Shown here one piece after another: positions 1 to 64,000 of a stretch of 64,000 nt of DNA. Below the pieces are notes generated by a model. It was not told the DNA's origin, searched no databases, and saw nothing but the letters and a program-made list of their open reading frames with translations. The position numbers and the translations under genes were made by a program. The DNA is taken from assembly GCF_006345805.1 (NCBI RefSeq), contig NW_021831989.1, positions 1 to 64,000 of the forward strand, in the 5' to 3' direction. This DNA comes from Octopus sinensis (Eukaryota). How positions within the stretch are numbered: the stretch's first letter is position 1; each line of letters begins with the position of its first letter.

Positions 1-184
1 CTCAAATGATTTTTTGTTCGCATTAGCAATTGAGCAAGCAACAGCAGTTAACTCTTGGAATACAATAAAGTTAGGACTAGATTTAAGTACCTCTGAATTT
101 GAATTTAACATATGGATCACACGCCCCACTGCTGTCAACCTTCGGAAGGTTGGAACATTTGTGAACTAAAATTCTGAGAGCCAT
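1..184 (-). CDS. 5' exon of a C2-domain protein (ferlin-like N-terminal C2A); gene runs off the left edge
   Basis: ATG at 184 reads MALRILVHKCSNLPKVDSSGACDPYVKFKFR and is followed by a GT donor. The L-P-x-x-D...DPYVK pattern matches C2 strands 1-2. Confidence 0.6.
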
Positions 185-470
185 CGGCCACAATCGAAAG
201 ATTATGCGTAGGTAATATTTTATAGCAAATGTATTTTCCGCTCGTGGTTTGATAATGGTTCGACAATCATTTTTGAGTGCCGAAATACTCGTTTCTCATT
301 GACTATCCATCAAACATGTAAGGCCATTCAAAAATAGCATTTGATTGGAAATAATTTTGGAAATACAACTACAAAACATTTTTATTACCGAAAAAATCTA
401 TTCTTAAAGAAATTTTTGGGTTGAGAATAATCATTTAGTTTGTGATTTCATATGATTAGTAATTGCAACT

Positions 471-974
471 GTGATGGACAGGTGGAACGTGCATCTACAT
501 TACAACAAATGCGATATAGGCGAGGTGAAACTAGAGAGGGGCATATTACAGGGCGACAGCATGTCTCCGCTGCTGTTCGTCCTCTGCCTAGAACCGCTGA
601 GTAGAATCCACACTGCCCAATTCGAACAAATGTCGATCGAACATGAAGGAGGGTGTTTTAACACCAACCATCTCATGTTCATAGACGACATTAAGCTGTT
701 CGCTCGGTCTTCAGAGATCCTCCACTCAATGGGTAAAGTCCTGAAAGGTTTCATGAAGGCCGTGGGGTTGGAGCTCAACTACAACAAGTCGGCGACTAAC
801 ACCCCTGTGTGTGGTGACCTAGTCAAAGTCTTGGAGGAACACCAAGGAAATCTTAAGAGGACTCTGGAGAGTGTCTCGTTTGATGCTCGCCGATCCAGCC
901 CTTTCCTGACGTTTAGTCAGCAAGAGGCGCTGGACTGCACTTTCTTCTGCTCACTTCGAAGGCTCTGGACTTAG
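471..974 (+). mobile_element. R4/Dong-like (REL) non-LTR retrotransposon fragment: RT core joined to the end of the endonuclease
   Basis: RT motifs RGILQGDSMSPLLF and LMFIDDIKL, followed directly by LKRTLESV, which is the REL C-terminus seen at 56360 and 61650. Confidence 0.85.
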
Positions 975-1116
975 TTAGTAAAATTACTTAGTTAATTAGT
1001 TTCTTTCTTAATAAAGGGTTGATTAGTAATTAAATAGTTTTTACTGCTTAAAAACAGTAAATCCTCATGGGTTTTGCTCTAAGAATAGCGAAGAACCAAT
1101 AATTGAAGTAAAATAA

Positions 1117-1617
1117 TTATTTAGCTATTTTCCCTGTGCTAACTATCTGGAATCCTCGCCCCGCATTGACCTCAGTTTGTGTCTTGATTGATCTCCCAGT
1201 CGACAGGAAACGCAAGTTCACGATCAACACAAGTCGTAGACAGTTCTCTCCCTCGAAGGACACGTCAAACAAAAGACAGAACAACTCCACTTCAATCAGC
1301 ACAACGAGGGGGTCAGAAACCACGTTGGCCATTGTATTTAAATGATCGAGTGCTGAAATTTGAGCACGGGAGGAGACGGCCGTGGAATGCTTTTTTGCAG
1401 AACTGGGCAAGCTCACATTGCTCAAATCCCTGCAAATAGAATTCGACTTGAAGGATTCGTGGATGTGGGGAGTCGGGTCAGTAGACTCGCCCACCACGTC
1501 AGAAGGGACTGTTTGACGCGAATCCAACATTTCTGCAGTTTTCTGAAATTGCCGTCCACAACAACAAAATAGGGAAAGTATATTTCTTATTCTTTTCTTT
1601 TTCGTACATTTGGGCAT
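1117..1617 (-). CDS. Uncharacterised ORF with a basic N-terminus and tri-Cys motif
   Basis: 166-aa ATG ORF; KKKRIRNILSLFCCC resembles the palmitoylated N-terminus of CTDSP phosphatases, but I found no DxDx(T/V) motif. Confidence 0.35.
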   Translation of the reverse strand: MPKCTKKKRIRNILSLFCCCGRQFQKTAEMLDSRQTVPSDVVGESTDPTPHIHESFKSNSICRDLSNVSLPSSAKKHSTAVSSRAQISALDHLNTMANVVSDPLVVLIEVELFCLLFDVSFEGENCLRLVLIVNLRFLSTGRSIKTQTEVNAGRGFQIVSTGKIAK

Positions 1618-1850
1618 TTTTAGTTGTGTGTTGTAGAATGGGTGGTGGGGAGTTGGTGGGTCAATTCGTTGTTCGATGAATGTCTGTCGATTGCTGTGAT
1701 CCGAGAGAACAGCTTCGCCATTCGCGAGGCTGGCCGGATGTCTCGTAACGCCATTAATTAGCTTAGCTATCTTTTTACTTTAATAGCAGTTATGCAATCG
1801 GGATTATTGCGCAACTTACTTGCACAAGCGAATTACGAAATAAACAATAA

Positions 1851-2700
1851 TTATTGAGATTTATTGAACTGAAAAAACACCATTGAAAATAAGAAATGTA
1901 TAAACAGGTAAATTAACTTTACTTACGAGCAAATCTCGGTGTTAGATGATAAGTTAGAGTAGGAACCCGCACACTCGGAAGCTACCGAAAATACAAATAA
2001 CCCAAACCTTATCCTTGTAATACAAGGATTTGGGCACAAGTCTAGCCTTGTAGACTGCGATGGCACGGTCGACACCGTGAAGAGTACAATATTGTCGACA
2101 GTCCTCAGTTTGATACAGGCCTTCTGGGGAGAATGTCGAAGGGCGGCAAAAAAGCAGCCCTCCAGTCGTGAGGAGGAGTACTCGTCGTGGTCGAGAATAT
2201 TGTGGGCCATTAAATATTCTCGACAGTCCTGAGTTTGGTCGATAAAGTCTTGTAATTTGACAGGACACGGATCAAACATTCTGCCAATTAACCACAGCTT
2301 GGAATTTCTTGTTTCAATAGAAAATATAAAAAATATCATAAATAGCTTTATCACGGATCAAACAATACTTAATGCATCCATGGTACTCTTCACCGATGAG
2401 TTGAAACGTATCGAGTCTCGACAAATTCATACTCATGTGTTGGTAGACTCCGTGCCAGCACAGTCTACAAAGCTAGACCTCTGCACAAATCTTTGTATTA
2501 CAAGGATAAGGTTTGAGTTATTTTTATTTTCGATAGCTTCCGAGTAATTTGACAGGACACGGATCAAACATTCTTCCCAATGGTGTTTTTTCATTTCAAT
2601 AAATCTCAATAATATCACAGCTTAGATTTCTTGTTTCAATAGAAACAAACAGTCTTTCTTGTTTCAATAGAAAATATCATAAAAAATATCATAAATAGCT
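1851..2700. repeat. Mosaic inverted plus direct duplication
   Basis: 1973-2076 is roughly 85% identical to the reverse complement of 2442-2545; 1851-1885 is inverted at 2578-2612; a 31-bp direct repeat lies at 2252-2282 and 2544-2574. Confidence 0.85.
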
Positions 2701-2981
2701 TTATCGACTCAAAATATATAGAATAAAGAATAAAAAAGAATAAAAATTTTCATTAAAGATAGTATTAAATTAAATTTTCAAAATAAGTAGAATATACAGA
2801 TTGAAGGAATAAACTTACAAATATTAGAAAATGATGAAATTTCAGATAATTTTATATCCGATGCACAGCGACTTTGTCCTGTCTTTAAGAAAATGCAAGA
2901 ATGTTGTATAAAGAATAAAAATTTTCATTAAAAATAGGATAAAATTCAATTTTCAAAATTTCAAAATAAGTAGAATATGCA

Positions 2982-3992
2982 TCGGCATTCGTTCTTGTGT
3001 TGATTTATCCCTCCCATGTTACTTTCCTTCCTCGTTGTCTGCCTCTGCTACTTCCTTCAACTCTGTTCTCTTCCCCTTCCCTGAACAGCCCGAGTTGTTG
3101 GAATATGCGGCGGGTCATCAACATGTGGATTTCTCGTGGGCTTAAAATCCCGGACGTCCCCTCAGTTCAAAAGAACTGGGATGATATACATTGCTTGCAT
3201 ACACTCGAAGATATCCGCCTACGTGCTGACCAGTTTCAGTTGGCAAGCATCAATTGTGCCTGTCAACCCCACTCGGCCGATTGGCTTGACGCTTTGCCGA
3301 TTTCCTCTGCTGGAATGTTGCTGGACGACGAATCTGTCCGCATCGGAATCTGTTTACGGCTTGGCATAGAGATTTGCCTGCCACATTCAGTGCAGATGCG
3401 GAAAGGTCATTGACAGGAGAGGGCTACACTCCCTCTCTTGTCGCCTCAGTACCGGCCGTATACCCAGACATGCCGCCTTGAATGATATTGTCAAGCGCGC
3501 GCTCAACGCCGCTGGATTCCCTTCGGTCCTAGAGCCGGTTGGTTTAGACCGTGGCGACGGAAAACGTCCCGACGGGTCCACGCTATTCCCGTTCAAGGGG
3601 GGACTCGCTCTCGTTTTGGACGTGACCTGTGTCGACTCGTTTTCCTCGTCATCTCTCATGGACTCTGCCTCCCGCCCTGGCTCAGCCTCCGCACATGCCG
3701 AAACACAAAAAAATAACAAAGTATGCCTCATTGGAGAACACCTGCCTTTTCGTCCCCCTGGCTTTCGAAACGAGCGGGATAATCGGCCCAAAAGCTCTTG
3801 AGTTCCTTTCGAAATCGGCTTGATGATCTCAAGGAAGAGTCACGAGAGACGTGAGTCTAGTTGGCTTTTTCAGCGCATTTCGCTCGCGATATTGCGCGGA
3901 AACTGCCTATCTATTCGCGCGTCCTCTCAATCAAAGAATTAACATCATAAATTTACTTAATTAACATTATTTTAGCAAAAAAAAAAAAAAAA
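2982..3992 (+). mobile_element. 5'-truncated CRE-like non-LTR retrotransposon with poly(A) tail and TSD
   Basis: CCHC knuckle, RHAALND, KRPDG, DVTCVD, KY..FVPLAFETSG and WLFQRISLAILRGN; 18-A run at 3977-3994; 14-bp TSD aagtagaatatgca at 2968-2981 and 3993-4006. Confidence 0.92.
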
Positions 3993-4255
3993 AAGTAGAA
4001 TATGCAGATTGAAGGAATAAACTCGCAAATATTACAAAATGATGAAATTTCAGATAATTTAGCAATTAAAAGAAACTACATCGCGAAGTATCCCTTCTGA
4101 ATCCAATTAAATAAAAAAATAAAGATCGACCAAATAATGTAATACAACAACAAGGTATATCAACCGCGTGTTTACACGTGCATAATTTATTAGGTTTTCT
4201 ATTAATAATTGGGTAACCAAAAATTAAAATAATTTATTAATGAAAACAAACATTA

Positions 4256-4567
4256 TTTTTAAATAAAATGTGGATTTATTAGAAGAAAACAAATTAAGGG
4301 GAAATTCTGGGGGGGTTAAAGCTCGCACCCTCCTGCGGAAAGTACCGCATGTGTGTTGCCACGGAGAATGGCGATGGATATCCGCTGCAATAGCCACGAA
4401 ACCTCGCGTGGCTCTTTCGTCCTGTGGGCCAATTTCCTCCCGATGTCGCTGATGAAGGCCGAGGTTAGAGGCCCTGCGACGCCCGATGTCTCCAAAGCGA
4501 TTGGTGCGAATATAAAACGGCGTCCAAGTTCTTGGTATTTTTTAAAACATTATTTAAATTAAAACAC
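4256..4567 (-). mobile_element. CRE-like 3' end, not in the ORF track
   Basis: 4540 to 4316 reads KYQELGRRFIFAPIALETSGVAG...WLLQRISIAILRGN; 17-bp direct repeat aatgaaaacaaacatta at 4239-4255 and 4568-4584; short T-run at 4256-4260. Confidence 0.88.
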
Positions 4568-4584
4568 AATGAAAACAAACATTA

Positions 4585-4710
4585 CGAGCTGGCTTTTTCA
4601 GCGGATATCGTTCGCGATATTACGTGGAAATTGCCTATCCGTCCGCTCGGCGACTCGTTTAATTTAGTTAACTTCTCTATTTTCAATTGATGGTTATTTT
4701 GTTAAAAAAA
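4585..4710 (+). mobile_element. CRE-like extreme 3' tip
   Basis: SWLFQRISFAILRGNCLS, nearly identical to 3858-3910, followed by a short A-run. Confidence 0.75.
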
Positions 4711-4817
4711 CTATCTCTATTCCACTCAACTTTCCCTCCTACCCCTTTTATTCCTTTCTTGCTTCTCTTTCTCTTTCTTTTTATCTCATCAATAATTCAT
4801 TCATCTTTTCTTTTCTC

Positions 4818-5138
4818 ATGTCATTTTGTTTTTCTTGCCAAACATCCAATTCTCGTAAGTGGGGCCGCACGTGCTCTTCTTGCTCTCTGTACTTTCACTT
4901 ATCCTGCGCCGGTCTTTCTAGGGCCAGTTCCGCTATGATCCTATGTTGGAAGTGCCCAAAATGTCTCGTGCCTAATCTACCCGAGCAGCCTACCTTTCCA
5001 CCCTCAATTCCCGCTTCCATTCCCACTCCTTTGGTTTTTCTTAAACTCCTATCAGCTTTCCGAAGTCAATCAATCATTCCTGCCAGAATCCCAAAATCAG
5101 CCAGACTTACCGTGGCTAAGTTCCTCTCGGTGTTTTAA
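4818..5138 (+). mobile_element. PHD finger plus CRE-like N-terminal region (5' end of a retroelement ORF)
   Basis: C4-x2-C7-x11-C19-x2-C22-x4-H27-x2-C30-x15-C46-x2-C49 with W44, followed by RIPKSARL, which resembles the pre-RT motif of CRE elements. Confidence 0.7.
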
Positions 5139-5552
5139 CCTTCGATCGTAGTAGTAGGGTCATCATTGGAGACATTTGCGACATCATTTACGACTCCATT
5201 GTCCGACTATAAAGGATTTGATTTGTATAAATAAACCATTTCTGCATTTAGTGTATCTTTAGAGTTCATAAAGTTGTTTTCATCGTTCATTTGGCTATCT
5301 ATAACTAATTAAGTACCACCAAAATTTAATTTAATTGATGTTGCACGTAGCTGTCGAATATTATTTTACACTTTATTATTGCTTCTCATTTTAATTCCCC
5401 CTGAAATTGGGAGGAATGTGGTATGAAGAAAACTGACAGACCTTGTTCACACATATGTTGAACCAAACATGGAAATTATTTTGGCAGCAAAATTTCTAAA
5501 ATTTTTAAACTTTTCACAAAGATGCGTAAATGAAACAAGTATTCCAGCCTCC

Positions 5553-6222
5553 TAAATCCCAATTCACCCTTTTCACTACTGCTAGAAGATTCAAGGATGG
5601 ACTGGAACTATTCATTGGAGACAAACCTATTCCCTCTTCGCATACCCAGAAGATCCTTGGCGTATTTTTCGACTCCTTAATGACGTTCTCAAGTCACGTG
5701 GAGGAGACTCTAGCTAAAGGTCTTCAGAAGTGGAACGTCTTGAAAGCGCTGTTAAAGAAGAGTCCCTTCCTCCTGAAAGATTGTGTCAGCAAGGTCTACC
5801 AACAAGTGATTTCCCCGACGGTGAGTATGCCTGCTCAGCCTGAAGGCTTGCAATTGCTTGTTCAAAAGCGGAACGTTTGAACTCACTCAGAAGGAAGATT
5901 ATGCTCCACACTGACATCTCAGTTGGCAGCCTTGCTTCCGAGGAGGCAACGCGGAAGAATGATCAGGGTTTCCTACGTTTCTGCAAGGAACTGGGAAATC
6001 CATTCAAGGAAAAGGTGGCCCATGCAGAGGAATTTCGGTCGGTTATAAAGAAATGCACTCCAATTGAGTTCCTCTGCAGAAGGAAGAGAAGGCGTTTCCG
6101 GGATACGGTTGGGTCATCAGAAGATCATGTAAAGAGAGTACGGCTGTTGTTGGAGGCAGGGATTACCAAATTAGTTAGTTCTAACCTATCTTTCTCGGTG
6201 ATCTTGGAGTTAATAAATAAAT
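5553..6222 (+). mobile_element. 3' fragment of an I/Jockey-like LINE with a (TAAA)n tail
   Basis: High nucleotide identity to 24780-25400; KILGVFFDSLMTF motif; ends in taataaataaa. Confidence 0.85.
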
Positions 6223-6618
6223 TAGTAAAGATAATGGAGAAACAGTATCAAACGTGCATTTAAGTAGATTAAAAAAATTTGATTAAAAGTTTGAATTTTT
6301 TTAAATGAATTAATTCTTATTTTTTGTTGACTCCCATTAAATAAATCAAATTTCATTTATTTTAAAAATGTAAAGCCTCAAATGAATGATGTGTGATTTT
6401 TGTAGCACGTAGAAATATAAAAACTAATAAAAAAGAAAATCGAGTAAATTATATTTTCAGATGATTTTTAGATTATATTTATATTTTTGGTAGTTTTTGC
6501 GATGGTGGGTTATCCAACCCGGTGGGCTATAAAACCGGTGAGAAAAAATAATAAAAATAATCCATCAAATAAACGATTAGTATTTCCAAAAAGTGGTTAA
6601 AATGAATAAAACAATCAG

Positions 6619-8342
<1,724 letters not shown>

Positions 8343-8559
8343 CTAAATAAACTTATTTATTCAAGTAATGTAAATTATATTAAAAAATCAAATATTTGAA
8401 TAAAGTATTATTAATATAATAGATATCTTTTCGGAAACCTTCTCTTTATTCTGTCTAAATTTCACTAAAATAGACTTAATGTAATTTTTCAAAATACGGC
8501 ATTCTCCAAACAATTAATTTAAGAAACTGTTTAAGTCAGAAAGCAACGGAATTGCAGCA

Positions 8560-9600
8560 TTTACTGACAATCCCAGGAAATTGGAGTTGGAAATGACTCC
8601 TGTAGAAATTCAATGAGCATGTGCTAAGCTCAAAAACAATAAAAATCCAGGACCAGAACTGCTTAAGTATGGAAGTAGGAATTTACATGTACTCATAGCG
8701 GATCTTTTCAACGGAATGCATATAACAAACGACAATCTGTCCCTGGACAAGGAGTACAGGTCTCTGCGCAAAAACCGCACAAAACTAAAGGAAAAGGAGA
8801 GAACCTCAGGCGAGTAATGAATAGCATACGGAGGTGCTGGCAATTATTGCTTTACAAAAAATAAAGCCTCGTACATATAACTATTTATATAGCGGTTTCC
8901 GTGAAAGAAGGTCGACTTCTGAGATTATTTGAGCCATAGATGGCGATGTTTCACTATTTAAAATTTCAAAAATGCGACAGACACATTCGGAATCAATGTG
9001 TCAAGAGCTTTTGACTTGATCAATCGTCAGAAATTGATGAATCCCCTTACAGAATTCTTTGACAAATCTTCTACCTGGATGATCCGAATACTCTTATCAG
9101 AAATCTATCTATTGGTCAGGTTCTAAGACAGATGCTTTAATTTATTTGAAACAACAACATCTTTTAGGCTGTTTGTCATATATCTAGGAGCTGCATTGAG
9201 AGACTTAAAACCATACTATGAAAGAAAGATCAGTGTGGTGACTTACGCAGATGACGTGGATTTTATTTCCTCTGACAGTAATGGTCTAGAAAGTATATTG
9301 AAGATGATGCCAAATAAACTCGCGGAATGATTCCTCATTGTAAATTTAGAAAAAACAGAATTTACTGAACTTGCCAGACAAATGTCTAAATTGGACGAAC
9401 ACTGGAGAAAAGATAGGAAACTTGGATCTCTATTGAGAGATGAACAAGACGTAATTATCTGGAAAACATACGCACACAGCTCACTACGACCGTGAATGAA
9501 AATTAGCTAAAACGCGAAGAAATCAGTACACAAACATATAGAATTCAGTGATGATCCTATCCTCCTCCATAATGGCGGAACATGAGGACTTTAGGCTTTG
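8560..9600 (+). pseudogene. Decayed RTE-like LINE reverse transcriptase
   Basis: KLKNNKNPGP..ELLKYG, ENLRRVM..NSIRR, SRAFDLINRQKL, VTYADDVDF and LGSLL, with many stops and frameshifts. Confidence 0.8.
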
Positions 9601-10429
9601 GAATTGGAATTGCATTATCCTACTTCGCTGGGAATTTCTCTGGGTTCGTGTATCTTCTTAGGAATTCCCATAATTTTGTTAGTAGAGTCTTGGCATTTAG
9701 CCTTCTAAAGAGAACCAAAAAAGTTATTTGTTAAGAAAACGGTCTTGTTAAAAGATTTAACATAATCTCTTCGCTATGTTGACCGTTTCAAAATAAGCGA
9801 ATCAAAAAAAGTAAAAAAAATCAAATTAAAACAAAAATGTTAAAGTTAAGAATTTCGGGTCACACTAGTTTAAAACAAATCCCTCGTTAAATTCAACGAA
9901 AATTCTTCACCCAAATAAGACGATCCTTTCTCAAATACAGATCTGATCAATAAATTAACACATTCTACGTTTTAGCACTAATGGAAGACACTGACCAAAT
10001 CCTCGAATCTTCGACTAAAAGTACAGATTTGAAAGAAATTTTAGGATTTTTACGCTTTGCTGATTTTTCGTCAATAAACATTTTTTCCAGTTCTTCAGTC
10101 ATTGTCGATTCCTAAAATTGAATTTTTACAAAAACCAAAATTTCGTGGGCAGTAGAAGTGGTATTTTTAGAATTAAAGAACTCTTTAAGTCAAAAAAAGT
10201 GAATAAAAACTTTCGATGTCTCCAATTCCTACAATGTAATCACATTCACCAAATTTAGGAAAATTTGTCCGATCGAATAATCCTAGAGAACAAGAACTCT
10301 TAAAATACCTTAATTTTTAACCACAGTCATGGTTTTGAGACAAATAATAAAATCGTCAAGGAATGGACGGTTGTACTATTTTTTTATTTGATAAAAATAC
10401 CTTTTTTATAATTGATTGTAAGTTTATGA

Positions 10430-10710
10430 ATGGCTTTCTCGCTCCGTCTCTCTCTCATTTAAAATCTACCGCTAAGCCCTCATCGATCTCGGATTAACTC
10501 CTGTTAATGTCGCATGATGTCAGCGCGGCTGTTCGTCTCTTGTTATCTTCTGTACGATCACCCCCGATGTTGCTCGCATTCTCAAGGAAAAGCACCCTAT
10601 TGGAAAACCAGTAACCTTTAATGTGGCCCAGTCGTCCTGTTTTCCCTTTTCTGTTTCTTCCAAACAAGTTCTGGATGCCTTAAACTCCTTTAGGGGTAAC
10701 AGTAGTGGAG
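10430..10710 (+). mobile_element. CRE-like internal (pre-RT) fragment
   Basis: DVSAAVRLL, ILKEKHP and VLDALNSFRGNSSG. Confidence 0.65.
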
Positions 10711-10724
10711 AAAACTAACGAAAT

Positions 10725-11600
10725 ACGAGGATTTACGGAGGATATTCTCAATAATAATCGGGTTGTGATCAGAATTTAGGTCGTAAATGACCTTCCAAGA
10801 AGTAACAGGGCCCAGAATTGGAATACACAGCGAGATGTCAGGAGAAGAAATTGCGTCGCCTTTACTTGACGGTGTTCTGGTGTGAGATGAGGGATTGTTG
10901 AGGATAACTAAACCATCAACTTGGTCGAATAGTAGAGATCCTCTTGTGTTGAGAAATTGATTTTTTAGTCATATCGGGCTCTTTGCGTTTATATCACCAC
11001 AAATAATGACATTGCTGAGGGACTGAAAATTATGAATAGAAGTTCAATCCATGAGGACATGACGAGTGAGGATGAGTCTCCTGGTTGATGACCTTGTAGA
11101 GACAGTTATAGCTGTCATTTCAATCACTGGATCGTTGTCAATTAGCGAGTAAGCTTGGAGGTACAGTTAGTGAACGGGATGGATTTTTTAATAAGAGTTA
11201 GTAGGCCACCCGCATTTACAGAGCCCGGTCTGTCCTGAAGGATGTAACCAGGGAAATCTGGCAAGCGATTTTTGGTCGAGAGCTTCGTTTCTTGCACCAA
11301 AGCAATGTCCACATCGTGCTTCTCCAGAAGGAATAAAGTTCAGCACATTTCTGAGGAATCTCATTGATGTTGATCTGCAAGATACGTAATAGGTTCTTCT
11401 TGCTGAGGCCAGGATTTGGTTCAATGTCTCTGGAAAGGAGAAGGGCGAGTTTGATAAGCAAAGAGGTCCTTGGGAGCAATGGCTTCGCGCCTGCTCTGCT
11501 GCCACCGACGTTGCGGAATCGATCCGATCCGACAGGGGAGTAGTTGTGGGTCTTTTCGTAATATAAAACTATCATCTGCCACCGCGAAAAGGTGACCCAT
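10725..11600 (-). mobile_element. APE endonuclease region of a LINE ORF2 preceded by a 2A-like motif
   Basis: LLLSRDIEPNPGL, then ILQININ, ICGDINA, SPDISL and SDHNPI. Confidence 0.82.
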
Positions 11601-11619
11601 ATCCAATATATTTCTAGAA

Positions 11620-13920
11620 TGACAATTTTTGTCGCCTCTGCTTAAATATACCTAATAATCTCATCAAGATTTAGTATTTTCAATTCTTAAGTATTTGCCA
11701 ATTTCATAGACATATAAAAATTGAGATGATTCCAATCAATGTTGTTGATATTATAACAAAGATACACCCTCAGTGAGAACTGCTCCCGTTCGTAATTTCA
11801 ATTAACTTTTTGTAAAATATTGATGCTCCTGTGCCAGAGTTAGCACCAGGATACGAAGGGATATCGATTGAGTTGTATCCAAGAATAGTGATACTTCTTC
11901 ATTTTCGTCTCGTTAAATTTGGTGGGTGCTTCCCTCTTTTAGGAGAATCACCAAACAAAGTAAAAACTTGGCATCTTTATTAATTCTGCTCATATCCGTA
12001 ATAGACCTTTCAAGCTCACTGATTAAATCAGCTCGAGGTCGACCTTTCATCGACCTAGCTTCTGAAATCGATAGAGTCTGCACAGCCGAATGAGTTTTCT
12101 TTGTCTGTATAACCAACGTCAGCTGTTTTCCTAACTCTTGGAACGCTTCATTTTGCCCATATCTGTTTAATTGATTTTGGCATTCTCCAAAACTTCTTTT
12201 AACAGTTTCTGAACCAATATTTTCTCATTTTTTAGCTTTAAAGCTTCTTTAGCTTTTTCACAGCCCCAATAATTTGTCAAGTAACTCGGAGAACCAGAGT
12301 TGAAACATTTTTTTCATGTTAGAGCATTAATTCTTAAATATCAATTCCTTATTTTCTTCCTTTTCGTGTGCCCATAGTCATTAATTCCTCATGTAGCTCG
12401 AAATTATCGATGCTAGCATGGAGAAAATAGAACTTGCCACTAATCCGTAAACTTGTCTAAAGTTAAAAAAGCAAATCTAATCCTTCACCAATAAACTTCT
12501 TATTTGATTTATAATACTTCGACTAATTCAGCTTGTTGTCTATCGGAATTCATTTTTAGAGATCTTTACCAAATCCACACAGCTAACAATCTCCAAGACA
12601 TGTTTTTGATCAATCAAAAATTGTTAAATAGTTTGCTTGTCATCCAAATAAGATAGACAATTCTGCAGTCGGTCTCTGATTCTCTCCTTCACCTATAATG
12701 CTAGCAAGCACACTTTTTGTTTTAATTTTTGATTTTTTAATTTATGCAAAGCAATCTTTCGCATCTGACTTTCTTATTTTGAAAATTTATTGTCTTAGGC
12801 AAAAAAATAATGCTCTTGCCCTTTAGATCTCATGAAGGTTGCAAGTATAGTTTTGTAGAACAGACAAAGCATTTTATCTCCACAAGAAATCTGAACTTCA
12901 CAGTCAAAGTTAAATTTTCAACTGTCGTCTTGTTCAACGTTTGCTTTTTTTCTGTAACATGTTACGATCTACTATATTCACCATAAAACTACTATTTGGT
13001 AGGCAGGATAATTTTCTGGCTAATTTTCTTTAATTAATTTCACAAAAAAAGGGAATGGTTATTGCTGGGAAGCCAGAGCCGTGACTAATGATGTAGAAAT
13101 TTCACACAATTCGTCTAAAAAATAAAAATACAAGCCGATTTCGATGAAATTAAGAATCAATCAATACACCCGACTTTGAATAATTGAAGAAAATAAGTTT
13201 TTTGGAATCTTTATTCGAGATAGAACGCTTAAAACCTCTTGCTGCCTTTTTAAAAGAAAAAGAAGACAAAGTTGCCTCTTTTTGGAATAATAAAATATTT
13301 GTTGATAAAGGGATATGTATAAGAAATAAATTTATGTGAACCATCAAAATAATTTATTAATATTTTCGCCATCTCTGCATAAACATTTCTTTTTTTAAAA
13401 TTATTGAACATTTCCAAGTCAGAATGATTGACAGGAAATGAACAGATTTTAACGGGACTGAACTAGCACCGTTTCATTTGCCAATACCAATTAGAGTTTC
13501 AATTAAATTGTAAAATAAGTCAATTGTCACAAATATAAATGATATTATTCCAGGTCAGTAGTTCTGTAGTATGACTTAATAATCGATTCTAGTTCGCTGA
13601 AGTTCTCTGACTCTCCTTGGCCTGCATTGTCTGCTGGGAGGGCGAGGTCCATTAACCCAAACTTGTCTTCGATTTTTGGATTGGTGGTATGAACGAAAGG
13701 CTCATCCAATGAAAATATTAATTCAGTGTTTCTGGTAGTAAAGAGACACTTTTCGTTTAATTTGGAGGTTTCTTTCGAATTATTTTCATAAATGTCGGCA
13801 TGTTCTTTAATAAAGTCTTCTTCAAAGTCAAATGGAAACTGTGCTTTTAGTTAAATAAAGAGACTTCATTGGAAGAAAGGAATATTTGAGTGTCCTCCAA
13901 TGTTTTGAAATCGCTGAAAT
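11620..13920 (-). CDS. Putative multi-exon host gene, product unknown
   Basis: Minus-strand open stretches (about 100 codons at 13545-13850, and 11913-12200) separated by short gt..ag spacers; no family motif recognised. Confidence 0.35.
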
Positions 13921-14509
13921 TTATCTTTATTTATATTAGTAGAAAATACCTTTTTTGGAGAATAGAACTCGTAGAATTTAAATTTTAAATCTTTCAAAAT
14001 TCTATTTTTATCTAAAATGATATTTTAAACAAGAATTAATATTTTAATAAACCCACTTACCCATTAAACACTCATTGATTAATATATTTAAATTTCAAAA
14101 TAAATTTTATAAATTAACATATCTAACCAATTTTTTTGAAATTTACTTGTCCTGTATATATATTAATTTTATTTCCGTCTGTTTGCATTCCATTTAAAGA
14201 AAATTGAAGAGAGTCGATAAAATAAATTTCAAAAAACAGTTTTTAGATGAGTTCCTAAAGAGTCTGAATTTGAACCCGAAAACTTTTATATTTGTCTATT
14301 TCACAGCCATTCTTCTCAGTCTTCTCTATGTCTGGTAACACTTTAAGCAGTACCAGAATATCGTCTCAGCACTGTAAAAGACTCGCCGCTAGCCGCTTAA
14401 ACTATCATATTCCTGACTGGGGTGTTGATGAGATCCCTCAAGTAGAAAAGAAGGTTAAATATATTCAGTCCCACTGAAAAAAAGAGGGGACTATTGCACA
14501 ATAATGAAC

Positions 14510-14700
14510 TCAATTTTCCCGGATAGCTATTTCAGAAAAATTTGACTGTCAGCAATAGCCGTCTCATAATTGTATTGTCCAAATAATTTTGTTAATCTTT
14601 GACTACCGGGAGAATAGCTGGCTGTGCCAGAGAATATTTAAAGCAATTTTGCGAGGTAACTCGTTTGTTGTTCGTGGTGCAGCCTCTGGCAAATCCTAAT
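14510..14700 (+). mobile_element. CRE-like 3' tip
   Basis: RENSWLCQRIFKAILRGNSFVVRGAAS*, similar to the copy at 51602. Confidence 0.75.
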
Positions 14701-15245
14701 TGTTTGGCCCTTCCATACTTTGGAATAATAAAAACCGTTTCTTTTTCAAAATGTTTTTAACTTTTTCCTGTTTTCGTCCACAATAAGCCATACACACTGT
14801 TTGTATGCGTTCCTGCATGATAAACATTAGTTTTATAAATTAATTATATTTTGCAAATAATGACGTGTTTTATAGACGTCACAATAAGGTAATTTCAATG
14901 CATCAGGAGATGTAGTAAATTAACATATTTTTAAAAGAAAGGAAGATCGCCAACAGCGGGGACTCAAGGACACGAAAACCCTTTATAAACAGAAAAAATA
15001 AGTTGTTGAAATATTTACAATTTTTGTTTATTTGTCATCATCAAAAGATGAAAACATTAAGCAGGTTGTACTAGCCAAATCAGTGTTATAACATTCAGTA
15101 AGAACGTTATTGAAGCATCGCCCTTAGCAGAAGCCTATTTGTAGACAACAGAGGTCACTTTTTCAAGAAAGATTGGCCCTATTATGTATTGTATAACTAT
15201 TAATTAAGATATCGGAAACCAAACAATTAGTAACAAATTAGTAAT

Positions 15246-15924
15246 CTACAGAATTCTTCGAATGTCTCTTCCCCGGCTGTGTCTATCATATTCAGATGTC
15301 TTTCTCATCCACTCATCATCAAAATCACGACTTTGGTCTAAAATCAATAAATCGATTTAATTGTTGGAAAAATTGATGAAGCATAAACAACCTTCGGTAA
15401 TTCCGTAAAACTCATTATTCTCTGTTATCTGGCCAGAAGCCCGGTCTTTTTTTCTCTCAATAACTTGTCCTCGGTCACCAATAAAGTGTCCGATGGACAT
15501 ATGTTCTGTCCCACTCCTCGAATCCTTGTATGCTTTGCGGCATTCTTTTATCTAAATGTGATATGAAGTGATGACTCCGCCCGGGGCTCTTCTCTCTGAT
15601 TTGCTCATTTGGTAAACAACGGGTTCCCCCCCGCCCATGTTGCTGTAGGAATATACTTCCTGGGAGACGAAACTCTGACAGTCAGGGTCATTGCTCAGAG
15701 TTGAAAAAACTTTCCAATAAAAATTAGTTTTACAGTCTGATCTTGGTCTTGAAATCTTTTTGTCTTTTCTTTTGGAAATTGCATTATTAAAAGGAAGTAG
15801 CGAATTTGGAAATCCGTCTTCGTCCCAAAATCCGTCGTTCATCATATTTTTTAGTGGAGATCTAATCATATTAAAATGCTAGTATTTACTCCCAAAATGG
15901 ATCGTCACCAAAACCACCAAACAT
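15246..15924 (-). CDS. MLF: Myeloid leukemia factor
   Basis: MFGGFGDDPF, RRAPGG|IKECRKAYKDSRSGTEHMSIGHFIGDRG and DFDDEW; introns of 28, 24 and 54 nt. Confidence 0.88.
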
Positions 15925-16029
15925 CGAAATATTGTATAAAATAAATTGTTATTAAATAAATAGATTTTGGCTAGCCATTTTACAATATATAAATATCTAA
16001 ACAATATTAAAATATATCAATGCCTCTAC

Positions 16030-16468
16030 GAGAGATTCCAGTGTTCTATGGACAATTTCCCTATCGGTATGGTCCTTCAGTAGGGACCACCACTCAATGA
16101 TAATGAGAATGAACTGTTCTCCACATCTCATACTGAAACCAACTTATTTCTATGATTACGAAAACGCAGATTGGAATGCTTTCGCAAATTACGTCGATTC
16201 AAGACTCCAGAACTTCCACCCTGAGAATTTTTCTTCCTTGGACAGGGCAGTGGAAAGCTTCAACAAAACTATCATTGATGCAAGAAATTTGATTATCAGA
16301 ATAGCATGTATAAGAAGTGGGAGCTCAAAATATGATTCAAGAACGAAAAAACTAATCAGAGAAAGAATCAGCCTCAAGAAAAGAAAGTATCGACCCAAAG
16401 GAATCATCGATCGAATCAGGGCTCTAAACATGCTTATTACGAATAATACCAACCAAGTCCAATTTTAA
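16030..16468 (+). mobile_element. I/Jockey-like ORF2 fragment (end of APE plus linker)
   Basis: RDHHSM.. followed by YDYENADWNAF. Confidence 0.6.
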
Positions 16469-16529
16469 TCCGTAATAACTGATTTAATTAGTAAAAGTAG
16501 TCTTTGAAAATGAAATTTTCGAAACTAAT

Positions 16530-17070
16530 ACCGATCTGGGACTTGGAAATGGATTACTAATACCCATACAAAAACCGAACAAACCAAAAGGACCAGTAGA
16601 AAATCTCCGCCCGATAATACTCCTGAACTCGATACGCAAAGTGCTGGCAAACGTCGCACTTAGGCGGATAAAGGGTGTGGCGGATCAATACCTATCACCG
16701 AGTCAAAGTGGGTTCCGAGATGGAAGGTCTACGGCAGACATTGTATGTAGCCACAGATGGCGCTGCGCAACGCACCAAAGATTCAAGAGCACAACGACCG
16801 TGCTGGGAATAGATCTCTCCAGAGCCTTCGACTCAATAAACAGACAGAAACTGATGAATGTGCTTGAGCAAATACTGGATGAATCATCGGTTAGGATAAT
16901 CAGACTACTACTTGCGAACACAAGACTATCTGTGAGGACAGAAGGAGCAACTTCCCGCAGTTTCAAAACAACGACTGGGACACCCCAGGGTGACTCCCTC
17001 TCCCCCCTACTATTCACCATCTACCTTGAATCTGGCAGTTTCTGCGGTCCATGGCGACCGAGATTTGCTA
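16530..17070 (+). mobile_element. RTE-like RT fragment
   Basis: KPKGPVENLRPIILLNSIRK, QSGFRDGRST, DLSRAFDSI and GTPQGDSLSPLLF. Confidence 0.88.
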
Positions 17071-17961
17071 AAAAAGCGAGCTCATCTTCCTTCGGTCGTT
17101 TGTTTTCAAGAATATTTTTCTACAAATGTCAATGAGGAGTTAAGTCGCGGTCTTGCCGACGATTCCTGGGATTTGGAAGGCAAGGGGGCAAACTCAAGAG
17201 TCAGAAATACACAGGTATTTTGTCCTCCTGAGCACTGGCGGAGCCTGAGTTGCTGCAAGTCTTGGGTAGCATCGTCACCGATAAAGTCGACGCAGGTGGC
17301 CACAGAGGAGTTGAACGAAATTATGCGGACACCTCCAAAGATATCGCCCTGGAGGAATTTGCTTTGAATTGTAATGGGCAAACGCACTTCTGCAAGAGAC
17401 CGACAGCAATCCAATGTTAATCTGGTCCGTTTTGCGGGTGCTTTGTACAGGTGCCTCTTTTGCAGGTTTGAATCAGGATTTAACTCGGAATGAGCATATA
17501 AAACGGTCTTTAATCCGCTAAGCGAAAGAAGCGTGTTTCTCGATAATAAGTGTAGAGTTGAGGAAAATGGGAAAAAAGAAAACAGCTTGAACCAGGGGCC
17601 AGGAGCGCTAGAGGCTAGCACCTATTCGATCAAGACTGGAAGGAATTTAGTTACACTGAGCCTAGCCGATTTTGCATCCGGACCGAAATGGAGGTTTTGC
17701 ATCGGAAAGCTAATAAAATCTTGAAAAATTCATAAGGGGTGGGATGACCCCGGGAATCGGGAAGGAGTGTTTTGGTAAATCAAGGCAACTCGGGCACTTC
17801 CAGCAATGGATAATAGCCGAGGTGGGCCTGGAGAGCCCGATAGGTGGAAATACAGATTGCAAAAAGAGCACAAGCGGCCCTTCTTGCTGGAATTGGAGTC
17901 ACTGTTTTCTATTTGCTAGTATTTTTGCATTTGTCTTTCTTGATCGAGAATTTTGGCAAAT

Positions 17962-18234
17962 CTAACTTTATTTTTTCGAAGTTAATTTATGGAATTAATT
18001 AAGAAAATTTAACCGGTCCGAAGTGAACCCCGCCAACATAATTGACGTTGCGTTGCCTCTCACGATAGCAACGGAGATCAACTGGAGAAGCCACCGGGTC
18101 TCACGTGTGTCGTGGCTTTTTAATGTGGCTAAGCGTCCAAGCTTCTTTAGGAAGCGAAGCGATTTCCCACTTATTCCTCCAGTTGTCTCGACCACAATCG
18201 GACAGAACACGAATCGATCTCGCAGCGCTTCATA
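17962..18234 (-). mobile_element. CRE-like 3' end
   Basis: KYEAL..FCPIVVETTGG...WLLQLISVAIVRGN; possible TSD ttttggcaaat at 17951-17961 and 18235-18245. Confidence 0.82.
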
Positions 18235-18779
18235 TTTTGGCAAATTATAAAGAAAATATATATTTTTATAAAATTGTTTCAGAATCAAAAAATAAGATTT
18301 TTTATATCCTAGTCGTTTTACTCCCCAGATTTATATTTGATTTAAAAATATGGTTTTCGAGAATTTTTAGTCGTTTTAAATTTTTGTTCAAACATTATAT
18401 TTGGCTTACCTTACTAATAAGTCGGTTTTTGACTTTGCGAATTTGTATTAAATTATTTATATTATAAGGATTTGTACTTTTTGTGGGAATGTACTTACAG
18501 TGTAAGACCATCCTAAACTATTGCGACTTCAACAACTTGGCAAGTCTAATAAACATTATTATTGGCCACTCAAATTTGTCAAAATAGTAATGTTTTCAAA
18601 AGTTTTATCTTTTAATATATAAATCGAGCGTGTTTGTCTTTAATTGAATGATATATTCAAACACTTGTTCTCTCTCTAAACCTAGTACAATATGATCATT
18701 TATTGATATCAATTGATCCCGTTTCTAAGATATCATTAAACAATAATAAACTTTAAGTGTTGTTGAGCCTCCGTATTTG

Positions 18780-20339
18780 ATCGATGGAAATATTTTATCA
18801 ATGTAAATTTTGTCTGGTTGTTTCTTTTTCTTCTCACTGATTAAAATGAATCCGAAACTTCCATCTTCCTGTCGAATGACTTGAACGTGTTTTATTCTAA
18901 GCATATAAAAATTACAAAAACCCTCGACTTTCTACTTTCTTTTTCGATTCACTTGCAGCTGCTACGAAGTAATATTCAGTTAATACATTCATTTATAATT
19001 TTGGCACGAAACTTGTTTTTCAGTGATTCTCCACTCAGCGGCTCATCAAAGGAAACAGGTTTTTGTCGAGCACAGCATAGTTCAAAAATTCCATTCATAT
19101 GCTTTAATTGCTTTAAAATAAGATTAGCGAACATTTAGTTTTGAATAGACGTCATTGAGATTCATGTCGAATAGGTCTTCTCCGTTGAGTGAACAAACTA
19201 TGTCCTTTAGTCTAAACTGATCGTCGTCCATCGATTCAGGTGTCTCAATAATGCTTAATAATGCTACCAATGCCGAAATGTGCACATTCTTTGTTATTTC
19301 GTCGACATTAAGAGTCATTCTGAAACCAACCTCGTTTTTTTTCTCTAATAGAAAACAATGTTTTTCATAGTTTTCGTCAAATTTTAAATCCACAGTGTGC
19401 TCGTGAATTGTTAGGTATTTTATATTTTTTTCGTCAAATATACACGATTCGTCAAGTATAAATGATTCATTCTGCATTTTCATGTTGTCACTCGGTCTAT
19501 AATACGCTGACAAGTGTACCTCAGAATGACGATAATTATATTACTGGGTCTTGGAATGAGACTGAAATAATATAAAAGTCGGTGTTGAGGAGTGTTGTTA
19601 ATTTTTATGTCGTTTATCTATATTTATTAAGAACAGCAGAAACTTGCAAAATCAAATCATCTTTTTGACAGATCCCGTACAAAGAAGAATCCTGGTTGAT
19701 TTTCTCTATTTGTTTATACTCTTTGTTGTTGATTAGTCTGTTCTTTAATTTAATTCCAACAAGTTTGTCGGCCAATGTAATCTCCTTTATCATAATTTGT
19801 CCTTCTAAGCCGCAGAATAGTCTCTTATTCACTTTAAAAGACTTTTTTCCGGAAAGATTATTCAATTCAGGGACACACAAACTGCTCAACTTTGCACATG
19901 ACAAATAAATAACTTACTGATTCACTATTCGTTGATGGCACTTTATTTTGAATTTTAAATGATATAGAATTCCCTGCATTTTCTAATAAATCGAATATTT
20001 TGGAACAAGAAAGTCTTTTTATATTTTTTCTTTCAATCTGAGGAGTAATATTTCTACTTGTCGAACCTCTACAATTCGACATCCTGGTGTTATAAAATTA
20101 TTTATGTTATTTGTCAAACTGGCGACCCTCAGCTCTTTGACAAATAATTTGTTTTCCGACACAGAGAGACGTGTTGCTACATTTATTTGAGAATTTAAAT
20201 ACACCTGCGATTGATAGCCCAAATGTGTTTGACCGTCTATTCCGACGAAGAAGAACTGTTATGGGCCTTATCCGCTTGTAATTAACAGACTCTATTCTTT
20301 AACATGACTAGTTAATAAACCCTTTTGTGTAGTCAACAT
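18780..20339 (-). CDS. Multi-PDZ-domain protein, multi-exon; ends approximate
   Basis: VLLRR...FGLSIA followed by a 28-nt intron and ..PGCRIVEV; KDDLILQVS; GFRMTL...DIVCSLNGEDL. Confidence 0.55.
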
Positions 20340-20479
20340 GTCTACTCAAAGCTATAAGTTTTCTCATATTTGTTATCGTACATTTGCCGTGTTGCTAATG
20401 GCTAATTCCACTTAATTACACCCAATAATAACTATGTGTGAGCATCCAATAAAATGTACTTTATTCATTCATCCAAATC

Positions 20480-21022
20480 ATTACGGGTTGTATGAAGTCT
20501 ACTCCAGCCGACTATGTGAATCAGGAAACCAACATAATCAAACTTGCAGACCATTTCGACATCCATGGAACCCAATTCTTCGCCTCAGCGAGTATGATCA
20601 AAAACCACCCAAGTCACAATTTCAAGACAACACTAACAAGACAGGAACATCAAAAACACACCATCAATCCACTACTGCCGTATCCTAAACTCATTTTCTA
20701 GCAAAAAAATCGGAAATAAAAGAACTAATAACAACATCCTCCTTGAACGCACTAACCGCCAACAAAATAAACACAGCTGAAAAGGATCTCAGTCGCAAAA
20801 TCGGGTCAAACTCGCAAGATTTTGCTGTTGGCATCATACTTTATTTCTCGACTTCAAAACAAACTGGATAAAGACTTCGATCCGTCCTGTACAGTAATGC
20901 ACGTAATCTTGGATTGCAAAAACCTCAGCGCTATAAGATCACATAAGATTAACTCATTCCTTAACTTATGGTGTGACCCCTGCCGCATTCCTCCCAATTT
21001 CAGGAGAAATTGGGTTAAATAA
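20480..21022 (+). mobile_element. Decayed 3' region of an I-clade-like LINE
   Basis: YFISRL...CTVMHVILDC...LW.DP resembles the C-terminal zinc-knuckle region. Confidence 0.5.
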
Positions 21023-21100
21023 ACACCTGATGAAGAACTTAACTATGAAAAAAACTATTGATGATTATTTTCATCAGTTTTTTTAAACAATTTGAGAATT

Positions 21101-21422
21101 CTTCTCTGCCGGAATCATCTTTACGTCAGCCGGAGAGCCGGGCTCCGCAGCTAACTTGGCCGAAACGCCCAAAATCAAGAAATACAGTGCATTATCTCAC
21201 CGCCATATCTTTGCCCCGATCGCAGTGGAGACATCAGGAGTCTTCGGTCACAGAACTAAAAAATTCCTTATTAAACTGGGGGACCTGGCAAGCAGAAGGA
21301 GAAGTAATCATCGGGAAAGGACATGGCTTTTCCAACGCATATCAATAGCCATCTTGCGTGGGAATTGCCATTCCATCCTATCCCCTGCTACTAATTAAAT
21401 TCGTGTTCAGTTTTTCAAAAAA
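21101..21422 (+). mobile_element. CRE-like 3' end with A-tail and TSD
   Basis: KKYSAL..FAPIAVETSG..WLFQRISIAILRGN; A-run at 21417-21424; 12-bp TSD aatttgagaatt at 21089-21100 and 21423-21434. Confidence 0.88.
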
Positions 21423-21624
21423 AATTTGAGAATTTCTTAACTTTTTTACAATTTTTAAATTTTAAGCAAACTGAAAAAATCGAAACGACTAATTGTAAAG
21501 CACTTGGCTCTTTTCTGTTTTTAAAATCTAGTCTTTCCAAGATCCAATTAATAAAGTACAATGGAAGGAAACTTACATCGCAGAATAAGCTTACTCGACA
21601 AACTAAAACGCAAAATGTGTAAAA

Positions 21625-23177
21625 TCAAATCTTCCAAATATCTGGCAGAACATCTTTCGTGGAATAAAAATTTTCCAACACGGAGGCAGTGAGTACAGAA
21701 GAATTGGAAAAATATCCGCCGATCTGGAAATTAAAATAGTCCAGAAATGTACCAAAAAAACGTGTTTGTTCAAGTCCATAGTAGTGTTCTTGCTGAGACA
21801 CTTTGATTTGATAGAGAGCCTGCGACTGATGAAGTCTCTGTAGTTACTCACACTCGCCGTCTAATCAGGAATACAAGTAATATCACCCACAATAAAGTAT
21901 GACTCGAAATATGGCGACCACACCAGGAAATCCACACGCTCACTCTCGAACAGTGCCAGATTGGAGGCACAACGACTAACCGCACTACCCTCCTCAGGGC
22001 AAACACAACCAGAATGGGAGAGACACCACATTTTTGTAGAACTGTGCCAATTTGTGGACAACCGTGTTCATAGTCCGACTACAACTCATTTCATCAGTCT
22101 CGGCAAATAAGAAGGGAGACTGGAATGTGAATGATATGGACAACACGACAGGTCTGGATGGCTCCATACAGTCCAGTGTCGGGGGAGGGGACCTGATCAC
22201 ACAAGAACGAAGACCCGTAGGCACACAATCCGAACGGAAGACATTCGGCAGAAATGTTCATTCGAGTCAAGTATGCTGGAATATTACAAGTCAGAAGACC
22301 GAAAAGACTGAATATTGAAACTCCTGGAAATGCCAGTCCTTGGGAGAGAGTGAGAAGAGAAGACGGATTCATCTCGCACACATCCTACACGTGATGACCC
22401 AAACTAACGAAAAGTGCCATTTTCACCATCGATGGGACTGAAATAAAAGTAGGACTACACAGGTCACGCAGGGAGCTCACGACTACTCGACGGACACGTT
22501 TTTCTATTTGGGCTGCATCCCCCGTGAGGAAATAAGTGTGTAGACTCTGGTTGTGAGTGATATAGTTGAAATGACACTTATTTCCTTTGAGATGACAATT
22601 ATCTTTGAAAATGAGTTGATCATGAGTATCCTAATATTATAATAATGGATAACAGGTGTGGTGGAGGAGAGTTTGTTGGGGACTTGTCTCATTATATTAA
22701 TATATTCCATTCGCTGATTGTCCAGTTTGTCCTGCCAATCACAACCAGACAGACCAACCCGGCAAATCCGATGCCTTCTTTTAAGTTCCCTTGCATAGCT
22801 AACTAATTGTTCCTTCTCATTCGGAATGTCGCATGGATTACAGGGAAGCTATGTGATTATACTCACATTTAAACTCTCCCCAGCACTAATTTCTCTATGA
22901 GTTCATTCGTGTTGGTTCGGTCGCTCGTGACTTCCTCGAAAGCCTTAAAGGCCGCTTTATACTTGTTGAATGACTCCATCTAATGCATATAAAACACGTC
23001 CATTACTAATATATCGAAATCGAGGTCCATCTTCCTTAGTTTTATGTTATTTCGGAGGGAAAGCGTGTTATCAAATATGTAGGAATAATCAAATGAAGGT
23101 CGAATTACTGTTCCCGCCTGTTTTTTCAGAATATTGATTGTCGATTTTAATCGGCGGGAAAAATAAACTCGTATCAT
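21625..23177 (-). CDS. Mitochondrial seryl-tRNA synthetase paralogue with degenerate active site (SLIMP-like), about 11 exons
   Basis: Removing ten 23-32-nt GT-AG introns gives one frame: N-terminal coiled arm, VPN, YFLTGDAAQIE, FISVPSMVK, LPF, GLYGAIQT, VWSPYF..SVSNYRDFISRRL and SVLEN..VLP. Confidence 0.75.
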
Positions 23178-23329
23178 GTATTCAAGTCCAATTTAAAATC
23201 ACGAGAAAAACAAATTTGAAAATTTTATTTTTAAATTAAAATTATATTTTAGTCAGAGGTGTTATTTTATTTAACTAATGAAGTATAAATTCCTGGCATA
23301 ATTATTCAATTGATATAAAACCAAAACCG

Positions 23330-23760
23330 TATTTCGCGAGATCCTCTAAATTCCTTGGAATCTCTAGAACAATGAGTACAAAGTTTATTAAGAAGAGCAA
23401 GAGTCTTGACTCGAAAGCAGAGGACGTCTTTACGGCAATTGCCCATAACCAAAACCATTCGCACAAATGACCGTATTTCGACAGTTTCATCGATTCGGCC
23501 TTTTCACTGACGAACCCGGTCGACAAACAGAATTCAAGACTCCCTTGGCAAACGAGTCAGCACAGGTGACGTCTCAAACAACTGTTCTTAAAAGTCAAGG
23601 CAGTCAGAACTGATGGGAAACCTGCTCTTTCCTGGGTTTTGTTGATTATTTTGCTGATTTCAGAATCCAGTCATAAGGAGACTTGCTCTTCCGTCCTTCC
23701 TTGCCACATCTTACAGTCAACTTTGTTTTTCCACAATGCCAGACTATTTGGGAATTGGCT
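23330..23760 (-). mobile_element. Decayed CRE-like 3' region
   Basis: RAGFPSVL, DVTCADSF, KYGHL..AIAVKTSS. Confidence 0.75.
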
Positions 23761-25415
23761 CGGTCCTGTCTCTTTATTTATTTATTTATTAACTCCAAGA
23801 TCACCGAGAAAGATAGGTCAGAACTAACTAATTAGGTGATCCCTGCCTCCAACCACAGCCGTACTTTCCTTACATGATCTTCTGATGACCCGACCGTAAT
23901 CCGGGATACTGAACGGCACGGACCACGACCAGAACCGTATTCCACCTTCTTCACACCAGATGATGTTGACAAGGCTATTAAATCCCTACGTCCCACCCGT
24001 TCTTGTGGCCCCGACGGGATTTGTGCTATTCACTTCAAACACCTGGGACCCCGGGCACGGACCGTACTATCAAGACTATATAACGACTCCATCAACTTAC
24101 GTACGATACCTAATATATGGAAAAACTCCCTAATTACGCCAATCCTAAAGCCTGGGAAACCAAAGGATGCCCCCTCTTCATACCGCCCAATCTCAATAAC
24201 TTGTATCTTATCGAAAGTACTGGAAAAGCTCGTATTAATGCGAATCTCTCCTGTCCTACAACTGCCAGAATTCCAGCACGGTTTTAGACCAGACCGTTCC
24301 ACAACGACCCACTTGTGTTCTGTCTCCCAGTTTATCACTGAGGGTTTTAACATGGGAACACACCTACGGACGGCCTTAGTATCTATTGATATACAAAAGG
24401 CTTTTGATTCTGTCCCGAGGAAACTCCTAACGCGGAAGATATTTGATTCGAACTTACATCCGAACATCAAACTGTGGTTGGAAAATTTCTTAACTGGCCG
24501 ACGCGGAGGGTCCGTATCGACAATACTACTTCAAGATCAAGACTACTGCCCAATGGTGTCCCACAAGGCTCCCCTTTATCTCCTCTCCTTTTTAACCTAT
24601 TTCTACATGACCTACCCACTACTAATGACCCAGACATAATGTTCTTATCCTATGCGGACGACCTGATTATCGCTGCAAGAGATAAATCTCCTTCTGTGGC
24701 TGTCGCAATAGTCCAGTCACACCTCAACCGTGTATGTGATTGGCTATCTGCAAACATGTTGTGTGTGTCTGCATCCAAATCCCAATTCACCCTCTTTACT
24801 ACTGACAGAAGATTCAAGAATGGGCTGGAACTATTCATTGGAGACAAACCTATTCCCTCTTCGCGTACCCAGAAGATCCTTGGCGTGGTTTTCGAATCCT
24901 TAATGACGTTCTCAAGTCACGTAGAGGAGGCCCTAGCTAAAGGTCTGCGGAAGTGGAACGTCTTGAAAGCTCTGTTAAAGAAGAGTCCCTTCCCCCTGAA
25001 AGATTGTGTCAGCAAAGTCTACCAACAAGTGATTGCCCCGACGGTTGAGTATGCCTGCTCAGCCTGGAGGTTTGCAATTGCTTGTTCGAAAGCGAAACGT
25101 TCGAACTCACTCAGAAGGAAGATTATGCTCCACACTGACACCTCAGTTGGCAGTCTTGCTTCCGAGGAGGCGACGCAGAAGAATGGAGACCTTTAGCTAG
25201 GGCCTCCTCTACGTGACTTGAGAACGTCATTAAGGATTCGAAAACCATTCAAGTGGACAGGGTTTCCTACGTTTCTGCAAGGAACTGGGAAACCCACTCA
25301 AGGAAAAGGTGGCACATGCAGAGGAATTTCGGTCGGTTATAAAGAAATGCACTCCAATTGAGTTCCTCTGCAGAAGGAAGAGAAGGCTTTTCCGGATTAC
25401 GGTCCTGTCTCTTTA
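23761..25415. mobile_element. I/Jockey-like LINE insertion with 5' inversion, TSD and (TAAA)n tail
   Basis: TSD cggtcctgtctcttta at 23761-23776 and 25400-25415; tail and 3' end on the minus strand at 23777-23904; RT on the plus strand at 23905-25400 (GPDGI, YRPISI, QHGFRP, DIQKAFDSV, GVPQGSPLSP, YADDL). Confidence 0.92.
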
Positions 25416-25512
25416 GCTTTTGCTGAATATCTTGTCTTAAAATTAATTAATTTATTATTAAAAATATTTATAATAAATTAAATAGCTGTTGCGTTTTCGC
25501 GTGTGTTGTGGA

Positions 25513-25963
25513 ATGGACAATTCATCACGAAACAAAATGATATCCCAAGACTCCGATAAGGCAGGACAAGAATTTGTAATGATTTTCTACCAAACGATGG
25601 ACAAAAAACGAAACGTGAATTCCAAAATAACCTATATAGCAACTCGCCAACCTGTTTGCAGAGCAATCAAGACTCATATTCGACGGAAACGAATTCTTGG
25701 GAGAAGAAGCCATCACCTTTTTACAAAATATTCCAGTTACGACTCATCGACTGTACTCATATGACTCTCAGCCAATAATAATAAGTAGTGCCCATATTTA
25801 TGTCCCAGATGGCGAACTGTCCTCCGTGTTGGTCACTGTCCAAGGATTACTCATCGTTAACTCGAGTGAAAAGACTTTTTTCAATAATTTCACTCTCCTC
25901 TCCACTAATAATGTTTGGAAAATTACTTCTTGCTGTATGAGAATTTGGAATAACGAAAAATAA
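25513..25963 (+). CDS. NXT: NTF2-related export protein
   Basis: AGQEFVMIFYQTMDKKR, a 25-nt intron, IFDGNEFLG, DSQPI, a 24-nt intron, VLVTVQG and WKITSCCMR. Confidence 0.8.
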
Positions 25964-26305
25964 TTTTTATTGCTTATAATTTAATTCTTTATTCCAAATA
26001 CATTTATTTGTCAGAGAGCATTCTCTGACAAGTCACATGGAGTGAAATGAGCCTCACTCTTGTATGCGTTGTGGCGCAATATTCACAGTTCAGGTGGCCC
26101 TTGATGATGCCGATAAGGGCTACCTCTTTAAATGGACTCAGTCAGCCGTGCCTCAAAGACTGGGGGATAAAAACTGTGATATTTGGTTTTTAATAGTAAA
26201 ATAAACAAGATCTGCGGTTTGAAATGAATCTTAGAATTTTCTTTAAATAGAAATATATTTGTTAAAAATAATTCTGAAGAACTAATTTATCTTCTTTTGG
26301 TAGTG

Positions 26306-27039
26306 TCATCTCAGAGATTTAAAGAATCCAGACTTGTTTCTTGACGAATGTACAGTGGGCGACCCTCCCGAAAGTCGTTTTCTCTCCTTTTGAGATATTC
26401 CAGTTTGTTGAGAGAACTTGAAGGCAATGTCCTTCTTTACTCGACGGTGAGAGAAGAAGGACAATTGAACGGCCACATCAAACAAAACTTTAATGTTATT
26501 CTGGGTCAGAGCTGAGCACTCTACGTATGAACGGGCTCCGATTTGTTTGGCCAACTCACGACCCTCCTTTTCCGAAATTGTATCTCCCTTTCCTCCCGAG
26601 AGGAGGTCACAATGAGTCCCAACAAGTACAATTGGAATAGTCCGAGAACCAAGTCGGGGACTCCAACAGGACTTGATTTTTTCAAAACTATCTCGATTGA
26701 GCAAGTCGAAGCACAAAAGTATTACATCACACAACTGGATTGTGCTGGAGTGGAAATGCATGCTATCAGGCTACAACTAAATAAGCACATTTACGTTGCC
26801 CGACGTGTCGTAAATCTCCAGCTTCAGCTTATCTCCGAAATACTCAACACACACTGAAATCGAATTTAATCACTACTTGAATAAGTGTCTAGAGAAGTAG
26901 GATTATAATTTTTGTGGAAGTAATGTTTGGCATAGCTCAAAATGAGACAAGTTTTACCGACTCGACTTTCGCCAAACAGTCCAATTCTTACAAAAGGAAT
27001 GTTTCCTGATTGTTCATTGCCTGATTGACCATTCTTCAT
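26306..27039 (-). CDS. Atypical Rho-family GTPase
   Basis: G1 GESRVGKT, G3 DTSGN, G4 VGTHCDL, G5 YVECSAL; introns of 23 and 24 nt. Confidence 0.85.
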
Positions 27040-27755
27040 GTGCAAAAACAATAGTTTTATCGGTATTTGCGGTCCCAGACAAGACTTAAATTGTTATTCA
27101 AATGCCAAGGAAACGGCGATTGATATGTTAAGTAATCGGCAGACCTGACGATAGAATGAGCGTTAATGTATTGTTCACAGTTCGCTCGATAAAACAGAAC
27201 AAAACAAGTATTCAATAAATTCAAACAATTCAAAATTCATTGATTTCCACGATTTTATGAATGAATGAGCTCAGAATTTATCATCTTTCAAAAAACACAT
27301 TTTACTGTCCTTCTAAAAGTTTATCCTTTCTCTTTGACTTATTTTTTGATATTGGGATAGAAAAGAGATACCAGGCCACATGTTTAACACATTACTAGCA
27401 TTCTCGCTTGAGAAATACCTGCTACTGTGAAGGAAAGATATTTAGTTCCACAGATTATAATTGACCCCATTAATGTCAAAAAGCATTATTTTAATGTAAG
27501 GATTTCTATTTAGGTCAATTATGTAAAACCAGAGAGTGATACAAATTAGTTGATATTGATTTACACTCTTCTCTATAATTTAGTGGTGGCATATTTGTGG
27601 TTAAATAAAATGATTAGTTCGTTAAAATAATATGTCTATAATAATAATTATTGCATAAATAATTTTATATTTAAAATATTCAAGTGTGTCCCAATACACT
27701 CATGTTTGCACTTTGTCCAATTACGACTCAACTTTAGAACGAATTTGTATTTTGG

Positions 27756-29709
27756 ATGTTAAAGAATGTTCAGATGACAATCTACTGGATAAAACTGAGA
27801 AAGCTCCTCACATTAAGGTGAATGACCTTAAAAACATAATAGAAACGCCATTATAGCATGTCTCTGCATATGTCTACTAATGGTCACGATATATTTGACA
27901 AGAAATGATTCAAACAACAAAAAGAGTCTCCCAAGTATAATTGGCGGAGTCAGTTAATAGTCATCAACGCACTTTTGATGGACGAAATAAACAAATTCAA
28001 ACTTAGAATATCGACAGGGGACATTTATTATTTCACGGATATTGCCGACTCTTCATATTCACCATTCCTGGGTGTGTGGTGTGAGTATATCTCAGGGAAT
28101 GGATATATTGGCATACACTTCGACAACAGTGAAAGTTGTCTTTACTATTCAATGGACGGACACACTGGAATGGACTCCCTCCAAGTAAATCCACTCTTCC
28201 GACCGAGGGAGACTCCTGGTTTGGACTCCCTCTAATCATAGGGATATATTTCATGGACTTTGCGGAAGGTTGTTTGCGACTGTTCTACAGTTACCCACGG
28301 ATGGTCGATTATTTCATATAGTTTAGGAAGGAGTTGTGGTCCGGGAGATCCTGTTGGTCCATCGAGGATATCGAGAGGCCATTCTCCAAGAGTTCCAAGT
28401 CGAGAACGACTCGGTCTGTGGGATTGGGTCATCCTTTAGGAGAAGGACATCAAAATTGAACTTGACTTTCCATTCATTGAAGGGGATCTTGATGGCTCGA
28501 TTGACTTGGAGGATTATGTTGCTTTTGTCATTCCAGATTACGATAATTGCATTTTTATCCGTTCCAAGACAAACACAATATCAGCTTCCCCTAAAAAGTA
28601 ATTTATTTGTGCTATGGGAGGACAACCAGCGTGATTTTTGTCTCGTTTTTTGCATGTAATGAAGAGAAGAGACCCTTCACTCAACCAGAAGCACACCTGA
28701 TGATCAGACAAGCCCTCAATTCCTCCTCTTCTTCGGACACATTTTATAATAGACACTTTTCTATATGGAAAGAAGTACTGTTGATAATAAAATATGAGAG
28801 CACGCGTGTGAATGTGGCCCTCAGTCCTTCCAAGGCGCCCAAATCCATCAACACTGGATTGATAAAAGCCACCTCATATTATATTCTAAGTATGGCCAAA
28901 ATAAGGAAGACTGGTGAGAAACAAGGCTCCTTTTCCCACGATATGGTCGGCTGTTATTCTGGACCCCCAACTCTGTTTTTTGTGTGAATGATTCTTTAGT
29001 TTTGTTCCTTCCTTGTGGTCTCGTGATTTGTCGAGTATTGAACATATTTTTGACACAAGTCATGTTTGGTTGATCACCCTGGCCAATGGAGGGTGTCTGA
29101 AATCACTCGAGACTGCCCGTGGAGTGGCCGCCTCGTTCATTCTCAGCATCGCCTCTCTTAAATTGACACACCAGCATCTTGAAATGAATATTTCACCGAG
29201 CCATCTCCACAGAGAAATGATCTTCAACAACGTGGAGTACTCTGACAATCTAATAAATATTAAAATCGCACTCTCCCACGATAATAGGCCCGTTCTGTAT
29301 GTTTGTACTATTCGTGGAAACACTCCACTTTTTGTTTGTGGAGGTGCCTGTCTTCCTCCTCCGAATAAAATTGAGTTTGTCCTCAGTGGGTGATTTGTTT
29401 AGTTCAAATTGGCAGTTACTGTCTGTAAAGCAGACAATCCCCGAGTCGGCGATTTTATACATATCTCCTGATTTACACCACATAAACACTCTCACACGAG
29501 CTATTCATGTTGAATCAGTCAGAGACGGTTTTATACGTAGATTGACATTTCTAGCACCTTCGCACGATTCGGGGATCATAACTATGCATAGACATGGCAG
29601 TGTGTTTGGAGATTTACCGGCGACGTTTTGGAGTATTGTGTTTATCGTAGTTTTCATTCCCCACTTTGCCCTTGCAGTTTGCCTTTATAGAGAATTTGTT
29701 TACAAGTAG
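27756..29709 (+). CDS. KIAA2013: KIAA2013/DUF2152 membrane protein, multi-exon
   Basis: N-terminal TM segment; ATSYYILS, CYSG..TL, WLITL..GGC, LYISPD..H and C-terminal LPATFW..PHF..LYREF TM segment. Confidence 0.8.
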
Positions 29710-30872
29710 TCCTTGTGACCATTTTTGATAAATTTGTGACTTTTTCCTTGGTTTTAACGATATAAAAATGTTTTGTAAGGTCGAATATTAAAAGATGTAG
29801 ATGAGAATAGTTCCATCTTTGGTTTGTTGGATTTGTTCTAATTCAACAAGTAGTTTGCTAATTTAAATTGTGTACTTTGAGCATTGAAAATGTGGATGGA
29901 GATTAAATTAGTTAATGCTGAGTGAAATAGAACACTATAAACAGGTTTATGAAGAAATAAAGAATACTTATTTTTCACTCGGAACCATCCATTAATTTGA
30001 TAATAAATTGATTGGGAAAATATTTGTTGTTCCTTTAGAACCAATAATCCGAACATCTTAGAAGTGACTTTTGATATGCAGTTCTGATAACATACTCCAC
30101 ATGTGGTTGATTGTGAATAGCATTGGGATCACGTGATTAATATGTTTTGTTTTTACCGTCGTCTCAGTGTTACAAAAAGTGTTGGAAATGAAATAATAAG
30201 AAAAGGGTTAGTATAAGCGTGTAGTTTAATGAATCCTTTCCCTTGGCACTTTGGGGAATTATTATTTCATCAACCTTCATTAATTCCCCAAACAACAGGG
30301 TTAGGTGTTGGAAGGTTCAATAAATTGTTTTAAAAGATTTTAGAAGCAGAAAAAATGTCTTGTTTACTCCAATGAAGACTTGATGATTTCTAATTTTGAT
30401 AAGCAGCTTTCTGTGATGTGTATTCCCAGATTTTGAATCTTATTGCATTATATATTTTTACGTTTATGATAAATAAAGAATAGCTTAATGTTATTTTAGG
30501 GTCATTTATTAGAGCTCATATGATGTTAAACGATATTCGAGAATTTTAGTTGCTTGACCTTAGGGTGATTTTGTTGTATTGATAGGACTATGTAAGTATT
30601 TTCATTTTGAAATGCATTAGCATTAGAGACTCATTTGACAAATATATTTTGGGCAACATTTACCCTGAAAGCTATTATCAGATGTAAACGAAAATTGAGG
30701 AAAATGCCGAAACTACCCTGGAATAATGCTCGAGAGTGTAATAATTTGAGTAAGGTGATTAGTGGTCATTAAGAATGAGAATTTTCAAGACAATGGAAAC
30801 CTCATTAATTTTGGGTTCCAAATATGGAAACGATTTATGATAGAATAAAAGGAAATATTTTTTGCGGGAATG

Positions 30873-32076
<1,204 letters not shown>

Positions 32077-33497
32077 TTCCAATCTATATAACTAATATTA
32101 CTTACAAAAACTAATAAAGGCCTTAATTATGCATCTGTGACGATTTTCGTGTTTAGAATGACAAGAATGTCAATTTTTATTTCGCGACAATGTTCACAAT
32201 GAAAATCATCCGAAAGAAAATGAGTTCAGTTACTAATAAACAATACTCAAAAAGAAATCATATGTGGTTTTTTGATCGAATGATGACACCCATTTGCTCG
32301 CTTAAATAGATTTTTGTGGAGTATTTATAGCAGTATTACCAATCTAGCACTCACGCAAACTGCCTATTCTGGAGTGATCGAACTTCCGTCAGCAGGTGTA
32401 ATCAATTTTGTGGATGTCATTACTTGATTAATCAAATTGAGGATATAACAAAGGTAACTTTATAATTAATTGGATCGACTCGTTTTAGATAAAACGTATT
32501 CACATTTTCATACACAAATATCTTATAGATTATGAAAGAAAAGAGTAATGAAGTGTTGTTTGCGCATGTTCAGTGGATAAAGATGGATAGTCTCCGAACA
32601 GTTAGTGGATTATCCTTCCGTGTTATAGTGAAGTTAATAGATAAAGTTACCTCTCTAATATTTTCTCTCCAACTTTAGGGAAGTAATTAAATCTGGTAAA
32701 CAATCCATCAATATATTGAAGTTTTAACATTTGTAATTAATTAAATATATTTCCTAAGGGGACACCAATTTTCCGTGTTAATTCCAGCACCACAAAAAGT
32801 GCCAATTATGGCCAAACAGAATCGATCGTTTAATCAATTGGCGATTTGCCGTTCATTTAAAACGCCGTGTTACTAATCGACGTTAATTCGCCATTTCCCT
32901 GTCTTTTAAACGGTTAGTCGCGATTCCTTTATTATGCCTGTCCTCCGAGGTCTAAATTTGACTTTTCTGGGCAGTTGGTTGTGCTCTGATTAGCGGAAGG
33001 AATGACGTGCTTGTTGCCAGGCTGTTCATTCTCATGTTGTGGCGACATCTGTTGTTTTAGAATGGACCTCCAACAAGCACAGGACAAATTCCTGGACATT
33101 GTCTCTCAGCTACCAAACTACATTCGACCAATGTTCGTGTTGTGGACTGAGTACAAATTGGCCGAGTTCAAGACCACGTCGTCCATAACAGAAGGTTCAA
33201 GTGACCTACTCCATTTCGATAGGCCAAGACGATTTTAAGCGTTGGAGGACGTCCATCTTCTGCGGACTCCTCACGGAATCAATGCACTCTCACCAGGAAC
33301 TTCCAGAAAAAAAACTGGATGACCCAAATAAAATTATGACTCCAGAATTCAACATTACGTGCCAAACCACGGAGACGATTCCTGAGCAAATCCTGCCACT
33401 GAGGGAATTTAAATTGGGTGATAAAATGATCCTTTCCCCTAACAATGTATTTGTATGAGGAGCATATGTCTAGACATCTTTCTCGAAGAATCATTCT

Positions 33498-33698
33498 TTG
33501 AAGAGAAGAGGTAATGACAGTTCACGGAGGGTGACTGCCAAATACCGAGTAATCCAATTCCCGGAAGACGTTTATGTTACCGAAGACAAGCTGATGTGTC
33601 TTTTTTGCGATCAAGTGCTGGACTATCGTCGACTCGATTCGGTCAAGGATCATATTCGGTCAAAGAAACACTCAATCAACAAAACTAAATCCATCTAA
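33498..33698 (+). mobile_element. CGGBP1-like BED zinc finger, probable hAT-derived transposase N-terminus
   Basis: RVIQFPEDVYVTEDKLMCLFCDQVLDYRRLDSVKDHIRSKKH. Confidence 0.7.
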
Positions 33699-34099
33699 AG
33701 AAACAATGAATTTATCGGAAATTTATTCGAATAATAACTAATATTTAGTTTTGCAATTGACCTCTTTTAATGATGTTTTATTTTTTTATTTTATTTAAAC
33801 ACCAAGACAAAGGTAATTGGACCGTGCATATTATGATGTCAACATGTCGTTCCCATCTCGCGGCAGGGCAATTAATAATAAGACCACGGTCGAAACCGGA
33901 CAACTAGTTACGTGAACCTGATGCACTTCTCAGGGACTTCCTCGCTCAGTGATCATTCCACGAGCCCACAGAAGATCGCACGGGGCAATCTGGAGTTCTA
34001 CTTATTCAATTCTCCAGAGGAGTTGGTCTGGAACGTTTTTATTATAGGACCAGCGTTCTGTTAAACTGTATGCTTTTAGTTTGGGATCCCTGATTCTCC

Positions 34100-34860
34100 T
34101 CCTGTTGGTCCCCATGATGCGCAGGCGTAGGAGATGGACGGTTCAACTGAGTGAGAGCCGTTTCTCCTTAATCCTATAAACTTCTCAGCACGTTTGTTTT
34201 CTGTTTGCATTTCCAAAGTGTGTTGTCGGCAAGAGGAGAAAGCAAGGATGCATGTCGAGAGTCACTCTTAGGACTGTCTAGTTTTTGTTGAACGGTATGA
34301 CCACATTTTTCAGCTTCAAAGGGACTGTCTTTCTTTATCAGATGTGAAAAGGAACGTAGCGGACTTTGCAGCGTTTAAAATAAGTCGGTTATCAGTTAGC
34401 CAGATGTTGAAACGATCCAATTTAGCTTGTAGCCTTTCAGAGGCCCTTTAGATGTTCCGATCCCGTGAAGCAAACACAATTTCATCCGCATAAGACAAGA
34501 TGACATCATTCTTGTCGGTAGGGGGCGGGAGATCATCCAGGTCTTAATGCATTCACCGTAATCTTCCAATAAGCTTGTTACTGTTCTCAACATATAGATT
34601 AGCTTTGGGATAGATAGGCAATTCCTAGTAGAAAAAGTCAGATGTGGGTGTGTGGACTGGCCCCAGAGAGTCGCCTGTTGAACTCCACTTGCAGACTGAG
34701 TAATGGATGTTCCCAAAATGAGTGCAGGAGGCTTAGATTAGGGCAGGCAGTAGATCGGCAGAGTATTTGGAATTTTTTGGGGCAGGCTTCAATGATACAA
34801 TTTATTCTTACGGAATTTAATGCGTTCCTCAGTCAATTATTGCCAACGAGGAAGTGAACA
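34100..34860 (-). mobile_element. Internally deleted CRE-like RT fragment
   Basis: RNALNSVR, SGVQQ-(G)DSLGP with a frameshift, joined to CLSIPKLIYMLRT. Confidence 0.65.
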
Positions 34861-35139
34861 CATGCAGAGCATAAAATTAAGTTTTGCTGCTTTCCAGAAC
34901 TCTAACTCCGAGTTATGTTGACAGAAAGTATGGCAGGAATGCCTCGAATCTGATTGCTATTTTGGCGGCGATTTTTAAAAAATCTTCCCAAGGGCAGTCC
35001 GACGGATTAGAGTCAGTATAATTTGAAATTTATACCTATCGAATTTTTTTACATAAAGAACTAAAGACAATTAATGGCTTAGACATGCATAAAATAACGT
35101 TCAACTCAACTAAAGAAAAAAATATTTAGAATCCTTAAC

Positions 35140-36060
35140 TTTTTCCTGAGAAGAGACATCAATGCCTATGACTTGGTTAAAAGAAACAAATTGCTGAAAA
35201 AGTTTATTGACGAATCGAGTCAAAGAATGACTCAAATCTTTCTTTTAGCGGAGTTGAAAAAACCTATTTAAGGAAATTTGAAACAAATACAGGCACTCCT
35301 CAGGGAAATTTGGACTTATTTCCGCTACTATTCACAATATACTCGAAGACAGCTATGAGGGAACTGAGACCATTATACCAAGGAAAAATAGAAGAAGCGA
35401 TTTATGCTGATGATGTCGACCTAATCTCTGAATACGAAGAACTCTTTAGAAATGTACTGAAAAAAGCTGTACTAGAAAAACACCAGATATACTTGGGAAA
35501 TGGTTTCTCACCGTGAACGGGGAAAAACAAAACGAACAGAAATAAGACGAATAAATAACCCACTCGAAGTAAGAAACTTGGCTCTCAATTAAAAAACAGT
35601 GAAGATATTATACGAAAAAAATCCTGTAAACGCAGCATCACACAAGCAAAAAATCTATGGTTAAAACAAAAAGGAATAACATAAAGCAGAGGATAATGCT
35701 ATACGACGCATTTATCAAAACTACGGCACCTTAGAAGGGAAATTGAAGAGACTAGACTCGTTTCACGGGAATCATCTAAGAAACATAACTGGAATGTCCT
35801 GGCTATCCAGGATCTCTCGGAGTAGACTGTACAACAAGTGTGACTGTACGCCAATAAGTCACCAGATCATTAGCTCTCGTTGGAAACTTTTTGGACACGT
35901 CCTGAGGTTAGACCCGAAATCCCCTGAATATCGCAATTGAAGATTATTCCTCCTCTAATGTAAACCCTCTTGCTCGTTTTACAAAATGATCCAAAAACCA
36001 TGAGAAAATCGTTGGCCCCTAGTGACGATCTGGACTCTCTGAGGAATCTAGGTAAAAACA
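35140..36060 (+). pseudogene. Decayed RTE-like LINE
   Basis: TGTPQG..PLLFTIY, IYADDVDLI, RLDSFHGNHLRNI and SRWKLFGHVLR. Confidence 0.8.
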
Positions 36061-37234
36061 GAAGCGTTTGGAGTAGCCTAACTAGATTTCTGATAATTTT
36101 TGCTGCACATATAAGCTATAAATGTTCTGGCTTTCGTGAAAGTGTTAATAATAAAAGAAGAGACATTTCTAGGTATTAGGGCTGACAAAAACAAAAAGTA
36201 CTTTTCAAATGGAGAATATCACATATTAGACAAAAGACTTTCCATTTTTAAAAGGTAACATAATCATCGGATCTGGAAGTTTTCCACCGTCCCTGCAAAT
36301 CCAATGAAAAAAGTTCTTTTGACGTAAACAAAGGTAAATGACGTTAACACTAATGTAAACGGAGCCGTCTTAGAGTAATAGTCCAGTGGTAAAAATCGGA
36401 AAGACGTTCAAACAATTCCCAAACTGAGACTTCTATGTGATAGAATAAGATATCAGGTCGAGCTGATCGGATCGGTAGTGTATTTACACAAGTTAATGAT
36501 CACAGACAAAAATCTCCTAATTCTTCTGTTTTGATGTCTCTTCCAGGGTTCGATAGGCAGGAGACGGGATCTAAGATTGTATTGGCGAATAAAACTGACT
36601 CCGTACAAAGTTTCAGACGGAAAAGAGAAGATAAATAACACGGCACAAATTACCAAAAATAAATACAAGTTGTTAAGTTTCAAGAATTATTTAGCTAATT
36701 GGAATAAATAGACAAAGAGAAACATGAAAAATCTATGGCAAACTACTACCTAACGTGTGACAAAAATTTCAAAATTAATGGCTGGATTTGTGTTGAGACG
36801 GCACCAAAGGGAATTGAATTTTCATAATGAACATTTATTCTGCAAAAGTTAATCCAACATGAGAATTCCAAAAGTGTGACTACTATCGGACTTAAGAAAT
36901 CTAAATCTTTCATGATTGTATTCGAACAGAAAAACTTTAAAATTAAAAATTTATACTATTAAATTTATATTGTTAAAATTTCATATTTTCCTATTACAAA
37001 TTTAAAGATGGATTACCTGACACTTATAAAAATAGTACTCTATAATTATTAAACAATTTTTGACAAATTTTATAGCTTACGTCATTAAATATTACCTGTC
37101 ATAATATCCAAAAATGTCGTAAAATTATCCACAAATTACAAAAAGGACATTAAATTTATTAATTGCAAAACATTTACGTTATTGTGAGTCTATAATTGTG
37201 AGTAAAAGTGAGTGTTTTTATATTTAAACTAATT

Positions 37235-37987
37235 CTACATCTGAGGAATTCTTTTTCTTTTGCTATTAATAATAATACGAGAAAGGAAACTTATAGTGAA
37301 ATCCCAGAACAATTCCTACAACCACTAATGCAAGTAGTGCCAAAGGGAGTGCTATTTTTATAGCTTTGTTGCTTTCTAAAAAATTAAAAAACATGCGATT
37401 AATAAACATACGGCGATTTGAAGATTCCTGAGATTCTGAAGGTTTATTTGTGTTTTGTGTAGAGGTTGATTGTATCGTTGATTTTACAGTCGTTGGAACG
37501 GTGTCTGAAAAATTAAAACTTTTAATTTACCCTTTTCGCAAATATAGAATTCGTCGTTCCATAGCGAATTTGTCCACAATCCAGTTTTAGGAACGATCTT
37601 TGCCAAATATCCAGGAGTTAAATTAATCCGTCCCCAATTTGAATAAGTCTAATCAGTTATTTTATGAACAGACAATTTTTTTAGATGTCCGTAGACTAAT
37701 AAATTTGGTAGTTGCACGATATACTCCAATAAGATGCTCTTTTGTAATAGATTCTATTTTTAGCCAAATAGAAATATACTAGCAATAAAGTCATTTTCGG
37801 CACTATCGTCTATCTCCAAAGGATATGCTCCAAGTTGTTCACACAATTTGTTATAATTGCCTGATTTCAAAGATGTATTAGACATATAGTATATATGGCC
37901 TTTGTATTCGAGTTTGGCTGCATCAACTTTTGATGAGACAAATATTGCTAATTCAAAAATGGTAAGAATTGGCATTGGCAAAATCAT
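37235..37987 (-). CDS. Type I membrane C-type-lectin-domain protein
   Basis: Signal peptide; LCEQLGAYPLEIDDSAENDFI, YSNW, FYICEK; S/T-rich stalk, TM segment and KRKR; introns of 25-28 nt. Confidence 0.7.
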
Positions 37988-38799
37988 AATTTTTAAAACT
38001 CCACTAATTTTTTAATATTTTTTGATTTATATACGAATAGTGAATGTCGTCATTAATTTTAGTACAAATCATTTTACGAAAAAAATTTGTTGAGCTAAAC
38101 CTTTTCGGAGTATCACAGACTCTAAAAAAGGAAGAAGAAGAGGGGGAAAATATGTCAGTACCACCCCATGCTTACTCTGGATTTTGAACTTGACAAATTA
38201 AGTGATCCTGAAAACCCTGAATAAGTTTTTTTTACACTCTTGACTTTCGTGGCCCACACACCTCAGTATATGCCAAGAAAAAAAATTTTGAAGTTGCTTT
38301 GTAAGTTTTTTGGATGGTAGTTTTGTTGAATTTTTTATTCAAAATATACTCTTGCAAGACGTGAGTGGAATTATGATATGTGTCACAACAGTGACAGCGT
38401 TAAAAAATTACGTTTGTCTAATGGCCCATACAGAGTACAACTTAAGATGATACAGAGTAAAGCTTACTGAAATTTTTTTTTGAATGGCAAGACGTGGATA
38501 TTTTGAAAATTATAGTTTCGACTAAATAAAAGCTGAACATTTTATTCTCATTTTCGGAAAGCTATATCTGCGAAATACTAATCGACTCCTCAAGCTTGTT
38601 ATAGCTTTAATACCCACAAAAGAAATGAAAATCATTCCTGAATAAATCCACGAAACAAACCATTGTGGGCATAATGGTCTGGATGCACTTTGCAGAATGA
38701 AATTTTTCGTAATTAAGCGAAACATCATTCGTAAGTCGTGTCATCGCTTAGAAAGACTGAAAACGAGAACCAAGAAGGTCTCAACTATTGCCCTGGGAG

Positions 38800-39450
38800 A
38801 TTTTTCTTATTTCCTTCAACAAATTAGAGTTTTGGATAGGATCCCATCTATTGCATCAAACTCCGCTCATGCAAGTCTTTCAGAGGACTGCTGAGCTCTA
38901 GGCAGTTTGATGGAAAATCGTCTGGTCTTGAGCTTGGCGGTTAGACGGTTCCTTTTGTTCATTTGATACCATCTGCGTCAACATGTAGTTTGTAGGAATC
39001 AGTGATGTCTACTGTTAACTCTAATTAGTGTAGGTTCCACGATGTAATTAGAGTCCCATAATCTTTGAACGTCTTTTTTGTCTCGGCCAATCAAAATCCT
39101 ATAAATAGTGCTTTTGTCCCGTGCGAGATTTAAACCTTTATCCCTGCAACATATTTCTAGTTCCTCCAGGTACGGTTCAAGTTTGCTCAGTGTCGGGATT
39201 CCCACAGCGAAACATCCGTAACTAAGATGTCGTCGGCGTAGATGATTAGTCTTCTTGTCAAAAAGGGGGTTTGGTACATCTGACAGGAATAAATTGAAGA
39301 GCAGAGGCCTGAGAACTGATCCCTGGACACCTCTCCTGAGATTCACAGACTTTGATAACAGATTTTTACATCAAGGCACAGACTTTTCTCTGACAGGAAA
39401 CATTCCAGTCATTTTACGTTTTTCTACCCAGCACCAGATCACAATATAGA
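38800..39450 (-). mobile_element. Decayed I/Jockey-like RT fragment
   Basis: GVQGSVLRPLLFNLFLSD, with a frameshifted YADD. Confidence 0.7.
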
Positions 39451-39719
39451 ACTCATCAAAATAGTAAATTAGTGAATAATAAAGTAAAGTCTTTCATATC
39501 CGCCAAAAACGATATAATGTGGCGATATTCCATGAATACTGCCAAACATTGTCACTTTGTCCTGTCCGTAAATTAATTTGACGTTGAGACTTTAAAAGCA
39601 CAGTCGTTTGATATTTTATTTGTCGTATCTCCATTTTCTTTTTTTAATAATTTTTTGTCAGCAATAATGAAATTTTGTAATGCACTTTCTTCTACCTCTG
39701 ATAATTCTATCGAATCATA

Positions 39720-40090
39720 GCTAAAAGTTGCTCCATTTCCCCTTCATCGATTCTTCCATAAATATGTAACATTTACAGCAAATCCCAAAATTCTTTTCCA
39801 TTATCAGTGTGTATAACAAGCGGAGGCCCGACTTAATACAAAATTCTTTGGAATAAATCTGTCATTTCTGCACAAGATTGGCGACCCTTCAAGCATTACA
39901 TATTTTGAAAAAGAATCCACAATAGAGATTTCTCAATTTCGATAAAAGGCGGTCTCTCCCAAAGTGGTTATGTTCCGCCTGACTTTGTTAAGTTGCACCT
40001 CAACGCACTTAAGCTTTAATTCGAGTTCATCTTCACATACAAATTTACCCCATTCTTTAGAAATATGTTTTTTCATTTTCAAAATATAAA
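39720..40090 (-). mobile_element. rve integrase remnant (Ginger/retroviral-like)
   Basis: HNHFGRDRL, IVDSFSKY and GPPLVIHTDNGKEF across frameshifts. Confidence 0.7.
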
Positions 40091-40330
40091 TTCATCTCCA
40101 ATTTCGTGAGCCTGTATCGTTCATGTAGCTTGATTAACCATGCATCAAAGTTGGGGTCCTCATTTATTTGGTTTTTTCAAGTGTTTCTTTATATAGTCAC
40201 GCTACACGCTTTTTAATTAAAAAATACAAATAAATAATGAATTTGATTCACAAAAAGTGACCATTAGTGCAGATTATATTCTGACTGTGGGATAATATAA
40301 TTGGAAAAATAAAATATTTTAATTGAAAAA

Positions 40331-40825
40331 TTAGGCAATCCACTTAAGACAACGAGTCTCCTTATGGGCATCGAAACACGGAATAGAACAATATCGTGAC
40401 CCACAGGCAAGACATTTATATTTTGAAAAAGAACTATCATATCTATGGGAAGAATACCTACAGACACTGCAGAATTGAGCCATCGGGAACCTGGGAGGGG
40501 GCACTAAGGCAGTGTGGTAGTTCACATTGCGTGGACCGACATCCGACTAAGAATAAAGTAAATGGACTACTTCTATTTCTTGTATTTGGGCGAAGGACAA
40601 TTTTAATCTCCAACGAAATATTTCCCCTGATCGGTTTCGCATCTTCCTCCCAATTTTGGATATGCTTAAATCAGCATTTGGGTCTTCAAGAAAATTGTCA
40701 GCCTCCAGAGTTTCTATCATCTTACAACGTCTCTGATTAGTCACATTCTCGTCCAAATTCTTGCATTTTCGACGACTGGTGACTGGGTAATTAATATTAA
40801 GGGTTTTGGGCGAACCTTCATCCAT
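40331..40825 (-). CDS. ZNHIT1: Zinc finger HIT domain protein 1 (SWR1/SRCAP subunit)
   Basis: LEADNFLEDPNA, NYHTALVPPP, and FCSVC..YKCLACGSRYCSIPCFDAHKETRCLKW. Confidence 0.92.
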
Positions 40826-41069
40826 GCTGATTTACCACAGAAAGCAAAATTGTTTTATTTAAGTTTATTTCAAAAAGTAAATTTTTCATATATAAATATC
40901 ATTTTACAAAATGATTTAAATAACAGACGTATCAGACAATTGAACTCACACTCAGCATTATTTCTTCTACAAAGCAGCTTTAAATTTATTGCTTTCAAGT
41001 AAATAATATGAATAAAAAAAGATCACTTATTTGCTACTTTCTTCGCTCTTCTCTATAAAAAAGTACTCG

Positions 41070-41210
41070 TATGGAACGCAATCTGCTGGGATACTTTTTC
41101 TGCCTCACACCGTGTGCTCCGGAGACTAAATCCGCCGCTCAGAAGCCCGAATATACAAAAATGACAAAATACTCCTGCCTTTCGGATAAGTTTTTAGTGT
41201 TGCCAATTTG
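41070..41210 (+). mobile_element. CRE-like REL fragment
   Basis: AICWDTF, AAQKPEYTKMTKYSCL. Confidence 0.55.
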
Positions 41211-41769
41211 TAACACAAAGATATTTCGTACACTATTTGATCTTTTTAAGCATACAATGGATATTTTTGATTATTAGGATTTACTATCAACTCTTTTGAT
41301 AATAGTTTTTTATTTGTAAATTTTCTACACTTTAATGTGTTTCAAACGATTTTACGAAATTATTAGAATTGACACAATAAAGAGAGAAGGAAATAACAAA
41401 AAATTAGCTCAACATGAAAAATATCCAAGGAATTAACAAGAATTAAAAAAGTTTCAACTGCAGTTTTGTAGGATCGCGTTTATCGTGTCAATATTTCGCT
41501 CATGCAAGTCTTGCCCTACTTGTGAGGATTCCAGTGCTTTTTAAAACAATATTTCCGACAGAAGGACGATTTACTCGAAAAAAAACGAATCAAAAAAGCT
41601 CTTTGCTTTTTAAAACAATATTTCCGACATCCTTAGAGTAAATTCTTGGTTGTTCCGCGGAACATTCCCGGCTTTGTTAAAAAATAGCTTTTTCTGTCGT
41701 CTAAAGACCTGCCCTGTAAAATGGATAAGTGTACCCGTCGAAGACATTGTATTCTAATACCGAGTTATT

Positions 41770-44700
41770 AATAATGAGATAAAAATGAAATGAATTTGGA
41801 TAAAAAAGAAACCATACTCGTTAAATCAAAAACTAAAATATTACGAAAGTAAAGAAAGAGCACTAATTGATTCGCTAATTTCATCAATGATCTCAGAGAG
41901 TCCATTAATCTATTCAATCGGAGTTTATTAATGAACCTTTCGATCATTCTGCTCACGAATATGAGGAGGGACACACTCTTCATAGTTAGGTAACCCCGTA
42001 CTCTTCAACACAATTCCCAACTGATTCCTTGTCTTCTTCAACTTATTTTCCAATTTGCTTACTTCCTGATTAATATTAATCTTTCCCTACACATAACGTC
42101 AATTAAAGTAACCTGAACGTGCAGTGACACACTCACACCAGTCCTTATAAAACGGGCCACACAGCCCTGAGGACTGGATTCCACTGCCTTGAATGTTTCA
42201 CATCCAATAAGTGATTGGATATCCTCGCTCATCTCACTATAAAACCGCAACTTGTCTCCATCCCCACACACAGCATAAACTAGCAATTTAGCCAACAGAC
42301 ATACAATTGCCACTCCCGCGCTTAATATCACTAAAACAAGACTTGAGACTCCTAGCCGCACTTACAAACTCCAAAACACAGTCCACCTCAGTAGATACTC
42401 TCTCATTTTCCCATTTCGAATACTGAATCATCACATAAGAGGACTACATCTGAATATTCTGGATATGGAGTGACACATATGCTTGGAGGAGTATTGGGAA
42501 GAGAAGGGAGACGTTGAAAGAGTTCCTCGGCAATGAAAGGCATGAAAGGGGCAATGAGGAGGAGGGCAGTCCTAACACACAAATGCCACCCAACGAATAT
42601 TAGCAAGTCTCGGAGAACTATTATTCCTCAAATGCACTTTAATATTCTCCTGCCAATAGAGAATATACAATAACCAGGTAAACATCGCAGTACTCATTAT
42701 ACCAAAATCTATAGCAAGCATCCGTTGCTTGGGAAAAGTTATATGTGGTGAAGGCAATGTTGCATTCCCGGACTGCTATGGACAATCAATGAAGAATCCA
42801 CATGTCGAATGTTCCTCCAATCTCAGGAGTGAGGTCATTGGAGATGAAAGTGAGAGAAAGTTTGACTGCATTCCATATTTTATTACAGAAGAATCGACAT
42901 CCTTGAATTCGGGAAATATCAAGGTTAATGTCACTCCCTGCATTGAGTGACTACCACTAACCCTGTTGAGTGTATGCACAGAGGGCAAATCGGAGGGCGT
43001 CAGTCCCACACTCCGGAATACCATTCGGGAAACTCATCTTCTGCCCTTCCAAAGCCACGGCAATCTCACTCTCTGCCAAGTTTCCACTTTTCAGTTTATC
43101 GTTCAATTGCTGTAAAGTGGCTCCATAAATAACGTCGATTGGGTCAATGACATTTCCCAAGGACTTACTCATCTTCCTCCCTTGGGCATCCCGGATAATG
43201 GAGTGGAAATAGACATGTGTGAAGGGAAGACAGTCCAGCAGAGTTAGACTCATCATGACCATCCTGGCCACCCAAAAGAAGAGAATGTCACTCCCCGTCT
43301 CCAGAAGTGACGTCGGAAAGTACTTCATGTCCTCAGTCTGCTGTAGTTAATTATTCACAACCTCCTCAGGCCAACCCATCACTGAGAACGGAAACAAAGC
43401 AGATGAAAACCACGTGTCTAGAACGTCCACATCTAAATTAATGTTATTTCTTGCCAACCCCTGGTTAATGTTATTTCTGTGAGTGAGGGATACAGCGAGT
43501 GTGCTTTCGCCAGTGCCTCGCTTTCAGTCCTGCCGACCACCCAACACTCGGATGTGTTAATTCGATAGGCAGGAATTTGATGTCCCCACCACAACTGTCG
43601 AGAAATACACCAATCTCGGCCAGAACTAAGCCAATGTCGCCACGTCTCGTTTAGTTGTGATGGGATTATTACGAGTGACCCATCATCCACTGCCTACCCT
43701 TAGGGAAACCGACTACCTGTATAGCCCTCTGTGACATACTACCACAGTCAACAAACCACTGAGGCAAGAGCAGTGGCTCGATCACGTCATTAGAACGACT
43801 ACAACGAGGAATAGCCATGACATGTGACTGCTCGGAGACATACAAACCCATCTCTTTCAGTTCCAACAACACTTTCTTCCTCGCATGAAAACGAGGTAAT
43901 CCCTACAAATTAATATTTCACTGGCTACTGAAAAAGCTCCACATTCTCCACACATCTTGCCCTCTTTGTCAATCACAGTAAGAAGGGGCAGTCCATGTCG
44001 TTCGCCCACTAAAAAGTCCTTTTCGTCGTGGCCAGGCGTTATTTTAACACAGCCAGTCCCGAACTCATGTCGACGAAGGAATCACCAATCACGGGGATTC
44101 TTCTGTCCACGAGTCTGTTCACCACATACTTCCCCACCAAATGAGCATATCGACTATCATCCGGGTGGACGGCCACTGCAGTATCCCCCAGCATTGTCTC
44201 AGGCCTGGTGGTCGCCACAGTCAAAGTCTCGTCAGAATTCTCCACGGGGTATTTAAAGAGGTAGATCACTCCAAACGGCACTTTTGCCTCATAGCCCGGC
44301 ACAGTCAAATATGTCTTGCCAGACAATTCCAGTTTATCCACTTCCACGTCAGAAATGGCGGATCCGAGGGCACAAGACCAATTCACCAGTCTGCTCTTCC
44401 GGTAGATGAGTCCCATGTCATACAACCTCACAAACGCCTCCACAACAGCACGGGATGATTTCTACATTTAATAATCACTAAACTTGACTCATAGTGAAAC
44501 ACTCCCTGTCCCAGTCTACTGATATTCCTGCCTTCTTGAATTGACTATAAATAGTGTTCCCCTTCTCTTCTTTCCATTTCCACACGCGGGACAGGAATTG
44601 ATCCCTTCCCAGGTCATGTTTGGTCAGGCCTTCTTCTCGTTGGATTTTACGCTCCAGAAGTGACTGGGTTGCAATCCCTGCGTGGTCACAGCCCGGGACC

Positions 44701-45089
44701 CAGAGAGTAGCCCGTCCCCTCATTCTATTCCACCGAACAATTGCATCTTCGATGGAGACTGTCAGCATATGCCCCAAGTGGAGAGAGCCAGTCACGTTGG
44801 GCGGGGGGATTACAATCACAAACTTGTCTCCGTCATTCTATTTATGGATAGGGAGAGTTGTACGTTGTATTCGGGTTTGAAATATCCTTCTTTCACCCAC
44901 CAGTCGTACCAGCCGGCTTCAACGTATTGGGGGGAGTAGGAATCAGGTAGAGGACAAGCAGTGTCTAAATGTTGAGAGATAATTATAACTCTTTTTTCCT
45001 GCTTCAAATAGTTCGGAGGTTTGTGATTTGTTGTTCTATTTATAACTTAAATGTTTTTATACGTTTGTTGTGTTTAATTCCATATCCAT
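41770..45089 (-). CDS. VARS: Valyl-tRNA synthetase, multi-exon; 3' end approximate
   Basis: [13 protein letters not shown] (HIGH), [38 protein letters not shown] and GTDALRF. Confidence 0.95.
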
Positions 45090-45199
45090 TGAAACAAGGA
45101 TTAATCTCGTGTTAAATAATGCAATTTTATTTATTTAAAATAAACAATGATTTCAAATAATTAAAAAATTATGGAAAAGTAAAATTAAATTTAAAAAGA

Positions 45200-45850
45200 T
45201 CAATAATCTATTTACAAGGTTTTTAACTCTGGAGACCACAAATTTTTATACTAGGACCTCAATAACTCGGACCTCCCTTGTTGGATTGTGGATTTTATAA
45301 AAGGAATTTTCACGAAATGGAAGATCAAGCTGAGATTCAATCAAAAAGAGATAGGTGAAGTGAGAATGGAGAGATTTTTTATCGCCCAAATTTGTGTGCT
45401 TATGCTGGACCACCTGAGTAGAATACTGAATGTGAGATATCCGAATGTGAACAAGTCAAGTAAGAACACTCAAGTATAGTTTACAAACAACTGTTTATTC
45501 ATGGACGGGCTAAAAGTGATTGCCCAAGTTGATAAATTGGAACAAAATACTGAAAAGTCATCAACTAATCTTGCATGGTTGAGTGGACAGGAACGCTGCT
45601 TGACGGGATGGATGGTTACCTTGGAGTATTCGAAGACTAGGATAGCAGAGTTCTGAAGAATGACTCAATCTTGGATGCAGTCGGAAAGAGGATTAATAGT
45701 CTGGCAGATTCGAAAGGAAATTCTGCACATTTTTTCAAGGCTGTGAATGAGCATGCATTGTTGTTGTACAACTACATCCGGCTCATTTATATCAAATTAT
45801 GCAAATTTGACAAGGTTTTAATACACCAACAAATACACATGAAACCCCGA
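45200..45850 (+). pseudogene. Decayed R4/Dong-like RT fragment
   Basis: KWKIKL..IGEVRMER, CLFMDGLK, and FFKAVNEHAL, which matches the copy at 60527. Confidence 0.75.
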
Positions 45851-45929
45851 AACAATCATTGAGTTTATCTTCCAAGACCCTACTGAGAAAAGGATTGTTC
45901 TCTGTGGTGCATAAAAACTAACGAAAAAT

Positions 45930-46180
45930 CCTGAAAACCGTCAGATCCAAGAAAACACACATGGCCACCATCAAGCTATTCCTATGCAGAAAATTCCAAT
46001 TCACAACTCCGGAAAGCCCAAAATGCTAACCAGGTTCCATCTCTGTTCGGAAATGTACATCTACGTGTACAGAACCTGTGTAAAGCCAGTCCTCACATAT
46101 AAGAAGGCCAGTTCGAAGGAGAGTGACGACTTTATCGCACAGTTGAAAGAGCCAAGACGTCTGCATTGAAATTGCCCAGC
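45930..46180 (+). mobile_element. RTE-like post-RT fragment
   Basis: VYRTCVKPVLTY. Confidence 0.5.
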
Positions 46181-46435
46181 GGAGTACAACTTGATGGAGG
46201 CTAGAAGACTTAAAATAATCCACTGTGTTGAGTAATTATATGGGTTAGCATAGAAAGACACACTTCGATGCTTTGTTTTTATCTCCCCGTTAATGATCTT
46301 AAGTTTTTGAGTTTTCTTGAATAATGATATATTCAAAATAATTTTGTACTTTTAATTTAAATAGAATAAATCAATTTGAACAATTCATCTTTGTTGTTCA
46401 TTTTTTCTTGCTGCATTATTATTAAATAGAAGATA

Positions 46436-46820
46436 ATGGCGAAACATCACCCAGATTTAATATTTTGTCGTAAAATGCCGGGAGTGGGTAACCGCAGTGA
46501 ATTAAAATAATAGCCATTGGTCGACTGTGTGAAAAGTGTGATGGAAAATGCGTGATATGTGACTCATATGTGAAGCCATCAACATTAGTGCGAATATGTG
46601 ACGAATGCAACTATGGGAACTACCAGGGGAGATGTGTCGTCTGTGGGGGGCCCGGAATCTCGGACGCCTACTACTGCAAAGAGTGTACAATCCTGGAAAA
46701 AGATGTCTGCTGTGAGGTCTCACTTTCTAGAGAGATGGTTGCCCTAAAATTGTCAATTTGGGATGTGCCAAAACTGACCTTTTCTATGAACGGAAAAAAT
46801 ATGGTTTCCGTAAAAATTGA
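46436..46820 (+). CDS. PHF5A: PHD finger protein 5A (SF3b subunit)
   Basis: [13 protein letters not shown] through [11 protein letters not shown]; 26-nt introns at 46488-46513 and 46705-46730. Confidence 0.97.
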
Positions 46821-47206
46821 TCTCATTTTGTCTTATTTGTTCTACCATTTTTGAGAGTGTTTATATTTGATGAATGCTAGGCAAATACTTATTTCAAAAC
46901 TAATTTTTGAGCGACAATTCAAAGTCCCTTTTTAGAGTTATGTTCGCTCCCAAAACCTCACTGAAGAATGAAAATGCCACCTATTTATTTTAACGTTTTT
47001 TTATGCAGTAAGATAGAGAGGTGTGTGTCTGAAACATTTAACTTGGCTTTATTTTGTTGATTGTTCAGACAATCTATTTGATATTTTATGTGTGTGTTAA
47101 ACATATTGAAATGTCAAATCCATAATATCACAAAGGATGACCTTTTCATTGTATTAGAGTACAATGACGTACACAAGACAAAGAGGGTGTATATTAGAAA
47201 TGTAAG

Positions 47207-48142
47207 TCATGCATTGCTGGCTGTGCTTTGGTGACGGACAAGCTTAGTCCACTGATATGTCAGATCGTTGTGGAAATTCATATTCCTGAATAAAATACGG
47301 AATAGTTGTCGGAGATAAAAGTAGTCGGGGGCCTCGTCAAATCGAAGAGAACGACAGTAATTGAGATAAATCACAAATTCGTTGGGAAACCCCCGACAGA
47401 GTGACTCCACTGCCGTCGATATCTTCTTCTCTGATATCCTCTCATACTTCTGTCGCCGATTCCCAGCTCTGAGGCCTTGCCAAGGCAGGTTTCCTCTGTT
47501 GAGGTACATGAGGACGTACCCTAGGGACTCCAAATCATCCCTCCGACTCTGTTCCACCCCCAAATGAGCATTAATACTGGCATATCGAGCAGTCCCCGTC
47601 AGACTCTTGTTCTCTCTGTAGGGAATGTGGACACCCGTGGACACACTCATATACTTCTTGGCCAGACCAAAGTCGATTATGAACACTTTGTTCGAATACT
47701 TCCCCAAACCCATCAAAAAGTTGTCGGGTTTTATGTCCCTGTGAATAAAACAACGGGAATGGACAAATTGAAGTCTCTCCAACATTTGGTCAGCCAACAT
47801 CAACACACTTTTCAGTTCGAGTCTTCGATTACAGACATTAAATAATTCTTCTATTGACTGTCCCAGCAGTTCCATCACCATTATATTGTATCCGTTATGC
47901 TGGAAATATCCGCTTATTGACGGGATTCCGTGGTCTTTTTGGAGGTGTTGATAAACTTTACTCTCATATGCCAATTGCGTGTGCTCAGAACGAGAATTCT
48001 CGACTTTTACGGCCACTTCTTCGCCGTTAATAATACTCACTGCCGAATATATTTTTCCGAATGACCCACTTCCAATTTGACGGATCAGTCGGTAATAGTT
48101 TCCAACTACCACGTTTGCTAGGTTGTCTTCAATTTCTGACAT
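47207..48142 (-). CDS. CSNK1A1: Casein kinase I alpha, single exon
   Basis: 311-aa ORF with [36 protein letters not shown] and SRRDDLES. Confidence 0.95.
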
Positions 48143-48767
48143 TGTTCAATTGAAAGTGATTAAGGACAAAGCAACAAAAAATAACTTATTTTTTCCATTA
48201 TTTTAAATATTAAATAAACATATTAGTGAATTAATAAATAAACAACTTCCGCATAAATTACATATATTGGTTGATTTATTTTCAACAATACGGTCACCTC
48301 TGTTTCTCCCCACACGGAGACAACCTTCTTCGCAAATGCGAAAAAAATTGAACATCCTCCGAACTCTATTCGGCATATGGAAAAAGGGGTACTGGCAAAT
48401 ATCTACCGCCCTTACTTTGAACCATCTATCCTAGGGGTGCGCAAGTGCGGCCGTGAGTCGATGAATGTGCGGCCGTGGGCACAATTAGGTCATCGAGCAA
48501 CTAATCTTAAGTTCTTTGAATGAAGAAAAAAGAAAATTTAATATCAACTGGGAAAGTGAATACTTCGTAGTCTAAACAGACAACAATAGCATGCAATGCT
48601 TATTGTGCCATGAGATTGTGAAAACTATAAAACAGGACAATGCTAAACAACATTTTCAAAGACATTTAGACCACCTAGTTGTCAAGTCCAAGTTTTCAAA
48701 AGAAGATTCCGCCGAAAATTTGAAATACAAATTAAGACAACAAAAAAAATGTTTAAAAACTTTTTTT

Positions 48768-51058
48768 GGTACTTTTGTCGAAGTGGTCGCAGTTTTTTTA
48801 GAAGATAATTAAATTATTAATTTTTTTAGTGAAAAATAGATTTTAATTTATAACCCTCTATCAATAATTTAAATGGTTATTAAAAATATTTAAAAATTTA
48901 TTTAACCAATTTAGTCATTTTTAGTACGCGGCATCAAATTCCAGGACTGTAGAAGGAATTTATGTCTTTTACAATCTGTGCAAAAGATTCCTTATAGTTC
49001 TGTATTTGTTTTCGCCACATAAATTCTGAAAAAATAACTAACTAAAAAACCTGCGAAATAAGATCCCAGATGATGTCTTACAGCTCCTCTTTGAGCTTTA
49101 TTCTTGCATTTTGCACTTCCCCACATTCGTTCTACTGTCTGGTTGCACTCCCGTCGTTGGATCCACAAAGAATTTTTCTGAATATATTATATTTCCTTAC
49201 TTATGGTTAACGGTTTCGTGTGGTGTAGCCGTTTTCAACCAATGATCAGTTGAATACCCTAAATCAGCGGTTCTCAACCGTGGTCCCCGGGGACCACTAG
49301 TGTCCCCAGAAAATTTTTAGTGGTCCCCAGGAATTTTCGAAAAATAAATAATATTAAGTAAAGTTAAAACTAATTGTACAATTAGTATATATCAAAAACA
49401 TTGAAATTATCAAAGCGGTTTTCAATCGTGGTCCCCAGAAATTTTAGTGGTCCCCAGGAATTTTCGCAAAATAACAATATATTAAATTTAAAACTAATTG
49501 TACAATTAAGTATAAATCAAAAACATTGAATTAATCTGATTTGATTAGCGTGGTTTATCATTCTAGTTATGGTTAACAAGAATCGTCGTCTTTGGTCGGA
49601 TTCTTACGTACAATTTGGATTCACTAATTCATTGCCCCAAATAATGAAATAAAGGCAAAATGCATGATTTGCCATAAAATTTTGGGAAACAATTTACTGA
49701 AACCTTCTCACTTAGGCGCCACAAAGAGTCTGTACACCCAGAAAATTCCTGTTGAAGACCCAATTCCAAACTGGATCGTTCAACCTTTCTTGACCTCATT
49801 TAAAGAATATCAGGAACTCAATTTTCAGCAGAGCTTGATTGAACTTCAATGTAATCAGTCTGCTCAGATTATTTTCAAATGTACTTCATTATTAGATTTT
49901 TGGTATTCTCATTAAATAAATTACTTTTTATTGTTAGGTGTCAGATGGCAAAAGAATTTTCATTTTGAGTAAAACTGCATTGGAATCAATACTTGCATCC
50001 CCACTACTTATCACTGTGAAATGGCGATGTCGTCGTCTGACTTTTCTAAAAACAAAATATAGAAATAGACTACGGGTACAAGATGATATGCGAGTAGCTT
50101 TGTCGAACATAGAGCCTGATATAAGTAAAATTATTCTGAGCAAACAAGATCAGAAATCTCACTAAATTACTATATTAAATTTTCTGTTATTTTCATAATG
50201 TTCATGTTATTTTTATAATAAATATTCGAACATGTCTAAACCTGGCCCTGGCGAGGCCCAAAATTTTGCGCTAATACCAAAAAATGTTTATTTTATTTAA
50301 GGTGGTCCCCACAAATTTTATAGTGCAAAAAGTGGTCCCCAGTCTAAAAAAGGTTGAGAACCGCTGCCCTAAATGTTAATCAAATAATGCTAACCTTTCC
50401 AGCAGTCACTATAAATAATGCTTCCCACCTCGACATATCGAATTACTAGACTGAGGCGTCCACACAGACTTCACGTAAAAACATAGCCCAATCGACATAT
50501 GTATGTTCACCCCATTGTATTCGTGATGAAGCCATTTGAAGTATGCCTATCGTAACTCCATAAGTATATGTAGGCGATGACATCCTCAAATGGCAATCTA
50601 CAATTCTCTAACCAGGTATCTAGAATTATTTGAGAGAAATTATACCTTTTTTAATAGAACATTGGACTCTACACCAACTCTTGAGCATTTCCAATTGAGC
50701 TTCGGTCCCAAGACTAATTCCATCTGATGTCCCTTCGGACATATACGTGATTTTGAAAGGATATCCACATTTTGCAGAAATGCAACTGCATCCTCCTTAC
50801 TTATTGGGAGCTGTCGGAATTTGATGTTGCATAAGTCCACAACAGAATTTTCCATGTGACCTATAGTGCCAGTTTATATCAATATTAGGTACATGCTCGC
50901 CATAATATTAAAAAAATTAGAAAATAATTAGTAAAAAATTTAATAATATTTTAAATTATTGATAGAGCGACTTAAATAAAAATAATATATTCCACCTCAA
51001 AAATTATTAGATTTTTTAAAAGGCCTAAAAAAACTGCGACCACTTCGACAAAAGTACC
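48768..51058 (-). mobile_element. Merlin (IS1016-like) DNA transposon, internally deleted
   Basis: Perfect TIR of about 33 bp (ggtacttttgtcgaagtggtcgcag...); 8-bp TSD cttttttt at 48760-48767 and 51059-51066; ICPKGHQM, SIIYSDCWKG, TVNH and FVDPTTG..VERMWG. Confidence 0.92.
49265..50366 (+). mobile_element. Non-autonomous Buster-type hAT element
   Basis: TIR cagcggttctcaacc / ggttgagaaccgctg; TSD ccctaaat at 49257-49264 and 50367-50374; BED finger CMICHKIL and C-terminal KTKYRNRL..DMRVALS. Confidence 0.92.
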
Positions 51059-51568
51059 CTTTTTTTATTGTGGCAAATGCAAGAGTTGAAGCATCCTTTC
51101 GAGTTGCTCATATCCTTGGATCTGCTGGAACCTTTTTCAGACGGCGAACTTGTGAAAAGATGTATCATGGAATCAGTTAAATGCATTCAGCGCCGACAGT
51201 TTCATATTGCCGAGCATCTTAATCTATCACTCCTACAAAAATTAAATTCTCAAACTACGTTATTTTCACTTACCATTGATGAGTCGAATGATATATGTGA
51301 TTCTGCTCAGCTGATCATATTTATTCGTACTCTATCCTTCGATTTTGAAATACATAAGGATTTTCTATCCATGAAGTCACTACCTGGAAATGTACGGAGT
51401 CAAGATATATTTGAAATAGTTGAACAATGTTGTTTGGAATTCAAATTGGACATGACATGTCTAAGAGGAATATGCACAGATGGCGCACCAGCAATGTTGG
51501 GTAGAAAACAAGGATTTGTTGCACGCCTAACTGAATATGTCTCAGAAGAGTATAACAATAAATCAGTT

Positions 51569-52134
51569 TTTTTAAGAAAAAGAGTTCTTCAAAATAGCTA
51601 ATTAAGTGTCAGCAGTGGCTGCACCTCGGATTGCAAGCGAGTTACCTCGCAAGATTGCGATCGATATCCTCTGGTACAGCCAGCCGATTTGGCGGTGGTC
51701 CTTCGTGCACATGTGGATGCACTTCCCAATTTCGGTCAGAAGCGACACTCCGGCCGGCCCTATCACTCCACTTGTCTCCACAGCAATCGAGACAAAGTGG
51801 TAATTTGGTGGGAGAGAGGCGTATTTCTTCCGCTTCGTCTCCTCAGCCCGACGGGAAGCGAAGCCGGGGGAGGACGCAGACTGAGCAACGGTCCCGGGGG
51901 CAAAGGTGTCCGCGCAGGTAACATCCCAAACGAGACATTTCCCCGTCTTTGCACGAGCGGATACCGATGCCTCCGAAACGGAAAGGTAACATTGCGCGGG
52001 TAAGTTAGTCCCCGCCAAAGTCAACATTAAGAAGCTTCCCAACTGACTTCCAGATTACGGAGTCCAGGTCGGACAAGAGGTCTGGTTCCCGAAAGCATGG
52101 AGACGAGCGGAATAAGTAGGTTAGACGGGGGATG
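51569..52134 (-). mobile_element. CRE-like insertion within the hAT transposase
   Basis: WDVTCADTF..KKY..ETSG..WLYQRISIAILRGN; TSD aatcagtt at 51561-51568 and 52135-52142; T-run at the left end. Confidence 0.9.
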
Positions 52135-52639
52135 AATCAGTTATTGGTGTACATTGTATTATTACCAACATGCACTTTGTTCACAAATGAAAAAATTTGA
52201 AGATACACTTAATGAAGTAAAAAAAATTATTATATATATCCGAAACAATGCATTGAGACATAGACAGTTTCGTACAATTCTTTCCATTTCTGGTTGATGT
52301 ACTCACATATATCAATAATTTGAATATATCTTTGCAAGGTAAAGACCAAACAATTTGTCGAATGTATAAAAAAATTAACGATTTTATGGATACATGCCGC
52401 CTACTAAAGATTCACATAGAAAAAAATGAATTATTTCATTTTCAAAAAGTCAAAAATTTTTTAGTATTGGTTTTTCATTCAAGTTCCACACTACTCTAAG
52501 ACAAATGATCTGGGTTGTAAAAGCAACGACGGAGAAAGCTTCCCAGAGTGAGACTATGGAATCGGACTCGAGAACAACCTCTAAATCTATACCGCAAGAC
52601 ATATACAACAATCCACAAATTTTTGTAATTTTTTTATAT

Positions 52640-52810
52640 TGCTTGTTGTCTTTCAAACCTACAAATCTTGGGCCGTGGTTAAGAAAATGATTAATTTCTA
52701 AAATCGTTCTTAAATACTAAGATCTCCGAGGTATTAACCGAGATATACAACAAAACATTCAAATTAAACTCATCACTAAACGTGGATAACGGTACTAATT
52801 TCGCTGCAAA
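52640..52810 (+). mobile_element. Integrase remnant (Polinton-like)
   Basis: YKSWAVVKK...KISEVLTEIY...LNVDNGTNF. Confidence 0.45.
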
Positions 52811-52819
52811 AACCGGGCA

Positions 52820-53060
52820 AAGCTAAAGGTCCCTTGACAAATGTAAGACTCATTGTACTCATTGCAAGACATTATCACTTATAGTGTTGAATAGGATTAA
52901 ATCTGGCATTAAGAATTTTCTCTCTTGCGGTCAAAGTGGATTTAGGCAGGGAGATCTACACCTGATGTGTTCTGGGAACATCGATAGCTTTTTGCAATAC
53001 ATCGAAAGTACAAGAGGGCTACTATCACATAGAGGGATTGATCAGTTCATGTTTATTTCT
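52820..53060 (+). mobile_element. RTE-like RT fragment
   Basis: KGPLTNVR, LNRIK..LSCGQSGFRQG. Confidence 0.7.
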
Positions 53061-54504
53061 GGATACATTTTCTTTCTAAATCCCATGAAGGGATGCTTTT
53101 CAAAATGAAGAGACGTAAAAATTGAGAATGGAAATTGAAAATGAATTATTTGGGAAAACCAATTTAATGTAATTTTTATTTTTTCCGAGGATCATCAGGT
53201 AGACCAAAAAAAAATTACAACTAAATAATGTCAGATTTGAAGCGTCCAACATCCCCTTTTTATATGACATGCTTATATTTTCGACTTCTTTTTAAATAGT
53301 CAGGAAGGATTTTCGACAGAAAGATGCTAATAAAAATAATTTTTGATCAGTCTTCCTCGTTTGTCAATGAGAAGATCATTGGTGAGAATCAGATTAAAAA
53401 GATTCATATTACACGGATTCTTATGATTTTTTTACAGCCTGGCTCCACATAGTTTGGATAGAATGTCAAAGAGATGAACATCGAACACGACCCATTTGCT
53501 TATAGTATTGATGGTATGATAAATTGGAGGAAGATTCCTATCTTTATGAAAATTTTTGAAACCATTTTAAAAATAGTAATCTTTATTTTTAACACGATTA
53601 ACACCGTGTCTTGTGAAGGAAGTGTTTTATTGAAGGTAATCCCGGTTGTGGACAAGAATAACCGTTTTCAAACCATTTGGGATGATTTTGAAGTGTTTTT
53701 TGTATGTAGTAACAGAGTGTATACGATTCCAATGGGATACGTCGAAATAGGATTGAGAGCGCCAAATATAAAGAGTTCCGTCATTTCTTGTTTTTTCTTT
53801 GTTTCAAGGTGTGGGTTTTTGTTCTACGAAAATTATATTTTCGAAATGATATGCAACTACACAAAGTTGTTGTGATGGGTTTCTTTATATGATTTCTTGT
53901 ATGTAACAATTTAGATTTCACTTATATTCATAGAATGATATAACTGAATTGAGCTCTAAAAAATCCTTATTACAAAGCTGATAAACTTTCTGGTTTTGTT
54001 TTTTGAATTTTTTGGCAGCTTAGGACTTTTCAATTGAGCTTTTAAATATTTGAATAAACGTGTGCGAAAAATGAGCAATTATAAATTTAATGTAGTTAAA
54101 ATAAGTTATGAGAGTGAGATAAAAGTTAAATTTTATCATTGTCTTCAATTTCATTATCTTCCGGTAGTTGAAACAATGAAAAGAACATCAACTATAAATA
54201 ATATAAATCTTATATAAACTATTGCTAAACTTGTTATCAGGGATAAAACAATATAATATCCCAAGTCCATAATAAAAATTTAGTTATTGTATTAAATTGA
54301 TTTTTAATTTATTTCCAATTATCAACGATCATTAATGACAAATAAGGAGACAGTAAGTAAAGTCTAATTATGGAAATGTTCATTTCCTTCCTAGCATAAA
54401 AACCAGAAATAATGAAAAAATAAATAAGAAACAACAACGTGCAACAAATACGTGCAAAATCAATTACATTTTGGCGGTGTTTATTTAGGTAAATAGATAG
54501 CCAA

Positions 54505-56072
54505 ATGAACGATGAAAACAACTTTATGAAGACTCAAGATACACTAAATGAAGAGATGGTTTATTTATACAAATCAAATCCTTTTAGTCAGACAAGGGAG
54601 TCGTTTCTGATGTTGTAAATGATGTCGCAAATACCTTCAATTATGACCCTACTATTGCGATCGAAGGTTAAAACACAAGATACCTATTTTAAGGATTCAA
54701 TGACCCTTATGAGGACGTTGTGCCAATGGAAATGGAGTACTTCTTTGATGACTTTAAGAAAGACATTATAATCTTTTCCGAAGATTGGAAAGAATGCGCA
54801 TTCAATCTGTCCTTTTCGAGACATGCCAATTCGAGAATCTAAAGGACAGAATGCACGATATGTGGGATTCACTAGTCTTCAAAATAATTATTCGCCCCGG
54901 AAACGGAATGTCCACCCCAGGAGACTTTTTTGTAGCCAAAAGTCTATTTTATATTCTCAGATTTAGTAAAATATGAGGCATATTTGATGGGATTCCCGCT
55001 ACCTTACGACTCCAAGATCAGACGAGTCCGCCTCGGCAAGAGTTGATTGCTTTTGTAATTTGATTAGACTCAATGGGGCCCGGACTCGAATTGGGAATCA
55101 AGTCGATGGTCCGCGGGGAAGTTTCCGCGTTTTTACTTCACATAGACGTGGCATATGGTGACTACGAAATGTTCTCAGTGCTCCCTCCCAACTCTTATCG
55201 TTATGTTTGTTGTCTATTTTTAGTTTTATTTATAGTAGAAGTTTTGCAGTTTTATCCTGGAACTCCTGCGGATTCATATTACGAGCATCCATACGTATTT
55301 GGGGTTGTTGATTTGTAGAATGTTCGAAGGTATCTGCCATTTGCAGAGATCCAAGAAGTGATCCATCAGGAGAAAGCCGTAAGTTATTCAAATTTACATT
55401 TAGGAAGGCAATAAATGTTTCTCTCATGGAAAATTCTGGAAAGCTTATAGTCACTACGAGCGGGTTGACATTTTTGTTTATTCCAAGTCTCTCAGAGTGC
55501 TTTCAGAACGGCCCTTTCAAACCTTTTACGAGGAAGTACACTTGAAGAGGGTAAAGCAGGAATTGTTATGTAATTCTGCCTTGTGTTATTTCCGTCTGGA
55601 AGAGTACGAAAGTTGTCTCAATTGCTGCAAGATATGTCTTAAAATTGACGATAATTGCATCAAAGCTATGTACCGTTGTGGGAAAGCGTATTTGGCAATG
55701 GGGAAAAGAGAAAAGGGCATTAAATACTTGAAGAAATCTCTCAAATTGGAGCCCTACAACACTCAAATAGGGCGTGACCTTATTATTCTGGAGAAGGAGG
55801 CGCAAGTCAGAAAAGCGGAGGAGCGTGATTATTACAGGAAGGCGTTTGGACGGCATAAATTGGTCAAGAAAACTGAGGAAGATCAGAGTGATAGACAAGT
55901 TGATTCGGATTTTAAAGATTCGGTGTATGAGCTGTTGAATCAGCTCATTAAGCAAAGTGATTGTGATGATGTCGTTTTCTCTGATGTTTTTTCGCCCGCA
56001 GAACGCAATTTTATCGATAAAACGGCCGTGAAAATGAATTTCAAAACACAGAAGGTTTTTAATGGTGATTAA
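54505..56072 (+). CDS. FKBP6: FKBP6/Shutdown-like FKBP-TPR co-chaperone, multi-exon
   Basis: FENLKDRMHDM..VFKIIIRPGNG, VKYEAYL..PYDS, GLELGIKSM.RGE and LPPNS; TPR CNSALCY..KAMYRCGKA..EPYN; ERDYYRKAFG. Confidence 0.78.
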
Positions 56073-56359
56073 TCGTAGACTGACAACTCTCTTAAAGTTT
56101 TTAAGTTTAAATAATCGCTTTTGTTTCTTTTTATATATTTATTTAAATAAACGTTTTTGTTTATTTCAAGAATCCAGATCCTCAGTGATTTCTTTAATTC
56201 GCTTGTTTTCCCACAAACTTGCTTTCATTTTCTATTTCTCCGTCAAGGTTTATGTTCAGCTGAGTGTCGTCGCGACATGCCAGCTCCAAAAGTTGATTGG
56301 AGGCAGAGGCGTACTCTTCGTTGTCAATTTTACTTTGTGTCTGTGTTTAATGAGGATAC

Positions 56360-57410
56360 TCTCTAGCGTCCTCTTGAGCACAACCGACTGGATGTATGTT
56401 CTAGTTCCTTCTTCAATGGATAACTTATTCATATGACTTTTTAAGAACTTTGAGACAACTCCATCTCATGGCAAGACAATTAAAATAATTTCCACTTCAT
56501 AGAGGATCGACAGTTCGTTTGCAAGCAGTTCATAAATTTGAAAGGTACTTTTGTCGAAGTGGTCGCAGTTTTTTAGGCCTTTTAAAAATCTAATAATTTT
56601 GAGGTGGAATATATTATATTTTATTTAAGTCGCTCTATCAATAATTTAAAATATTATAAATTTTTTACTAATTTATTTTCTAATTTTTTTAATATTTGGC
56701 GAGCATGTACCTAATATTGATATAAACTGGCACTATAGGTCACATGGAAAATTCTGTTGTGGACTTATGCAACATCAAATTCCGACAGCTCCCAATAAGT
56801 AAGGGGATGCAGTGCATTTTTTTTTTTTTGGATCCAACGACGGGAGTGCACACCCGACAGTAGTAGAACGAATGTGGGAAGTGCAAAATGCAAGAATAAA
56901 GCTCAAAGAGGAGCTGTAAGACATCATCTGGGATCTTTATTCGCAGGTTTTTTTAGTTAGTTATTTTTTCAGAATTTATGTGGCGAAAACAAATACAGAA
57001 CATAAGGGATGTTTTGCACAGATTGTAAAAGACATAAATTCCTTCTACAGTCCTGGAATTTGGATGCCGCGTACTAAAAAGACTAAATTGGTTAAATAAA
57101 TTTTTAAATAATTTTAATAACCATTTAAATTATTGATAGAGGGTTATAATTAAATAATCTATTTTTCACTAAAAAAATTAATTAATTTAATTATCTTCTA
57201 AAAAACTGCGACCACTTCGACAAAAGTACCTTTTGAAATTTCTCGACTTCAACTTGCTTTAAACAATCTAGTTAGATAATGCCCACATTGATAAAATTTA
57301 TTTCTTTTTTCCTCTTGTCATACTAAAAAATATCAGGTTTATTGAATTGGACTTTCGTTTCAGTCATAATTTACGTGTCAACTCTGATTTCAACATTTTG
57401 GGTCGACATT
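56360..57410 (-). mobile_element. R4/Dong-like REL endonuclease fragment split by a Merlin MITE
   Basis: EIRVDT, NKPDIF and VEVEKF on one side of the MITE; YELLANEL and YIQSVVLKRTLESI on the other. Confidence 0.8.
56544..57230 (+). mobile_element. 687-bp Merlin MITE
   Basis: Same TIRs as 48768-51058; flanks atttgaaa and ttttgaaa match at 7 of 8 positions. Confidence 0.92.
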
Positions 57411-57869
57411 ATTTATACAATTAAATGCACATTCAATTTCCTGCATCGTTTAATTTCATACATTCGACATAAGTGAAGATGGATGCATTTAACCATTTCA
57501 TAATGTCTTAGGAGATAATCACTGTTTAGAATCCTACCGCAACGCGAGGCTAGATGGTCAACAGTCTATCCGAATAAAATACACGTCAAATAATTACATG
57601 AAAATTATAGAAAAAAGTTTAACAAAGAACAACTGGACTTTTTTATATCATACATCACTCTTAATGAAATATTTACTGCAATTATCAATATCAAAATCAA
57701 GTATCGCTTGAAATCTCGATCCAAGTTTGAATACATTAAAGAAAGTGAGATTCGACCCCGAAAAAGCCAAAATATACATATAATTTGATTTATTTCACAA
57801 ATCTAGGATTCATTTACTATGAAATCCGAAAGGGAGCTTTTAAAAAGGCAATCACAGATTAAATGAATT

Positions 57870-57970
57870 TAATGATTTTCATATATTTCGTTTTGATCCT
57901 TATGGTCAAATCCTTAAACTCATTAAAAATGTTTGGTCAAAAGTAAAAGCTCACGTGAGAAAAGGCATCT
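57870..57970 (+). mobile_element. Tc1/IS630-like DDE remnant
   Basis: PY..ILKLIKNVWSKVKAHVR resembles the SPDLNPIENVW motif. Confidence 0.4.
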
Positions 57971-58157
57971 CTTTTCTAAAAAAACCAAATTTTATTTAAA
58001 CAAGGAGAAAATTTGTCAATTAATAAGTAGCAAACACGGATACTTGAAAAAATACTTGTAGATAGAATAAAAACAATTACATCTAAAGATTATGTATAAT
58101 CACGATTTTTATATAGATCTAACTTTCTAAAATCTAATTTCTGATAAGCTTTATACG

Positions 58158-58195
58158 CCCCTAGGGAGGCGCGCCTCACTATTTGGAGACCTCTG
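58158..58195 (+). mobile_element. Solo hAT right end
   Basis: ccctagggaggcgcg...tttggagacctctg followed by ctcTAgaa. Confidence 0.55.
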
Positions 58196-59325
58196 CTCTA
58201 GAACACGGAATAAAAATTATTTACAAATTGCGATCCTGACACCAACGGTGCATCGTGTTTACGATAGGACATGAATTCATTTTTTGTAAACAGTGTATTC
58301 ATTTTTTATCATCCACGTTCAGTTCCGTTCAATACTGTTTCAGGAAATATTGACGTATAAGCAGCTGAACTTCATACACTCCCGAAAGCAGCAGTAAATG
58401 TTTTTAATTTAACTAAAGATAAATTTGAATTCAACTTCCCAAAAAGTTAACTTGGATTCTCCGAAATTGAGTGAATTTGATTGTTCGCGCGTTTGCCTCG
58501 CGACATAATATGTGTGAGAGAGCACTGATATGCACGAATGACATTTCTACAAGACTCAACGAAAGGAAACCTTCTAAAGAGTTTAGCACAAAAGTTTCTG
58601 AGATTATTCATTGTTGGCAAAAAGAGACTCTGAACGTGGTATTCCATATTTATGATTTGCTATTACAGAAGAGGAACATTGTCATTCTATTATGTCTTTT
58701 CCATTTCCGTCCTCATAACACATTTTTCAAATTAGGATTGGGGCCGGTGTTGTGTCGGCATAAGAGAAAATGTAAGTCATAAATTAACATTTATCGTGGC
58801 CTTGACAATAATTGGAGCTAAATAGGTTCAGTTGCTAGATGATCTCAGTTCTGAAAGAATCGGTGTCCAGTAGCGTGTGAATTGACACTGTTGGAAATGA
58901 ACTCATTCAAACGTACTATTTTGGTCTGTAATTGAAAGATGACTGGGCGTGTAATTTTGGTTTAGGTTTTTGCAGTTCATTTTAATTATCATGGAGATCT
59001 CAGGAGTCGCAGGAACACTCATTTAAGCTTTCATTAATTTCCACAACCTTAAAATAGCGAGAACAGCCGTGCAATTCTTACTTCGCAAATTTACTTCATC
59101 AGAGGCTCCTAAAAATAAAAATTTTAAAAAACTGAGAAAAACTTTAAGAATTGAAGAAATGTCCCTTTAGATAAATCTGTCGGAAAAATCACAAAGTTTA
59201 CCGAAGTCTAATGGAATAATTATGGAATTAAAATATTTAAAGGTTAAGGTTTAACACAACTAAATGACGGTCAGAGCGATAAAGAATTCGACTTTATTAG
59301 ATAAATGACTGGTGATTTGTGACAA

Positions 59326-60383
<1,058 letters not shown>

Positions 60384-60526
60384 TTACATAATAATACTCT
60401 TTTTTTACTATTTCATATTATTTAAATTCTTAAATATCTATATATCCCAAACAGAGAACTTCCTATTCATATCATTGAATTATTTTCTAAACCCACAAAT
60501 CAAGATATAATTAGTTATAAAAATTA

Positions 60527-61900
60527 ATGTGTGATCTTTTTTTGTTTAAGGCAATTAATGAACATGCTTTATCTTTGTACAATTATTATATCGGCCTTCT
60601 GGATTTGGAACCGTCCGCTTTTGATGAAATTGACAAATTTGTCAGGAAGCTGTTAATGGATCTAAATATTCATATGAAACCAGCCTGTAAGGAGAGGCTA
60701 TATTGCGAGGGACAACTTGGAAGAGGGCTTGTCTCGATTACCTTCAGGTCGGAAAAAATGCTGTTTGACTTTCGTGAAAATCTGGAGAGGCGAAAGATAA
60801 TCTCCCCCAGAAAGCAGCAATTCTGTGGGCCGAGCAAAAAGAAAGTCCCATATGACCACGATCACAGAATTCCCCCATTGTAAATATGGAACGACACCCA
60901 AGGAGAGATAACCAAATCACTGAATAGATTGCAGATTGATTCCTTACTGTCCAATATCAAGAAAAAACACTTCACTCGAAGCTATTTGAATCCCTTGATG
61001 ATAACAATTTTGATATTCAATCGTCTTCAACATGGTTTAAGAAAGGAAATATATCTCCTAAATCTGAAGCTATGTTTTCATTTCTTCAAGACAGGAATAT
61101 TTTTTTCAGAGACCCTAATTCAAAATGTCCACAATGTAAATCTTCCAATAAGACGGTTGATCACATGGCAACTAGATGCAACAGGATGCTTAATTCGGAT
61201 TATACGAGAAGACACAATGAAATTGTGAGATGCATCCACATGCACTTGTGTCGTAGATTTGGATTCAAAAAATCCAGAAGACTGAAAAATCACTCTGTTC
61301 AGAGTATTATGTGCAGCACCTTGGCAGAAATACGAGTTGATACAACAATTCCAACAGTGTTGAAAATTCAATATAACAAGCCCGACATTTTCCTCTACGA
61401 CAAAAGAGAGAACCTAATATGGCTTATTGAAGTGGGTGTGACTTCAATAGATAACCTAAAGAGTGTGGAAGTAGAAAAACTGCACAAATACGACATTTTA
61501 GCTAGTGAATTACAACTGATTCACAAGGCTAAGGTGAAGATTGTGCCAATTGTCATTACGTGGGATGAAATCGTTTCAACAATCTACCGCAAGTATATGG
61601 AGCTCCCTGGGATTGAAGAACGTGTTTGGTCTTACATCCAGACTGTAACGCTGAAGGCCACTCTGTAGAGCATGTTTGTCGAGTACAAACATGGCTTCAG
61701 TGAAATTCTGGACTCTGCAAATTCCGTAAATAGGAACTGGCGGAAATATAATTTCTCTATGAAGACCAGCAAGTTTCTTAGAGACCCAGAGACTGCACGC
61801 CCCAGGAGGAGATTGAGGATCATGGCGGGAAGATCAAAGTGGAGTTATGGGGAACTCGGAAAGCAAAAATTTGAGAGTCGTCTAATTATTAGTTTACCTT
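60527..61900 (+). mobile_element. 5'-truncated R4/Dong-like element (zinc knuckle plus REL)
   Basis: CPQC..TVDHMATRC, RRHNEIV, NKPDIF, IEVGVT and EVEKLHKY. Confidence 0.88.
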
Positions 61901-61949
61901 AATTACAATATTATGCATAGTAATAAAGGATTGTTCTTGTGGTGTACGG

Positions 61950-64000
61950 ATGGTTGGTTTTTCGCAGTCTGAAAAAATCATTCCTGGACGGATCCACAGA
62001 ATTTTAACAAATGGAACTCAAGAAAGTGTGGACCTGACAGTTCATGGTCATCCTGATGCCTCAGGCAATTGCAATTACGGACCCCCACAGACCCCTTCAA
62101 CTTTGATTCCCATGAAAGCTATTTGTGAGTCAATCGAATCTTCCAACCCTGGAGAATGGATGTCATCTCTATTGATTTGTGTCAAAGACCGTCTTAAACG
62201 AGTCCCCAGAGGAGGTTGGCCCCTCATTGCTACATATTTTAATTCTAAATTCGGAAAAAAGAAATCAATATATGAATTAAAGAAACTCGCTTCTGTCTTC
62301 GGGAATAGAAGCGAAATTTCCAAAAATGAAAATAGAACGAATAATAATTCCCCTGATTTGGCACTTTACAACAAGGTGCATGAGGAATTATTAATTCAAA
62401 TTGATGCAAATAATTCTAAAACAATCGATGCGAGGCAACAGACAAGGAAGATACCGTCTCAATATGTAAATCACGAGTTAATCGAAATAATAATAAATCA
62501 TTGATCGAATATACAACAAACAACCTACCTACAAGTATTGAAGATATTTCAACTCTGATATATTCCGCGCAATGTGTATATCAACAAATTACAATGAGAT
62601 CCAATTAAAACGAATTGGAAGCAGAGAATACAAAATAAAATGAGTCTTTGACTGAAAAAAATATATTAATATCAAAATACTTTATGTCTACTATCAAAGA
62701 CGAAGAAAAGAAGAAGTCATTGACATTTTATGTTCTTACAATTACATAAAATCCAAAAGGGGAGAATTTGAAAGAATCTCGACAACAATCACAGACCATA
62801 TTCGAATTCTAAACAAAAAGGTGTTTATTGCAGATTCAAGGCGACAATACGGAATTGATAATCGGAAGTTTGAGTTGAATCGAAGGTCGTTCTACAGAAA
62901 CCTCCATTCTAACTCTGATAATGCTCTGATTGATTGTTTCGACACATCTGATTGTCTCAAATTTTGGATGGACGTCTGGAAGAAAAAGGACAAAAATGAG
63001 TTAAGTTTTGGAGTGAATAAGAGAGTTACTGGTGCTGAGCACCATGACTCCGATATCAATGATGAGTTCATTTTAAACTTAATTGAACCTCTTCCTAACT
63101 GGAGAGCTCCGGGATGTGATTGTGTATACAATTTTTTCATAAAAAAATTGGATTCTCTTCACAAATTCCTATTTCAAGAAATCAGAAATATTATTAACGG
63201 AACTAGTCACCCGCAAATTGGTTTTATACTGGAATCACTTACCTGATCCCAAAGAAAGCAACCTTTATTGACCCCAAGGACCTCAGACCGATCACATGTA
63301 TGCCATGTTTGTACAAACTGGTTACAAAGTGTGTGAATGAAAAAATTGCAATATATGCCGACACTTACAACTTGATAACTGAGTACCAGCTTGGAACTAA
63401 CGACATTGTCAAGGAGCAAAAGAACTTGCACTTTTAAACAGATGCGTTAACAAAGCGCACGATAATAAATTATTTTGTGCATGGATCGACGTCAAGAAGC
63501 ATTTGACTCAGTTAGTCATGACTTTCTTGTTGAAATCCTCGAAAACTCTGGACTGCCTAATTGGATAACTAGTTTTATTATGTCAATTATTCCAACTGGA
63601 AAGTCTCTTTGAGATTGGGAAAAAACAGCTGGGAACTGTTAATATAGAACGTGGTATACTCCAAGGCGACTCTCTGTCGCCCCAATTATTTGTACTTGTT
63701 TTGGATCCGTTAAGTAGACTTTTATCTTCAAAATATCCAAATATATCGATAAATTCTGGTGACATTAATTCCTTAACCTTTTCTACAAATCACTTCCTAT
63801 TCATTGACGACTTGAAGCTATTGTCCAAAGAAGAGGAGACATTGGCGTGGATGATGGAAGATGTGAACTATTACTTTGAATCATCTGGTCTGGAGAGGAA
63901 CTTCGATAAATCAGCAACAAATAGTTACCTATTAAGAAATGATGGTAAATTGATGGATGGTCTGGACAGCTACAGATATTTGGGAGTTTTAGAAAACAGA
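61950..64000 (+). mobile_element. 5' and RT region of a second R4/Dong-like copy; runs off the window
   Basis: PNWRAPGCD, DLRPITC, DVKKAFDSV, RGILQGDSLSP, LFIDDLKL and YRYLG, with frameshifts. Confidence 0.88.

What the first reader, a model, noticed from the sequence alone, without database searches (positions are those of the whole stretch)
21625..23177. Hidden SLIMP-like pseudo-synthetase: a seryl-tRNA synthetase fold with the catalytic motifs lost
Seen: ten tiny GT-AG introns splice scattered short ORFs into one SerRS-shaped protein. The GTAE motif is absent, the motif-2 R-x-E and GLYRVHQF are replaced by AYGSSF..GLYGAIQT, SNCTDxQSRRL becomes SNYRDFISRRL, and the motif-3 Arg position holds Val (NSSVL). 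Known: SLIMP is an aminoacylation-dead SerRS2 paralogue characterised in insects, where it partners SerRS2 and the LON protease. Inference: this is either a SLIMP orthologue in a highly reduced non-arthropod animal or an independently evolved pseudo-SerRS. Its retention in such a stripped-down genome would imply an essential non-catalytic mitochondrial role.
Basis: partly seen in the sequence, partly recalled or inferred. Interest (0 to 1): 0.8.

Follow-up and report, generated by a model that had tools for sequence, protein, structure and literature searches.

The report
SLIMP orthologue in a dicyemid parasite
This is a real, intact gene for SLIMP, the catalytically dead partner subunit of the animal mitochondrial seryl-tRNA synthetase; SLIMP is already known to be widespread in invertebrates, so this is an expected new member, found in what looks like a dicyemid parasite contig inside an octopus genome assembly.

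Summary
On the minus strand, 23177..21625, eleven exons joined by ten GT-AG introns of 22-30 bp give a 431-aa protein. Eight introns are obligatory; two in-frame ones are supported by homology. The protein is SerRS-shaped, but every catalytic residue checked is replaced: the TxE, the motif-2 RxE, the R/H/F of GLYRVHQF and the motif-3 Arg.

It is not an independent invention. It scores 128.5 bits on a SLIMP profile against 49-54 bits on SerRS2/SerRS2alpha profiles. It falls inside the SLIMP clade in 299 of 300 NJ bootstraps. It shares SLIMP-derived residues and lacks the C-tail, as SLIMPs do. Randomly degraded SerRS2 sequences never mimic this.

SLIMP is not insect-only. De Potter et al. 2023 showed it in molluscs, annelids, tardigrades and echinoderms, as the tRNA-binding, non-catalytic subunit of a SLIMP/SerRS2alpha heterodimer.

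The window is the start of a contig in the Octopus sinensis assembly, but its tiny introns point to a dicyemid kidney parasite.

Verdict: a new member of a known kind, of modest interest. Still untested: the splice junctions by RNA-seq, the presence of a SerRS2alpha partner, and a dicyemid mt-tRNASer.

The parts
21625..23177 (-). Whole SLIMP-like gene, from start ATG (23177) to stop TGA (21627-21625): 11 exons, 10 introns, 1296-nt CDS, 431 aa
   Evidence: Model built. SLIMP HMM 128.5 bits over aa 99-426.
23007..23177 (-). Exon 1 (aa 1-57). It is followed by intron 1, 23006-22980 (27 bp, ends in an in-frame TAG, obligatory). The first 29 aa have 7 K/R and no D/E, which looks like a mitochondrial presequence.
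   Evidence: Alternative intron-1 boundaries cannot be told apart, because this region lies outside the profile.
22875..22979 (-). Exon 2 (aa 58-92), the ascending helix of the N-terminal arm. It is followed by intron 2, 22874-22849 (26 bp, frameshifting, obligatory).
   Evidence: a 38-bp alternative, 22886-22849, scores 2 bits higher; Pfam Seryl_tRNA_N aa 30-141.
22759..22848 (-). Exon 3 (aa 93-122). It holds ARELKRRHR; K115 aligns with DmSLIMP R123 / human SerRS2 R146. It is followed by intron 3, 22758-22732 (27 bp, in frame, optional).
   Evidence: (removing the intron adds 9.5 bits).
22654..22731 (-). Exon 4 (aa 123-148), the descending helix ending in the conserved (L/V)PN motif (QVPNKL, aa 138-143). 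It is followed by intron 4, 22653-22631 (23 bp, obligatory).
   Evidence: (P140 invariant).
22409..22630 (-). Exon 5 (aa 149-222), the start of the class II core (YFLTGDAAQIE, aa 181-191). It is followed by intron 5, 22408-22385 (24 bp, contains an in-frame TAG, obligatory).
   Evidence: an 18-bp alternative, 22390-22373, scores within 0.4 bits.
22300..22384 (-). Exon 6 (aa 223-251). It holds PGVSI at the G-T-A-E position (T->V244, E->I246). It is followed by intron 6, 22299-22276 (24 bp, in frame, optional).
   Evidence: removing the intron adds 6.6 bits. The spliced GVSIFSLFAYLTRMNI resembles Octopus SLIMP GVSPMSFAAFWTRMTV.
22121..22275 (-). Exon 7 (aa 251-302), the degenerate motif 2: LPFGLCAYGSSFLCD (R->L275, E->D277) and GLYGAIQT (R->G288, H->I290, F->T292). 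It is followed by intron 7, 22120-22099 (22 bp, obligatory).
   Evidence: The overlapping alternative intron 22141-22120 gives SPFLFAE instead of VHIIHIP and scores 3.9 bits higher.
22010..22098 (-). Exon 8 (aa 303-332). It is followed by intron 8, 22009-21985 (25 bp, obligatory).
   Evidence: the chosen boundaries score best.
21891..21984 (-). Exon 9 (aa 332-363). It holds LALFESERVDFLVWSP, with the SLIMP-derived E345 and R348 where SerRS2 has A and K. It is followed by intron 9, 21890-21861 (30 bp, ends in an in-frame TAG, obligatory).
   Evidence: Best tblastn hit is Capitella SLIMP, 45% identity over 51 aa, E=8e-7.
21753..21860 (-). Exon 10 (aa 364-399). It holds SNYRDFISRRL, with SLIMP-derived I374 where all catalytic SerRS have Q. 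It is followed by intron 10, 21752-21724 (29 bp, obligatory).
21625..21723 (-). Exon 11 (aa 400-431 plus stop), the degenerate motif 3: IGGYFSNSSVL (N->G401, R->V409). Only 5 residues follow the conserved Pro426, so there is no C-tail.

Best explanation
The gene encodes the orthologue of SLIMP in a dicyemid mesozoan, probably a Dicyema species living in Octopus sinensis. SLIMP is the paralogue of mitochondrial seryl-tRNA synthetase that arose at the base of Bilateria and lost its active site.

Shown here:
- The spliced 431-aa product belongs to the SLIMP clade.
- It has lost the serine-, ATP- and adenylate-binding residues.
- It keeps an N-terminal arm homologous to the SerRS tRNA-binding coiled coil.
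- It lacks the C-tail.
- It starts with a basic, acid-free presequence-like stretch.

Inferred from Drosophila work and comparative modelling (PMC10570016):
- The protein is imported into mitochondria.
- It pairs with a separately encoded SerRS2alpha, which keeps the active site but has lost the coiled coil.
- It supplies the arm that holds mt-tRNASer while SerRS2alpha charges the tRNA across the dimer interface. The enzyme then has one active site made from two half-functional subunits.

Its retention in a very reduced genome follows from that role. Without it, the heterodimer cannot aminoacylate.
For: - Gene model: 8 obligatory and 2 homology-supported GT-AG introns of 22-30 bp.
- Profile test: HMMs were built from the published SLIMP/SerRS2alpha/SerRS2 alignment. 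The window protein scores 128.5 bits on SLIMP, 53.8 on SerRS2alpha, 28.9 on SerRS2 and 49.3 on the pooled SerRS2alpha+SerRS2 profile.
- Catalytic half alone: 111.1 against 50.6 bits. N-terminal half: 18.7 bits on SLIMP against about 0 on the others.
- Leave-one-out controls sort all 14 SLIMPs and all 19 catalytic enzymes correctly.
- Conserved columns: of 83 columns at least 80% conserved in catalytic SerRS, the window keeps 29. SLIMPs keep 21-46; the nematode and tardigrade enzymes scored (C. elegans, Trichinella and Ramazzottius) keep 75-76. All catalytic positions are replaced.
- Shared derived states: the window shares 5 of the 8 most diagnostic SLIMP-derived residues (G271, V334, E345, R348, I374).
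- NJ tree: inside the SLIMP clade in 299/300 bootstraps, next to annelid and mollusc SLIMP.
- Null model: 2,280 randomly degraded SerRS2 sequences never exceed +6 bits for SLIMP minus SerRS2. The window gives +79.
- C-tail: 5 residues after the conserved Pro. SLIMPs have 0-15; SerRS2/2alpha have 17-26.
- Function and distribution of SLIMP: PMC10570016.
- Source organism: contig VCDQ01006019.1 of the O. sinensis assembly; intron sizes typical of dicyemids; actin in the window also has tiny introns.
Against: - No transcript evidence: the junctions rest on reading frame and homology, and a few are ambiguous.
- The reference sequences were retyped from a machine-read supplementary figure. It lacks the N-terminal ~80-130 residues and may hold errors.
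- The tree is NJ on corrected p-distances, with long branches. Placement within the SLIMPs is weak: subgroup HMMs give spiralian 88.8 and chelicerate 85.2 bits.
- The conserved arm Arg (DmSLIMP R123) is Lys here. Lottia SLIMP also has Lys.
- No SerRS2alpha partner could be looked for beyond this 64-kb window; there is none in it.
- Only one mt tRNA (trnV) has been found in Dicyema, and no tRNASer is on record.
- The dicyemid origin is inferred, not shown by a match to a Dicyema sequence.
Confidence: 0.8

Rival explanations
1. An independently degenerated SerRS2 paralogue that only resembles SLIMP by convergence or long-branch attraction.
For: Dicyemid proteins evolve very fast. The protein is the most divergent of the set: 128 bits against 170-338 bits for known SLIMPs in leave-one-out. 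Pairwise BLAST interleaves SLIMP and SerRS2alpha hits. NJ is prone to long-branch attraction.
Against: It shares specific SLIMP-derived residues at columns where catalytic enzymes are invariant, such as Q->I374, A->E345 and S->G271. It sits among protostome SLIMPs, not at the base of the clade. Random degradation of SerRS2 to the same SerRS2-profile score gives about 2 bits on the SLIMP profile, not 128. It shows the same C-tail loss and arm retention as SLIMP.
Confidence: 0.05
2. A SLIMP-derived pseudogene, or a gene no longer used, in a genome that is shedding functions.
For: There are no expression data. Scores against general libraries are very low. Retroelement debris lies on both sides. 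No mt-tRNASer is known in Dicyema.
Against: An open frame of 431 codons is kept across 11 exons. It needs eight exact GT-AG excisions, and no in-frame stop or frameshift is left over. Conservation is spread over the whole length and is strongest at structural and dimer-core segments. A presequence-like N-terminus is kept.
Confidence: 0.06
3. A true SLIMP orthologue that works without the usual partner. It might act, for example, through the LON protease in the upkeep of the dicyemid mitochondrial minicircles, with serylation done by another enzyme.
For: In Drosophila the heterodimer also binds LON and affects mtDNA levels. Dicyemid mtDNA is unusual and its tRNA set is unknown. Nematode SerRS2 shows that the system can take other paths.
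Against: Nothing in the sequence points to a new surface or domain. The tRNA-binding arm, with its basic patch (K115, R116, R117), is kept, and that arm is what aminoacylation needs.
Confidence: 0.07
4. A highly divergent but still active mitochondrial seryl-tRNA synthetase.
For: The overall fold homology to SerRS runs from the N-terminal arm to motif 3.
Against: T and E of the TxE, R and E of motif 2, R/H/F of GLYRVHQF, the following E, and the motif-3 N and R are all replaced. These positions are 100% conserved in all 22 catalytic sequences compared, including fast-evolving nematode enzymes.
Confidence: 0.01

Closest known systems
[quoted passage not shown]
   Same: It shares the same clade, the collapsed active site and the retained N-terminal arm ending in (L/V)PN. 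It shares the derived D-F-I-S-R-R-L (Q->I) and L-x-x-x-E-S-x-R segments, and G-V-S at the GTAE position as in Octopus SLIMP. It has no C-tail and has a presequence-like start.
   Different: It is the most divergent member seen: 18-26% identity to the others, and 128 bits against 170-338 bits for known members. It has Lys instead of Arg at the DmSLIMP R123 position, as in Lottia. It comes from a phylum (Dicyemida) that the 2023 survey does not mention in its text. The gene is split by ten 22-30 bp introns.
Mitochondrial seryl-tRNA synthetase SerRS2 / SerRS2alpha (human SARS2, PDB 7U2A/7TZB; bovine 1WLE)
   Same: It is homologous over the whole length, with the same class II core and arm. A SLIMP profile that includes the window protein matches human SerRS2 at E=7e-62.
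   Different: All catalytic residues are lost. It keeps only 29 of the 83 columns conserved in catalytic enzymes. It lacks the C-tail of ~17-26 residues. Unlike SerRS2alpha, it keeps the arm.
Other catalytically dead synthetase paralogues that serve as subunits, for example HisZ with HisG (from general knowledge, not tested here)
   Same: A duplicated aaRS core keeps its fold and its partner or ligand-binding surface, but gives up catalysis and becomes an obligate subunit.
   Different: The family, the partner and the pathway are different. HisZ regulates histidine biosynthesis and does not take part in tRNA charging.

Membership tests
SLIMP | Sequence falls in the monophyletic SLIMP clade, apart from SerRS2/SerRS2alpha | tested here: met
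   SLIMP HMM 128.5 bits against 49-54 bits. Leave-one-out controls are clean. NJ 299/300 bootstraps. Null model maximum +6 against +79 observed. Caveat: the reference sequences were machine-read from a figure, and the tree is NJ only.
SLIMP | Collapse of the catalytic pocket (loss of the conserved seryl-adenylate and acceptor-end contacts) | tested here: met
   V244/I246 replace T/E. L275/D277 replace R/E. G288/I290/T292 replace R/H/F. V296 replaces E. G401 replaces N. V409 replaces the motif-3 R. 29 of 83 conserved columns are kept, within the SLIMP range of 21-46.
SLIMP | N-terminal coiled-coil tRNA-binding arm retained, with the conserved Arg (DmSLIMP R123 / human R146) | tested here: inconclusive
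   The arm is present at sequence level: Pfam Seryl_tRNA_N aa 30-141 covers 3-106 of 108 profile positions, but at E=1.4e-3, below the cut-off. The SLIMP N-terminal HMM gives 18.7 bits against ~0 for the others.
SLIMP | Loss of the mitochondrial SerRS C-tail | tested here: met
   5 residues after the conserved Pro426. SLIMPs have 0-15; SerRS2/2alpha have 17-26.
SLIMP | Co-occurs with a SerRS2alpha that keeps the active site and has lost the coiled coil | not testable with these tools
   There is no second SerRS-like gene in the 64-kb window. The rest of the genome could not be searched.
SLIMP | Mitochondrial location; obligate heterodimer needed for mt-tRNASer charging; LON binding | not testable with these tools
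   The only hint is that the first 29 aa have 7 K/R and no D/E. The biochemistry is known for Drosophila only.
Canonical seryl-tRNA synthetase (class II aaRS) | Motif 2 fRxE with the GLYRVHQF loop, the TxE serine site and the motif-3 Arg are intact | tested here: not met
   All are replaced. Pfam tRNA-synt_2b scores only 23.5 bits, below the 29.3 cut-off, and matches only aa 306-401.

The most novel reading that the evidence does not exclude
Dicyemids keep SLIMP although the alignment of the 2023 survey has no SLIMP row for the flatworm (Schistosoma) or the orthonectid (Intoshia); for them only a SerRS2 row was seen, in the single block that shows them. In dicyemids SLIMP might work without a conventional SerRS2alpha or mt-tRNASer, for example in LON-linked upkeep of the mitochondrial minicircles.
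Probability: 0.07. Interest if true: 0.6.

Novelty: new member of a known kind. Interest (0 to 1): 0.25.

Why it matters
The finding extends the SLIMP/SerRS2alpha heterodimer to one of the most reduced animal genomes. That fits the published view that this split enzyme is the standard mitochondrial SerRS of protostomes, and that the dead subunit is indispensable.

It gives a handle on dicyemid mitochondrial translation, whose tRNA set is almost unknown. A kept tRNA-binding subunit predicts that a mt-tRNASer and a SerRS2alpha exist.

As a side result, it flags a 670-kb contig of probable parasite origin in a widely used octopus reference assembly. This matters for annotation and for comparative work on cephalopods.

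Tried and rejected
- Word-indexed search of 5.8 billion proteins with the spliced protein found nothing at E<=0.01.
- The same search with a SLIMP profile returned only the Ramazzottius SLIMP and three bacterial SerRS. The collection is poor in animal proteins, so real SLIMP sequences could not be fetched. I used the published alignment instead.
I did not try to get round this.
- The exhaustive library, searched with the exact exon ORF 22097-22381(-), gave only two tandem-repeat proteins, which are spurious.
- The first tree attempt, with Biopython distances, timed out. It was redone with numpy.
- I looked for a solved SLIMP structure. There is none; the best PDB matches are human and bovine SerRS2.
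- I looked for a second SerRS gene in the window. There is none.
- I considered an octopus origin and rejected it. The protein is 21% identical to Octopus bimaculoides SLIMP, and 22-30 bp introns have been reported in animals only from dicyemids and myxobolid myxozoans.
- I considered a myxozoan origin and rejected it. SLIMP arose in Bilateria, and the protein sits among protostome SLIMPs.

Full report
**What is there.** The finding lies on the minus strand. Reading from the ATG at 23177, the frame is broken every 80-220 bases. Each break can be bridged by a GT...AG segment of 22-30 bp.

The resulting model has 11 exons: 23177-23007, 22979-22875, 22848-22759, 22731-22654, 22630-22409, 22384-22300, 22275-22121, 22098-22010, 21984-21891, 21860-21753 and 21723-21625. 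It has 10 introns of 27, 26, 27, 23, 24, 24, 22, 25, 30 and 29 bp, and ends at the TGA at 21627-21625. The product is 431 aa.

Retaining any one of eight introns truncates or frameshifts the product. Introns 3 and 6 are in frame and stop-free, but removing them improves the fit to the SLIMP profile by 9.5 and 6.6 bits.

I tested every alternative GT-AG pair within 40 nt of each junction. The chosen boundaries are best or near-best. Intron 7 has an overlapping 22-bp alternative (22141-22120) that scores 3.9 bits better and changes seven residues. Introns 1, 2, 5 and 10 have alternatives within about 2 bits. Only transcript data can settle these, and none affects what follows.

**Is it SerRS-like, and are the motifs gone?** General libraries barely see the protein. 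Pfam gives tRNA-synt_2b 23.5 bits and Seryl_tRNA_N 19.2 bits, both under their cut-offs. The best PDB chain is a SerRS at E=2e-4, aligned over the last third only. A word-indexed search of 5.8 billion proteins finds nothing.

I aligned the protein with 14 SLIMPs, 13 SerRS2alpha, 6 SerRS2 and 3 bacterial SerRS. In that alignment, 83 columns are at least 80% conserved among the catalytic enzymes.
- The window protein keeps 29 of them.
- Known SLIMPs keep 21-46.
- The fast-evolving nematode and tardigrade enzymes keep 75-76.

Every catalytic position is replaced:
- TxE becomes V244 and I246.
- Motif-2 RxE becomes L275 and D277.
- The R, H and F of GLYRVHQF become G288, I290 and T292.
- The following E becomes V296.
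- The motif-3 N and R become G401 and V409.

**What is already known.** De Potter et al. 2023 (PMC10570016) report the following:
- SLIMP arose from a SerRS2 duplication at the root of Bilateria.
- In all these species its catalytic pocket has collapsed.
- Its partner, SerRS2alpha, has lost the coiled-coil arm.
- In Drosophila neither subunit is active alone. The heterodimer charges mt-tRNASer, and the SLIMP arm with its Arg123 is indispensable.

The authors conclude that this heterodimer is probably the working enzyme in all protostomes.

**Orthologue or convergence?** The big protein collection holds almost no animal SLIMPs. A profile search returned only the Ramazzottius one. I therefore retyped the sequences from the paper's Supplementary Figure 2. 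That text was machine-read, lacks the first ~80-130 residues and may contain errors.

| Region of the window protein | SLIMP profile | SerRS2alpha | SerRS2 | Both pooled |
|---|---|---|---|---|
| Whole protein | 128.5 bits (aa 99-426) | 53.8 | 28.9 | 49.3 |
| Catalytic half alone | 111.1 | – | – | 50.6 |
| N-terminal half | 18.7 | 1.9 | -0.2 (vertebrate SerRS2 only) | – |

Further tests point the same way:
- One hundred shuffles of the catalytic half reach at most 3.5 bits.
- In leave-one-out tests all 14 SLIMPs score higher on the SLIMP profile, and all 19 catalytic enzymes score higher on the SerRS2 profile.
- At the 8 columns where SLIMPs share a derived residue and catalytic enzymes are near-invariant, the window protein has the SLIMP state at 5: G271, V334, E345, R348 and I374. 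The last is the Q-to-I change in D-F-Q-S-R-R-L.
- An NJ tree rooted on bacterial SerRS puts it inside the SLIMP clade in 299 of 300 bootstraps, beside Capitella and Lottia SLIMP.
- As a null model for independent decay, I degraded the 19 catalytic sequences at random, with uniform and with BLOSUM-weighted substitutions. I took them to and beyond the window protein's SerRS2-profile score. Among 2,280 such sequences, the SLIMP-minus-SerRS2 difference never exceeded +6 bits. The window protein gives +79.
- It ends 5 residues after the conserved Pro. SLIMPs end 0-15 residues after it; SerRS2 and SerRS2alpha carry a 17-26-residue tail.

Placement within the SLIMPs is not resolved. Subgroup profiles give spiralian 88.8, chelicerate/tardigrade 85.2, insect 66.0, crustacean/louse 44.5 and echinoderm 29.3 bits. 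The best pairwise hit is Limulus SLIMP.

**The arm.** Residues 30-141 match the Pfam SerRS N-terminal domain over nearly its whole length, although below the cut-off. The sequence reads as helix, Pro-rich tip (LPCNPCDIP), then helix, ending in the invariant P140 of QVPNKL.

The position of DmSLIMP R123 / human R146 holds K115, followed by R116 and R117. Lottia SLIMP also has Lys there. I could not predict the structure, because the tool does not accept a spliced product, so this feature stays inconclusive.

The first 29 residues have seven Lys/Arg and no acidic residue. This is compatible with a mitochondrial presequence.

**Where the DNA comes from.** A single-exon kinase ORF of the window (47207-48142) is on record at the same coordinates on VCDQ01006019.1. 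This is a 670,265-bp contig of GCA_006345805.1, the Octopus sinensis assembly. The window is therefore its first 64 kb. Several points argue against an octopus origin:
- The protein is only 21% identical to Octopus bimaculoides SLIMP.
- The gene has ten introns of 22-30 bp.
- The actin gene at 30873-32073 also has two very short introns, the first about 29 bp, and is only 80-89% identical to human beta-actin.
- Among animals, introns under 30 bp are reported only from dicyemids and myxobolid myxozoans.
- The dicyemid median intron is 27 bp, against 57 bp in the orthonectid Intoshia.
- Dicyema japonicum is collected from O. sinensis; dicyemids live in the renal sacs of cephalopods. Its genome has 36.7% GC and 49% repeats with many LINEs. 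This is much like the window.

A myxozoan source is unlikely, because SLIMP is a bilaterian invention. I conclude that the contig most likely comes from a dicyemid. This is an inference, since no Dicyema sequence was available to compare.

**How it most likely works.** By homology with the Drosophila system, the protein enters mitochondria and dimerises through its class II core with a SerRS2alpha encoded elsewhere. It holds the elbow of mt-tRNASer with its arm while SerRS2alpha charges the acceptor end.

What is shown here is family membership, the dead pocket, the kept arm and the lost tail. What is inferred is import, the partner and the tRNA.

Two gaps remain. No SerRS2alpha could be sought outside the window, and there is none in it. 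Only trnV has so far been found in Dicyema mitochondrial contigs.

**Rivals.**
- Independent degeneration is disfavoured by the shared derived residues, the tree and the null model.
- A pseudogene is disfavoured by an intact 431-codon frame that needs eight exact excisions. It cannot be excluded without expression or dN/dS data.
- An active enzyme is excluded for practical purposes.
- A SLIMP that has taken on another job without its partner is possible, but nothing supports it.

**Verdict.** This is an expected, very divergent new member of a family described across invertebrates in 2023. The more unexpected by-product is the probable parasite contig in the octopus assembly.

Noticed in passing
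window 1-64000 (= VCDQ01006019.1:1-64000 of GCA_006345805.1): The window is the start of a 670-kb contig in the Octopus sinensis reference assembly. Its genes, however, carry 22-30 bp introns and fast-evolving proteins, as in dicyemid kidney parasites of that octopus. It is probably parasite DNA assembled with the host. I found no paper reporting this.
   Followed up: partly
window 30873-32073 (+): An actin gene in three exons (30873-30992, 31022-31504, 31519-32073), separated by two very short introns, the first about 29 bp. It is 80-89% identical to human beta-actin, which is low for an animal actin.
   Followed up: partly
window 471-974 (+), 24238-25196 (+), 17995-18288 (-), 21156-21398 (+): Retroelement debris surrounds the gene. 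There are three ORFs with reverse-transcriptase (RVT_1) matches. There are also two 48%-identical ORF tails in opposite orientation, one ending about 230 bp from the 3' end of the SLIMP-like gene; these have no Pfam match.
   Followed up: partly
window 22099-22141 (-): Intron 7 has two overlapping 22-bp GT-AG candidates that share one G (22141-22120 and 22120-22099). Both keep frame and length. They give VHIIHIP or SPFLFAE just after the degenerate motif 2.
   Followed up: partly
window 47207-48142 (-), 55497-56072 (+), 26306-26761 (-): Other coding ORFs: an uninterrupted 311-aa protein-kinase ORF, a TPR-repeat ORF and a Ras-family GTPase fragment.
   Followed up: no
literature, not the window: In the one block of the supplementary alignment of PMC10570016 where they appear, Schistosoma mansoni and Intoshia linei are labelled 'SerRS2', and no SLIMP row for them was seen in any block. 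If they truly lack SLIMP, its retention in a dicyemid bears on where it was lost among parasitic spiralians.
   Followed up: no

What the first reader, a model, noticed from the sequence alone, without database searches (positions are those of the whole stretch)
23761..25415. Twin-priming geometry in a non-L1 LINE
Seen: 16-bp TSDs bracket the insertion. The (TAAA)n tail and last ~128 bp lie on the minus strand next to the left TSD, while 1.5 kb of RT lies on the plus strand. The 13-mer ccggattacggtc is present in both pieces, and its last 5 nt (cggtc) equal the first 5 nt of the TSD. The tail repeat also matches the ttta end of the TSD. The copy at 5553-6222 shows the unrearranged order. Known: this is the signature of twin priming described for mammalian L1. 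Inference: an invertebrate I/Jockey-like element uses the same mechanism.
Basis: partly seen in the sequence, partly recalled or inferred. Interest (0 to 1): 0.7.

Follow-up and report, generated by a model that had tools for sequence, protein, structure and literature searches.

The report
Half-inverted jumping-gene copy in octopus
One copy of an octopus LINE retrotransposon (not an L1) has its front 1.5 kb flipped relative to its tail inside a single 16-bp target duplication; this is the pattern "twin priming" gives in mammalian L1, so the mechanism is probably not limited to L1.

Summary
The 16-mer CGGTCCTGTCTCTTTA occurs only at 23761-23776 and 25400-25415. On the minus strand, next to the left copy, lie an AA(TAAA)3 tail and the last 114 nt of a LINE. 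A 1.5-kb RT-coding piece of the same element lies on the plus strand and ends at the right copy. The 13-mer CCGGATTACGGTC is in both pieces, and its last 5 nt equal the first 5 nt of the TSD. Un-inverting the pieces restores collinearity with the copy at 5554-6231.

The contig is from Octopus sinensis. The RT is far from L1 ORF2p. Its relatives are APE+RT proteins without RNase H, so it falls in the CR1/Jockey/I supergroup and is probably CR1-like. "I/Jockey-like" is not established.

Every sequence-level hallmark of twin priming that I could test is met. The 11-16 bp TSD, 13-nt cDNA overlap and 5-nt microhomology fall within published L1 distributions. I rate twin priming at about 0.75.

It is probably a separate repair-type event.

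I could obtain no empty site, second genome or family consensus. This is one locus: a new member of a known kind, of moderate interest.

The parts
23761..23776 (+). Left copy of the target-site duplication, CGGTCCTGTCTCTTTA. On the plus strand its 3' end (..CTTTA) is the inferred primer for tail-primed cDNA synthesis.
   Evidence: The 16-mer occurs only here and at 25400. P=1.2e-10 per position.
23777..23790 (-). 3' tail of the element, AA(TAAA)3 on the minus strand. It continues in register into the TTTA that ends the left TSD copy, giving 4 nt of microhomology.
   Evidence: Direct reading. Copy 1 ends AATAAATAAATT at 6218-6229.
23791..23904 (-). Non-inverted, tail-primed segment: the last 114 nt of the element. 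It includes one copy of the 13-mer at 23892-23904.
   Evidence: 91% identity to the reverse complement of copy 1, 6231-6094. Collinear after un-inverting.
23892..23904 (-). 13-nt overlap, copy A: CCGGATTACGGTC on the minus strand. This stretch of the template is represented in both cDNAs.
   Evidence: Both copies carry the same 3 differences from copy 1 (CCGGGATACGGTT), so both come from the same source variant.
23905..25404 (+). Inverted, internally primed segment: 1.5 kb of ORF2, 5'-truncated in the EN-RT linker. RVT_1 covers about 24160-24890. There is one frameshift near 24500. The exact 5' end is uncertain within 23905 to about 23945.
   Evidence: RVT_1 E=1.8e-38. Homology to relatives starts at query residues 14-17. 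Reading frames.
25392..25404 (+). 13-nt overlap, copy B. Its last 5 nt, CGGTC (25400-25404), are microhomology between the element RNA and the target overhang. This is the inferred internal priming site.
   Evidence: P of 5 nt by chance is 3.7e-4. The RNA carries CGGTC natively, as shown by copy A.
25400..25415 (+). Right copy of the TSD. The true duplicated length is 11-16 bp because of the 5-nt microhomology.
25186..25257 (+). Secondary 72-bp insert. It replaces 2 nt (AT in copy 1) and consists of G, then a perfect 61-nt inverted copy (25187-25247) of 24886-24946, then a 10-nt filler TTCAAGTGGA. It breaks the ORF.
   Evidence: AAGTGGA also occurs at 24951-24957, 4 nt beyond the donor.
24886..24946 (+). 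Donor segment of the 61-nt inverted duplication.
   Evidence: 61/61 complementary, with 240 nt between the arms.
5554..6231 (+). Ordinary 5'-truncated copy of the same family in unrearranged order. Used as the reference for the 3' 680 nt.
   Evidence: 92.6% identity to the un-inverted copy 2.

Best explanation
This is a single retrotransposition event of a CR1/Jockey-supergroup LINE in the Octopus sinensis germ line, in which reverse transcription was primed from both ends of a staggered target break (twin priming).

Shown by the sequence. The two nicks lie 16 nt apart: plus strand ...TCTTTA^GCTT and minus strand ...GGACCG^AGCC. Each side of the break therefore carries a 3' overhang.

Inferred steps.
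1. The plus-strand overhang (..CTTTA-3') paired with the (UAAA)n tail of the RNA. It primed a cDNA that copied the tail plus only 114 nt and stopped at the CCGG of the 13-mer.
2. The minus-strand overhang (..CAGGACCG-3') paired with an internal CGGUC. It primed a second cDNA that ran 1.5 kb towards the 5' end of the same RNA.
3. The two cDNA 3' ends were joined at 23904/23905 and the second strands were filled in.
4. The result has the front of the element inverted relative to its tail, with a 13-nt stretch of template copied into both cDNAs, all inside one TSD.

The 72-bp insert carrying a 61-nt inverted copy of nearby sequence is most simply a separate repair-mediated capture of proximal DNA. 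It could also be a template switch during second-strand synthesis.
For: - One 16-bp TSD brackets both pieces exactly.
- The tail abuts one TSD copy, and the tail-less piece abuts the other TSD copy with its 3'-most element base.
- The two pieces are contiguous in element coordinates with a 13-nt overlap. In human L1 5' inversions the overlap has a median of 12 bp with quartiles 4-17 (PMC12016303).
- Both copies of the 13-mer share the same 3 differences from copy 1, as expected from one RNA.
- The 5' junction has 5 nt of GC-rich microhomology, P=3.7e-4. About 95% of 5'-inverted L1s have such microhomology and about 70% have 2-5 bp (PMC2912911).
- A tail-less plus-strand LINE piece cannot arise by ordinary TPRT.
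- The 16-bp TSD, the 13-mer and the 61-nt repeat add up to 90 bp of duplicated sequence with 0 differences, and the ORF has one frameshift. Both indicate a young, single event.
Against: - This is one locus only.
- I could retrieve no empty-site allele or orthologous locus.
- I found no further copies of the family, so there is no consensus.
- The 5' end of the inverted piece and any microhomology at the internal junction therefore cannot be defined.
- The 72-bp templated insert shows that DNA-level rearrangement has acted on this copy. That raises the prior for a post-integration inversion.
- Priming itself cannot be seen in a sequence.
Confidence: 0.75

Rival explanations
1. Post-integration inversion. 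An ordinary 5'-truncated minus-strand insertion was later inverted from the 13-mer to the element/TSD boundary. One break was staggered by 13 nt, which gives the inverted 13-mer at both ends. The other break was closed by microhomology-mediated joining at CGGTC.
For: It reproduces the observed order and the inverted 13-mer pair. The locus carries another DNA-level rearrangement, the 72-bp templated insert. Such repair events are common (PMC2671141).
Against: The second breakpoint must fall within 0-5 bp of the insertion boundary, out of about 1.6 kb of possible positions, with no loss of TSD bases. Twin priming predicts that coincidence, whereas a random inversion does not. The overlap length and the microhomology match L1 twin-priming statistics.
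Confidence: 0.1
2. Two-template variant ('dual priming' or template switching). Two RNA molecules of the same subfamily were used, one at each overhang, or the RT switched templates. A single RNA was not primed twice.
For: A 13-nt overlap is easier to obtain from two templates. Meyer et al. proposed dual priming for similar L1 structures (PMC2837659).
Against: The break coordinates of the two pieces coincide to within 13 nt, which two independent RNAs do not predict. Both 13-mers carry the same variants. L1 events attributed to a single RNA show the same overlaps.
Confidence: 0.08
3. Assembly artefact in the PacBio-based contig, such as a chimeric or mis-joined repeat.
For: The assembly is long-read and Hi-C based, and I could inspect no reads.
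Against: A mis-join would not produce a perfect 16-bp TSD at the outer edges. It would also not produce a base-exact 13-nt overlap and microhomologies at both ends.
Confidence: 0.04
4. Two independent insertions of the same family next to each other, followed by a deletion.
For: LINE fragments are dense in this window.
Against: Neither piece has its own TSD. The plus piece lacks its 3' end and tail exactly up to the TSD. The pieces abut in element coordinates.
Confidence: 0.03

Closest known systems
Twin priming / 5'-inverted insertions of mammalian L1 (Ostertag & Kazazian 2001; statistics in PMC2912911 and PMC12016303)
   Same: One TSD surrounds two opposite-oriented segments of one element. 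The tail lies at one TSD. The internal priming site lies at the other TSD with 2-5 nt of microhomology. The cDNAs overlap by about 12 nt. The TSD is 10-20 bp.
   Different: The element is not L1: it has a (TAAA)n microsatellite tail instead of poly(A), a CR1/Jockey-supergroup RT, and a mollusc host. This is a single case rather than the roughly 20-30% of insertions seen for L1.
L1 'poly(T)' loci, interpreted as twin priming with very short non-inverted portions (Meyer et al. 2010, PMC2837659)
   Same: The tail-primed cDNA is very short (114 nt plus tail here) and the internally primed cDNA is long.
   Different: Here the non-inverted piece clearly leaves the tail and overlaps the inverted piece, so both pieces can be assigned without ambiguity.
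The single 5'-inverted Nimb-2_DR insert (zebrafish I-clade LINE) recovered in chicken DT40 cells (Yamaguchi et al. 2014, PMC4245944)
   Same: A non-L1 LINE with long TSDs (peak about 12 bp) gave a 5' inversion. ZfL2-1, with 5-bp TSDs, gave none. This fits the idea that a long 3' overhang is what matters.
   Different: That case was an engineered element in a heterologous cell line. This one is a natural germ-line copy in a mollusc, in a family without RNase H.
[quoted passage not shown] 2009, PMC2671141). This applies to the 72-bp insert only.
   Same: The donor is less than 5 kb away (240 bp here). The copy is short. There is filler (11 nt here) and a small deletion (2 nt here) at the acceptor.
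   Different: The copy here is inverted and lies inside a young LINE copy. I could not determine whether it arose during or after integration.

Membership tests
Twin-primed (5'-inverted) LINE insertion | Two segments of the same element in opposite orientation inside one pair of TSDs | tested here: met
   The 16-mer occurs only at the two outer edges.
Twin-primed (5'-inverted) LINE insertion | The tail-bearing segment abuts one TSD through its tail. The other segment abuts the other TSD with its 3'-most element base and has no tail. | tested here: met
   23776/23777 is TSD/(TTTA)n, and 25399-25404/25405 is the element/TSD boundary.
Twin-primed (5'-inverted) LINE insertion | The end of the non-inverted cDNA and the start of the inverted cDNA coincide in element coordinates, with a small gap or overlap | tested here: met
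   A 13-nt overlap. For L1 the median is 12 bp.
Twin-primed (5'-inverted) LINE insertion | Microhomology between the target overhang and the internal priming site | tested here: met
   5 nt, CGGTC, P=3.7e-4. The L1 norm is 2-5 bp.
Twin-primed (5'-inverted) LINE insertion | Long TSD (10-20 bp), meaning a long 3' overhang | tested here: met
   11-16 bp. The criterion comes from PMC4245944.
Twin-primed (5'-inverted) LINE insertion | Microhomology at the internal inversion junction | tested here: inconclusive
   No second copy covers the 5' end of the plus piece, and homology to relatives starts only at about 23944. There is no match beyond CCGG on the tail side.
Twin-primed (5'-inverted) LINE insertion | The empty site carries one copy of the TSD | not testable with these tools
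   No other octopus locus could be retrieved.
L1 clade | Poly(A) tail and an RT that groups with L1 ORF2p | tested here: not met
   The tail is AA(TAAA)3. The RT scores 57 bits to L1 ORF2p, 53 bits to R2 and 328 bits to its nearest relatives.
I clade | RNase H domain downstream of the RT | tested here: not met
   Pfam finds only RVT_1 in the element and nothing in its C-terminal 131 aa. Relatives with about 300-aa C-terminal regions have no RNase H.
Jockey clade | Poly(A) 3' end; RT phylogeny | tested here: not met
   The tail is a tetranucleotide repeat. The 'jockey' names on hits are automatic labels. Phylogeny was not run because no reference set was available.
CR1/L2-like LINEs | APE+RT ORF2, no RNase H, microsatellite-like 3' tail; RT phylogeny | tested here: inconclusive
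   The architecture of relatives fits (P0017: PF03372/PF14529 plus RVT_1), and so does the tail. CR1 is the only such superfamily among the recently active O. vulgaris LINE superfamilies. No proper phylogeny was done.

The most novel reading that the evidence does not exclude
Twin priming is a general outcome for any LINE whose endonuclease leaves a long (over 10 nt) staggered break, whatever its clade, tail type or host. On this reading the octopus family produces 5'-inverted copies routinely. The 61-nt snap-back copy inside the inverted piece would then be a footprint of template switching during second-strand synthesis of the same event, a step of LINE integration that is still poorly understood.
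Probability: 0.3. Interest if true: 0.55.

Novelty: new member of a known kind. Interest (0 to 1): 0.4.

Why it matters
In the open literature I could search, 5' inversion is treated as a property of mammalian L1. All of the 57 papers listed for 'twin priming' and 'twin-priming', out of 106 and 22 that hold the terms, concern L1 or mammalian genomes. In the one comparative experiment, 5' inversions occurred only with human L1 in human cells, apart from a single Nimb-2_DR insert, and the authors concluded that 5' inversion depends on the LINE and the host.

A natural 5'-inverted copy of a CR1/Jockey-type LINE in a cephalopod, with an L1-like long TSD, overlap and microhomology, fits the view that overhang length matters more than L1-specific biochemistry. 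It also gives a simple genome-wide test: compare inversion frequency with TSD length across the many active octopus LINE families.

Practically, such copies can be annotated as two separate opposite-strand fragments, which would inflate insertion counts.

Tried and rejected
1. Empty site or orthologue. The flanking Ras-like exon (26306-26761) is on record only on the source contig. The ORF just right of the insertion is not on record. A 30-mer from the left flank gave no match in metagenome contigs.

2. Family consensus. The best protein relatives are only 46% identical. A conserved 32-mer of the element gave no match in metagenome contigs. The window holds only two copies.

3. A second candidate 5'-inverted LINE in the window: EN on the minus strand at 10747-11333 and linker plus RT on the plus strand at 16076-17030, with abutting protein coordinates. 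I rejected it. The overlapping SDH-motif regions differ in sequence, the minus piece continues past the supposed break in the P0069 alignment, and there is no nucleotide overlap.

4. RNA structure at the internal priming site. The fold of the 3' 202 nt is no better than shuffles (z=-1.4), so I drew no conclusion.

5. Microhomology-based reconstruction of the 72-bp insert, using snap-back and strand-switch models. No clean microhomology appears at the switch points. The only observations are that AAGTGGA recurs 4 nt beyond the donor and that CCATTCAAG matches copy 1 at 6000.

6. TSD of copy 1. I found none of 8 nt or longer, so the family's typical TSD length is unknown.

7. Rfam found nothing in the window.

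Full report
WHAT IS THERE

The 16-mer CGGTCCTGTCTCTTTA occurs exactly twice in the window, at 23761-23776 and 25400-25415. The match does not extend on either side. From base composition, the chance of this 16-mer at a given position is 1.2e-10. The whole 64 kb contains only nine distinct exact direct-repeat pairs of 16 nt or more at 300-6000 bp spacing.

Between the two copies lie two pieces of one LINE family.
- Directly after the left copy comes TTTATTTATTTATT (23777-23790), which reads AA(TAAA)3 on the minus strand. It is followed by 114 nt (23791-23904) that match the reverse complement of the 3' end of the copy at 5554-6231 (91%).
- From about 23905 to 25404 the plus strand carries 1.5 kb of ORF2. 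Pfam RVT_1 matches with E=1.8e-38. The reading frame is open except for one frameshift near 24500.
- The 13-mer CCGGATTACGGTC is present at 25392 (+) and 23892 (-) and nowhere else.
- When the plus piece up to 25404 is joined to the reverse complement of 23777-23891, using one copy of the 13-mer, the result aligns collinearly with copy 1. Identity is 92.6% and there is no gap at the join.

HOST AND ELEMENT

Two exact-ORF look-ups place the window at the start of contig VCDQ01006019.1 of GCA_006345805.1. That assembly is the PacBio plus Hi-C assembly of Octopus sinensis.

The nearest proteins in the large collection are only 46% identical. They are unnamed, or carry automatic 'jockey' labels. 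Where they are long enough, they are APE endonuclease (PF03372/PF14529) plus RVT_1, and they have no RNase H even with about 300 residues after the RT.

Against solved structures, the RT scores 57 bits to human L1 ORF2p and 53 bits to R2, so it is not an L1. The element itself has about 185 codons between the end of RVT_1 and the tail. No Pfam domain is found there.

The recently active LINE superfamilies reported for O. vulgaris are RTE, Dong-R4, CR1, L1-Tx1, Hero and R2. By elimination this family is probably CR1-like.

GEOMETRY AND MECHANISM

Viewed on the window's minus strand, the order is: TSD, inverted 1.5-kb 5' segment, internal junction, 114-nt 3' segment, tail, TSD. This is the canonical order of a 5'-inverted L1 (descriptions).

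The empty site, reconstructed by joining the flanks, reads ...GGCT CGGTCCTGTCTCTTTA GCTT.... The two nicks are 16 nt apart and leave two 3' overhangs.
- The plus-strand overhang ends ..CTTTA-3' and can pair with the (UAAA)n tail. This gives 4 nt of microhomology, in register.
- The minus-strand overhang ends ..CAGGACCG-3' and can pair with the CGGUC inside the RNA's CCGGAUUACGGUC. This gives 5 nt, four of them G/C, with a chance probability of 3.7e-4.
- That the RNA itself carried CGGUC is shown by the tail-side piece, which contains the full 13-mer followed by the next element bases.
- Both 13-mers share the same three differences from copy 1 (CCGGGATACGGTT), as expected if both cDNAs copied one RNA.

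The tail-primed cDNA stopped after 114 nt. The internally primed cDNA ran 1.5 kb. The 13 nt between the stop and the priming site were copied twice.

COMPARISON WITH L1

- In human L1, 46% of 5'-inverted insertions have the two break coordinates within 20 bp of each other, and 41% of those overlap. The median overlap is 12 bp with quartiles 4-17, similar to the TSD length (PMC12016303).
- About 95% of 5'-inverted L1s have microhomology at the 5' junction, and about 70% have 2-5 bp (PMC2912911).
- L1 5' inversions go with TSDs of 10-20 bp (PMC4245944).

The octopus copy has a 13-nt overlap, 5-nt microhomology and an 11-16 bp TSD, so it sits in the middle of each of these distributions.

In the same experimental study, ZfL2-1 (5-bp TSDs) never gave 5' inversions. 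Only one Nimb-2_DR insert (TSD peak about 12 bp) did. The present case fits the overhang-length idea and extends it to a natural copy in a mollusc.

All of the 57 papers listed by the two searches for 'twin priming' and 'twin-priming' (106 and 22 papers hold the terms) deal with L1 or mammalian genomes. I found no report of a genomic 5'-inverted non-L1 LINE. The searched library covers open-access papers and preprints only.

RIVALS

A later inversion of an ordinary minus-strand copy, with one 13-nt staggered break, would give the same order. It requires the other break to coincide with the insertion boundary within 0-5 bp. Twin priming predicts that coincidence.

Two RNAs ('dual priming') do not predict coinciding break coordinates.

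Two independent insertions are excluded because neither piece has its own TSD and the plus piece has no tail.

A mis-assembly would not create matching TSDs and base-exact overlaps.

I put twin priming at about 0.75, later inversion at 0.10, a two-template variant at 0.08, an artefact at 0.04 and two insertions at 0.03.

THE SECOND REARRANGEMENT

Relative to copy 1, the plus piece has a 72-bp insert at 25186-25257 that replaces 2 nt. It consists of G, then a perfect 61-nt inverted copy (25187-25247) of 24886-24946 lying 240 nt upstream, then TTCAAGTGGA. It introduces a stop codon and a frameshift into an otherwise continuous ORF. It is therefore unlikely to have been carried by an autonomous source element.

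Its features are those of repair-mediated capture of proximal DNA (PMC2671141): a nearby donor, a short copy, filler and a small deletion. A snap-back during second-strand synthesis of the same integration event remains possible. I could not find convincing microhomologies for either model.

The 61 nt, the 16-bp TSD and the 13-mer together give 90 bp of duplicated sequence with no differences. The insertion and the 72-bp event are therefore both young.

LIMITS

No second genome, empty site, reads or further family members could be reached with the tools. As a result, the 5' end of the inverted piece is uncertain within 23905 to about 23945, because homology to relatives starts at residues 14-17. 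Microhomology at the internal junction and the family's usual TSD length also remain open. A crude survey of the other LINE fragments in the window found no second inverted copy. One candidate was examined and rejected.

VERDICT

The twin-priming reading is the best-supported explanation. The clade label needs correcting. This is a new member of a known kind, and the interest is moderate.

Noticed in passing
window 25186-25257 (donor 24886-24946): A perfect 61-nt inverted duplication sits inside a 72-bp insert in the plus-strand LINE piece and is absent from the copy at 5554-6231. It has 11 nt of filler and replaces 2 nt. It looks like repair-mediated capture of proximal DNA or a snap-back template switch.
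   Followed up: partly
window 5877-6229, and copy 2 at 25258-25404 plus the reverse complement of 23777-23891: In this LINE family the ORF2 frame stays open to the very 3' end: 128 codons without a stop in copy 1. The first in-frame stop of copy 2 lies inside the (TAAA)n tail, so there is essentially no 3' UTR. The region after the RT is about 100 aa shorter than in the nearest relatives.
   Followed up: partly
window 11216-11575 (-): Another LINE fragment has a 2A-like peptide motif (LLLSRDIEPNPG-L) immediately upstream of the start of its APE endonuclease domain. The final Pro of the canonical NPGP is Leu here.
   Followed up: no
window 38864-38879 and 41497-41512: A second exact 16-mer direct repeat (CGCTCATGCAAGTCTT), 2.6 kb apart, brackets a minus-strand RT fragment (39107-39370). 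It may be the TSD of another LINE insertion of similar stagger length.
   Followed up: partly
window 10747-11333 (-) and 16076-17030 (+): An EN-coding fragment and a linker-plus-RT fragment of related LINEs lie in opposite orientation with abutting protein coordinates, which mimics a 5' inversion. Their overlapping regions differ in sequence, so they are separate insertions.
   Followed up: yes
window 2797-2843 and 4005-4051: Two exact repeats of 16 nt or more share the same 1208-bp offset (2797/4005 and 2828/4036). This indicates a longer direct repeat in the first 5 kb. Its nature was not examined.
   Followed up: no
window 6619-7734 (-), 26306-26761 (-), 31525-32076 (+), 42957-44819 (-), 47207-48142 (-): Host exons are recognisable by eye or by precomputed Pfam: aldehyde dehydrogenase-like, Ras-family GTPase (PF00071), a divergent actin, valyl-tRNA synthetase-like, and a casein-kinase-I-like kinase as a single 311-aa ORF. 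The LINE insertion lies about 100 bp upstream of an unassigned ORF (25513-25764) that has no Pfam hit.
   Followed up: partly
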